A stretch of 64,000 nucleotides of DNA. Origin: a virus. Lineage: Duplodnaviria; Heunggongvirae; Uroviricota; Caudoviricetes. The translations under genes were made by a program, and so were the position numbers. Every line of letters begins with the position of its first letter. Positions within the stretch are counted from its first letter, which is position 1. The stretch lies in the IMG/VR virus record IMGVR_UViG_2671180984_000014. The stretch is one strand, 5' to 3'. This document shows positions 1 through 64,000 of the stretch, in pieces. The notes under the pieces were generated by a model that worked only from the letters and a program-made list of their open reading frames with translations, was not told the DNA's origin and ran no database searches.

Positions 1-148
1 TATCCAGAATTAATCCGGTCAATTCTTCTGCAAGCAGTTTTGCTGTGTTAGCACTGTTTCGTGCCGATGTTATGGCACCAGGTGTTTTCATCCCACCGGC
101 GGCGGCCAATTTTTTATATGCGGATAACTGGTAGTCTTTTTCCAACAT
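1..148 (-). CDS. hypothetical protein, N-terminal 49 codons only (gene continues beyond window start)
   Basis: ATG at 148 preceded by AGGAG; open frame to window edge; directly downstream of and co-oriented with the PAAR-like ORF. Confidence 0.35.
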   Translation of the reverse strand, partial: MLEKDYQLSAYKKLAAAGGMKTPGAITSARNSANTAKLLAEELTGLILD

Positions 149-156
149 GATATCTC

Positions 157-441
157 CTAACTTACCTGAACCAGGCCGTCTCCGGACGCTACGGTAGATC
201 CGCATGAAACAGGGTCACCAACGCATACGATCCCTTTACCATTGACGGTAAACCATGCCCTGGTTGATATAGCTTGCCCACCGTGCGTACTGTTTCCATC
301 GGTATGCTGTGCATATTGCTTACCATCAACTAACACTTCGACTCCGTTGACTTTAAGTAGTGGTTCACTCTCTACAGGAGGCCTGGATGGGAATCCTCCG
401 TGCCCCGAACAAATGCTGTCTTTTGTTGCAATGCTTGCCAC
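157..441 (-). CDS. PAAR-like small protein (possible spike-tip protein)
   Basis: 94-aa ORF, GTG start; Gly/His-rich segments (SGHGG, STHGG) and C-terminal VCVGDPVSCGST reminiscent of PAAR-repeat proteins; weak call. Confidence 0.35.
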   Translation of the reverse strand: MASIATKDSICSGHGGFPSRPPVESEPLLKVNGVEVLVDGKQYAQHTDGNSTHGGQAISTRAWFTVNGKGIVCVGDPVSCGSTVASGDGLVQVS

Positions 442-522
442 GCCATCACCAATTATTTGCTCTGATTTTCGTTATTTTAACTTAGGTTATTTGTGGTCTG
501 TATGGCGTTTACTTATCGCAAA

Positions 523-539
523 ATTGCTCTAATAAATAT
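523..539 (+). promoter_or_regulatory. C1 repressor operator-like site
   Basis: ATTGCTCTAATAAATAT, one mismatch to the P1 C1 operator consensus ATTGCTCTAATAAATTT; in divergent intergenic region. Confidence 0.55.
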
Positions 540-610
540 TGTTTTTTATGTCGTATTTTCGGTACCATTCAGCCATCGCCCTTCAATGGGCATTTGTTTG
601 GAGTCGTCAG

Positions 611-895
611 ATGCAGATGGAGCTAATAAGCCGCAAAGAGTTCGATAGCCGTGTAACCAGCGGTGAACTCGACAACTTGCAGGCTATCAAGGTGAAAGAA
701 GGCTTTTGCCTCATTGGGAATCAGAGCGGAATAAATCGCGTTTTTATGCTTCGCCGTACGGATTTGAAGCCATTTGTCTGGAAGAACGAAATTGGTCCCA
801 GCTCATACGCTCAAACGAGGGGGTGCCACAACCTGGCCTTTTTCTACAAAGACGAGCTTTCTGTGGTTGATATTCAAGGGTTACAACATGTTTAA
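611..895 (+). CDS. hypothetical protein
   Basis: ATG at 611 with GGAG 8 nt upstream; 3' end overlaps the rdgC-like start; no recognisable motif. Confidence 0.3.
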
Positions 896-1793
896 GCACT
901 GGAAAAACATTACTATTTATAAACTTTCTCGTGAGGCGGATCTGACCGACTTAGAAGATAAAAAGAAAATGATCCTTTTCACGCCATGCGGTAGTCAGGA
1001 TATGGCCAAGTTCGGTTTTGTATCGCCATTTGGTGATAATTCTGAAGTTATCGCTATGCATGGAAATGGTTTTATCCTTGTTGAAGCAAAGCGCGAAACA
1101 AAAATTCTTCCCCCGCCGGTTATCCAGCGAGCTATTCAAGAAAAAATTGAAAAACTTGAGCAAGAACAAGCGCGTAAACTGAAGAAAACAGAGAAGGACT
1201 CCCTGAAAGACGAAGTTCTGCATTCTCTTCTGCCACGGGCTTTTTCAAAGTTTTCTGTTATCCAGGCGATCTACGACGGTTCAACTAAACGTATCTATAT
1301 CAATGCCAGCGCGCGGCAGGCAGAGGATATGCTCGCGCTTATGCGTAAGTCTCTGGGTTCTCTTCCTGCTGTTTCCCTGAGTGTTGAAAATCCCATTGAA
1401 TTAACGCTGACCGACTGGGTACGTGATGGTAGTGCTCCACAGGGATTTCAAATGGGGGATGCGGCAGAACTTAAGGCAGTGCTTGAGGATGGCGGTATTG
1501 CCCGAGTGAAAAAGCAGGATTTGGGAAGCGATGAAATTTCCACACACCTGGAAGCTGGCAAGCTCGTCACTAAGTTGGCACTCGACTGGCAGAACCGCAT
1601 TAAATTTACACTGGACCATAACTTCAGCCTTACCAGCGTCAAATTTGCGGATGAATTGCTTGAGCAGAACTCTGATATTGATAGTGAAGATGTTGCGCAG
1701 CGACTGGACGCAGATTTCTTCCTGTTGACCAGTGAAATTTCGTGCCTGGTTGATGCTCTGGTAAATGCCCTTGGCGGAGAGGCTAAGCAGTGA
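888..1793 (+). CDS. rdgC: RdgC-family recombination-associated protein
   Basis: 301-aa ORF with near full-length resemblance to enterobacterial RdgC ([38 protein letters not shown]-terminal GGEAKQ); stop overlaps GTG start of next gene (GTGA). Confidence 0.85.
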
Positions 1794-4700
1794 AAGAGCT
1801 GTGCTATGGATCTGTTTGCAGTGGAATTGAAGCCGCGAGTATTGCCTGGGAACCGTTGGGTATGCGTCCGGCGTGGTTTGCTGAAATCGAGCCTTTTCCA
1901 TCGGCCGTTCTTGCGCTCCGCTGGCCCCATGTTGCCAACCTTGGCGACATGAAAAAACTTGCCAAAAAAGTCTTGGCTGGGGAAATCGAATCCCCTGACG
2001 TGCTCGTCGGGGGAACACCATGTTTTACCGCGGGGCATATGGTTCTTTGTAAAAATGGCTATAAACCAATAGAAAATGTTTGCCCTGGTGATTACGTAGT
2101 CAGTCATCTCGGGCGGTTACAACAAGTAAAAAGAGTTGGTTCAAAAATAGCTAATACGGGGTTACTTAATGCCGTTGGGCAGCCTTTAGGTATAAGAACA
2201 ACCAATGACCATCCCTTCCTGGCTGTTCGGTGGAAAGCCCAAAACACCCGGAAAAATGGCACATATTTTAAGAGAGAGTTGTTGTCTGAACCGGAATGGC
2301 GAGCAGCATGTGATATGCCGGGATATCAATGGTGCGCTCTAACTAATTTCAATATTGCATTTCCAGATATTTGTTCTCGGTTCTTGTCTGAAGAACAGGC
2401 TATGTATCTTGCGGGCGCTTATGTTGGCGATGGATATATTAGGAGATGGAGAGGTAAATCTAAGAAGGCGGTTGTTTTTGGCATAAATTGCCAGAAATTG
2501 AGAAAGTTTCATTGCCGCATACCAGAAAACATATTTTCCGTGGCAAGCGAAATCCGAGGGAGCATCAAAGTAACCTTGAATGATACGTGTTATGCCAATT
2601 GGCTTAATGAACATTTTGGCGAGTTAAGCCATGCTAAGCGTATCCCTGCATGGGTGATGTCGCATCCATTGCGTCATGTGTTTTTACAAGGCTATCTTGA
2701 TACTGATGGGACACCAAGTGGTAAAGCGGGATTTAGAATTAATAGTGTTAGTTCTGCGCTTGCTTGGGGCGTTGCGGGGTTGTCACAGACTTGTGGTTAT
2801 GTTTCTTCGGTCAGCTTTATTGAAGTTGAGCCCAAAAAAGTGATCGAGGATCGCGTGGTAAATCAACGGAATTATTATCAGGTAACAATCTGCCCGCAGA
2901 AATTGTCACGTAAATCAAGATTGGCTCATGGAATGCTTTTACGAACAGTCAAAGAGTTTAAATCGGTAGGCCTAGATACTGTATACAACATAGAAGTCGA
3001 AGGTGATCATTCCTATATCCTCAATGGTGCGGTGGTCCATAACTGTCAGGCATTCAGTATCGCGGGATTACGTGGTGGGCTTGATGATGAGCGTGGCGCG
3101 CTAACTTTAAAGTATGTGGAGCTTGCAAATGCAATTGACGACAAACGGGCTGAGTCATTTCTCAAACCAGCCGTTATCGTCTGGGAAAATGTCCCAGGAG
3201 TCTTGTCATCGGCAGATAACGCCTTCGGATGTTTCCTTGCCGGATTGGCTGGAGAAGATGTGCCATTTGAACCAGGTGATCGACCTGAATCAGGAAAAAG
3301 CAACGCGTTCTGGCGGTGGGATGGCAAAACCGGTTGCCATGTTCCAAAGTGGCCGCAGTGTGGTTGTATTTATGGACCGCAGCGAAAAGTGGCCTGGAGA
3401 ATCCTTGATGCCCAATACTTCGGAGTGGCACAACGACGCCGACGCGTGTTTGTTGTCGCAAGTGCTCGAACAGATCTCGATCCCGCAACGGTACTTTTTG
3501 AGTTCGAAGGCGTGCGCCGGAATATTGCGCCGAGCAGAGGCGAGGGGAAGGAAACTACCAGATATACTTCAAACATCGCTATCAGAACTTGCGATGATAC
3601 AAACATAATTGCCATGGCACATGGGCAAGGAGGGGCTGAGATAAAAACCGATAATTCGGCACCAACTTTGACATGTAACCATGAAGCACCAATTGTATTG
3701 CTCGGCGACGGTAGAATGCGCCGTCTTACCCCTGTCGAATGTGAAAGGCTGCAAGGTTTTCCTGATTGGCATACGTTGATCCCTACGGAAAAGCGTAAAA
3801 AAGTTAATTCAGATGAACTGGCATATCTGCACAATCACTATCCAGATTTAAGCGAAGAAGAGGCCGCAATGCTTGCAGCTGACGGACCGCGTTACAAAGC
3901 GATCGGCAATAGTATGGCAATACCAGTAATGCGCTGGATTGGCGATCGGATTACTAAGGCCGTATGTCGGCAGAAAGAAGGAAGTGAAACAAAAGAGCGA
4001 AAAGTTAAACCAGCGGCAGAATTCGAACGGTCCATATTCAAATGGGCTGGTGGAAAATTTGGTGTTCTGGAACAAATCTTTCGCTATTTGCCAGAAGGGA
4101 AGCGCCTGATTGAACCTTTCGTTGGTGGCGGAGCTGTCTTCATGAATGCCGGATACCAGGAAAATCTGCTAAATGATGTGAATGCTGACCTGATTAACTT
4201 TTACAAGACTCTGCAACGCGAGGCGCATTCACTTATCACTCTGGCACATCGTTTCTTCCAGGACTACAACACACAGGAAGGATACCTGGCAGTACGGAAT
4301 GCGTTTAACAAACAAGTCTATGATGATTTACATCGCGCAGCGGCGTTTTTGTTCCTGAACCGACATTGTTTTAACGGATTGACGCGTTACAACCAGGCCG
4401 GTGAGTTCAATGTCGGTTATGGGAAGTATAAAACTCCGTATTTCCCATTACAGGAGATGGAAGCCTTCCTCGGTGCGGAAGGGCGGTCTGAGTTTGTATG
4501 CGGTGATTTTGCAGCGGTGATTGAAGCTGCCGGAGAAGGAGATGTCATCTTTTGCGATCCGCCGTATGAACCGCTTCCAAATACAGAGGGATTCACGAAC
4601 TATTCCGGTCATGACTTTAAGTTTGAAGAGCAAAAACGCCTGGTGTCTCTGTTGACGGATGCTCATCGTCGAGGTGCAAAGGTTCTCATTACTAACAGTG

Positions 4701-4831
4701 GCGCGCCAAACATCAGAGAGCTTTATCATGACAGTGGCTTCAGAGTGGAACCTCTTTTTGCCAGACGTTCTGTGTCTTGTAAGGGGGACACTCGAGGTGT
4801 AGCTCATGACGTTTTGGGTATATTGCTCTAA
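1790..4831 (+). CDS. dmt: bifunctional DNA methyltransferase (C5-cytosine MTase fused to Dam-family N6-adenine MTase), intein-containing precursor
   Basis: 1013-aa uninterrupted frame; C5-MTase motif I (SVCSGIEAA), split motif IV (GGTP / CQAFSIAG), motif VI (VWENVPG), VIII (QRRRRVF), X ([13 protein letters not shown]); C-terminal ~270 aa with FKWAGGK and FCDPPYEP of Dam-class MTases. Confidence 0.85.
2021..3043 (+). mobile_element. intein with LAGLIDADG homing-endonuclease domain, in frame inside C5-MTase motif IV
   Basis: 341 codons starting with Cys (CFTAGHMVL), block B TxxH (RTTNDHPF), two LAGLIDADG-like blocks ([21 protein letters not shown]), terminal VVHN followed by +1 Cys; removal restores [12 protein letters not shown]. 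Confidence 0.8.
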
Positions 4832-4849
4832 TAAATTTATTAGTGTAAT
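4822..4849. promoter_or_regulatory. C1 operator (perfect match) plus overlapping inverted degenerate copy
   Basis: ATTGCTCTAATAAATTT at 4822-4838 overlapping the dmt stop codon; inverted partial copy AAATTTATTAGTGTAAT at 4833-4849. Confidence 0.6.
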
Positions 4850-5012
4850 ATTACCTCAATGAATCGTGATTTATAGAGCGATTTAGCTGTTAGCCGCGAC
4901 AGGCGCGGCGGTAAGCATGGCTGGGCCTAGTCCTCCCAGACAAACCACCGAGTTGCCAGGTTGACCATGCGCCTAAGTGGCAACGCCGAAGTGCGTTACG
5001 AGCGTCCAGTTT

Positions 5013-5038
5013 GCCCATCTTCGGGTGGGCGTTTTTTT
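5013..5038 (+). terminator. rho-independent terminator
   Basis: GC-rich hairpin GCCCATCTTCGGGTGGGC followed by GTTTTTTT. Confidence 0.55.
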
Positions 5039-5220
5039 CAGGGTTTTCGTCATGGTTAGCGACTTTGCGGCGGTTTAGAAACTGACCATTAAAGTAAATG
5101 CAAACGATGATCTGATGATGGTAGCGGCCTAAGAAGCCAGATGCCATGGGGTATGAGTCGTCCCCCGTCAAAAAATCGACCGCAGAGTGTCCCCGTCTGT
5201 GTATTAGGGAACGGGGAGGC

Positions 5221-5300
5221 ACAACAGGTAAGGGCGCTGGTGTGATTAACCAGATGAACGAGAAGGGGCCATCTGTTGGTCAGCGTCCTTTCCTGTTGCG
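5221..5300 (+). repeat. stem-loop module, upstream member of a four-copy family
   Basis: ACAGGTAAGGGCGCTG ... CAGCGTCCTTTCCTGT imperfect inverted repeat followed by TGCGTTTTC; related to modules at 5753, 6113, 6395. Confidence 0.35.
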
Positions 5301-5503
5301 TTTTCTTTTCAGCGTAACAGCGGTGCTTAACAGCACTTTGGGTACAGTTCCACGAATTTACGGGTATATCCCGTCATGCTGAAGGCGCTAATCACGCTGG
5401 AAGCCAGGGTTATGCATCCCCTGTTACCGAATTGCAGCCAGGGCGCGGTGCGCCGAAAAGCATACGGAGGTGGAAGCCCTCGCCGGAGACGTACCCGGCA
5501 AGT

Positions 5504-5578
5504 GATGGTGTAGCTCAGCGGTAGAGCAGTTGGCTGTTAACCAACTGGTCGGTAGTTCGAATCCACCCACCATCGCCA
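5504..5578 (+). tRNA. trnA: tRNA-Asn (anticodon GTT)
   Basis: cloverleaf: acceptor GATGGTG/CACCATC, D-arm GCTC-AGCGGTA-GAGC, anticodon stem GTTGG/CCAAC with loop CTGTTAA, T-loop TTCGAAT, encoded CCA. Confidence 0.7.
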
Positions 5579-5583
5579 CTTTA

Positions 5584-5670
5584 GGGGAGTTAGTCCGTAG
5601 GGGTAGCGGGGTAGACTGTAAATCTACTGTCATTGCGACTCGGGTGGTTCGACTCCATCACTCCCCACCA
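5584..5670 (+). tRNA. tRNA-Tyr-like (anticodon GTA), long variable arm
   Basis: acceptor GGGGAGT/ACTCCCC perfectly paired, anticodon stem GTAGA/TCTAC with loop CTGTAAA, long variable arm, T-loop TTCGACT, encoded CCA; D-arm less canonical. Confidence 0.55.
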
Positions 5671-5674
5671 CATT

Positions 5675-5750
5675 GCCGATTTAGCTCAGTTGGTAGAGCA
5701 GTCGCTTTGTAAGCGAATGGTCAGCGGTTCGATCCCGTTAATCGGCACCA
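5675..5750 (+). tRNA. trnT: tRNA-Thr (anticodon TGT)
   Basis: acceptor GCCGATT/AATCGGC, D-arm GCTC-AGTTGGTA-GAGC, anticodon loop TTTGTAA, T-arm AGCGG-TTCGATC-CCGTT, encoded CCA. Confidence 0.8.
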
Positions 5751-5752
5751 AC

Positions 5753-5830
5753 ATAACAGGTAAGAGCATTCTCCCTTATGGGGCCTGGCTTAAATGCATC
5801 GAGTGCTCTTACCGTTGTGATGAAGTGCAG
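5753..5830 (+). repeat. stem-loop module, copy 1
   Basis: 10-bp inverted repeat GGTAAGAGCA ... TGCTCTTACC followed by GTTGTGATGAAGTGC. Confidence 0.45.
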
Positions 5831-6112
5831 ATCTTAGAAGCAACCAGAAGATAAGCATCTGGCTTCACAACATAAACCGCAGGAACGACCAATAAACGGT
5901 AGTCCGTATGGAGAACACCCCGTTGAGGAAGAGGCCTGGCCGGAACCGTAACCGGCGACTGGTAATGTGTGTAAATGGAGCGAAATATGTGGGCGTTTAA
6001 CGGGATACGGGTTGTAACAGCGATTATTAACGGCGAACTTAAGTATTCACGTTTCGAGACAAATGAACGTGATGGGAAATGTATTGGTGTGCGGTTAGTA
6101 AGAGAATACGCA

Positions 6113-6225
6113 TAACAACTACAACGTTGAGAACACTGGCGTAACGGGGTCATATCCCAATCTACGAATAAATGTTGCGTTGCCGCGTGACAACCAGTGT
6201 TCTCAACATTGTGGTGAATGCACAG
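6113..6225 (+). repeat. stem-loop module, copy 2
   Basis: perfect 14-bp inverted repeat GTTGAGAACACTGG ... CCAGTGTTCTCAAC; loop contains GTAACGGGGTCATATCCCAATCTAC; followed by ATTGTGGTGAATGCAC. Confidence 0.45.
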
Positions 6226-6394
6226 GCTGATGTGCCGCAACTACAGTAGTGCGCGCTTTGCGGGGCTTGCTACAACCCTGTGTCGGAGTTCAGCACCGAC
6301 CATCACAGTTTGATTCTCTGGCATGAGCATAACGCTGAAATAAGTCCAGTCTGGTGCGGTCTGATCACCCGCCGTTAGCTCCACGAAACGGAGC

Positions 6395-6485
6395 ACGTAA
6401 CAGGTAAGAGCATTCTCCTGTAACGGGTTCATATCCCAATCTACAGGTCCACCAAGAATGCTCTTTCCGTTGCGGTGAATGCGGC
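6395..6485 (+). repeat. stem-loop module, copy 3
   Basis: 14-bp inverted repeat GGTAAGAGCATTCT ... AGAATGCTCTTTCC (1 mismatch); loop contains GTAACGGGTTCATATCCCAATCTAC; followed by GTTGCGGTGAATGCGG. Confidence 0.45.
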
Positions 6486-6623
6486 TAAGCGCACGCGGGG
6501 AAATGGTTATATCTGTCCATTATTTCTCCTTGTTTCCACGTCCACGGTGGATAACCAGCCAAAGGACACCGGGAGGAACCCGGCACCGCAGCTTTTTTAT
6601 TCGTTAAATAATGGAGTGAGAGG

Positions 6624-6860
6624 ATGCAGAACAATCCGAACAAATGTCGAACGCTATGGGTGCGGTTATATATTTATGCCGTCCTCTGTTTGATTGTGTC
6701 ACTGGTTCTGTATGTTTGGCTTTTGCCAAATATGATCTCATCTAACAGCACAATACTTGTATTGTTGGGAGTCCTTCTCGCGCTCATTTACCCGGCTTTC
6801 GCAGTAGTCTTTTTTCGTGAAAAAACCAGGAAATTAATTAATGAAAAAAACGTTGATTAG
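6624..6860 (+). CDS. upl: small membrane protein upstream of plp
   Basis: 78-aa ORF with two hydrophobic helices; overlaps plp start; position matches P1 upl. Confidence 0.45.
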   Translation: MQNNPNKCRTLWVRLYIYAVLCLIVSLVLYVWLLPNMISSNSTILVLLGVLLALIYPAFAVVFFREKTRKLINEKNVD

Positions 6861-7668
6861 TGCAGCGATTATTTTGGGTTCTTTATGTCTGACCGGATGC
6901 GATCGGGTAGAGCCAGGTAACGTAGGGATCAAAGTAAATAAGCTGGGGGATGATAAAGGTATCGGTGAAGTAGTTGGCGTTGGTCGCTACTGGACAGGCT
7001 TGAATACTGAAGTTTATATCTTCCCGACCTTTAAGCAAATGAAGACATACGATGAGCCGTTCAGCTTCCAGATGAGCGACGGAACAACCATTGGTTACCA
7101 CATCGGCGTAGCCTACAAGGTTGATCCAGCAAAAGTCACAACGGTATTTCAGACCTATCGCAAAGGTGTAGATGATATTACTGATACCGATCTACGCCAG
7201 AAGGTTGCAGATGCTCTGAACCGATTAGCCAGCAAAATGACCACCGACAAATTTATCGACGGTGGCAAATCTGAATTGCTTGATGCAGCCCTTAAAGACA
7301 TTCAGGAAGAAATGACGCCAATCGGCATTCAGGTGATGAGCCTCTCTTATGTAGGTAAGCCAGAATACCCGCCAACAGTTATTGACAGTATTAACGCCAA
7401 AGTCACGGCAAACCAAAAAACCCTGCAACGCGAGCAAGAGGTCAAACAACGTGAAGCAGAGGCCAACATGCTGCGCGCGGAAGCTGCCGGACAGGCTGAT
7501 GCTATTCGCACAAAAGCCCAGGCCGAAGCTGATGCCATTCGTTTACGTGGTGAAGCTCTGCGCCAGAACCCCGGTGTTATGGACTTGGAAGCGATCAACA
7601 AATGGAACGGTACATTACCGCAGTATATGACCAGTAATACCGCTGTTCCGTTTGTTCCGGTGAAATAA
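6841..7668 (+). CDS. plp: SPFH/band-7 domain lipoprotein
   Basis: signal peptide with lipobox LTGC; prohibitin/HflC-like core and Ala/Glu-rich coiled-coil tail. Confidence 0.7.
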   Translation: MKKTLISAAIILGSLCLTGCDRVEPGNVGIKVNKLGDDKGIGEVVGVGRYWTGLNTEVYIFPTFKQMKTYDEPFSFQMSDGTTIGYHIGVAYKVDPAKVTTVFQTYRKGVDDITDTDLRQKVADALNRLASKMTTDKFIDGGKSELLDAALKDIQEEMTPIGIQVMSLSYVGKPEYPPTVIDSINAKVTANQKTLQREQEVKQREAEANMLRAEAAGQADAIRTKAQAEADAIRLRGEALRQNPGVMDLEAINKWNGTLPQYMTSNTAVPFVPVK

Positions 7669-7695
7669 AAGCGTAAGCAAAATTGGCAGTAATCC

Positions 7696-7771
7696 GGCCC
7701 TTTAGCTCAGTGGTTAGAGCTGGCGACTCATAATCGCACGGTCACCGGTTCAAGTCCGGTAGGGGCCACCA
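7696..7771 (+). tRNA. trnI: tRNA with CAT anticodon, tRNA-Ile2 (lysidine) type rather than tRNA-Met
   Basis: acceptor GGCCCTT/AGGGGCC, anticodon loop CTCATAA, T-arm ACCGG-TTCAAGT-CCGGT, encoded CCA; overall close to enterobacterial ileX as recalled. Confidence 0.75.
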
Positions 7772-8051
7772 TATTTGGTTGTAACACGGCGTCTGGCACA
7801 TGCGTCGTTAGCGGTCTGGTGACGTTAAAGGGGTAACCTTTCCCCTAGCTCAGGCAACAAACCAGGTAGCCGGAATGTGCAAGCCCCGTTCATAGCGTCG
7901 GACTGCGGATTCACCATCCTGGCGATTCGGTGTGACAGCCGGGAAGAGTCCGGCGCATTAATCCTGATTTTCTGGTGATGACTCATATCGTTAGGAGTGA
8001 TTTGAGTATGCCGATTATATCTGACATTCAGCACGCCTGGGTGGAGTGCTA

Positions 8052-9416
8052 ATGTCTGCATCCCCTCTTGAATCCATGCCAAATTCCCTTAGTGCAGAAC
8101 AAGCTGTACTTGGTGGCTTAATGCTTGATAACTGCCGCTGGGATGAAGTTGCAGATCGTATAGTTGCTGATGATTTTTATACCAGTGCTCATCGTGAAAT
8201 TTTCAGTGAGATGGAGAGGTTATTAAGTCATGGCAAACCGATTGATTTGATAACACTTGCTGAAGCACTTGAACAGAACGGTAAATTAGAACGCGCCGGT
8301 GGTTTTGCGTACCTTGCGGAGATGTCAAAGAACACGCCCAGCGCGGCAAATATTTGTGCTTATGCGGATATCGTTCGTGAACGCGCGGTTGTTCGTGAAA
8401 TGATTTCCGTCGCAAATGAAATAGCTGAAGCTGGATATGCGCAGGATGGCAGGGGCAGCAATGAATTGCTGGATATGGCCGAGCGCCGCGTTTTTGAAAT
8501 AGCTGAAAAACGACAAAAGAGCGGTAGTGGTCCAAAAGATATCGCCAGCATTCTCGATGCAACGGTATCTCGCATAGAAGAGTTGTTTCAGCGACCGCAT
8601 GATGGTGTAACGGGGCTTGATACCGGATTTACCGATCTCAATAAGAAGACGGCAGGACTTCAGGCGTCCGATCTCATTATTGTCGCCGCCCGCCCATCGA
8701 TGGGGAAGACTACGTTTGCGATGAATCTCGTCGAAAATGCCGCAGTCCGTAACGATAAGCCCGTATTGGTTTTTAGCCTTGAGATGCCGAGCCACCAACT
8801 GATGATGCGCTCACTGGCTTCTCTTGCACGCGTTGATCAGACTCGTATTCGAACAGGGCAACTTAACGACGAGGATTGGGCGCGGGTTTCTGGCGCAATG
8901 GGGATTCTGTTGGACAAGCAGAATATTTTTATTGATGACTCAAGCGCCCTAACACCTACAGAGCTTCGTTCCCGCGCTCGTCGTGTTTATAAAGAAAATG
9001 GTGGTTTGAGCATGATTATGATCGACTACCTGCAACTTATGCGCGTCCCCGAGCTGCAAGATAACCGAACGCTGGAAATTGCCGAGATTTCTCGCTCACT
9101 GAAGGCTTTGGCGAAGGAATTACAAGTACCGGTGGTGGCATTGTCACAACTTAATCGATCGCTTGAACAGCGTGCGGACAAACGACCGGTAAATTCAGAT
9201 TTACGTGAATCAGGAGCAATTGAGCAGGACGCAGACCTGATCATGTTTCTGTATCGCGACGAAGTTTATCACCCGGATAGCGAAATGAAGGGCATTGCCG
9301 AGGTAATTATCGGAAAGCAACGAAATGGCCCAATTGGCACGGTGAGATTGGCTTTTAACGGCCAATACTCACGGTTTGATAACTATGCTGGTGCTGACTG
9401 GCAAGAGGATTATTAA
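8052..9416 (+). CDS. ban: DnaB-family replicative helicase (Ban)
   Basis: 454 aa from ATG 8052 (GGAG upstream; ORF track starts at GTG 8046); near full-length similarity to E. coli DnaB incl. Walker A ARPSMGKTTFA and C-terminal GKQRNGPIGTVRL. Confidence 0.9.
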   Translation: MSASPLESMPNSLSAEQAVLGGLMLDNCRWDEVADRIVADDFYTSAHREIFSEMERLLSHGKPIDLITLAEALEQNGKLERAGGFAYLAEMSKNTPSAANICAYADIVRERAVVREMISVANEIAEAGYAQDGRGSNELLDMAERRVFEIAEKRQKSGSGPKDIASILDATVSRIEELFQRPHDGVTGLDTGFTDLNKKTAGLQASDLIIVAARPSMGKTTFAMNLVENAAVRNDKPVLVFSLEMPSHQLMMRSLASLARVDQTRIRTGQLNDEDWARVSGAMGILLDKQNIFIDDSSALTPTELRSRARRVYKENGGLSMIMIDYLQLMRVPELQDNRTLEIAEISRSLKALAKELQVPVVALSQLNRSLEQRADKRPVNSDLRESGAIEQDADLIMFLYRDEVYHPDSEMKGIAEVIIGKQRNGPIGTVRLAFNGQYSRFDNYAGADWQEDY

Positions 9417-23050: not shown

Positions 23051-23640
23051 CAATTGACTATCAGGCACTGCGAGATGCGGCAGTTGCAGTAGAAACAGAA
23101 CCTATGCATCAAAATTTTGTGGCGTTTCGTATGGCGTTCACGCCATCGGTGGCACTGGCACTACTGGATGAAATTAAGCGGCTGGAAGACACAAATATTG
23201 ATGCTATGTGCCGTATTGCAGAGCTTGAGACTAATCTCGCGGCGCTGGTGGCAGAGAACGCCGGACTGAAACACGCAATGGCCGTAACTCTTGAGCATGT
23301 GTCGGTCACGGATGCAGGGCAGGCTGGTGTTGCTGCAATGATTATCAACGATGCCCTACACCACAGCGAAACTCCAGCTACCGATGCTTTTCTGGCTGAA
23401 ATTCGTGCGGAAGCACGCAACGAGGGGATTAACTATACCGCCAGCCGTCTTGCTGCTGCGTTCAATCACGGATTTATCAATAAGTCTTTGCGTGAAGTTT
23501 TCGACGTTACACGCATGATTTTGTCAGCGAAAGAAGAGTTGGCTAATGAAGCGCATCCGATTGATGGCCTGTCTGGTGAATATGCGGAGAAATCCCTTGA
23601 AGAATGGGCGGAACAGATTCGCAAAGGAAGCAGCCAGTGA
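23038..23640 (+). CDS. Ea22-like coiled-coil protein, paralog
   Basis: N-terminal IDYQALRDAA and internal ETPATDAFLAEIRA segments shared with neighbouring genes. Confidence 0.4.
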   Translation: MARMTIDYQALRDAAVAVETEPMHQNFVAFRMAFTPSVALALLDEIKRLEDTNIDAMCRIAELETNLAALVAENAGLKHAMAVTLEHVSVTDAGQAGVAAMIINDALHHSETPATDAFLAEIRAEARNEGINYTASRLAAAFNHGFINKSLREVFDVTRMILSAKEELANEAHPIDGLSGEYAEKSLEEWAEQIRKGSSQ

Positions 23641-23927
23641 ATATCGACACGACAATAACGATCGATACGCTCCTAAATACCGGTCTGGCACTTCTCGGTT
23701 GGCTTTTCATCATGTCCCGTACATGGCGATGGCTGGGTTCCATTTTCCTAAAACAGTGGAAAAAACGGCGCAAACAGGAACTACGCCAGAAGGCATTAGA
23801 AGCGTTCTATGACGCATTTGAGCTTAGCCGCATTGAACCAGGTACAACAGCTAGGATAGCGACAAAAGGCGACCTGATGATAGTGATGTTCCGACAGGAG
23901 AGAGCAGAGAAAGGGGAATCAGCATGA
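23604..23927 (+). CDS. small membrane protein
   Basis: hydrophobic helix LLNTGLALLGWLFIM; start may be GTG 23637 overlapping upstream stop. Confidence 0.3.
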   Translation: MGGTDSQRKQPVNIDTTITIDTLLNTGLALLGWLFIMSRTWRWLGSIFLKQWKKRRKQELRQKALEAFYDAFELSRIEPGTTARIATKGDLMIVMFRQERAEKGESA

Positions 23928-24628
23928 AATTTTCCAAATTTTCTGAGTTGGTGAATCGTATTTTGTTCAACAACCACAGCCATCGTCGCGATATGGATGT
24001 AACAATCGTTGTTCATTCGCCTGGCAGCATTGGTTCAACACCCTCAGTTGAGGTTCAGTCAATTCACGCTGGTTTTGATTGGGATTCCGGGACAGTGCTG
24101 ATTTTCCCAGCACAGCCACTGACCACGCTAACACCAGAACAGATTACTGATATTACTGATAGTGTGCGCAAAGGTCAGTCCTGGCACGCATATCAGGAAT
24201 ACAAGAAGCATAAAGAGCAGTTGGAAAAATTATCGATTGAACTTGATGCCGCAAAACAGCGCATTGCAGAGCTGGAGGGTAATTGCGCGGCGCTGGCGGC
24301 GGAGAATGCGGCAATGCATGAAACTATTGAAGCCGTTCGGGGTGTTGCGGATAACTCCAGTGGAATTGCCGGATGGCATTTGAATGGCGATATCGCTACA
24401 TGGGAAGAGATTCTTCCTGAAATTAACGATATCGAAACCCCAGCCACCGATGCTTTTCTGGCTGAAGTACGTGCGCAGGGCGTGGAGATGCTGGCAAAAA
24501 ATCATCAGAGTATCGTCAATGCACTTAAGGGAGATTCTTTATTTTCTGATGGTGAATACCGACATGCAGCTATTGTTTCCGCAGCTGTATATTTCGCTGC
24601 AGAGCTTCGCAAAGGAGGCAACCAGTGA
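23924..24628 (+). CDS. Ea22-like coiled-coil protein, paralog
   Basis: shares ETPATDAFLAEVRA module and coiled-coil segment with 23038-23640. Confidence 0.4.
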   Translation: MKFSKFSELVNRILFNNHSHRRDMDVTIVVHSPGSIGSTPSVEVQSIHAGFDWDSGTVLIFPAQPLTTLTPEQITDITDSVRKGQSWHAYQEYKKHKEQLEKLSIELDAAKQRIAELEGNCAALAAENAAMHETIEAVRGVADNSSGIAGWHLNGDIATWEEILPEINDIETPATDAFLAEVRAQGVEMLAKNHQSIVNALKGDSLFSDGEYRHAAIVSAAVYFAAELRKGGNQ

Positions 24629-25281
24629 GCGAAATTAATTACCAGGCACTGCGTGAGGCGGCAGAACGTGCAACTCCAGCAATGGAACGCCTGTTAATGT
24701 TGCCAGTTGATGATGATTTGTTAAGTGAACAGGAACTTAAAGATTACGGTGTGGATATTGATGCGCTCAACGCCTTCAAATTTCTGACCGGACCAGAAAC
24801 CGTGCTGGCACTACTGGATGAACGGGAAAGAAACCAGCAATACATCAAATCACGCGACCAGGAGAACGAGGAGATTGCGCTTACGGAAGGGAAGCTGCTA
24901 ATCGAAAACGGCCGGCTTGTTGCCGATACGCTACGCCACTTAGCTGATAACGAAATCGACTCTGATTATTTTGCTATCACCTCAACGAATGAGAACGGTA
25001 CTGAAATTGATCATGAGATGGCTATTACCGATTACGCACTGCAAGCTGCCGGAACTGTAGACGAATTGGTTGCGGCGTTGGAATCCGCAGAGAATCGCAT
25101 TGCAGAACTGGAAGCACGGGAAATATCGCTCCCAGAACGTAGCAGCATGCTTCATCGAACAGATTTTCACGATGATTACCAAACGGTAATGGCATACAAA
25201 GTTTCTGAAGTCATCGCTGCAATCCGCGCCGCTGGCATTCGCATCAAAGGAGAGGAGCATGGAAATAAAACCAGAAGATGA
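24625..25281 (+). CDS. Ea22-like protein, paralog
   Basis: N-terminal INYQALREAA similar to 23038-23640; VLALLDERE repeat. Confidence 0.4.
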   Translation: MSEINYQALREAAERATPAMERLLMLPVDDDLLSEQELKDYGVDIDALNAFKFLTGPETVLALLDERERNQQYIKSRDQENEEIALTEGKLLIENGRLVADTLRHLADNEIDSDYFAITSTNENGTEIDHEMAITDYALQAAGTVDELVAALESAENRIAELEAREISLPERSSMLHRTDFHDDYQTVMAYKVSEVIAAIRAAGIRIKGEEHGNKTRR

Positions 25282-25615
25282 GTTAAGCAATATCGTTTTA
25301 TTTCCGGTAAAAGAGGATGACCCACGTAATCAGGTTAATTTTCTCTATGAGCCATCGGAAAGACCATATTGCCATCACGCCTCTGTCCGGGTTGACGAAA
25401 AAGAGCGTCAGGTCCGCTGTAAAATCTGCGGTGCAGTTGTGGAGCCATTTGACTGGATGCTCTCTGTGGCGAAAAGAGAAACCAGACTGGCAGATGATGT
25501 AAGGATCTTGCGCCAGGAGGAACGGGAAAGGCGGAGAAATATAGAAAAGCTAATTCAGATTGAGCGTAACGTGAAAGCGCGGATACGCAGGGTGACAAAA
25601 TCCAGAACTGAATAA
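25259..25615 (+). CDS. hypothetical zinc-ribbon protein
   Basis: 118 aa; CHH...CKIC Cys/His pattern. Confidence 0.3.
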   Translation: MEIKPEDELSNIVLFPVKEDDPRNQVNFLYEPSERPYCHHASVRVDEKERQVRCKICGAVVEPFDWMLSVAKRETRLADDVRILRQEERERRRNIEKLIQIERNVKARIRRVTKSRTE

Positions 25616-25663
25616 TTAAATTTAGCTCTGTTAAAAATTTAATCCTTAACCGGAGGTATATCA

Positions 25664-25876
25664 ATGTCAAACGCACAGAAAGTTATTAACGCTGAAAAAT
25701 ATAACGAGTGGGTGAAAAAGTTCTCAGAGCAGATTTTTAAAATTACTGGCGACGAGAATGCGGCAAAAAATGAATTAGAGCCGTGGACACCTGAAGGTGT
25801 CGACCCAAATTATTGCTGGTGGGATGTTGATCCAGTTGATGCTGCAAATGAAGCTATGAGTTATCACAACGATTAA
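25664..25876 (+). CDS. hypothetical protein
   Basis: 70-aa ORF with GGAG RBS. Confidence 0.3.
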   Translation: MSNAQKVINAEKYNEWVKKFSEQIFKITGDENAAKNELEPWTPEGVDPNYCWWDVDPVDAANEAMSYHND

Positions 25877-26076
25877 TGTCAGGAGGCCGCCCGAAAGGGC
25901 GGTAATGAAAAGTGACTGAATTAACCAAAGAGAAATTAATCGAAGAAGCCAAATTAAAAATAGCGATTGCGAAATGCTACCCCAATTCAGGGATGGCACG
26001 GGTATAGGGCGAGTTATTCAAAATTGCACTGGCATAGCTGGAAGCAGATCCAGTTAAACGAGTTAACTCAGATCAG

Positions 26077-26775
26077 ATGCACCGAGTCTGCTTAGAAGCT
26101 AATCGCTATTTAGATAAATATGACGCGATGGCGAAAGAGGTAAATAAGTTGCTTGGACGCATCGCCCCGCCAGCGCCAGTATTTAACGGCGAATACGGTG
26201 ACGCATATCAGGGCGCTCGTGAAGACCTGTCCATCTGGAAACGGCGAGCGCTTGAAGCTGATGAGCACGTTCGGCGACTGGAGCAAATCAATGACCACAT
26301 GGTGAAAGAGGCGCAGGGAGAATCACGCATGGGCGAGCCTGTAATACGTGAGCCAGCACCGGTAGTGCCTGAAGAAGCAACTCCGGAAAACGTAGAAATG
26401 CTCTCTGGCTATGTTTCAACGTACAAATTAACCGATAGCGAGCGCGATATTGCTGCCGAAATATGGAACGCCTGCCGCGCCGCCATGCTTCAGGCTGGAA
26501 ACTTTCGGGAAAATAAGGGTTCGTCAACCAATAATTTTCGGGAAATCTCGGAAACGTCAACCAACTATCCGGTAACTCCGGATGGTTGGATAAGCTGTAG
26601 TGAGCGAATGCCCGCTCAAGATGATTGGATTTTAATTTATTCAAAGCACGGTGAGTATATGGCAGGACAGGTGCAAGGGGAATACGTGGAGTTGAGCGAC
26701 GGCACTTTATCGTGGTTAGGGAACGCCTTGTTCTGGATGCTGCTACCAGAACCTCCCCAGGAGGCAGGTCAATGA
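26077..26775 (+). CDS. hypothetical protein
   Basis: 232-aa ORF. Confidence 0.35.
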   Translation: MHRVCLEANRYLDKYDAMAKEVNKLLGRIAPPAPVFNGEYGDAYQGAREDLSIWKRRALEADEHVRRLEQINDHMVKEAQGESRMGEPVIREPAPVVPEEATPENVEMLSGYVSTYKLTDSERDIAAEIWNACRAAMLQAGNFRENKGSSTNNFREISETSTNYPVTPDGWISCSERMPAQDDWILIYSKHGEYMAGQVQGEYVELSDGTLSWLGNALFWMLLPEPPQEAGQ

Positions 26776-26839
26776 GCTGGCCTGAAGCATTCGCAACGGT
26801 AGGAATTGTGATGGCGGCAGCACTGGGTTTGTATTCAAT

Positions 26840-27091
26840 TTGTCGCTGGTGGTAACGATGGGGAAATTAACTTTTGTAGTCGAATTTGAGGATGGTAAAG
26901 AGCCACCTGTTAGCGCCAATCTTGATGTTGCTGGTGGCAGGCTTGTTTCGGTTCTATTTGGTGACTACCGAGATGATTTCTTCCAACCAGAAGAAGTTGA
27001 TGTGGTGCGAGAGGCATTAAACGAGTTAAGTGTTGATAACGATGATGCTCATGCGGAAATCATCCAAAAAATGGAACTGCTAACTCACTAA
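26840..27091 (+). CDS. hypothetical protein
   Basis: 83-aa acidic ORF. Confidence 0.3.
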   Translation: MSLVVTMGKLTFVVEFEDGKEPPVSANLDVAGGRLVSVLFGDYRDDFFQPEEVDVVREALNELSVDNDDAHAEIIQKMELLTH

Positions 27092-27139
27092 ATTATCAAT
27101 TATGGTGCTATCACCTACGACACCGAGAGAAAATTTATA

Positions 27140-27262
27140 ATGTCAAAAGTAAATGTTTTGATTTTTTCAGCAATTGTTGGCTTTGGTTTTACTGCCGGAG
27201 TGCAGATTTATATTGCGTGGGAAAAAATCATCAACTACGCATGGAGTTGTTTTATTAAGTGA
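27140..27262 (+). CDS. 40-aa hydrophobic micro-protein
   Basis: MSKVNVLIFSAIVGFGFTAGVQIYIAWEKIINYAWSCFIK; AT-rich context; not in ORF track (below size cutoff). Confidence 0.3.
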   Translation: MSKVNVLIFSAIVGFGFTAGVQIYIAWEKIINYAWSCFIK

Positions 27263-27269
27263 GGTAAGT

Positions 27270-27563
27270 ATGTGGAGAGGTAATAGTCATGGCAAAAGCC
27301 AGATGATACTTACCGAATATAAGCTAGACCACAAAACCAATAAATCACGTTCAGTATATTTGCTTCGCCACAATAGCCGCGTAAGGAATACCGTACTGGA
27401 GCAAAATCTGACCGTTGAAATGGATAATTACGGGGGCTTCAAGCCAACAATATCGCTTGATGATTTTCCTCGTGGTTTAAGCGAAAGAGAAGCAATGCTG
27501 AAATTAGCAGAATGGCTACAAAGATTAAGCATTGCTATTGAAGATAACTGGTCTGAACCTTAA
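27270..27563 (+). CDS. hypothetical protein
   Basis: ATG 27270 with GAGG RBS; AT-rich islet. Confidence 0.35.
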   Translation: MWRGNSHGKSQMILTEYKLDHKTNKSRSVYLLRHNSRVRNTVLEQNLTVEMDNYGGFKPTISLDDFPRGLSEREAMLKLAEWLQRLSIAIEDNWSEP

Positions 27564-27569
27564 ATTTAT

Positions 27570-27944
27570 ATGATGACACTAAAACATTTTCTTGACCGCC
27601 CATTATGGGCGGCAGCCGCAGGCTATGACTTTAATTATATGGATTGCATGTCTTATACTGCCAATGCATACGACCATTCGTTCAGCCTGCTGTTTAATTC
27701 TTTAAGAATATTGCCGCAAACAGAAGTTGGAGAGCTTCATTTATGGCTATTGGGCTTTATCGCGGCTGGAGTTGGTATTGCTGTATGGCCTTTTATTTTC
27801 TGGCTGGTGGCTGTTGTAGTGTGGTTTAAGTGCAAGACGTACCGGAAAAAGTATTTCTTAGGTGATGGAATGACTGATATTGCCAAAATGAACATTGAAA
27901 AATGGACTAAGGAATGTGAAAAGAAATGGCGCAAAAAGAAATGA
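27570..27944 (+). CDS. membrane protein
   Basis: 124 aa; two hydrophobic helices (LWLLGFIAAGVGIAVWPFIFWLVAVVVWF) and Lys-rich tail. Confidence 0.4.
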   Translation: MMTLKHFLDRPLWAAAAGYDFNYMDCMSYTANAYDHSFSLLFNSLRILPQTEVGELHLWLLGFIAAGVGIAVWPFIFWLVAVVVWFKCKTYRKKYFLGDGMTDIAKMNIEKWTKECEKKWRKKK

Positions 27945-28606
27945 CTACTCTAACGACAGCATACTTACAGCAATTGGTATTTTTTGCAGGCGAGGCTACT
28001 TGTCATCCTGACGCAAACTATTTATTGGAATTTGAGAGGTTAGCGTCACCCGGTATCGTTCTGGAACTGGCCCAACAGGTGCTGGCCTTAAGACAAAAAG
28101 AGCAACATGAAAGTAATACGTGTAGATTGAATTTTGAGCAGTGGCTGGAACAGCAACGCGGAAAAATCGATGTGGACTGTGGTTGTGTGTCTACTGAAAC
28201 ATTCATGCACTGGCTGCGGGTAGCTTACGAGGCTGGCAACTATCCGGATATTCCGGATAGTTCGGTGCCAGCGCCAGGAAAGGGCGTCACCGGTGAACGT
28301 ATCCGCATTAAGCCGCATGTTTATCGCGAACTGGTTAACCGTCTCCACGATACAGCGATCAAGTGTGCAGGCACCCGGCAATTACGAGAAAAAATTAGCC
28401 GTGTTTTGGGCGACGTTATTACGCCAGATCATCATAAACAAGCCGAGAAAAGTGGCCTGGAAAGGTGTCACCTTGAGGCGGCATTAAACATTAAGCCGGG
28501 GCATACGCTTGGCATTATTGATGCACTATTGGTTCATAAGATGGCCAGGGCTTTATTGCCGCTGGTGGCTGATAAGCATGAGGCGGGCCATGCCAACGAA
28601 AGCTGA
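27926..28606 (+). CDS. Ea22-like hypothetical protein
   Basis: 226-aa ORF. Confidence 0.35.
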   Translation: MAQKEMTTLTTAYLQQLVFFAGEATCHPDANYLLEFERLASPGIVLELAQQVLALRQKEQHESNTCRLNFEQWLEQQRGKIDVDCGCVSTETFMHWLRVAYEAGNYPDIPDSSVPAPGKGVTGERIRIKPHVYRELVNRLHDTAIKCAGTRQLREKISRVLGDVITPDHHKQAEKSGLERCHLEAALNIKPGHTLGIIDALLVHKMARALLPLVADKHEAGHANES

Positions 28607-28874
28607 GTTACAGGCGCGCATAGAGATTCTTGAAAAAGAGAATGCGAGTCTAAAAGGAATGCTGGCGCGGGCGGAAAGGGAATTATCAGGCAAATTATTG
28701 CCAGAAGAACTGCCACCAGCAGATATACCAGATCGAGTGTCCCGGTGGATGAAGTCTTTTGGTTTACCGTGGGAGGCTTTTTGGTGCTACGAGCATCGCA
28801 GATGGTGTGATGAACTTGATAGCAGTTTCCCCTACTTTGCGGAAGGGAACACCTGCCCTGAGTGTAGGAGGTAG
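28590..28874 (+). CDS. hypothetical protein with coiled-coil and Cys-rich tail
   Basis: ATG 28590 with GAGG RBS; C-terminal CYEHRRWC...CPEC. Confidence 0.3.
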   Translation: MPTKAELQARIEILEKENASLKGMLARAERELSGKLLPEELPPADIPDRVSRWMKSFGLPWEAFWCYEHRRWCDELDSSFPYFAEGNTCPECRR

Positions 28875-28878
28875 CGCG

Positions 28879-29157
28879 ATGTTTCGTCCTCGTCCAATAC
28901 CGCCGAAAATAACTAATGGCTATCAGCCGAATACTCCAGAAATACAAGGGAGCGAGGGGCTTAAACCACCACCAGCACCACGTATTCCGCCTGTAGCAAG
29001 GAACGTATCATTACGACGAGAGTTAATATTAGCCTTGTCGCCCGTTCTGGCTGCCCGCCAGGATTGGGTAAGTAATGATGACCTGGCAGAAAAAATCACA
29101 TCGCTGGTGGATAAAATTCTGCAGATTGGCAATGAGATTACGCTGATCCATTGGTGA
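28879..29157 (+). CDS. Pro-rich hypothetical protein
   Basis: ATG 28879 with AGGAGG RBS. Confidence 0.3.
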   Translation: MFRPRPIPPKITNGYQPNTPEIQGSEGLKPPPAPRIPPVARNVSLRRELILALSPVLAARQDWVSNDDLAEKITSLVDKILQIGNEITLIHW

Positions 29158-29278
29158 TGAATAGTAGCAAAGCGCACAAAATCATCTGCGGTGGTTGGTG
29201 TACATAACGAGTTTGCACCAAAGGTGTCTCTTTAATGTATACTGTATAAATGAACAGTATTATTGAGGTGAAAACGCT

Positions 29279-29668
29279 ATGGGCTTCCCTTCTCCTGCGG
29301 CGGATTATGTTGAAAGCAGAATTTCTCTTGATCAGCAACTAATCAGGCATCCATCAGCGACCTACTTCATGCGGGCGGCAGACAGCCATCACCGTGAGGG
29401 AATATTGCAGGGTGCTTTGCTGGTGGTTGATTCCTCGCTTACTCCGGTTGATGGTTCGCTGCTTGTCTGCGCTATGGAGGGTGAATATCGCATAAAGAGA
29501 TACCGAAAGTATCCGCGCCAGCACCTGGAGGATTTAAGCACCGGGAAGAAAGAGGCGTTACCAGTAGATGACGATGGATACACGGGCAGTAATGCTGTTT
29601 TTGGTGTGATCACTCATGTCATCAATGATGCCCGAAGTGGGGAGTTTGATGATTGTCCGGTTATTTAA
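29279..29668 (+). CDS. humD: UmuD-like S24 peptidase (HumD)
   Basis: 129 aa; LexA/UmuD-type C-terminal domain, matches P1 humD position upstream of phd-doc. Confidence 0.75.
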   Translation: MGFPSPAADYVESRISLDQQLIRHPSATYFMRAADSHHREGILQGALLVVDSSLTPVDGSLLVCAMEGEYRIKRYRKYPRQHLEDLSTGKKEALPVDDDGYTGSNAVFGVITHVINDARSGEFDDCPVI

Positions 29669-29740
29669 GCTGCAAAGGGCTGGTGCTTTATGCCTGTTAG
29701 GTTTATAATTGTGTACACATAACGAGTACACGAGGTGTTT

Positions 29741-29962
29741 ATGCAATCCATTAACTTCCGTACCGCGCGCGGCAACCTTTCTGAAGTGCTCAACAATGTT
29801 GAAGCCGGGGAAGAGGTTGAAATCACCCGCAGAGGCCGTGAGCCAGCAGTAATTGTCAGCAAGGCTACTTTCGAAGCCTACAAAAAAGCGGCGCTGGATG
29901 CTGAATTTGCATCCCTGTTTGACACCCTGGACTCCACCAACAAGGAACTGGTTAACCGATAA
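29741..29962 (+). CDS. phd: Phd antitoxin
   Basis: 73 aa [39 protein letters not shown]... recognised as P1 Phd; stop overlaps doc start. Confidence 0.9.
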
Positions 29963-30342
29963 TGAGGCATATATCACCGGAAGAACTTATTGCGCTTCAT
30001 GATGCGAATATAAGCCGCTACGGCGGCCTGCCTGGCATGTCAGATCCGGGCAGGGCAGAGGCCATTATCGGGAGAGTTCAGGCCAGAGTTGCCTACGAAG
30101 AGATCACCGACCTTTTCGAAGTCTCCGCCACCTACCTGGTGGCTACAGCGAGAGGGCATATATTCAATGATGCCAATAAGCGTACCGCGCTAAACAGCGC
30201 GCTGCTATTTCTACGCCGTAACGGGGTGCAGGTATTTGATTCACCTGAACTGGCAGACCTTACTGTAGGCGCTGCGACTGGCGAGATATCTGTATCTTCT
30301 GTCGCCGACACGTTACGTAGATTGTATGGTTCCGCGGAGTAG
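29962..30342 (+). CDS. doc: Doc toxin (Fic-fold kinase)
   Basis: 126 aa [39 protein letters not shown]... with [11 protein letters not shown] Fic-type motif. Confidence 0.9.
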
Positions 30343-30346
30343 ATTA

Positions 30347-30526
30347 ATGGCACGTAAATACAACAAATTGTCCCGTGAAGCGTTAAAGATGCTTCTTGAT
30401 GGCGTGAGTCGCCGCGAGGTAAAGCAATACCTGGTTGGTAAGCAAATTGGTGCCAGGACCGCTATTGCTGTGTTATGCCGTCAGGAAATGGTTGTGCTTA
30501 AACAGAGAATGCCGGGCAGCAGATAA
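30347..30526 (+). CDS. hypothetical small protein (pdcA position)
   Basis: 59-aa ORF from ATG 30347 with GGAG RBS. Confidence 0.35.
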   Translation: MARKYNKLSREALKMLLDGVSRREVKQYLVGKQIGARTAIAVLCRQEMVVLKQRMPGSR

Positions 30527-30553
30527 AGCCCAATCAGTGATGAAAGGTGTGAT

Positions 30554-31597
30554 GTGAAAGCCGTAATTACTCCCTTTGTACAAAAAGAGCTTGGCGTCGC
30601 CACATTCAAAGTGGATCAGGAAGTCAGAAAGCTGGTGGAGGCTGGCCGTAAATTTATTATGGAGCCGGTGCCGCGTGAGTTAATCGAGCACATGGACGAC
30701 GGCCTCGTTGTTTCCGAGCAAACTATGGCAACAAATGAGGCGTTGCAGCCGTTTTTTAACAGCGATGAACTGTTTCGCCGTATTGGTGGAATTGACGCGC
30801 TGGTGGCGTGGTTGCGCAGGAAAGAGGGGCAATGCCAGGCCGCAGATCGTAGCTGGTGTGACAACCATATTGTCCACGCAGAACGAGACAATAGCGCGGT
30901 GTTGTTGTGCTGGCATCACGATAACCATTACCGGATGCGTGGTTTTAATGAGCTGAAAGAAACGCTGCATAATAATCGCGTTAACTGGATACTGGATGTC
31001 GCCCGTCAGGAAATGGGGCTTTCAGATGGCCATGATTTAAGTATTCAGGAACTGTGCTGGTGGGCTTTCATGCGCAACATGATGCACCTGATGCCGGAAG
31101 AAGTTTGCCGTATATCAATAAATAAGATGAAAGCCGCAACGCAGGATAGCGGACCTCTGAAAGAGGCGGATATTCGCCCGTATGACGATCGCGCTACAGC
31201 ATATGTTCAGATGATGGAAGAACGCGCCGCGCCGATGCGTGCAAAAGTATGCCCTGTGGATGTTGACTCCGACCCTGGCATGGCGCATTTCAAAATACCA
31301 AAACTGCAATCGCTAAAATTACCTGAGTACATGGACTTTGTTGCTTCCCGTCCATGCTGTGGGTGTGGAGCGGCGGGAGCTGGCGCTCACATTACGCCTT
31401 ATATCGTTCGTCATAGTCGATTATGCGCGCATGACATTTACGCAATTCCTCTGTGCCAGTCATGCCAGCGTGATATTGAGCGTGACCGCGATAATTGGGA
31501 GAAGACGCACGGTAGGCTGGCGATGCATCAACGATTGTTCTTTGATTACGCGCTTGGAGTCGGCGCTATCACAAGTCACTCGTCGAGCGTTAGATAA
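30554..31597 (+). CDS. hypothetical Cys-rich protein (pdcB position)
   Basis: 347-aa ORF, GTG start; C-terminal CCGCG...C...C cluster. Confidence 0.4.
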
Positions 31598-31614
31598 AAT
31601 TGCTCTAATGTATT
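31598..31614 (+). promoter_or_regulatory. C1 operator-like site upstream of lpa
   Basis: ATTGCTCTAATGTATTG, 3 mismatches; P1 lpa is C1-controlled. Confidence 0.45.
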
Positions 31615-31685
31615 GCGATTTCTTTAATCGAGGGTATTATATTCCACGTTGATTAGTTGACATGGGCTAATCAGTAGGTGACAGG

Positions 31686-32138
31686 ATGTTACTTAACTGG
31701 CAGGGACGCCACTTCATGGAAATAAATCACTCACGAATAACATCGTACGAGATTGCGGATTACATGATCCGCACTAAATCTCTTCTATCAGCGAAAGAAC
31801 TCGCAGCAATTCTTGAAAAGGAATACCCGCATCTGGATGTCGATAAGCGCGATGTTTATCTGCGCTTAAAGGCTATCGCTGTGTCTAAGTATTCGTCTGT
31901 TTTGATTGATGACAGTACACGCCCACGTAGATTTCAGATCCACTCTCTGAATCCTGAATTCTTTCGCCGTAGCCGCGCTCCGCGCCGGTTTGATGAAAAA
32001 CTCCAGAACGAACTCTATATGACGCAGGACGAAAAGGAACGCCGGGAGCACCAGCCTTGGGTAATGGCGCGTCAACTTTTCAATAAGGTGGCCCGTCAGC
32101 ACCGTCATTACGGTAATGCCACATCCGCACGTATCTGA
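31686..32138 (+). CDS. lpa: late promoter activator
   Basis: 150-aa ORF at conserved position between doc cluster and pacA. Confidence 0.55.
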   Translation: MLLNWQGRHFMEINHSRITSYEIADYMIRTKSLLSAKELAAILEKEYPHLDVDKRDVYLRLKAIAVSKYSSVLIDDSTRPRRFQIHSLNPEFFRRSRAPRRFDEKLQNELYMTQDEKERREHQPWVMARQLFNKVARQHRHYGNATSARI

Positions 32139-32223
32139 TTGATTGCTTGCCCGTTCCGGGCCTTTTGACATGTGACTTTCGTTACCCTCGCGTCAAAAAG
32201 AGTTTTTACGAAAGGAAGCATAA

Positions 32224-33417
32224 GTGACCTGGGACGATCACAAGAAGAATTTTGCTCGCCTGGCGCGAGATGGTGGTTACACCATCGCACAGTATGCCGC
32301 CGAGTTTAATCTTAACCCTAATACTGCACGTCGTTATCTCCGTGCCTTCAAAGAAGACACCAGGACAGCGGACAGCCGCAAGCCAAATAAGCCAGTCAGG
32401 AAGCCACTAAAAAGCATGATCATTGATCACTCTAATGATCAACATGCAGGTAATCACATTGCGGCTGAAATAGCGGAAAAACAAAGGGTTAATGCCGTTG
32501 TCAGTGCCGCAGTCGAGAATGCGAAGCGCCAAAATAAGCGCATAAATGATCGTTCTGATGATCATGACGTGATCACCCGCGCCCACCGGACCTTACGTGA
32601 TCGCCTGGAACGCGACACCCTGGATGATGATGGTGAACGCTTTGAATTCGAAGCTGGCGATTACCTGATAGATAACGTTGAAGCGCGGAAGGCCGCGCGC
32701 GCTATGTTGCGTCGGTCCGGGGCCGATGTTCTGGAAACCACTCTTCTGGAAAAGTCTCTTTCTCATCTCCTTATGCTGGAGAACGCCAGGGATACGTGTA
32801 TTCGTCTGGTGCAGGAAATGCGCGATCAGCAAAAAGACGATGATGAAGGGACTCCGCCTGAATATCGTATCGCGAGCATGCTAAACAGCTGTTCCGCGCA
32901 GATAAGCAGCCTGATCAACACCATTTACAGCATCCGGAATAACTATCGAAAAGAAAGCCGGGAGGCGGAAAAGCACGCTTTATCTATGGGGCAAGCTGGC
33001 ATTGTTAAGCTGGCATACGAACGAAAGCGTGAAAATAACTGGTCAGTGCTGGAAGCAGCTGAATTCATCGAGGCGCATGGCGGGAAAGTGCCGCCCCTGA
33101 TGCTGGAGCAAATCAAAGCCGATCTGCGTGCTCCTAAGACCAATACCGATGATGAGGAAAGGCAAACAGCCGTCGGTGGCCCTTCTCTTGAAGATCTGGA
33201 CAAAGTTGCGCGAGAACGGGCCGCCAACCGCCGCGCGGATGCCGCATTGTGGATTGAGCAGCGTAGGGAAGAAATCGCCGATATCGTTGATACAGGCGGT
33301 TATGGAGATGTTGATACTGAAGGTGCATCAAACGACCCATGGCTGGAACAAGACCTGGACGAAGACGAGGAGGAAGACGAAGAAGTTACCCGCAAGCTAT
33401 ACGGGGATGATGATTAA
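32224..33417 (+). CDS. pacA: terminase small subunit PacA
   Basis: 397 aa, GTG start with AGGAAG RBS; contains the pac hexamer cluster; acidic C-terminus; stop overlaps pacB ATG. Confidence 0.85.
32415..32580 (+). other. pac packaging site (clustered TGATCA/G hexamers)
   Basis: three TGATCA at 32417-32442 and TGATCG/TGATCA/TGATCA at 32547-32575 flanking a ~100-bp core, the arrangement described for P1 pac. Confidence 0.7.
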
Positions 33418-34901
33418 TGGCCAGAAGTTGCGTAACGGATCCACGTTGGCGCGAGCTGGTGGCGCTATATCGTTATGACTGGATTGCGGCCGCTGATGTT
33501 TTGTTCGGCAAAACACCTACCTGGCAGCAGGATCTGATTATTGAGTCTGTGCAGGAACAGGGTAGCAAGACATCTGTTTCGTCTGGTCACGGTACCGGGA
33601 AATCAGACATGACTTCTATCATGATCATGTTGTTCATAATCATGTATCCCGGTGCCCGAGCCATTATCGTTGCGAACAAAATTCAGCAGGTAATGACCGG
33701 TATATTCAAGTACATCAAGATAAACTGGGCTACTGCCACCAGCCGTTTCCCATGGCTTGCTGATTATTTTGTTCTGACAGAAACCGCTTTCTATGAGGTT
33801 ACTGGTAAAGGTGTATGGACTGTAGTACCGAAGGGCTTTCGTCTGGGAAGTGAAGAAGCTCTCGCCGGTGAACACGCAGATCATCTTCTGTATATTATCG
33901 ATGAAGCCTCCGGTGTCAGTGATAGAGCTTTCGGTATCATCACCGGTGCTCTTACCGGACAGGATAACCGCATCTTATTACTGTCACAGCCTACACGCCC
34001 AAGCGGCTATTTCTACGATACTCACCATAAACTGGCCAAGCGTCCTGGTAACCCTGATGGCGTTTATACGGCGATCACGCTTAACAGTGAGGAATCACCG
34101 CTGGTAACGCCAGCATTTATCAAAATGAAGCTGGCGGAGTACGGCGGGCGCGATAACCCTATGTACATGATTAAGGTACGCGGCCTATTCCCTAAATCAC
34201 AGGATGGCTTCCTTCTTGGACGTGATGAGGTTGAACGTGCAACGCGGCGGAAAGTCAAGATTGCAAAAGGATGGGGCTGGCTTGCATGTGTGGACGTTGC
34301 TGGTGGTACGGGACGGGATAAGTCCGTTATCAATATCATGATGGTGTCCGGCCAGCGAAATAAACGCCGTGTAATCAACTATCGAATGCTGGAATACACA
34401 GACGTTACAGAAACGCAGCTTGCCGCCAAAATTTTCGCAGAATGTAATCCTGAGCGATTCCCAAATATCACCATAGCGATAGACGGCGATGGCCTGGGTA
34501 AAGCAACGGCGGATCTGATGTACGAGTATTATGGTATTACCGTACAGCGTATACGCTGGGGTAAAAAGATGCATAGCCGTGAAGATAAGAGCCTGTACTT
34601 TGATAAACGTGCTTATGCCAACGTTCAAGCCGCAGAGGCCGTAAAATCTGGTCGTATGAGACTGGATAAGGGTAATGAAACTATTGAGGAAGCGTCGAAA
34701 ATCCCTGTAGGGATTAACTCCGCAGGTCAATGGAAAGTGATGAGTAAGGAGGATATGAAGAAAAAACTCAACCTGCACTCACCAGACCATTGGGATACAT
34801 ATTGTTTCGCTATGCTGGCTGATTATGTTCCCCAGGATGAAGTGCTTAGCGTCGAAGACGAAGCGCAGGTTGATGAAGCTCTGGCATGGCTTAATGAATG
34901 A
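33417..34901 (+). CDS. pacB: terminase large subunit PacB
   Basis: 494-aa ORF; ATPase-like N-terminus (SSGHGTGKS Walker A). Confidence 0.85.
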
Positions 34902-34904
34902 ATA

Positions 34905-34921
34905 TTTGCTCTAATAAATTG
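34905..34921 (+). promoter_or_regulatory. C1 operator-like site
   Basis: TTTGCTCTAATAAATTG, 15/17 match. Confidence 0.5.
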
Positions 34922-35262
34922 TGTTTTTTAGCTACCGATGTTACATTGAACCTGACCTCTTGCGCCTTGAGGCATTTTCGGTTTATGCTTATCAGGCACC
35001 TCATTAAAACGGGTGCCGGGATTGGCCTCCCGCTTAAGTCTAAGGCGATACAGACGCCGCTCGCGTCTTTTTTTGTATCGGCGTACACGCACACCTCTAC
35101 AATGGTGGGCTGTATGGGGCTACCTTCGGGTAGGCTGGTTACCTTGGACGCCAGTAAGGCCAACTCCGTACAGTCCACCGCCAGCAAGATTGGTCTCTTC
35201 TGCGGTGGTTACATACCAACGTCTAAGGAGGCTGCCAATATGGCTACTATCCCTACCCCAAC

Positions 35263-36575
35263 TCATCCTGAATTTATCTGGCGCTTTTACTCCTGCCAAA
35301 AACGTCACTATCACTTCGTTATTGCACCAACAGAAGATGAGGCCCGCTCTCAGCTTCCTGACGCCCCATGTATTTTCTCTGCCCGTTTTTCCACTGATTC
35401 ACGCAATTCTCTCAGTTACTGGTGCCTCCCTGTTAACGCTTCTGCTCAGGAGGGACTATGAGAACGTCATTAGTCACCCGTGAAGAGATGATCGAGGCAA
35501 TTGAACAGCACACTGCCTGTATCAGTACCAGGGATATACCAGGCGTTATTGCCAACTACTTCATGATCACCAAACAACTTTACCGGAGAAAGGACAAGAA
35601 CGCGGTTCACCGTATCCTGTTGTCTGATATCCGCGAATACCTGCTCGAACAGGGTCATCTGAATTACGCAACCGTCGCAGCCGAAGCACGCAAGGAGGCA
35701 CACAGAATGAAAGCAACTAACGTTAAATCAGAAAAAATTCATGCACCTTCAGTTCAGGAATCGGAGCTGGTGGTTGTTCAGAATCAGTCTGATGAAATTC
35801 CCGTTCTGGAATGGCAGGGAGTGCGTGTAGTGACAACCGAGACTCTTGCTAGAGGGTATGGGACAGAAACAATCCGTATTCGCCAAAATCATCATGAGAA
35901 CAAAGTACGCTTTGTTGAAGGGAAGCACTTTTTCAAAGTTGAAGGAGAATCATTGCGCGAGTTGAAGCACAGAGTAGCTTTAAACTACTCTGTAAAAATT
36001 GCTCGCAATGTTCGCTCACTCCCCTCTGGACAGAACGCGGCGCAGCCCGCCACGCTAAAATGCTCGAAACCGATCAGGCATGGGCATTCTTTGAAAAACT
36101 GGAAGACAGCTACTTCCGACAAAAAGAACAGCAACCGATCGCAATCCCCCAGACGCTTCCTGAAGCCCTACGCCTGGCTGCCGAACTGGCTGAACAAAAG
36201 CAACTTCTGGAACAGAAAGCCCACCAGCTAAATCAGCAGCTGGTGGCCGCCGCTCCTAAAGTCGATTTTGCCGACCGGGTATCAGTAGCTAAAGGGATCC
36301 TGATTGGGAATTTTGCAAAGGTTGTTGGACTTAAGCAAAACGCGCTGTTTGTCTGGTTACGGGAGAACGGCATCCTGATAGCGTCCGGTGGACGTAAAAA
36401 TGTGCCGTTCCAGCAGTACATCAACGCGGGGTATTTCACGGTGAAAGAAGTGGTGCTGGATGATGAAGATGGCTACCAGATACGGTTGACGCCTCAATTA
36501 ACGGGTAAAGGCCAGCAGTGGTTGACGCGTAAACTGCTCGATGCTGGCTTGTTAAAACCGGTGGCAGCTGAATAA
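35263..36575 (+). repeat. inverted-repeat copy A of icd-ant module (partner 53821-55142)
   Basis: about 1.3 kb near-identical to reverse complement of 53821-55142; identity begins inside icd coding sequence and ends at ant stop codon. Confidence 0.8.
35458..36575 (+). pseudogene. antirepressor ant, frameshifted copy
   Basis: same protein as intact 372-aa copy at 53821-54939 but one base missing (CACTCCCCTCTGG here vs CACTCACCCTCTGG there) splits it into 257- and 171-aa frames; no C1 operator or icd start upstream. Confidence 0.7.
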
Positions 36576-36607
36576 TGGAAGAATGCCCGGTTGATGCCGG
36601 GCATAAT

Positions 36608-37459
36608 TTATTGCGCGCTTTCGGGGGTGTCGTTTACTGGCTGCCCCTTCTTGGTTTTACGGCTGCGCGTAACTGATGCGGCTGACTTAACCTTTTTCTC
36701 TTCGCGAGTGATGGCAATTTGTTTTTTTACATTTTCAATATCTGCCAGGCGATATATTTTTGCTTGCGGCCAGCGGTCGCAGATGATCGGTTCTATGGAG
36801 TCATAAAGGCTAAATTTTGCTTTTTCGAATTCACCGTTGATGATAATTCCATCACGGAGAGTTTCATCGCAGATAAACACGCCACACAGTGGCACATGGT
36901 AACTAACTGATTTACCATCATTGTAGTTAGGGCTACTGGAAATGTAGTGGACGCGCAGCATTGTTTCGCTAAAGCCGTGTACGCGCATACGGAATTTTTC
37001 ATCCTCCGGGTACTGCTTCATTAGCTCTTTTGTTGCTTCCAGGTTCTCTATGTATTTCGCACTGTGCTCATTGATCCCCGCGCTTTTTTGGATGCGAATG
37101 TCCTTATCAATCAGATGAATAATGCGGCCAGCGGTCATGTTGACGCTGTTCACAGCTTCTGTCTGATAAGTTGTAACCTTACGCACACCGCGAAGGATGT
37201 TAGGCACTGGATATAAAATAGTCTTTGGGATATTGAGGTCTGGGTACTGTTCCAGTTCCCGCGCCATTAAAGTCCATTTATCAATTTCAGCCTGAATGCT
37301 GTCAGTTTCTTTGAACGGTAGAACGACAACCGGGCGTACAGGACGACCGTCGCTGGCTGTATCAACGTGTTGGGCGCGTGCAACAGCTTTTTTTAGAAAG
37401 AGATCCCTGAAGCTGACGAACTCCTGGTACAGTTGTTCGCCGTAGACATAATTTATCAT
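36608..37459 (-). CDS. c1: C1 repressor of lysis
   Basis: 283 aa MINYVYGEQLYQEFVSFRDLFLKKAVARAQHVD... recognised as P1 C1. Confidence 0.95.
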   Translation of the reverse strand: MINYVYGEQLYQEFVSFRDLFLKKAVARAQHVDTASDGRPVRPVVVLPFKETDSIQAEIDKWTLMARELEQYPDLNIPKTILYPVPNILRGVRKVTTYQTEAVNSVNMTAGRIIHLIDKDIRIQKSAGINEHSAKYIENLEATKELMKQYPEDEKFRMRVHGFSETMLRVHYISSSPNYNDGKSVSYHVPLCGVFICDETLRDGIIINGEFEKAKFSLYDSIEPIICDRWPQAKIYRLADIENVKKQIAITREEKKVKSAASVTRSRKTKKGQPVNDTPESAQ

Positions 37460-37553
37460 TGATCCTCCTCCAGAATTGACATGGTCAATAACGCCCGGCT
37501 GAGAAAACCGGTCATTACTGACCTATATTATAGAGGGATCAAACAAAAATAAT

Positions 37554-37570
37554 AGATTTATTAGTGCATT
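37554..37570 (-). promoter_or_regulatory. C1 operator-like site between c1 and coi
   Basis: reverse complement AATGCACTAATAAATCT, 3 mismatches. Confidence 0.45.
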
Positions 37571-37779
37571 TATTGTGAGTCTAACTGGTTAGTTGCCATG
37601 AGATATTCGATTGTGTCAGTGAGGTCATCCAGGTCGTCTTGGGTGATGCGGTACTCCTGATTGGATATCTTTGAGTAGTGTTCAGCAATGGCGCGGGCAG
37701 CGTCGGTTTCGGCAGGGTCTACAGATAAAGCGTTAGAGCAATGTCTAACGTCGTCGATGGTTGGTTGAATGAAAGCCAT
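37570..37779 (-). CDS. coi: C1 inactivator Coi
   Basis: 69-aa acidic ORF immediately upstream of c1 on same strand. Confidence 0.8.
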   Translation of the reverse strand: MAFIQPTIDDVRHCSNALSVDPAETDAARAIAEHYSKISNQEYRITQDDLDDLTDTIEYLMATNQLDSQ

Positions 37780-38017
37780 AATTATGCCTCACTGTATTGA
37801 CAACACAGAGCCTGAAGCTCTGACCTACTGTTTCACCCATGATCCATGCTGGGGTAATCTAACAACATTGCGCTGTGTGTAAGATGAGCAATGCATAGCT
37901 GTAATGCCGTTGTATAAGGTTTCCCTGTTTGCTCATTTCCTTCTGAGCCGCTCTACAACGCTGAAGACACATTAAATAGTGAATCCAAAGTCGTATTACG
38001 TAACGACGGCAAAACTA

Positions 38018-38117
38018 TAATTTATTAGAGCAATTGTCAAACAACTATGAAAAACAATCCAGTTTTTAGCTGGTGGAGTGGGATTTTTCTCTCTAAATTT
38101 ATTGCTCTAATAATTCT
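38018..38117. promoter_or_regulatory. c1 promoter region with two C1 operators
   Basis: reverse-strand ATTGCTCTAATAAATTA (38018-38034) and forward ATTGCTCTAATAATTCT (38101-38117) between coi upstream region and loxP. Confidence 0.6.
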
Positions 38118-38160
38118 TGATTTTTGTGCGCAGCTGGACGTAAACTCCTCTTCGGATCTG

Positions 38161-38194
38161 ATAACTTCGTATAGCATACATTATACGAAGTTAT
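38161..38194 (+). other. loxP: loxP recombination site
   Basis: exact ATAACTTCGTATA-GCATACAT-TATACGAAGTTAT: 13-bp inverted repeats around canonical 8-bp spacer. Confidence 0.98.
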
Positions 38195-38265
38195 CTTAAG
38201 GGTTATTGAACATGATTAATTTACCTGTAAATCCATACAGTTCAATACCTTATCAGGTCAAATAG

Positions 38266-38287
38266 TGATCACTTGATCATTTGATCA
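38266..38287 (+). promoter_or_regulatory. GATC cluster (Dam-methylation-sensitive promoter region upstream of cre operon)
   Basis: GTGATCACTTGATCATTTGATCAAGG, three GATC within 22 bp. Confidence 0.5.
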
Positions 38288-38383
38288 AGGTTGCGCTACG
38301 TAAAATCTGCGAAATGTTGGCAGTGTTAGTGCTCCAGATTTCGCGTAGCGCACTTAGCACCACCAATCAATCAGAGGTGAAAA

Positions 38384-38605
38384 ATGGGATATTCAGCTGC
38401 TAAAGTGTCCACTCATCTTGAGCTTGAGAAAAACCGTGGTTACTGGCGGGCAAAATGGTTTGAGCGTGATAGTTACCAACTGTCATTATCTCGCGGTGAA
38501 GAGAAAATAGAACGCACGCGCGGTCGCTGGCGTTTCTATGACGAGAACCATAACCAGGTAAAGGCAGAGCCAATCCTGTACACTCTGCTGAAAACAATAA
38601 TTTAA
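38384..38605 (+). CDS. hypothetical protein between loxP and cre
   Basis: 73-aa ORF with GAGGTG RBS. Confidence 0.45.
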   Translation: MGYSAAKVSTHLELEKNRGYWRAKWFERDSYQLSLSRGEEKIERTRGRWRFYDENHNQVKAEPILYTLLKTII

Positions 38606-38624
38606 CTTGATCATGAGGTGATGA

Positions 38625-39020
38625 ATGTTTAATGGCCTGACAGATGCCAAGGTAAACGCCTTACTGAACGACGCAAAACAAAAAGCTGCTAACCCTGGAA
38701 CGAATGAAAATGAACGTGCTATGGCTGTTGCAATTTGGGAGTTAGCAGAAGAAGTAAAGCGAAACCGCTTACTATACACTCGGGTTTACCAGCAATTTGA
38801 TGGTGCGAGCTGGATAGATATCGAAGAGGCTGAATATGCAACATGCAAAAAAGAAAAAAAGATTGTTCGGATTTTGCATAAAGCAGCAACCCCAATCACT
38901 GTAGAAATCCCCGATCACAGATATTTCGAGAACGATGATCTACCAGGGGATGTGATTCGAATTATTGATGAGATACTTCATGAACAAGGCTTAACTGTTA
39001 AAATCACGCATAATAAATGA
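38625..39020 (+). CDS. hypothetical protein, translationally coupled to cre
   Basis: 131-aa ORF with GAGGTG RBS; stop overlaps cre ATG (ATGA). Confidence 0.45.
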   Translation: MFNGLTDAKVNALLNDAKQKAANPGTNENERAMAVAIWELAEEVKRNRLLYTRVYQQFDGASWIDIEEAEYATCKKEKKIVRILHKAATPITVEIPDHRYFENDDLPGDVIRIIDEILHEQGLTVKITHNK

Positions 39021-40048
39021 CTAATTCGTTAACCGTTCACCAAAATTTGCCTGCATTGCCGGTCGATGCAACGAGTGATGAGGTTCGCAAGAACCTGATG
39101 GACATGTTCAGGGATCGCCAGGCGTTTTCTGATCATACCTGGAAAATGCTTCTGTCCGTTTGCCGGTCGTGGGCGGCATGGTGCAAGTTGAATAACCGGA
39201 AATGGTTTCCCGCAGAACCTGAAGATGTTCGCGATTACCTTCTATATCTTCAGGCGCGTGGTCTGGCAGTAAAAACTATCCAGCAACATTTGGGCCAGCT
39301 AAACATGCTTCATCGTCGGTCCGGGCTGCCACGACCAAGTGACAGCAATGCTGTTTCACTGGTCATGCGACGGATCCGAAAAGAAAACGTTGATGCCGGT
39401 GAGCGTGCAAAACAGGCGCTGGCGTTCGAACGCACTGATTTCGACCAGGTTCGTTCACTCATGGAAAATAGCGATCGCTGCCAGGATATACGTAATCTGG
39501 CATTTCTGGGGATTGCTTATAACACCCTGTTACGTATAGCCGAAATTTCTAGGATCAGGGTTAAAGATATCTCACGTACTGACGGTGGGAGAATGTTAAT
39601 CCATATTGGCAGAACGAAAACGCTGGTTAGCACCGCTGGTGTAGAGAAGGCACTTAGCCTGGGGGTAACTAAACTGGTTGAGCGATGGATTTCTGTCTCT
39701 GGTGTAGCTGATGATCCGAATAACTACCTGTTTTGCCGCGTCAGAAAAAATGGTGTTGCCGCGCCATCATCCACCAGCCAGCTATCAACTCGCGCCCTGG
39801 AAGGGATTTTTGAAGCAACTCACCGATTGATTTACGGGGCAAAAGATGACTCTGGTCAGCGATACCTGGCCTGGTCTGGACATAGTGCCCGTGTCGGTGC
39901 CGCGCGAGATATGGCCCGCGCCGGAGTTTCAATACCGGAGATCATGCAAGCTGGTGGCTGGACCAACGTAAATATTGTCATGAACTACATTCGTAACCTG
40001 GATAGTGAAACGGGGGCAATGGTGCGCCTGCTGGAAGATGGCGATTAG
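39017..40048 (+). CDS. cre: Cre site-specific tyrosine recombinase
   Basis: 343 aa, near-identical to P1 Cre as recalled (TVHQNLPALPVDATSDEVRKNLMDMFRDRQAFS ... RLLEDGD); adjacent to loxP. Confidence 0.97.
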   Translation: MTNSLTVHQNLPALPVDATSDEVRKNLMDMFRDRQAFSDHTWKMLLSVCRSWAAWCKLNNRKWFPAEPEDVRDYLLYLQARGLAVKTIQQHLGQLNMLHRRSGLPRPSDSNAVSLVMRRIRKENVDAGERAKQALAFERTDFDQVRSLMENSDRCQDIRNLAFLGIAYNTLLRIAEISRIRVKDISRTDGGRMLIHIGRTKTLVSTAGVEKALSLGVTKLVERWISVSGVADDPNNYLFCRVRKNGVAAPSSTSQLSTRALEGIFEATHRLIYGAKDDSGQRYLAWSGHSARVGAARDMARAGVSIPEIMQAGGWTNVNIVMNYIRNLDSETGAMVRLLEDGD

Positions 40049-40098
40049 CCGTTCATTTTTACTTGATTGCTCTAATTATTTGATATTTATGGTGACAC

Positions 40099-40410
40099 AT
40101 GCGGAAGGATTTCAAAATAGACGGAAAATATGTGGTGCTGTCTGTAAGCTCTCAAATTCAGTCACCATCTGTCATTGTCACCGTAAAATTGAGCGATAGG
40201 ATGCCTGATATCGACTCGATATCTGTTGCGTTCCCCGTTAAAAGCATGCGGAGTGCTGAACATTTTGTGATGAATGCAACGGAGGAGGAAGCGCGGCGAG
40301 GGCTTACTAGAGTGATGGCGGAATTTGGCGAACTCCTGGGTAAGGTAAACAATGCCCTTTCAATCAGTTCAGCAAGATCCAAAGCGTTAACAGCTTCCAT
40401 GATGAAATAA
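40099..40410 (+). CDS. cra: hypothetical protein downstream of cre (cra position)
   Basis: 103-aa ORF. Confidence 0.45.
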   Translation: MRKDFKIDGKYVVLSVSSQIQSPSVIVTVKLSDRMPDIDSISVAFPVKSMRSAEHFVMNATEEEARRGLTRVMAEFGELLGKVNNALSISSARSKALTASMMK

Positions 40411-40413
40411 AAA

Positions 40414-40436
40414 AGCCTGGCAAGGAGCCAGGCTGC
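40414..40436. terminator. hairpin terminator, T-run on minus strand
   Basis: GCCTGGC-aagga-GCCAGGC preceded by A-run on plus strand, i.e. oriented to stop minus-strand transcription. Confidence 0.4.
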
Positions 40437-40540
40437 ACAAAAGAGCGGGTTTGTATTCCGCATCCAATCAATCAAGAAAGAGTATAGCACACAGGTACTG
40501 AAGTGAAAAAATGTGATTCTCGATTAACAAAATATCTACC

Positions 40541-40557
40541 ATTGCTCTAATTGATTG
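40541..40557 (+). promoter_or_regulatory. C1 operator-like site upstream of ref
   Basis: ATTGCTCTAATTGATTG followed by overlapping ATTGCTATAATTGAG. Confidence 0.5.
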
Positions 40558-40655
40558 CTATAATTGAGCCGCAGTTTTTGTCAACTACGAAGACGTTGCC
40601 ATTACTTAACTCCTTGACATCATTGGCGGCCATTAGGCCGCCTTTTTTTTGCCAT

Positions 40656-41216
40656 ATGAAAACAATCGAACAAAAACTTGAACAGCGCCGCGAGTGGCAG
40701 AAGGCAGCCAGAGAACGAGCGATCGCTCGGCAACGGGAAAAGTTGGCTGACCCCGCCTGGAGAGAATCGCAATATCAGAAAATGCGGGATTCTATCGACC
40801 GCCGTATCGCTAAACAGAAAGAGCGCCCACCAGCCAGCAAAACGCGGAAAAGCGCGGTAAAAATAAAATCTCGTGGCTTGAAGGGGAGAACACCAACGGC
40901 GGAGGAACGGCGCATCGCCAATGCTCTTGGCGCTCTCCCCTGCATTGCCTGCTATATGCATGGAGTAATATCTAATGAGGTGTCTCTGCACCATATCGCC
41001 GGTCGTACCGCGCCGGGTTGTCATAAAAAGCAATTGCCACTTTGTAGATGGCACCACCAGCATGCAGCTCCGGCTGAAGTAAGAGAAAAATACCCATGGC
41101 TGGTCCCTGTTCATGCCGATGGTGTGGTTGGAGGCAAGAAAGAATTCACCTTGCTGAACAAGTCAGAGATGGAGTTACTGGCTGATGCCTATGAGATGGC
41201 AAACATCATGCACTAA
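40656..41216 (+). CDS. ref: Ref recombination-enhancement HNH endonuclease
   Basis: 186 aa from ATG 40656 (MKTIEQKLEQ); HNH-like core CIACYMHGVISNEVSLHHI...H; C1 operator upstream. Confidence 0.8.
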   Translation: MKTIEQKLEQRREWQKAARERAIARQREKLADPAWRESQYQKMRDSIDRRIAKQKERPPASKTRKSAVKIKSRGLKGRTPTAEERRIANALGALPCIACYMHGVISNEVSLHHIAGRTAPGCHKKQLPLCRWHHQHAAPAEVREKYPWLVPVHADGVVGGKKEFTLLNKSEMELLADAYEMANIMH

Positions 41217-41377
41217 TAAATATATTATTTTTAATGATAAATGATTGACAACTGACAAGTGACTTCAGTCAGAATCATCACACGCCCGGTACGGATGGAT
41301 CCCTTTTCAAATATTCCATGGACGGCACAGTCTGAGTACCGGGCGCTACCTTCAGTTGTATTGCTAAGCCGCCGCTG

Positions 41378-42046
41378 GTGGCTTTTCTTTTTTGTAGGGG
41401 CGCTATGGATAAGAAAATATGCGTTGTTTCAATGAGCGTCGGCAAACCGGCGTCAATGACTGCTGCATGGATCAACAATGAGCTGATCATGGCTGAGCGG
41501 ACCAGCTACCCTGAACGCCGCCGCGATATGGAACTCCAGCTGCTGCGCGAATTGCGAGAAAAAGAGGAAAAGGGTTTTATCGTGCTGGTGGAAGAGGAAA
41601 ACAGCTTTATTACCGGTCGAGTTGGCCAGCGTGTAAGGTTGCGTGATCCCTTCATGAACGGCAGACCGGTACTGATTGAAGCAATGCAGATTTACAAGGA
41701 ATTGGAACGCCAGAAAGCGATCAAGTTACCGCGCAAGGAATCCGGCAAATACATCCTTCACCAAAGCATCTTCGATTCCGAACACGATAAAAAAGGCGAT
41801 GAATTTTTCAACATCAACTGGAGCGAAATAACGACAGAACATGTTCTGACGTTACTATGTTGCTTTGCGACGGAATACAACAACGTTGCCAGCGCCGACT
41901 ACATCAGGGCAATGGCTGGAGAAGTTGAGGCCCGCCAGGAGCCATCGTTACTAAGCCCTCTGATTAACATAATTCGCGGAACCCAAACGCTGGCACAAAA
42001 ACGGGTGCCGAAAGGGGAATTAACAGGAAAAGGAAATTATCTATAA
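41378..42046 (+). CDS. hypothetical protein (mat position)
   Basis: 222-aa ORF downstream of ref; start uncertain (alt ATG 41405). Confidence 0.4.
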   Translation: MAFLFCRGAMDKKICVVSMSVGKPASMTAAWINNELIMAERTSYPERRRDMELQLLRELREKEEKGFIVLVEEENSFITGRVGQRVRLRDPFMNGRPVLIEAMQIYKELERQKAIKLPRKESGKYILHQSIFDSEHDKKGDEFFNINWSEITTEHVLTLLCCFATEYNNVASADYIRAMAGEVEARQEPSLLSPLINIIRGTQTLAQKRVPKGELTGKGNYL

Positions 42047-42102
42047 ACGTCAATGCATTAGGGTATACTTCTCCATAGAACTATAAGTAAATGGAGTAAG
42101 TA

Positions 42103-43410
42103 ATGAGCGAATATGTTGAGTTAGCATACGCTGCCGCTACAAGCAGGCTTTGTCTATTTACCGGGACTGGCTTTTCAAAGGCAGTCTCGAACGGCGAAGC
42201 ACCAACGTGGAAAGAACTATTAAAAAAAGTTTGCAGCAAAGTTCACAACGCCAAACAGTTGGAAGACACGTTATTCCCTGATGATAAACCACCAGCACTG
42301 AGTCTTGAAGAAGCCGCACAGATACTATCTTTGAAGCTCAACATTGAAGGCAAGTCGATTTATGATGAAATTGTTGACATCATATCTCCAATACAACTTG
42401 GCGAAGATATATCAAATATAAAGGATTTTTTTCAAAAAAGAACATTTCGTGTCATTACAACGAATTATGACAAGTTAGCTGAATACTTAACTGGAGATGA
42501 GGAGGTTCAGTCTATTACCCCAGGCTTACCTATTCCTAAATATCCCTCCAAAGTTAAAATATATCATGTCCATGGTTCTATTGACTCTCCACAAAACATG
42601 ATTGTTACATCAGAAGACTATTTTAGGTTTATAAACTCCGACACTTATTTCTCTCGAAAACTTAGCACGATGCTGCATGAAAATACAGTTGCGATATTAG
42701 GCTATTCTTTAAGCGACACGAACCTAAAAGCAATTATAAATGATTACAAAATATTCTCGAAAGGTAACGCTCTGTGCTCTAATATATTTTTCATCTCTCG
42801 CAGTGAAGTAAGTCAAGATATGAAGGATTATTATTTTTATTGTTTTGGAATACGAGTAATTGACAACACCGAAATAGACTCTTTCTTTAAGAGATTGAGC
42901 ATTAACATAATGTTAATTGAAGGCGTCATAGCAAGAGCCAGACAAAGTATAAAAAGAGTTTTATCAGGCACTTTCAACTATAAGGATGAATACCTTAGAT
43001 TAGAAGATTCATTCTATCAAATAACCTCCTCGATTATATCTGAGGGTTTCGACTGGAATGACGGACAAGTAGTTGATTTTTTCAAGAGAATAATAAAACA
43101 AAAAAGAGATTTAACAAGAGAGAGTGGTGCTTGGGAGCAATACGAGCAGCTTGCAAAATGGCTTATATATTTCGGCAGCCTTTTAGAAATTGGTGGAACT
43201 AAGTATGAAAATGAATATTTAGACGCCGTTGAATACTCAATGTCCAACATGAGCAAAGAAATGAGATTAGGTTATTCGTGGCATGCTTATAGAGCTTGGG
43301 AAACAAGATGGTCCACAATCATTGCTTCAAATCGATTAATAATAAAAAAACGCATCGAAGAAATTGGCGTACTGGAGGATGCTAATTCTATAGTAAAAGA
43401 TATAGTGTAA
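42103..43410 (+). CDS. SIR2-like domain protein with unknown C-terminal domain (candidate defence/abortive-infection effector)
   Basis: 435 aa; N-terminal ordered motifs LFTGTGFSKA, RVITTNYDKLAE, IYHVHGS characteristic of SIR2/sirtuin NAD-binding fold; AT-rich; GGAG RBS; occupies the P1 res-mod slot. Confidence 0.75.
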   Translation: MSEYVELAYAAATSRLCLFTGTGFSKAVSNGEAPTWKELLKKVCSKVHNAKQLEDTLFPDDKPPALSLEEAAQILSLKLNIEGKSIYDEIVDIISPIQLGEDISNIKDFFQKRTFRVITTNYDKLAEYLTGDEEVQSITPGLPIPKYPSKVKIYHVHGSIDSPQNMIVTSEDYFRFINSDTYFSRKLSTMLHENTVAILGYSLSDTNLKAIINDYKIFSKGNALCSNIFFISRSEVSQDMKDYYFYCFGIRVIDNTEIDSFFKRLSINIMLIEGVIARARQSIKRVLSGTFNYKDEYLRLEDSFYQITSSIISEGFDWNDGQVVDFFKRIIKQKRDLTRESGAWEQYEQLAKWLIYFGSLLEIGGTKYENEYLDAVEYSMSNMSKEMRLGYSWHAYRAWETRWSTIIASNRLIIKKRIEEIGVLEDANSIVKDIV

Positions 43411-43461
43411 TTGAAGAGCGGCAAAAATTTAACGGGCAGCTACAACTGCCCGATATATAAA

Positions 43462-43710
43462 TCAATCCGCATTCAGGAGCAATGCGTTATCTATGATGAT
43501 CTGTTCCCATTCTTCGAATGCCCGGTCGCGGACGCCCTGGGGAACGCTGTTAGTTTTGAAATCGACGACCGTCCGCCATTTCCCGTCCGGACGGTACATG
43601 CGCAGAGCTTTACTTCCCCCTTCCCTGCGCACCTCAACGTTATGCTTGTCAGCAAACTCTTGTAATGCTCGTAGCGTCCCATGCTTTACTGTGTAGTATC
43701 GCTTTTTCAA
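43462..43710 (-). CDS. lxc: Lxc/Bof C1 co-repressor
   Basis: 82-aa basic ORF at conserved position upstream of darB operon end. Confidence 0.65.
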   Translation of the reverse strand: MKKRYYTVKHGTLRALQEFADKHNVEVRREGGSKALRMYRPDGKWRTVVDFKTNSVPQGVRDRAFEEWEQIIIDNALLLNAD

Positions 43711-44147
43711 GTTTTCTCTCCAGCCTGTGCCAAGGCTTCAACTTCCAAATCGTAAGACTCAAACTCATAGTCCTGGTCGTCAACTTCTTCAGGCACTGGC
43801 AGTAAATGCCAGGCTGAGTATATCTGACCATTATCAAAACGCTCCTGGCTGTAGAGCGTCGCGGCTATGAGTGTTAGCGCCGGGCGGTCATAACGGTAAA
43901 TTTTGCGAACGTCACGGTCAACGAGACGACCGAAATTACCATAACCGCGCTCCAGTAATAATTTTTTAATTTCCGGCCAGTATGGGCCATAGCTGCGGTA
44001 CAGGCGGGGATTTTTCAGTAATCGCCCACGTAGCCCTGACAGGAAGAAATCAACGTATTCGTCTTCTGTCTTTCCTAACAACGCCGTACGCAGTACCGCC
44101 TCAAGATATGTTTTATTCGGTTTTATTGTATCAGATAGTGTGGCCAT
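43707..44147 (-). CDS. hypothetical protein upstream of lxc (ulx position)
   Basis: 146-aa ORF overlapping lxc start. Confidence 0.4.
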   Translation of the reverse strand: MATLSDTIKPNKTYLEAVLRTALLGKTEDEYVDFFLSGLRGRLLKNPRLYRSYGPYWPEIKKLLLERGYGNFGRLVDRDVRKIYRYDRPALTLIAATLYSQERFDNGQIYSAWHLLPVPEEVDDQDYEFESYDLEVEALAQAGEKT

Positions 44148-44180
44148 ATTATGCGACGCCCGGCGAACCGGGCGCTCCTG

Positions 44181-47100
44181 TTATGCGTATTGTTGGATGA
44201 CGGCCAGAACGTCCGCCACGTTGTGTTTTGTCTCGATAATCCACCAGTTACCCGGGAAATCGCTGTTCTTCGCCTTCGCTGGCAGCCAGCGAGCGCCGAA
44301 TTTCGCCTTGATTGCGTCTTTCGCACGGAAAAGAACGCCTTTCATGCCTGAGGCTTCCTGAAGCCCAAATACCTCGCCAGCGGCGAATTTTGGTGCGTAC
44401 ATCATCTTCAGGTCGGCGGTGGATACGCGATAATTCAGACCAAGAGACTGAGCTATGCTGGTGGCATCACCCTGTATTGATGATAACTCTTCTTGTTTCT
44501 CGTTTCTGGCGGCAATTTCTTCCTCCGTGATGTTGCCAAGGGCCAGGTTTATCCGATCAGCGTCGGCCTGTTTCTCTTCATCGGTGCGCCCGGCAAGAAC
44601 CGTGTTAATTCTCTGCAATATCTCCACATGATTCTTGCGCATGCTGAGCAATTCCGGCGTAACCTCGTTAAGATCCACCAGCCCAAGGATGGCAAGGTCG
44701 GAAAACATTGATACCAGGTTGTAGGTCATGCGATAGCTGAGTTGACCATAGGCTGATGGCAACTTCACCGCATCCATTTGATAGGCATCCATAAATTTAG
44801 AGCCGTCGTTTACGACATCCGCAATTGCAGGTGTGATTTTCCCTGTGGTGGCGGCCTCCCTGATTGCTGTTACCCACGATTGAGTCAGTGCGGCGACTGC
44901 ATGATTCAGATTGGCTTCCCGTTCTGCTGCGATACGCGCGCTTGCTGCGTCCATTGCCTGCTTGATCTCGGCTTTATTGCTGTAAATGCCAATGGTGCCA
45001 AACTGTGCTGTGGTGATCTCATAATCTGACGCCCGGAACTCATGGGTACCGAAAATGGCATTGGTGACCTCAAGTTCAGAATCCCCGTTACGAGTAGCCC
45101 CCTGGCTTGTTTTCTCCGGCATTCTGGCGATCGCATCCGCTATTTTCTCCTGAATTGCTTCAGGGGATAGCGTATCTCCATATGACGCGATTACATCGCC
45201 ATAATTGGAGCCAAACAGTTCAGTCAGGAATACTTCTGCCAAACGGACCTGGCGGTTATTCCCTTCAGACATCATACCAAGCACCCATTTTGCAATTGAC
45301 GACTTCAGCGCGCCGTCACGGCGATCCGGGTAAACCGCATGCTTCAGTGGGTCCGTATAGGTACCAACAAAATCAATGCTATAGCCTGACTCTGTAGTCT
45401 GAACGCCGTATGAGTCAGTGATTTTGATCATGCCGCGCTGCTGGAAACGGTAGAAATCGTCACAGGAAATGATGTCGTTAATCCCGGCGATGGAGACGCC
45501 ACCACTGATTTTCTGCATAACAGCATCTTCATCGGGAGTTACATCAACCTGTTTATCCAGCGTCTTCACATCCCAGTTACCCGATTTGGTACCTTTGAAG
45601 GTAAAGATAATCTCCACGTCTGCGCGCTGGCTGTCGAAGTCCAGCGACTTAATGCGAACGATATCACCGGCACAATCGTAGTATTGGCCTACACGCCATG
45701 AGCGATCGCCGATAATAAGGAACTCACTCGCATGGTTAACCAGGTCAGGATCAACATCCAGAATGCCTTTATTTATTGCATCCTCCACCAGCGGGCGAAG
45801 GCGTTTGATATCCGTCGCGGCCTTCTGAGTACGGTTCAATAATTTCTCATAGCGGGAGATGGCTTGAGAGATATTAGCCTTGCGCTGAATGGCGCTTTTC
45901 AACGACGCGCGATACTGTGCTAACAACGTACGGTCTGTGTGATGGACGCTACCCCAGCGGGCTTTCCAGTCTGCGTTATCAGCTGCTTTGGCCATTACCG
46001 CCTGTTTGAATTTGGCGACGTCGGCGGTGGTCTTTTCGAGTTCCGCTTTTCTTCGCTCTAATTCAGCGGTAAGCACCTCCACATCCTCACCAGCTGCGTG
46101 CTGCGCCTTGATGTAGTTCTGAAGGTCGATAGTAGCCTGTTCTTTCTGGCGAGCGCGTTGCGCGGCTTTCGCCTTATCCATTTGAACCTGCATCATTGCC
46201 AGACGTTCGCCATCATCCTTAGCGGTATACATCTGCATTTCGATCATATCGTTGGCGTCGGCGTTCTCCATTTCTGACTTATCTGAACGGAGGATATCGG
46301 AGATCCAGCCTGCTTTACGCTTCAGCGTCTTCAGTCGGTATTCATCGAAAGAACCCTTGCCGCAGTAGTAGTGAACGCGAACGCTTGCACGGTTGGAACC
46401 AACTCGGGCACCGCGACCGTTACGCTGTGCGATACTGGCTGGTGTCCATGGCAACGTCAGATGATGGATGTCAGTCGTTCCTCGATGCAGGTTGATACCC
46501 ACCTCTGCCTTTTTGTTGCAGATGATGATCGGAGTCCGGCCCTCCTGGAAGTCGGCAGCAATCTTTTCCAGCCCGCCCAGCGACATTTCATTTTGCTGCG
46601 CGATATAGGCGTCATACAGAGCCATTTGCTCGTTGTATTTCGCTATCTGTGCATCTGTTGGTTCATCCGGTAGCTCTTTCGGCGGTTTAACCGCTTTCAG
46701 TTTCTTACCGGTTTTACCTGCCTCGGCAACCGTCTGAGCATTCAGTATCCCCACCTTTGAAGGTTCAAGGTTAAGAGCATTGCAGATAATGCGCTTGAGC
46801 TTCTGGTGCTGCGTTTTTTCATCGGTGAAGATGATTTGCTTACCTTCCGGGAAAAACTCCTTCAGCGTGGCAATCAGCTTCGCGTATTTGGGCGTAACGG
46901 GGTGAGTTACGGTCTGTTCGTCAATGCCAAACCTGGCCAGGCGCTTATTCACTTCCTGCTCGAACGCTTCCGGAACCTGCAACTGAATAAACTCGCCCTT
47001 ATCTATCAGGGAGTATTGCGATTGCTGCGTGATTGAATCATCACTGTCGTCGTCTTCGCTGGTGGCTTGTTTAGGCAAACTGTCCGCCAGCTGCTGCACC

Positions 47101-50100
47101 GCATCTGCGTACTCCGGCAGGAAACGATAGGTGATCCGGCGATAGTACAGGTCCATGTCAGTACATACGCGGTCCATATCCCTGATTATTGAGAAGATCG
47201 GACGGGCTTTCTCGTGCTCAATCACGCCGTCTTCATTGACCGAGGTCGTTACGCCATTGTTGGCTTTGGCCGCCGCTTCCGCCTGCTGACGCAATTCTTC
47301 ATACGCCGCCAGTTGTTCTTCAGTAAGTGGTGCATCCTGCTGGTGTTCGTCCAGCTCCGGGATCTCCACGGTATCCTTAACGTCTTCCGCCGTTTTAAGC
47401 GTTACCCAGCGATGGAATATACCGCGCAGCGCATCAAGGTTTTCAAAGCCCACCAGCGCCATTTTTTCTTCAACTTCACCGCTGATTTTCTGTACCGTTT
47501 CCAGCCTGGTCTTGCCGAAGAATTTAACGAAGTCATCAGGACCGTAGATCCCCATCTTCTGCCAGTATTCCTTCGGCAGAACATGAGAAAGCATGTTGTA
47601 TGCATCGATCGGGGTGTTAACGACTGGCGTTGCAGTCAGGAGAACCGGCCCGCGCCCGCCATTCTTTTTCATCAGGTACGCGTTTTTGATTGCCATATCC
47701 CGCGCCGATTGCGCCACCGCGCTGGTGGGCAGATAGGCCAGTTGTGACGCTTCGCGACCATTTTTATAGCTATTGCGGTAGTTGTGACCTTCGTCGGCGA
47801 TCACACTATCGAAGCCCATATCCTCAAAGTACGGATACTTCTCTGCTTTTTCGGTACCGGTATCTGAATACTCCGACAATACCCAGCGACGCGCCGCCTC
47901 TTTACGATGGGAGTCGGAATCCATTGCGCTGGCTACGCGCCCGGCGGCAACGAAGTCATAAAGCATGTCTTGTGCATGCTCATCTACGGTGTCATCACGT
48001 AGCGGAATGCGGGCGTATTGTTCTTTGGTAAACACGACTGCACGGTAATTTGAGTGCGGGATCGCGTTCATCCGCGCCGTGATAGTGGCTTCATCTGCCA
48101 GCTTAAGAGCATCGCGCATAACTGGAGTGCCATCAGTACCAAGAACAGGTTTACCGTTCTCATCGAGCACCGGCACCTGGCGAATCTGATCGCCATCCAT
48201 CAGCACATCAAGACCGACGAACAGGTAGTTACTGAATGCCTCTTCACTCAGGAACTCTTTTGCTTCGTAATACCAGTTTTCCAGCACTGCTTTAGGCACT
48301 ACATAAGCAGTACGGGTGGAGCGACCGTTCTCATAGTTGAACGCCTCAAGCGCCAGCGCGGTCGTGGTTTTACCCAGCCCGGTGCCGAAGCCCAGGATGC
48401 CGCGCCCATCTTCGGACAGTCGGCGCACCTCGCTATTCTGGTAATCAAATGGCTGGCGCTTACCGCTTAATCCCTTCAACCCAAGCGGATCGCCAGAGTG
48501 TTCATACGGGATATTGCTATTGAACACATCGTTGTATTTGGCAACCAGCTCATCGTAGCGATCGTGCGTCTTGATCCACTTATTGAACTGGTCCTCAAGC
48601 AGTGCCATCTGCTCGCGGTAGCCGTTCGCCGTCGCGCTATCTTTGCCACCGATACGCGCACCATTGAGATACTTTTCCAGCTGTGCCGGGAACCCGGTCG
48701 CGTTTTCACCTGATTTACGGTCCCACTCGTAGCGGATCTCGCCTGTTTCTTTATCCTTGCGCTGGACGACACCGTATCGGTGCCCGACGAACAGACCATC
48801 ACCACCGTGATAGGTGTCAGAAACCATTTCGTCGCCTTCCAGCTGCACTGACTGCACATAGCGCAGATCCGGATAGCCGTTTTCCTGCAAAAACTCCAGA
48901 ATGACGGAGCGGTCGAACCAACGGCTATTGAGCTTAAAGCGGATATTCTCTGCTGGCGTCTTGATGCGCTTCTCTTCGATCGCTGCCAGCTGATTAAGGA
49001 CGTTGTTCTTTACTGGACCGTCGGGGAGCGTGGCGAGGAATTCCTGTTTTGGAGCCACTATCTCGTTAATGTCGCCGCTGGTGGCGCGGGCGAACGGAAC
49101 AATCCCGCCATACGGTGAAACCGCAATGCCAGGGGTGCTGGCCAATAAATTAAGCAACTCATCATCACTGGCTGGCAGTTCGCCGGTAAACGCAAGGCGG
49201 AAATCATCGAGCTGGATTGGATCGCGAGTGAGATCACTGTAGAGATAACGCAGGGTGTCCTGATAGCTGGTGGAGTCATAACTGGCGCTGGAATCATGCG
49301 TAACCAGTTTTCCTGTCAGCTCGTCAGAAATAGTGCCATCCAGCTTAATTGCACCACGGAAAGCAAACCAGGCGCGCGCACCGCTCCCCGATAATTTCGC
49401 TATCGGACCGCGACCGGGGTTACCAAAACGGTCAATCTCTGCCTGCAAACGGGATACCAGAGAAAGGCGCTGCTGTTCGATTTGTTCAGCACTATGCCCG
49501 GCGGCCTTCATGTCCTGATATTCAATTAACATCCGGCCAATCATCGCCCCGCGATACAAGCGTTCACGGTATTTTTCAGGCTGGCTGTTAATCCAGTCCA
49601 CCAGCTGCACCATATCGTCGCTGATTGATGTGGTGTACTTATCGCGGACATTTGCCATCTGGGTAAATGTCATGCCGAGACGGCCTTCTGTTGTAGTCAG
49701 GTTACGCTGAAGAGCCTCCCAGCTATCCGCGCCATAACTGGCAGCATCGATCTTAAGTTCCTTCCCGGCATCAGCTTCAATCCAGCGACCACCAGCATAT
49801 TTTTGCCATACGCCATTAATCAGGCGCATTTCCCCTTCACCAACAACGTCTGCGGTCGGTGACGGTTCAGCCATATCGAGCAAAGACCAGTCGATACGGC
49901 TTTCGAAACGATGAATCAGCTTCGCTTTAAGAGCCTGGTTATCAATCTGACCGTCGGCACGAACCTCAATACGCCCCCGGAAGCCCTTTTCTTGGGTGCC
50001 ATGAACAAACCGGCGGCCATCCTTTTCAAACCACTTGCCAGAAATAAACGTTGGCCAAAGCACATTTGCTGATTCAAGAGTGCTTTCATCCACCAGGGGG

Positions 50101-50948
50101 ATTTTCTCAGCCATCTCTGCCGGATGTTTGCGCATCAGCACCACATCTACGACCGTACTGGTCCCGTTTGCGTCAAAAGTACCGGTAGGCAAGCGGTGGG
50201 CACCAAGAAATTCTGCTTTCCGTGATAGGCGCAGGCGTAACCGCTTCATGTTTGAACCTGAAACAATGGACGGCGGCACAATCACGCACATGAATCCGCC
50301 TGGCTTTATCTTGTCCAGCATGCGGAGCATGAAGTAAGAACCCATGTCCGTTTCTTCTGCGTAAGGCTTATCGATGTTGCGTGTGTTATCACGACCGCCG
50401 AACGGAACGTTACCCACAACATGGTCGAATGAATCGTTAGGTGTGCTTATAGCCAGCTGTTCGAACGGGGAAATCTGTACGCTGTCTTCCGGGTGTAACA
50501 ACTGGTTTATACGACCGGAAACACTGCTGATCTCAGTCGCAGTCATCACCGTACCAACCGGTTTTGTCTCATTAAAAACGCCGGTGCCCGCCGATGGTTC
50601 CAGAGTGTTACCTACGTCCGCGCCGTAGAGCTTCATGATCTCCCAGACACCTTCAGCGATCGGCTTTGGTGTGTAATATTCGGAGACGGACCCGCCAATG
50701 CCGCCTTCACCGGTGTACCCAGCCAGGATCTGGCGCTGTTCATCTGTCAGTGTCGCGCCGTCCACCAGTGAATTAAGCAAATCTATCGCCTTCTGATTCG
50801 CCTCCCGGCGCAGTCGGTCATAGCTTTTGCCTTCCACCTTTTCCACGCCGTATTTAATCGGCGCTCGGTGAGATGTTATTGCCCTAATGTATTTCAATAT
50901 TTCGCTGACACTTGAACAGCGAAACACCCCCATAGATAGCTTGTTCAT
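44181..50948 (-). CDS. darB: DarB antirestriction protein (methyltransferase-helicase)
   Basis: 2255-aa ORF; N-terminal N6-MTase-like NVPFGG motif, helicase motifs GTGLGKTTTA and VIADEGHNYRN; size equals P1 DarB. Confidence 0.9.
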   Translation of the reverse strand: MNKLSMGVFRCSSVSEILKYIRAITSHRAPIKYGVEKVEGKSYDRLRREANQKAIDLLNSLVDGATLTDEQRQILAGYTGEGGIGGSVSEYYTPKPIAEGVWEIMKLYGADVGNTLEPSAGTGVFNETKPVGTVMTATEISSVSGRINQLLHPEDSVQISPFEQLAISTPNDSFDHVVGNVPFGGRDNTRNIDKPYAEETDMGSYFMLRMLDKIKPGGFMCVIVPPSIVSGSNMKRLRLRLSRKAEFLGAHRLPTGTFDANGTSTVVDVVLMRKHPAEMAEKIPLVDESTLESANVLWPTFISGKWFEKDGRRFVHGTQEKGFRGRIEVRADGQIDNQALKAKLIHRFESRIDWSLLDMAEPSPTADVVGEGEMRLINGVWQKYAGGRWIEADAGKELKIDAASYGADSWEALQRNLTTTEGRLGMTFTQMANVRDKYTTSISDDMVQLVDWINSQPEKYRERLYRGAMIGRMLIEYQDMKAAGHSAEQIEQQRLSLVSRLQAEIDRFGNPGRGPIAKLSGSGARAWFAFRGAIKLDGTISDELTGKLVTHDSSASYDSTSYQDTLRYLYSDLTRDPIQLDDFRLAFTGELPASDDELLNLLASTPGIAVSPYGGIVPFARATSGDINEIVAPKQEFLATLPDGPVKNNVLNQLAAIEEKRIKTPAENIRFKLNSRWFDRSVILEFLQENGYPDLRYVQSVQLEGDEMVSDTYHGGDGLFVGHRYGVVQRKDKETGEIRYEWDRKSGENATGFPAQLEKYLNGARIGGKDSATANGYREQMALLEDQFNKWIKTHDRYDELVAKYNDVFNSNIPYEHSGDPLGLKGLSGKRQPFDYQNSEVRRLSEDGRGILGFGTGLGKTTTALALEAFNYENGRSTRTAYVVPKAVLENWYYEAKEFLSEEAFSNYLFVGLDVLMDGDQIRQVPVLDENGKPVLGTDGTPVMRDALKLADEATITARMNAIPHSNYRAVVFTKEQYARIPLRDDTVDEHAQDMLYDFVAAGRVASAMDSDSHRKEAARRWVLSEYSDTGTEKAEKYPYFEDMGFDSVIADEGHNYRNSYKNGREASQLAYLPTSAVAQSARDMAIKNAYLMKKNGGRGPVLLTATPVVNTPIDAYNMLSHVLPKEYWQKMGIYGPDDFVKFFGKTRLETVQKISGEVEEKMALVGFENLDALRGIFHRWVTLKTAEDVKDTVEIPELDEHQQDAPLTEEQLAAYEELRQQAEAAAKANNGVTTSVNEDGVIEHEKARPIFSIIRDMDRVCTDMDLYYRRITYRFLPEYADAVQQLADSLPKQATSEDDDSDDSITQQSQYSLIDKGEFIQLQVPEAFEQEVNKRLARFGIDEQTVTHPVTPKYAKLIATLKEFFPEGKQIIFTDEKTQHQKLKRIICNALNLEPSKVGILNAQTVAEAGKTGKKLKAVKPPKELPDEPTDAQIAKYNEQMALYDAYIAQQNEMSLGGLEKIAADFQEGRTPIIICNKKAEVGINLHRGTTDIHHLTLPWTPASIAQRNGRGARVGSNRASVRVHYYCGKGSFDEYRLKTLKRKAGWISDILRSDKSEMENADANDMIEMQMYTAKDDGERLAMMQVQMDKAKAAQRARQKEQATIDLQNYIKAQHAAGEDVEVLTAELERRKAELEKTTADVAKFKQAVMAKAADNADWKARWGSVHHTDRTLLAQYRASLKSAIQRKANISQAISRYEKLLNRTQKAATDIKRLRPLVEDAINKGILDVDPDLVNHASEFLIIGDRSWRVGQYYDCAGDIVRIKSLDFDSQRADVEIIFTFKGTKSGNWDVKTLDKQVDVTPDEDAVMQKISGGVSIAGINDIISCDDFYRFQQRGMIKITDSYGVQTTESGYSIDFVGTYTDPLKHAVYPDRRDGALKSSIAKWVLGMMSEGNNRQVRLAEVFLTELFGSNYGDVIASYGDTLSPEAIQEKIADAIARMPEKTSQGATRNGDSELEVTNAIFGTHEFRASDYEITTAQFGTIGIYSNKAEIKQAMDAASARIAAEREANLNHAVAALTQSWVTAIREAATTGKITPAIADVVNDGSKFMDAYQMDAVKLPSAYGQLSYRMTYNLVSMFSDLAILGLVDLNEVTPELLSMRKNHVEILQRINTVLAGRTDEEKQADADRINLALGNITEEEIAARNEKQEELSSIQGDATSIAQSLGLNYRVSTADLKMMYAPKFAAGEVFGLQEASGMKGVLFRAKDAIKAKFGARWLPAKAKNSDFPGNWWIIETKHNVADVLAVIQQYA

Positions 50949-51014
50949 TGGTAATCCTTAACAAGTGACTAGTGTTAAATTCCGTTCAAACACGATGCGA
51001 ATTATTCTAATTAA

Positions 51015-53745
<2,731 letters not shown>

Positions 53746-53756
53746 CCACCAAAAAT

Positions 53757-53815
53757 AACCCCGGCGGCTGCCGGGGTATCTGAAATCACTGGCGGCCGAA
53801 AGGCCGCCTTTTTAA
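53757..53815. terminator. bidirectional terminator region (two hairpins)
   Basis: CCCCGGCGGCTGCCGGGG and GGCGGCCGAAAGGCCGCC-TTTTTAA between convergent pro and ant. Confidence 0.6.
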
Positions 53816-53820
53816 TTTAA

Positions 53821-54939
53821 TCACTCAGCCGCTACTGGTTTTAACAAACCAGCATCAAGTAGCTTGCGAGTTAACCACTGCTGGCCTTTACCCGTTAATT
53901 GGGGCGTCAGCCGTATCTGGTAACCATCTTCATCATCCAGCACCACTTCTTTCACCGTGAAATACCCGGCGTTGATGTATTGCTGGAACGGCACATTTTT
54001 ACGTCCACCGGACGCTATCAGGATGCCGTTCTCCCGTAACCAGGCAAACAACGCGTTTTGCTTAAGCCCAACAACCTTTGCAAAATTTCCAATCAGGATC
54101 CCCTTGGCCACTGATACCCGGTCGGCAAAATCGACCTTAGGAGCGGCGGCCACCAGCTGCTGATTTAGCTGGTGGGCTTTCTGTTCCAGAAGTTGCTTTT
54201 GTTCAGCCAGTTCGGCAGCCAGGCGCAGAGCTTCTGGAAGCGTCTGGGGGATTGCAACCGGTTGCTGTTCTTTTTGCCGGAAGTAGCTGTCTTCCAGTTT
54301 TTCAAAGAATGCCCATGCCTGATCGGTTTCGAGCATTTTAGCGTGGCGGGCTGCGCCGCGTTCTGTCCAGAGGGTGAGTGAGCGAACATTGCGAGCAATT
54401 TTTACAGAGTAGTTTAAAGCTACTCTGTGCTTCAACTCGCGCAATGATTCTCCTTCAACTTTGAAAAAGTGCTTCCCTTCAACAAAGCGTACTTTGTTCT
54501 CATGATGATTTTGGCGAATACGGATTGTTTCTGTCCCATACCCTCTCGCAAGAGTCTCGGTTGTCACTACACGCACTCCCTGCCATTCCAGAACGGGAAT
54601 TTCATCAGACTGATTCTGAACAACCACCAGCTCCGATTCCTGAACTGAAGGTGCATGAATTTTTTCTAATTTAACGTTATTTGCTTTCATTCTGTGTGCC
54701 TCCTTGCGTGCTTCGGCTGCGACGGTTGCGTAATTCAGATGACCCTGTTCGAGCAGGTATTCGCGGATATCAGACAACAGGATACGGTGAACCGCGTTCT
54801 TGTCCTTTCTCCGGTAAAGTTGTTTGGTGATCATGAAGTAGTTGGCAATAACGCCAGGTATATCCCTGGTGCTGATACAGATTGTGTGCTGTTCAATTGC
54901 CTCGATCATCTCTTCACGGGTGACTAATGACGTTCTCAT
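53821..54939 (-). CDS. ant: antirepressor Ant (immI), intact copy
   Basis: 372 aa; N-terminal ORF6N/Bro-like and C-terminal KilA-C/antirepressor-like segment (KVDFADRVSVAKGILIGNFAKVVGLKQN); preceded by icd and C1 operators. Confidence 0.75.
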   Translation of the reverse strand: MRTSLVTREEMIEAIEQHTICISTRDIPGVIANYFMITKQLYRRKDKNAVHRILLSDIREYLLEQGHLNYATVAAEARKEAHRMKANNVKLEKIHAPSVQESELVVVQNQSDEIPVLEWQGVRVVTTETLARGYGTETIRIRQNHHENKVRFVEGKHFFKVEGESLRELKHRVALNYSVKIARNVRSLTLWTERGAARHAKMLETDQAWAFFEKLEDSYFRQKEQQPVAIPQTLPEALRLAAELAEQKQLLEQKAHQLNQQLVAAAPKVDFADRVSVAKGILIGNFAKVVGLKQNALFAWLRENGILIASGGRKNVPFQQYINAGYFTVKEVVLDDEDGYQIRLTPQLTGKGQQWLTRKLLDAGLLKPVAAE

Positions 54940-55142
54940 AGTCCCTCCTGAGCAGAAGCGTTAACAGGGAGGCACCAGTAACTGAGAGAATTGCGTGAAT
55001 CAGTGGAAAAACGGGCAGAGAAAATACATGGGGCGTCAGGAAGCTGAGAGCGGGCCTCATCTTCTGTTGGTGCAATAACGAAGTGATAGTGGCGTTTCTG
55101 GCAGGAGTAAAAGCGCCAGATAAATTCAGGGCGTGCGCAAGG
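53821..55142 (-). repeat. inverted-repeat copy B of icd-ant module (partner 35263-36575)
   Basis: reverse complement near-identical to 35263-36575. Confidence 0.8.
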
Positions 55143-55157
55143 ATTGGCATTAACCAT
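54936..55157 (-). CDS. icd: Icd-like small protein, translationally coupled to ant
   Basis: 73-aa ORF whose stop overlaps ant start; lies between C1 operator pair and ant as in P1 immI. Confidence 0.5.
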   Translation of the reverse strand: MVNANPCARPEFIWRFYSCQKRHYHFVIAPTEDEARSQLPDAPCIFSARFSTDSRNSLSYWCLPVNASAQEGL

Positions 55158-55458
55158 AGTTACGGCCTCACAATCAGGTTTAACAACCTGCTACCCGCTG
55201 TCAAACAGGTGGCAGGACGTGACAGGGTTGACAGACTGGCGATTGTGAAACCAGCAGGCCGAAGCCTCCCCATCACGCCCCACCATAATTTGGGCGTAAC
55301 GCGGTTTAACGGACACAAAAATACCGCAATATCGGAAATCTGCGGTTGTCCGCACAATCATTCAGGCTGTCAAACCTGGTCGCAGAATTTGCTACGACGG
55401 CGGAACTATAAGCCTGAACGACGATGAGATCAATAGAGCCGTGTTCGATGGTAGGTTA

Positions 55459-55491
55459 TTTGCTCTAATAAATCAAATTTATTAGAGCAAT
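55459..55491. promoter_or_regulatory. inverted pair of C1 operators (immI operator)
   Basis: TTTGCTCTAATAAATCA (55459-55475) and perfect reverse-strand ATTGCTCTAATAAATTT (55475-55491). Confidence 0.65.
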
Positions 55492-55501
55492 AATGGTTAA
55501 A

Positions 55502-55753
55502 TCATCTTCGCCTGCGTGCCATATATTTGCGCACCGCGCGGCGTGGACAATCTGAAGCGGTTTCTTTCTGCTGCATCAATCTCGCAGCCATGCTCAAAAA
55601 AGTCAGGCACAGCCGAAGCCCGGCATACAATAGCGGTTCCAGTGGCCACGTCTCATTGAGCACATATACCGCCATGAAAATCGAGTCGAAAACTATCGCC
55701 GCCAGCGATAACTTCATTGTCGAAAGTCGGCGGAGCTGCCGGAGTTTATTCAT
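55502..55753 (-). CDS. small membrane protein downstream of lyz
   Basis: 83-aa ORF overlapping lyz stop; hydrophobic segments and Arg-rich tail. Confidence 0.3.
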   Translation of the reverse strand: MNKLRQLRRLSTMKLSLAAIVFDSIFMAVYVLNETWPLEPLLYAGLRLCLTFLSMAARLMQQKETASDCPRRAVRKYMARRRR

Positions 55754-56303
55754 TAACCAGTCCCGTCAGGCAAAGCTGGCGTTCTTTTTCACGGCGAATC
55801 TTTAAACCTCGCAGGGGCACGCCGTTACTGTTCACGAAATCAGGGAGATGGTTACACATATTCACCCATTCCCCTTTCTGCGCCCACTTGTGGATGGACG
55901 TTTCTACTCGCATGCCTCGCGCTTTGCTGTAGTAGGTCCGTAAGCTATTGCATCCCATATTGAATGCCGCGCTTGTCATTGCACTGAAGGCATTATCGGG
56001 CATGTCTTTGCCCCGGAAGTGCTGATTAATACAGCGTTCAGCGATCAGGATATTCTTTTCCCAATCAGCGGCGATTTGCTGGTCGGTTTTTCGCACGCCT
56101 GGCGTTACCCCGTGTGTATTACCAATCCCGTCAGTCCATACACCCGCCGGGCACATGTATGGATCACGTCGGCAACCTTCAGCGTTACCAATCAGCTCAA
56201 GCCCCGCCTGGTTGGTTCGCACATTGCCATTACCCATCACGATGGTAATCATCACCGCGATAGCGCAAATTGCACCGCCTCCTGCGGCTGTTTTTCCCTT
56301 CAT
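55746..56303 (-). CDS. lyz: SAR endolysin (T4-lysozyme family)
   Basis: 185 aa from MKGKTAAGGGAICAIAVMITIVMG (signal-anchor-release N-terminus); ELIGNAEGCRRDPYMCPAGVWTDGIGNTHG lysozyme core. Confidence 0.9.
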   Translation of the reverse strand: MKGKTAAGGGAICAIAVMITIVMGNGNVRTNQAGLELIGNAEGCRRDPYMCPAGVWTDGIGNTHGVTPGVRKTDQQIAADWEKNILIAERCINQHFRGKDMPDNAFSAMTSAAFNMGCNSLRTYYSKARGMRVETSIHKWAQKGEWVNMCNHLPDFVNSNGVPLRGLKIRREKERQLCLTGLVNE

Positions 56304-56436
56304 AAAGACCTCATAAGCGAATTTTTTACGCTCCAGGACAAACACCCATTCACAGCCAATACCGACTGACTCGATCCCTTTAGAAGGCACAGGATAATGC
56401 AAATCACTTGTTAGCTACGTTTCAAAGATATACATT

Positions 56437-56453
56437 ATTGCTCTAATTAATTT
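56437..56453 (+). promoter_or_regulatory. C1 operator upstream of ssb
   Basis: ATTGCTCTAATTAATTT, 1 mismatch. Confidence 0.6.
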
Positions 56454-56472
56454 ATTTTATTAGGTGAGATAA

Positions 56473-56961
56473 GTGGCACAACGCGGTGTAAATAAAGTCA
56501 TCCTGATAGGTACCCTGGGACAAGACCCAGATATCAGGTATATACCAAATGGCGGAGCAGTCGGAAGACTCAGCATCGCAACGAATGAATCATGGCGCGA
56601 CAAGCAAACAGGCCAACAGAAAGAGCAAACAGAATGGCATAAAGTCGTTTTGTTCGGAAAAATTGCTGAAATTGCGAGTGAGTATTTACGAAAAGGTTCT
56701 CAGGTCTACATCGAAGGGAAACTTAAAACCCGTAAGTGGACAGATGACGCCGGTGTAGAACGTTACACGACGGAAATTATCGTCAGCCAGGGCGGCACCA
56801 TGCAAATGATCGGCGCTCGCCGCGACGATTCACAGTCCTCAAATGGCTGGGGGCAGTCAAACCAACCTCAAAACCACCAGCAATACAGCGGTGGTAGCAA
56901 ACCTCAGAGCAGCGCCAATAACGAACCTCCAATGGACTTTGAAGACGATATTCCGTTTTAG
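56473..56961 (+). CDS. ssb: single-stranded DNA-binding protein
   Basis: 162 aa, GTG start; OB-fold N-terminus ([18 protein letters not shown]), Gly/Gln-rich linker and acidic C-terminal DFEDDIPF tail. Confidence 0.95.
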
Positions 56962-57163
56962 AGTTTATGAGTAAAAAACGACTGAAAGAAAAGCGGTGGT
57001 CCAAACGCCAACAAAAGCACGAACTCGCTAAAAAACGCCAAAGTTGGCAATGGAACGCGTTTTTAACGAACAGAACACCCCGAGATATTGCTTTCGCTGG
57101 TGGGAAAACATTCCTGACCCACCTGAAGGCGCAATACATCAGTTTTTAAGCAGAGAAAAGACT

Positions 57164-57952
57164 ATGGCAGCACAAAATACTAAAACAATTCAATACCGCC
57201 TGCGTAATGGCCAGAGTGTCGAAGTGACCATCAATAATGATGGTGTACCTGGCGAAAAGGTTTCTATCTCCGATCTGGCTATCGAAAAAACCATCATGTG
57301 CCACCTTGGCTTTACTGAAGAAGTGAGCAAAAAGCATGGTGTAGCAATCTGGAGCGCAATGGATACTGGTATGCGCAAATTCATTACTGCTCGTACCCCA
57401 GGGATGACCATGATGGACCTCATGCAGATTGCGCCGCTGTTTGAATGTGAGCCTTTAGATGTATTCAGCAATCCAGCTATCTGCCAGCAGTTATATGGTG
57501 AGGTGAAACTCGCGGTTACCCCCATTGTGCTGCATGAAGGATCGCTTGCTGGCGTGTGGAAAGTGGAGCGTATTTCAAGCTACATGCCTTTCCATGTCAA
57601 CGGCGTAATCACTGGTGAAAATCAACCTGTTTCCGTTATAAAGTCAGACCTCAAGCGCGCAATTCTTGAAGCAAGTTGTCGAGTTATCGGCCTAGGCAAA
57701 CAGTCTTATGTTTCCTTCCCGGCTGGCCCTGAAGGCCCGGCAGAAATTCTGATTATGGATGCCGATCTGCTCTGGCAAATACAGTTTCTAATTGGCAAAA
57801 GCATCATCCGAGCTGAAGAGCTCGATCAGTACATTACCTGCACGATGACGGATGAAGTCAAAAGTGTGGCTATAGCCAATGCCAGGAACCTATGTCGTGC
57901 TACATTGGCAGAACCGCAAGAAAACATTCCAGAAGAAACAGAAAGTGACTAA
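57164..57952 (+). CDS. hypothetical protein
   Basis: 262 aa from ATG 57164 (ORF track begins 57044); followed by hairpin CCCCGTCAGTTGGCGGGG. Confidence 0.4.
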   Translation: MAAQNTKTIQYRLRNGQSVEVTINNDGVPGEKVSISDLAIEKTIMCHLGFTEEVSKKHGVAIWSAMDTGMRKFITARTPGMTMMDLMQIAPLFECEPLDVFSNPAICQQLYGEVKLAVTPIVLHEGSLAGVWKVERISSYMPFHVNGVITGENQPVSVIKSDLKRAILEASCRVIGLGKQSYVSFPAGPEGPAEILIMDADLLWQIQFLIGKSIIRAEELDQYITCTMTDEVKSVAIANARNLCRATLAEPQENIPEETESD

Positions 57953-58149
57953 TAAAAACCCCGTCAGTTGGCGGGGAACTCCACGTTAAATGACCAATTA
58001 TTATGTTAGCTAGCAGTTAAAGCGCCTAGTCATTATCTCTTAAAGAAGTCTTTTTAACTTATCTAAATTAGTGACACCTCCCGTTTTGCTTGCTATGGTA
58101 TGCATTCATAAACCTATTCATTAATCTATTCACAACAGTAATTAAAACT

Positions 58150-59454
58150 ATGGCTACACATGCAACAACAATCCGTAGCTTGCTCAATCAAGGGCCTATG
58201 ACACCAAGACAATTGGTTGAAAAACTCAGTGTTAGCCAACCAACGATATCTAGAGCATTAAGAGAACTTGGTGATGAAATCGTTAGGATCGGAAATGGAA
58301 GATCTATTCAATATGCTTTACGAGACTCTTTTAGAGGATTCGAATCAGTCCCCATTTATCGTATAACTGAAGAGGGGTGTATTTGCGTTCTTGGTACTCT
58401 CATTCCGGTGAGGCCAGAAGGCTATGTTATGGTTGAGGATGGGAAAAATAACAGGCATAGCGATGGGTTACCTTGGTGGTTATTTGATATGCGTCCACAA
58501 GGCTTCCTTGGAAGAGCATATGCATCAGCATATGCTCTTGAACTTAACCTTCCCTCAAATCCAGAGCAATGGTCAGATACTGATGTGATCAAAGCCTTAC
58601 TTAAGCATGGGCATGATGTTGTTGGTAATTTGTTAATTGGAGAGCAAGCGCGCACGCATTTTTTAGAGATGCAGCCTCCTGTTCCTGTTAATCGTGAAAT
58701 TGAATATCCTGTATTAGCTTTAGCCGCTGGTGAAGGTGATGTGCCAGGTTCATCTGCTGGAGGTGAACAACCCAAATTTTGTACTTTCACAGAGCGTGGA
58801 CATGTATTAGTGAAATTCTCTGCGCCTAACGACACCCCTATAAGTGAGCGCTGGAGAGATCTCTTGTTTGCTGAACATCTCGCATTAAAAGTTCTGGGGG
58901 TAGAAACAGAAGTTTTTGATTATAACGGTCAGAGATTCTTGGAAATTCCCCGATTTGATCGTGTTGGTCAACTCGGTCGGGTAGGTGTATTCTCACTTCG
59001 TGCACTTGATGCAGAATTTGTTGGTAATGCAAGAGCAACATGGCCCTTGCTGGTTAAAGAGTTGGTAAAAAATAAGTGCGTCCATCCTGATGCGATTATT
59101 ATAGCAACAAGGCTATGGTCTTTTGGTGTGCTAATAGGCAATACCGATATGCATAATGGCAACCTATCGTTTATTAGTAGCCACGGACGCCCATATCATA
59201 TTGCTCCAGCCTATGACATGTTACCTATGGGTTTTGCCCCACGCTCTGGGGGAGCAATGTCTAATGAGCTTAGAAAAACAGCACTACCAGACTTTGTAAG
59301 TCGAAAAATATGGGATGAATCTCTTGAATTAGCTGAAAAATTTTATGCATTGGCCTGTGAGGCCGACAAATTCTCAGCTAACTTTACTCCATGTTTAGAA
59401 GCACTACGCATCCACCTAGATGATTGTAAAATACGCATAGCCCGCCTGGCATAA
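58150..59454 (+). CDS. HipA-family Ser/Thr kinase with fused N-terminal HTH (YjjJ-like architecture)
   Basis: 434 aa from ATG 58150; HTH (MTPRQLVEKLSVSQPTISRALREL); HipA motifs SSAGGEQPKF, LIGNTDMHNGNLSF, APAYDMLP; AT-rich relative to flanks. Confidence 0.7.
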   Translation: MATHATTIRSLLNQGPMTPRQLVEKLSVSQPTISRALRELGDEIVRIGNGRSIQYALRDSFRGFESVPIYRITEEGCICVLGTLIPVRPEGYVMVEDGKNNRHSDGLPWWLFDMRPQGFLGRAYASAYALELNLPSNPEQWSDTDVIKALLKHGHDVVGNLLIGEQARTHFLEMQPPVPVNREIEYPVLALAAGEGDVPGSSAGGEQPKFCTFTERGHVLVKFSAPNDTPISERWRDLLFAEHLALKVLGVETEVFDYNGQRFLEIPRFDRVGQLGRVGVFSLRALDAEFVGNARATWPLLVKELVKNKCVHPDAIIIATRLWSFGVLIGNTDMHNGNLSFISSHGRPYHIAPAYDMLPMGFAPRSGGAMSNELRKTALPDFVSRKIWDESLELAEKFYALACEADKFSANFTPCLEALRIHLDDCKIRIARLA

Positions 59455-59457
59455 ACA

Positions 59458-59488
59458 AGAAATCCCGCCAATCGGCGGGATTTCTTCA
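59458..59488. terminator. bidirectional rho-independent terminator
   Basis: AAGAAATCCCGCC-aatc-GGCGGGATTTCTT between convergent genes. Confidence 0.7.
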
Positions 59489-59794
59489 ATATACGATCTG
59501 GTCTACATGATCACCAAAATCATCGTCGTCGTCCTCATCGCCACCCTCTACTGCTGGCCAATCAACAAACCAGCCAGCGTAAAGATGCAGCGTTCGGAGA
59601 ACATCACTTGCGGGAGCATCAAGGGTGTTAACGAATCCCATATAGCTATTGGGATTTGCCCCAGCTATGGCTTCAGCGATCATGTCCTCGGTAATGTCAC
59701 CGGAGATAATGCTTAAACGCCCGGAAACTTCTTCATTATCATCAAATTCGATAATGGCATCTCCGCCTAATGGCGCTGCGATTTTAATCTGCAT
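59486..59794 (-). CDS. acidic hypothetical protein
   Basis: 102-aa ORF with poly-Asp tract; overlaps stop of upstream large gene. Confidence 0.4.
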   Translation of the reverse strand: MQIKIAAPLGGDAIIEFDDNEEVSGRLSIISGDITEDMIAEAIAGANPNSYMGFVNTLDAPASDVLRTLHLYAGWFVDWPAVEGGDEDDDDDFGDHVDQIVY

Positions 59795-62771
59795 TATTTA
59801 GCTCCTTTGCCACACCTAATAACAGTTCCAGCAATCCGTCACCATTCATCAGTGATGCGGCAGCGGCCTCTTTATCATGATACAACTGAAGAGCCATAGA
59901 GAATACTTCCGTTGCTGACGTTTTGGAAATAGTCGGTGATTTCTGCCGAATTTTCCCGGTGTTACTTACTGAGGCTGGCGGGTATACCTTCGCCATATAA
60001 ATATTACTCAATCGAGATCTGAAGCACCATTCAGGCTTGCCACGCCCACCGATATTGACGAAAGATGGCTTATCCCCTTCAACATTGGCCTTCAGGAATG
60101 ACCGGGCTTTCTCTAACAAACCAGGGTTACTGTACTCAAGATGATGACCCAGCTCGTGCCACAGTGCGCTCGCATTTTCATCGTTCAAATTGACAGCAAC
60201 AACACCATTTAGATTTGCATATGCCCTTCCCTGGTGGTGAACTACCTTTGATAAGGTCGATATTTTCCCGCCGGTCAGGCGATAAATATCAGCAAGTTCC
60301 TTGCGCAGGTCTATCCCACCATTCTGTCCAGCGCGGGCTTCTTCCACTTCTTCTGTGATAAAAGAGTCGGCCCACTCAAGAGCTTTTTCTTCAGATACGG
60401 ATGAGTTTGCGATCGCACTGTTCATGGCAGATAACACTTTCTCGTGGACCGAACCCATACTTCGCTGATTCATTTGCCAGCGTGTCTGCGGGTTATATGA
60501 GAATCGCTTAAGTAGTTGGTCAAGCTGCTCAAGTTCTTCTTCACTGACATACTTTTTAGCCTCACCAATAATGCCAGGGAGAATATTGCCGTTAGGATTA
60601 AACGCTCGCGAAAGGAAGAGTTTCAGCGCCCCCATGCCCTCCGATGCTTCTATATCACCAATAACCCGGTTAACAATGGCCGCACTCTTCGGATTAGCAT
60701 CCGCCAACGCTCTGGCTACGATTTGCAGGGACGATACGACCTCACGCTGCATATCAGTCCTGATCTCATCAATAAACTCTGGCGTTATGCCGTGCTCTTT
60801 AAGGATATCCCGGCCTTCCGCCGTTACCCCATCGATATCACCGACATGTTTATTAACACGACTTTGCAATGCCTTAAATGCCTTCAGAATTCCACGGGCA
60901 TCATCCGCTTTACTAACGGCCTTCCTGAATGCTGGCAAGAAGTCTGAGTTAACCTCATTTTGTTGATCGGCCCACTGAATGGAGGCTTCTTTCATCTCGT
61001 CCAGAGTCAGATCACCCAACGCGGTATGGTCTGTGAATATGAGCGACAACCTCTGAACCATTTCTGCCAATGGTGATGCCGAATGCGCCGCGCTAAGGAA
61101 TGCTTTCACCCTGGTTGGGCGAATGGAAAACCAGTCAATAGCTGGTGGCATATCTCCGTTTTTTATCGCCTGCGCTATCTCGTCAAAGCCATCGCGCCCA
61201 AGGGAGGATGCGTGATTTAACAAGCCGCGAAGTAACGAATTGCTGATACCGAATAATCGGCACCATTTTTTCACGTCGGCAACAGGCATTCGAACAAAAT
61301 GCGCAAGCACTTGTACAAGCTGTTCATCCTGGGGATCTTTACGGGAAAGCAGCCTGATCAGATGAATAATGTCTTTGATGCCGGATGCTCGATGTAATAG
61401 CAAACTGGTATATGGAGCAACACCGTTGTAACTACCGCCGGAAGCTGACTCGAAAAGACCGCCGGATATCCCTTGCATACCTTCGTTTTCCAGTTCCTGA
61501 GACACCTGGCGAAGGATATCCTGTAACGACACATCACCACCGCCAAACATATCCCCCAGCGCCTGGCCCTGGTGCTGTAACTCATCATTGATACGTTGAG
61601 CCATCAACTTAAAGGCGGTGGCCATACGCTTCGCGCTACGGTTATTCGCGACGATGAACAACGCGAGTGCTTTCACTTCCGGGGCCGTTTCGCTGAACAT
61701 ATCCCCCTGAGCAATAACATCGGTAATATGCTGGCCTGACTCCTTCGATTGCCTTACCAGGTCTACCGCATCTTTCAATGCCGCCAGCGCCTTTTTATCG
61801 AGGCTATCCGCTGTCTCAATGCCATCAACAATAGTTGTCACAGCCTGCTTGTGCGCTTCTCCTGATAAAGCCTGCATCTGGACAAAATCATTGGCTGCCG
61901 CATTAAGCGCCGTCAGAACATTACGCATATCCGGATCAGGTTCTTCTGCAACCATCCTTACCAGGCGCGCATCCTTATATGCCTTGGCAAAGATCGCGTT
62001 TTGTATACGGTCAACAAGTTGCCGCGTTGGTCGCCCATCTTCCGTTACAAGGCCAGCCGCCTGTGTGGCACCAACTTGCGTCATAAATCCGCGAATAAAC
62101 GCGTCATTACTGCGGCTAAGCAGATCTCCGCTTTCTGACGGGTTAAAAAGCGCCATCATCGCCGGTGTTATGCTGTCGGCATCAACAAAAGCCTTTTCAC
62201 TGGCTGCCATTTCCTGAAGATCAGAAATATTTGAGTCCTTGGCAAACTGAACGCGGTCAACCTTGGTTAACCGGCGGCGCACCAGTACCGGAGCCGTCAT
62301 TGATTCAACCTTTTCAGGTCGTATGCCGAATTCGGTCGCATGATCAATCAGGTACTCACGATACCGATCCGCATTGCCGTCCTGATAGGCTTTGATGATC
62401 CCCATGGTCCGTCCATTACCTGACTCAACGGCATTGTCCTCACCAATTATCGGCGCACCATGGCTGGATAAACCGGAATCAGTAAGCTGAGCAGGCCGCA
62501 AATCTTTGGATATCTGGTTAACCTGAAGAAGGCTGGATGCGCGGGTCCGGTCGCGCGGCTGAAGTTCCTGGGGATAGTCAGGATTAATTTTCCCATCCAG
62601 AGTATTGGATACCAAAAGAGCTGAGGCATCGACGATATCAAACGCTGTTTTTACCTCGTCTCCCTTCGCTGTCACCACATACGAAACCCGCCCATAATCG
62701 GGCAGGTTCTTTAGCAGCTCGATCAGCGTTTCTATGCTGGTGGCCATTACCACCTGATCGCTTAAGCTCAT
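59784..62771 (-). CDS. large hypothetical protein with HExxH motif (possible virion-associated dar-operon protein)
   Basis: 995-aa ORF; C-terminal LWHELGHHLEY zincin-like motif; assignment to a named P1 gene not secure. Confidence 0.4.
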   Translation of the reverse strand: MSLSDQVVMATSIETLIELLKNLPDYGRVSYVVTAKGDEVKTAFDIVDASALLVSNTLDGKINPDYPQELQPRDRTRASSLLQVNQISKDLRPAQLTDSGLSSHGAPIIGEDNAVESGNGRTMGIIKAYQDGNADRYREYLIDHATEFGIRPEKVESMTAPVLVRRRLTKVDRVQFAKDSNISDLQEMAASEKAFVDADSITPAMMALFNPSESGDLLSRSNDAFIRGFMTQVGATQAAGLVTEDGRPTRQLVDRIQNAIFAKAYKDARLVRMVAEEPDPDMRNVLTALNAAANDFVQMQALSGEAHKQAVTTIVDGIETADSLDKKALAALKDAVDLVRQSKESGQHITDVIAQGDMFSETAPEVKALALFIVANNRSAKRMATAFKLMAQRINDELQHQGQALGDMFGGGDVSLQDILRQVSQELENEGMQGISGGLFESASGGSYNGVAPYTSLLLHRASGIKDIIHLIRLLSRKDPQDEQLVQVLAHFVRMPVADVKKWCRLFGISNSLLRGLLNHASSLGRDGFDEIAQAIKNGDMPPAIDWFSIRPTRVKAFLSAAHSASPLAEMVQRLSLIFTDHTALGDLTLDEMKEASIQWADQQNEVNSDFLPAFRKAVSKADDARGILKAFKALQSRVNKHVGDIDGVTAEGRDILKEHGITPEFIDEIRTDMQREVVSSLQIVARALADANPKSAAIVNRVIGDIEASEGMGALKLFLSRAFNPNGNILPGIIGEAKKYVSEEELEQLDQLLKRFSYNPQTRWQMNQRSMGSVHEKVLSAMNSAIANSSVSEEKALEWADSFITEEVEEARAGQNGGIDLRKELADIYRLTGGKISTLSKVVHHQGRAYANLNGVVAVNLNDENASALWHELGHHLEYSNPGLLEKARSFLKANVEGDKPSFVNIGGRGKPEWCFRSRLSNIYMAKVYPPASVSNTGKIRQKSPTISKTSATEVFSMALQLYHDKEAAAASLMNGDGLLELLLGVAKELNNAD

Positions 62772-62870
62772 CCCTGTTACGCCTTATCCAATGTGCCGCC
62801 CCCTACGCTCCTCATAGTGGGGATATAAGGCACAGTTTTCCTCCCGGCTATTTTTGCTTAAAATAGTGAC

Positions 62871-64000
62871 ATGAAACAACAGGTGTCATTCAAATTCCGG
62901 TTAAAACCAGATGGTCAACAGGAGCGTCAAATGAGGCGCTTTGCCGGAGCTTGTCGTTTCGTTTTCAACCGTGCTCTGGCGCTTCAGAATGAGAATCATG
63001 AGGCCGGTAAAAAATACATCCCTTACACGAAAATGGCTTCCTGGTTGGTTGAGTGGAAAAAAGACACTGAAACCGAATGGCTTAAAGATTCTCCCTCACA
63101 GCCATTGCAACAGTCACTGAAAGACCTTGAGCGGGCTTACAAAAACTTCTTCCAGAATCGGGCAGCTTTTCCCCGATTCAAAAAGCGGGGACAGAATGAT
63201 GCATTCCGCTACCCGCAGGGTGTTAAGCTCGATCAGGAAAACAGCCGTATTTTTCTGCCGAAACTTGGCTGGATGCGCTACCGGAATAGCCGTCAGGTCA
63301 CGGGTATTGTGAAAAATGTTACTGTCAGCCAGTCCTGCGGTAAGTGGTACATCAGTATTCAGACAGAAAGAGAGGTATCCACTCCTGTTCACCCTTCAGC
63401 ATCAATGGTCGGACTGGATGCTGGCGTGGCTAAACTCGCCACGCTGTCAGATGGCACAGTCTTTGAACCTGTAAATAGTTTTCAGAAAAACCAGAAGAAG
63501 CTGGCGAGACTTCAGCGACAGTTAAGCCGCAAGGTCAAATTCAGCAACAACTGGCAGAAGCAGAAACGCAAAATACAGCGACTGCATTCCCGTATCGCAA
63601 ATATCCGCAGGGACTACCTTCACAAAGTCACAACGACCGTCAGCAAAAACCACGCAATGATTGTCATTGAGGATTTGAAGGTTAAATACATGTCAAAGTC
63701 AGCGGCGGGAACGATAAGTCATCCGGGTCGCAATGTCCGGGCAAAATCAGGTTTAAACCGTTCGATACTGGATCAGGGCTGGTATGAAATGCGCCGCCAG
63801 CTTGAGTACAAGCAGCTCTGGCGTGGCGGTCAGGTGCTTGCTGTTCCGCCAGCGTACACAAGCCAGCGTTGCGCGTGCTGTGGTCATACAGCGAAAGAAA
63901 ATCGCCTGTCACAAAGTAAATTCAGATGCCAGGTATGTGGATATACAGCGAACGCCGATGTAAACGGCGCTCGTAACATTTTAGCGGCGGGGCACGCCGT
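62871..64000 (+). CDS. tnpB: IS200/IS605-family TnpB (OrfB) RuvC-like nuclease, 3' end outside window
   Basis: ATG 62871, open to window end (not in ORF track because no stop); [22 protein letters not shown], zinc finger CACCGH...[15 protein letters not shown] RuvC-III. Confidence 0.8.

Follow-up and report, generated by a model that had tools for sequence, protein, structure and literature searches.

A HipH/YjjJ-type HipA-superfamily kinase gene as cargo in variable region 2 of a P1-like phage-plasmid

Results

The cargo island and its slot

The window, i.e., the whole stretch of 64,000 nucleotides analysed here, derives from a P1-like (Punavirus) phage-plasmid which carries a HipH-type kinase gene as cargo (Table 1). 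The island that holds this gene has a GC content of 0.421 compared to 0.483 across the whole window, in line with the AT-rich island described in an earlier note on this DNA, and the GC3 of the hipH coding sequence is 0.297 vs. 0.485 for ssb, 0.456 for isaA and 0.497 for ddrB. In DNA alignments, homology to P1 and 813R1 stops at the isaA stop codon and restarts on the right side at the hxr stop codon (P1, P7 and 673R5) or at about 59455 (813R1). The flanks are 97–98% identical to P1, P7, SJ46, 813R1 and 673R5, whereas the cargo differs.

The slot between the conserved backbone genes ssb/isaA and hxr/ddrB corresponds to the published “variable region 2” of P1-like plasmids, which is variable and of low GC content (PMC9603915). 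It is occupied by IS1 and isaB in P1 (in the order isaA-IS1-isaB-hxr), by the nmpC porin gene in P7, by a dGTPase defence gene in 673R5 (PADLOC, 8.6e-87) and by a gene for a 356-aa protein in 813R1, which shares the right terminator hairpin with the window. In all of these relatives, backbone homology is broken at the same points, and the gene content of the slot is unrelated to hipH. Consequently, the earlier proposal of a cargo insertion site holds, and the IS1 insertion of P1, which had been placed only roughly in this area, lies exactly here. Neither a transposase nor an integrase gene was found in the island, nor a target-site duplication at its borders; recombinational exchange within the conserved flanks would explain this most simply.

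With respect to the flanking genes, the isaA-like gene product has no Pfam domain. The large convergent gene that had been described as the neighbour is ddrB, which is indeed large and convergent; the immediate neighbour, however, is the small hxr gene, with ddrB beyond it. Similarly, terminator hairpins had been suggested on both sides, and only the right one proved strong: its folding energy is −22.4 kcal/mol on the + strand and −23.6 kcal/mol on the − strand (z = −6.9 and −5.7), and no shuffled sequence folds as well. The left hairpin is at best a weak isaA terminator, because its U-tract is present on the minus strand only.

Table 1. Features of the hipH island and its flanks (positions in the window).
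Feature	Position	Strand	Description
ssb	56473–56961		C1 operator at 56437–56453 (Ossb)
isaA-like backbone gene	57164–57952	+	Left flank; phrog_2326; downstream of ssb
Cargo island	57953–59485		isaA stop (57952) to hxr stop (59486); about 1.5 kb; one gene inside
Left hairpin	57959–57976		7-bp GC stem; −13.3 kcal/mol, z = −1.65 (+ strand)
Sigma-70-type promoter candidate	58071–58099	+	−35 GTGACA (58071–58076), −10 TATGGT (58094–58099); consensus scan
Direct-repeat array	58101–58136	+	Unit about TCTATTCAnnAA; three units; ATTCA cores at 58104, 58116 and 58128; exact 12-bp spacing
hipH/yjjJ-type gene	58150–59454	+	434 aa; predicted HipA-superfamily Ser/Thr kinase toxin with N-terminal winged HTH, single chain
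Winged HTH	58159–58329	+	aa 4–60; recognition helix S29-Q-P-T-I-S-R35
Gly-rich (P-loop-like) loop	58747–58779	+	G200-SSAGGEQPK-F210; GSSAGGEQPKF invariant in 30 homologs
Catalytic motif	59137–59172	+	GNTDMHNGNLSF; aa 330–341; D333-M-H-N-G-N338 invariant in 30 homologs
Mg2+-binding motif	59203–59217	+	APAYD; aa 352–356; Y355-D356 invariant in 30 homologs
Bidirectional intrinsic terminator	59457–59486		Perfect 13-bp stem between the convergent hipH and hxr stops
hxr backbone gene	59486–59794	−	Right flank; 102 aa; phrog_2292
ddrB	59784–62771	−	After hxr; ddrB-ParB Pfam 2.1e-39

Start codon and product of hipH

The longest open reading frame at this position covers 58090–59454 (+) and begins with a TTG, which was rejected as start codon: RefSeq/PGAP uses the ATG at 58150, the start that had also been chosen in the earlier note, and the homologs all align to this ATG. 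Moreover, TTG 58090 is not the real start because the reading would cross the promoter and the repeat array. In a second allele of the gene, an A-to-G change gives an in-frame ATG at 58108, which accounts for the annotation of 448 aa in one record and for the 448-position PHROG profile. A Shine-Dalgarno sequence is absent before hipH.

The 434-aa product matches NCBIfam NF007297 (“HipA family toxin YjjJ”) as a full-length equivalog, reaching 530.6 bits vs. a cutoff of 401, with aa 4–434 aligned to model positions 3–446 of 446. In BLASTP, it is colinear with HipH of Escherichia coli K-12 (b4385) at 35% identity (E = 2e-89), and its nearest relatives, about 70% identical, are 434-aa “YjjJ” proteins of Pantoea, Enterobacter, Serratia and Gibbsiella. 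Among the Pfam profiles suggested for a first check, HipA_C was found (6.4e-16), whereas Couple_hipA and HipA_N gave no match to the protein even at E = 0.1; hhalign to K-12 HipA likewise covers aa 231–359 only. An AlphaFold model built from 30 sequences, each of at least 67% identity, reached a mean pLDDT of 63, and the best 35 PDB matches retrieved with it in Foldseek were all HipA, HipT or CtkA kinases. This mediocre model therefore recovers the HipA/HipT fold, whose absence would have spoken against a HipA-type kinase, and is uninformative on the packing of HTH and kinase.

The N-terminal winged HTH is matched by the Pfam profiles HTH_5 (6.5e-6) and MarR (8.2e-6) at aa 4–43, has a pLDDT of 82–90 and gave Foldseek matches to ArsR/CzrA/SmtB/MarR folds. 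It is colinear with the HTH of K-12 HipH and fused to the kinase in one chain, as had been read from the sequence before. The three kinase motifs pointed out at that time (GSSAGGEQPKF, GNTDMHNGNLSF and APAYD) are all present and intact. S201 and S202 of the Gly-rich loop align with S200 and S201 of K-12 HipH and do not vary among the aligned homologs. According to hhalign against HipA and BLASTP against HipH, D333 corresponds to HipA D309 and K-12 HipH D342, with N338 present too, and D356 to HipA D332 and K-12 HipH D364. Judged by its sequence, the product is thus a full-length HipH-family member, in which a kinase core is fused to a winged HTH.

HipH/YjjJ is a known and partly characterised family (PMC8262856, PMC9948734), corresponding to clade X of Gerdes 2021; kinases of this type, antitoxin-free and with a fused HTH, received their name in 2021, and a partial characterisation followed in 2022–2024. 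The architecture which the earlier note described without a name is that of this already named family. The identification is a solid but ordinary finding, as the protein family has been described and the RefSeq label of the gene is already yjjJ.

Promoter candidate and repeat array

The sigma-70-type promoter candidate upstream of hipH has a 17-nt spacer with a TG. Homologs of hipH from Enterobacter, Gibbsiella, IMG/VR contigs and Comamonas are preceded, at identical positions, by a GTGAC(A) element and a TAnnnT box. These conserved −35 and −10 elements lie directly upstream of the direct-repeat array, of which a fourth unit (58137–58148) has degenerated in the window copy. The 64-kb window contains a single copy of the pattern ATTCA-N7-ATTCA-N7-ATTCA, at an expected number of 0.00. 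Among the 37 loci examined, three or four TCTATTCA repeats at an exact spacing of 12 bp directly precede the start codon of 27 hipH loci; apart from K-12, which is also counted, these array-bearing loci have at least 47% identity, and five of them were fetched after the pattern had been defined. Each array-bearing locus contains the array once, or twice overlapping, and no other occurrence was found within the 37 loci.

The two alleles found on P1-like plasmids differ at 12 upstream positions, none of them in an ATTCA core. In homologs that carry the ATTCA array, the recognition helix keeps the sequence SQPTxSR. A Polaromonas homolog featuring the helix SRATLMR has GTTTCA repeats, likewise at 12-bp spacing. 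This joint pattern of helix and repeats suggests that the TCTATTCA array is probably the operator of the fused HTH. A point against it is that the homologs from Aeromonas, which are about 55% identical and have an unchanged recognition helix, have a single ATTCA upstream. No description of the conserved array upstream of hipH was found in the literature searched, and it is new here. A further point against this operator is that winged HTH proteins of the ArsR/MarR type as a rule recognise palindromes rather than direct repeats of 12 bp. In favour of autoregulation, Reg-Seq revealed two repressor sites in the K-12 yjjJ promoter (PMC7567609); ChIP-exo of tagged K-12 YjjJ gave zero binding sites, its own promoter included (bioRxiv 10.1101/2021.06.10.447994); in view of this latter result, the array could be bound by another factor.

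Antitoxin and C1 control

In agreement with the earlier statement that no HipB-like antitoxin gene is adjacent, neither the 197-nt upstream gap nor the 31-nt downstream gap contains an antitoxin-sized ORF. No Rfam match reaches the gathering score, the best one being the terminator hairpin itself. A hidden antitoxin, i.e., a small ORF or an RNA, was rejected on the grounds that the gaps offer no plausible ORF and that the Rfam scores are far below gathering. In fact, the gene is monocistronic, with the P1 backbone genes isaA and hxr as neighbours and no linked hipB, and it lacks the co-transcribed upstream hipB of a canonical HipBA system. Control by the phage repressor C1 was rejected as well: of 19 matches to the C1 operator in the window none lies after 56453, the nearest one being Ossb, and none was found in or near the island.

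Distribution and selection

In RefSeq, a yjjJ annotation is present in about 30 out of a total of about 487 P1-like plasmids (about 6%), while about 94% are without the gene. The ORF is intact in the about 30 records, which originate from humans, pigs, poultry, salad and wastewater. Two alleles exist, separated by 15 synonymous and 9 non-synonymous changes at a synonymous divergence of 5%, which gives a dN/dS of 0.18; hipH is hence under purifying selection on P1-like plasmids. Based on the intact ORF in these plasmids and on this dN/dS value, we count the gene as functional.

Beyond P1-like plasmids, megablast and tblastn found no homolog in the deposited phage genomes of INPHARED, and PHROGs contains a near-identical family of unknown function. 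HipH homologs were found in IMG/VR viral contigs, in one case (L023) between terminase/portal and tape-measure genes and in another (L029) adjoining a DnaB helicase gene. Of six chromosomal contexts, a single one, that of a 70% homolog, adjoins a defence system (type I restriction-modification); the other five are cus/HBL, invasin/AraC, flagellar, fimbrial/MFS and deoD-lplA. An association of the chromosomal homologs with defence islands was rejected on this count. At the DNA level, blastn with word size 11 found no similarity to the chromosomal hipH of E. coli.

Discussion

The arrangement described above likely represents a horizontally acquired, monocistronic cassette in variable region 2, consisting of its own promoter, the repeat array, the coding sequence and a terminator, which would act as HipH-family toxin kinase module with putative autoregulation. 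The gene would be transcribed from its own sigma-70 promoter, in the lysogen too, and the fused winged HTH may bind the TCTATTCA repeats that lie, spaced by 12 bp, downstream of the −10 box and ahead of the ATG; acting on this array, the HTH would take over the operator-binding role of HipB in cis. Repeat binding could, together with the absent Shine-Dalgarno sequence, keep the toxin level low, and autophosphorylation at S201/S202 might damp the kinase further, as in HipA, HipT and K-12 HipH. At a higher level or activity of the kinase, host proteins would be phosphorylated (CsrA and L31 in the case of the K-12 homolog), and division and growth would stop. For the prophage, the benefit may be protection from other phages or a stress-tolerant lysogen, or there may be none.

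A defence role of the window HipH is plausible but unsupported. Some HipA-family kinases do act in phage defence, as stated in the earlier note, e.g., in HipAD/DS-6, where the kinase is required (PMC13092281), in PDC-M66 and, as HipA with DUF3037, in Retron-Sda1 (PMC12548924); for HipH itself, the present analysis gave no tie to defence. It seems unlikely that HipH is a single-gene anti-phage system which is silent in the lysogen, becomes activated by another phage and protects lysogens by arresting or killing the cell. This explanation would fit the dGTPase defence gene in the same slot of 673R5, the 70% homolog next to a type I restriction-modification system, the recurrence of HipH homologs in viral contigs and a promoter of its own without C1 operator, which would allow expression of hipH in the lysogen. 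Those HipA systems whose role in defence has been validated, however, consist of two genes, one of them for a DUF3037 partner, and none lies beside hipH. Moreover, no PADLOC model matches significantly, the best E values (5e-4 to 8e-3) concerning the HTH or, at about 1e-3, the 30-residue catalytic motif only. Further points against it are the five of six chromosomal contexts away from defence systems, the lack of a homolog in any INPHARED phage genome and the missing experimental support for a link between HipH and phages. Quite unlikely in our view is a one-protein immunity/toxin module, in which the winged HTH is an autorepressor on the array, becomes released by an incoming-phage or DNA-damage signal and the kinase then arrests the cell. 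If true, this would be a single-chain, prophage-borne abortive-infection system excluding competitors, and it would explain the control of the antitoxin-less HipH family.

For the K-12 protein, a different mode of toxicity was proposed, namely an HTH-dependent DNA cleavage with c-di-GMP as small-molecule antitoxin. According to Liao et al. (2024), deletion of the catalytic motif leaves K-12 HipH toxic while deletion of the HTH abolishes toxicity, and purified HipH-GFP cleaves plasmid DNA, which is inhibited by binding of c-di-GMP (Kd 7.6 µM; PMC11452175); DNA degradation and RecA induction were also seen by Gratani et al. (PMC9948734). As an account of the gene studied here, a genotoxic DNase is nevertheless very unlikely: Pfam, NCBIfam and fold searches gave no nuclease domain or motif, kinase-dead mutations lowered the toxicity of K-12 HipH (Gratani et al.), and the assayed protein is only 35% identical to that of the window. 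In addition, a dispensable kinase would hardly account for the invariance of the kinase residues in 30 homologs and for the purifying selection. A lytic-cycle kinase for host takeover, expressed upon induction or infection, mainly by read-through from the C1-repressed ssb-isaA operon, and reprogramming host translation and metabolism to the advantage of the phage in the manner of T7 gp0.7, is highly improbable. The co-orientation of hipH with ssb-isaA, a hairpin after isaA without a U-tract on the + strand, the C1 operator of ssb and the targets of the K-12 homolog, CsrA and a ribosomal protein, would agree with it; the gene, however, has its own conserved promoter and array, also in non-phage chromosomal copies, is absent from about 94% of P1-like plasmids and has a foreign composition, and relatives carry other, unrelated cargo in this slot. 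A plasmid-addiction module stabilising the phage-plasmid by post-segregational killing has in its favour that plasmids commonly contain toxin-antitoxin modules and that P1-like prophages are low-copy plasmids. HipBA on a Klebsiella plasmid is likewise reported to be a stabilisation system (PMC11487325). Such killing, however, needs a labile plasmid-encoded antidote, which is lacking here, a survey of P1-like plasmids names phd-doc as a conserved toxin-antitoxin system of theirs (PMC9603915), and most of these plasmids are without hipH, so that we give hardly any credence to addiction. The same holds for an inert passenger, i.e., a hitch-hiking or decaying gene functionless in the element. Its rarity (about 6%), foreign composition, lack of a Shine-Dalgarno sequence and lost fourth repeat unit would be expected of such a gene; the ORF is, however, intact in about 30 records from diverse sources, dN/dS is 0.18 despite the 5% synonymous divergence between the alleles, and all catalytic and operator-like elements are kept.

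The identification alone matters little, since the HipH/YjjJ family is known and the gene is already yjjJ in RefSeq. Of interest is rather that HipH appears as recurrent phage cargo: about 6% of P1-like phage-plasmids have it, as do several unrelated viral contigs of IMG/VR; none of the papers retrieved takes up HipH as phage cargo. Moreover, the cassette travels as a unit with its promoter and the strictly spaced array, conserved as far as K-12 hipH at 35% protein identity. The control of antitoxin-free HipH is an acknowledged open question (PMC8262856), on which the conserved candidate operator bears. Given the dGTPase defence gene in the slot of a relative, variable region 2 also merits a survey as a hotspot of accessory or defence genes.

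Comparison with known systems

HipAD/DS-6 and PDC-M66 share with the window protein a HipA-superfamily kinase as toxic effector, and their defence needs the kinase. They differ in consisting of two genes, with a DUF3037 antitoxin-like partner and a kinase without fused HTH. HipA of the K-12 hipBA system is a toxic Ser/Thr kinase with autophosphorylation in the Gly-rich loop, as predicted for the window protein too; the two have the kinase core fold in common, and D309/D332 correspond to D333/D356. HipA, however, is accompanied by hipB and contains Couple_hipA/HipA_N, neither of which was found here; the window protein has a winged HTH at its N-terminus instead, and its sequence resembles that of HipA over no more than about 130 residues. 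The closest solved structure is HipT (8ezr_B; E = 1e-5 with the single sequence, 2e-6 with the profile and 6e-6 by fold) from the hipBST type of system, as known from E. coli O127 and, with HipT(Lp), from Legionella; HipH was aligned colinearly with HipT by Gerdes. HipT is a bare kinase core, which is neutralised by HipS, with HipB as separate HTH protein; in contrast, the window protein has no partner and its HTH is fused.

The K-12 HipH protein is the sole characterised member of the family, and Ser/Thr kinase activity as well as growth inhibition upon overproduction are known for this protein only (PMC9948734). It autophosphorylates at S200, S201 and S217, targets CsrA and RpmE (L31), and is less toxic in a kinase-dead form altered at positions 342 and 364 (PMC9948734), while Liao et al. 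(2024) found its toxicity to need the HTH and to be independent of the kinase motif (PMC11452175). With 443 aa it is longer than the 434-aa window protein, in which the segment with S217 is shortened by 4 residues; the window protein belongs, with its relatives of about 70% identity, to another subclade. Due to the identity of only 35%, and without similarity at the DNA level, substrates and toxicity may differ here. The location is also different, as K-12 hipH lies between deoD and lplA and the window gene in a phage-plasmid cargo slot. Nevertheless, both proteins have in common, over their full length, the winged HTH, a Gly-rich loop with two serines, the catalytic DxHxxN and the Mg-binding YD, and both genes are monocistronic, have no linked antitoxin and carry a 12-bp-spaced TCTATTCA array abutting the start codon.

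Results

Judged by its sequence, the kinase encoded in the AT-rich island of the window is a member of the HipH family, since a full-length YjjJ match, a fused N-terminal HTH and HipA-type catalytic residues coincide with the absence of an antitoxin. This family was defined as clade X, comprising monocistronic genes with an N-terminal HTH and without linked antitoxin (Gerdes et al., 2021; PMC8262856). The NCBIfam equivalog “type II toxin-antitoxin system HipA family toxin YjjJ” matched the full length with 530.6 bits (cutoff 401), and Pfam placed HipA_C at aa 201-372 (6.4e-16) and an ArsR/MarR-type winged HTH (wHTH) at aa 4-43, which bears out the claim of the earlier note that an HTH and a HipA-like kinase share one chain. 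The protein is colinear with HipH/YjjJ of Escherichia coli K-12 (b4385; 35% identity, E = 2e-89) and shares about 70% identity with “YjjJ” proteins of 434 aa from Pantoea, Enterobacter, Serratia, Gibbsiella and Pectobacterium. In a profile alignment to K-12 HipA, D333 pairs with the catalytic D309 and D356 with D332, which binds Mg; these are the positions mutated, as D342 and D364, in kinase-dead K-12 HipH. Within the Gly-rich loop GSSAGGEQPKF, S201 and S202 take the places of S200 and S201, at which K-12 HipH autophosphorylates. The AlphaFold model, for which 30 homologs were used, reached moderate confidence only (mean pLDDT 63); its best 35 Foldseek matches in the PDB were without exception HipA, HipT or CtkA kinases, and its N-terminus matched ArsR, CzrA, SmtB and MarR. 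No solved HipH structure was found, Legionella HipT being the nearest by sequence.

The surrounding window is that of a P1-like (Punavirus) phage-plasmid, with flanks 97-98% identical to P1, P7, SJ46, 813R1 and 673R5. The ORF, motifs and low GC content described in the earlier note were all recovered: GC of the island, which reaches from the isaA to the hxr stop codon (57953-59485), is 0.421, and GC3 of the hipH coding sequence is 0.297 vs. 0.46-0.50 in ssb, isaA and ddrB. ATG 58150 is the true start codon; TTG 58090 was rejected. Of the terminators proposed for both sides, the right one was borne out: its 13-bp stem is perfect (-22.4 kcal/mol, z = -6.9), folds with equal strength on either strand and sits tightly between the convergent stop codons of hipH and hxr, while the left hairpin is modest (z = -1.65) and has its U-tract on the opposite strand. 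Neither the 197-nt upstream gap nor the 31-nt downstream gap of hipH contains an antitoxin-sized ORF or a known RNA, in agreement with the earlier statement that no antitoxin gene is adjacent.

Features of the hipH region (window coordinates)
Feature	Position	Strand	Remark
kilA-type antirepressor	53821-54939	-	
lysozyme	55746-56402	-	
ssb	56473-56961	+	
isaA-like gene	57164-57952	+	
left hairpin	57959-57976		
candidate promoter	-35 58071-58076, -10 58094-58099		same site picked by promoter scan
repeat array	58101-58136	+	ATTCA cores 58104, 58116, 58128; fourth unit degenerated
hipH/yjjJ-type gene	58150-59454	+	434 aa
right hairpin	59457-59486		
hxr	59486-59794	-	convergent neighbour of hipH
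ddrB	59784-62771	-	

The C1-operator consensus of P1, ATTGCTCTAATAAATTT, has 19 matches in the window (≤3 mismatches; 0.32 expected), which span 523-56453, overlap or pair at 4822/4833 and 55459/55475 and include Ossb at 56437; downstream of 56453 the window holds none, leaving the hipH cassette without a C1 operator. A functional link of hxr to hipH is unlikely, because hxr is kept in all P1-like elements, whichever cargo they carry, and a Pfam search of the window's hxr gave no match. In P1, hxr is annotated as a possible repressor, “homolog of Xre”, and HipB belongs to the same broad HTH class; toxicity of K-12 YjjJ is reportedly rescued by HipB.

Direct repeats (unit ~TCTATTCAnnAA) with an exact 12-bp spacing separate the predicted -10 box from the hipH ATG; they are mentioned neither in the earlier note nor in the HipH literature found. 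The 64-kb window has a single copy of the pattern ATTCA-N7-ATTCA-N7-ATTCA (0.00 expected from shuffles), and across the family three or four units are located directly upstream of the hipH/yjjJ start codon. The array was found in 27 of the 37 fetched loci, always on the coding strand and ending 3-18 nt ahead of the hipH start codon, and nowhere else in these loci; carriers include K-12 hipH (L006, 9738-9766), a copy on a Comamonas plasmid (48% identity) and homologs from IMG/VR (47-69% identity). Five loci from chromosomes of Salmonella, Serratia and Pectobacterium, added once the pattern was fixed, were also array-positive; the array is missing from the slots of P1, P7, 813R1 and 673R5 and from the K-12 hipBA locus. 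It is preceded by conserved GTGAC(A) -35-like and TAnnnT -10-like boxes, and a Shine-Dalgarno sequence is absent from all hipH leaders examined.

The fused wHTH probably has its operator in this array. All array-bearing homologs examined have the recognition helix SQ(P/A)TxSR, and in a Polaromonas homolog (36% identity) the helix SRATLMR goes with GTTTCA repeats, again spaced by 12 bp; in this single case, helix and repeats covary as they should if the latter are read by the fused HTH. Two observations speak against such a pairing: in the Aeromonas copies, an identical helix is accompanied by a single ATTCA, and ChIP-exo of tagged K-12 YjjJ detected zero binding sites (bioRxiv 10.1101/2021.06.10.447994). 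Reg-Seq, by contrast, revealed two sites of repression in the K-12 yjjJ promoter, of which one was assigned to MarA and the other to no factor (PMC7567609).

Full-length copies of the island at 97-100% identity are present in 29 PLSDB plasmids, all of them E. coli replicons of ~66-117 kb (most 90-100 kb) with the gene annotated as yjjJ, and in 25-26 of 5,426 complete E. coli genomes, where every copy but one is plasmid-borne and the exception still lies in a P1-like context. As the adjacent hxr-ddrB segment is found on 487 plasmids, about 6% of P1-like elements carry the cassette. Neither DNA search nor tblastn returned a record with the cassette from the phage collection; PHROGs contains a near-identical family without assigned function. 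The two alleles differ by 15 synonymous and 9 non-synonymous changes (dS 0.052, dN 0.009) and, judging from the resulting dN/dS of 0.18, hipH is maintained by selection. In the 197-nt upstream region (57953-58149) they differ at 12 positions (6% vs. 1.8% in the CDS), none of them in an ATTCA core and one in the -10 box (TATGGT to TATTGT). An A-to-G change at window 58108 in allele 2 (L013, 2659; L014, 12159) turns ATTCATAAAC into the palindrome ATTCATGAAT and also creates an in-frame upstream ATG, which explains why one RefSeq record annotates 448 aa and why the PHROG profile phrog_30447 has 448 positions.

IMG/VR holds six near-identical loci and more distant homologs in other viral contigs, e.g., one of 53% identity between terminase/portal and tape-measure genes (L023, IMGVR_UViG_2911098371_000001, 5001-6317) and one of 39% identity adjoining a DnaB-type helicase gene (L029, 4986-6440); HipH-type kinases thus seem to be recurrent phage cargo, also outside the P1 group. 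The Serratia ficaria homolog (L034 vs. L035, 9487-15500) is located inside the flagellar region, between fliT/AraC-type regulator and fliE, and in one strain hipH is closely followed by an inserted block of ~5 kb that carries a phage holin gene and Arm-DNA-binding genes, which suggests another variable spot there.

In the alignment, backbone homology with the relatives breaks exactly at the isaA stop codon and returns at the hxr stop codon, or earlier, at the shared terminator, in 813R1. This slot is occupied by IS1 and isaB in P1, the nmpC porin gene in P7, a 356-aa protein without assigned function in 813R1 and a PADLOC dGTPase-model gene in 673R5; the cargo site suspected at the IS1 position of P1 is thereby substantiated and equals the published, low-GC “variable region 2 (isaA-IS1-isaB)” of P1-like phage-plasmids (PMC9603915). 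The 673R5 gene (L004, phage vB_EcoM-673R5, 1111-2464; E = 8.6e-87 and 4.4e-34 to the anti-phage model) may be frameshifted, being annotated as two CDS, and is adjoined by a 121-aa protein without assigned function. Since transposase, integrase and duplication are all absent at the cassette borders, exchange is most simply explained by recombination within the conserved flanks.

Discussion

Overall, the earlier observation is confirmed and its interpretation supported. The window's hipH adds a new, phage-borne gene to a family that is already known, and its hotspot, too, has been described before; RefSeq already annotates this gene type as yjjJ. The one result that deserves further work is the repeat array shared across the family, through which the control of antitoxin-less HipH kinases can be approached directly by experiment.

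The cassette is intact, selected and self-contained, with a promoter-like element, the repeat array and a bidirectional terminator, and with neither C1 operator nor antitoxin. We propose that hipH would be transcribed independently of the prophage repressor and autorepressed by the fused wHTH via the array, the wHTH thus doing in cis the operator-binding job of HipB for hipBA. Translation initiation would be weak, and the kinase could be damped by autophosphorylation of the Gly-rich-loop serines. Active HipH would then phosphorylate host proteins and stop growth and division, on the model of K-12 HipH, whose substrates are CsrA and L31 and which makes cells filamentous (PMC9948734). Since the + strand lacks a U-tract at the hairpin that follows isaA, read-through from the C1-controlled ssb-isaA operon may also reach hipH during lytic growth. 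Killing by an HTH-dependent DNase restrained by c-di-GMP, as claimed for K-12 HipH (PMC11452175), is a rival to the kinase mechanism; however, the window protein has no detectable nuclease signature and its kinase residues are invariant.

With respect to the biological role, it is highly improbable in each case that hipH acts as a lytic takeover kinase, serves plasmid addiction or is an inert passenger. A contribution to anti-phage defence is plausible and somewhat less improbable, yet still unlikely: HipH recurs in phages, 673R5 hosts the dGTPase defence gene in the same slot and HipA-family kinases are validated effectors in HipAD/DS-6 (PMC13092281) and PDC-M66 (PMC12548924), but no defence HMM matches the window protein and only one of six chromosomal HipH contexts adjoins a defence system. 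Moreover, both validated systems need a DUF3037 partner and differ in this respect from the window's hipH, which without one combines wHTH and kinase in a single protein.
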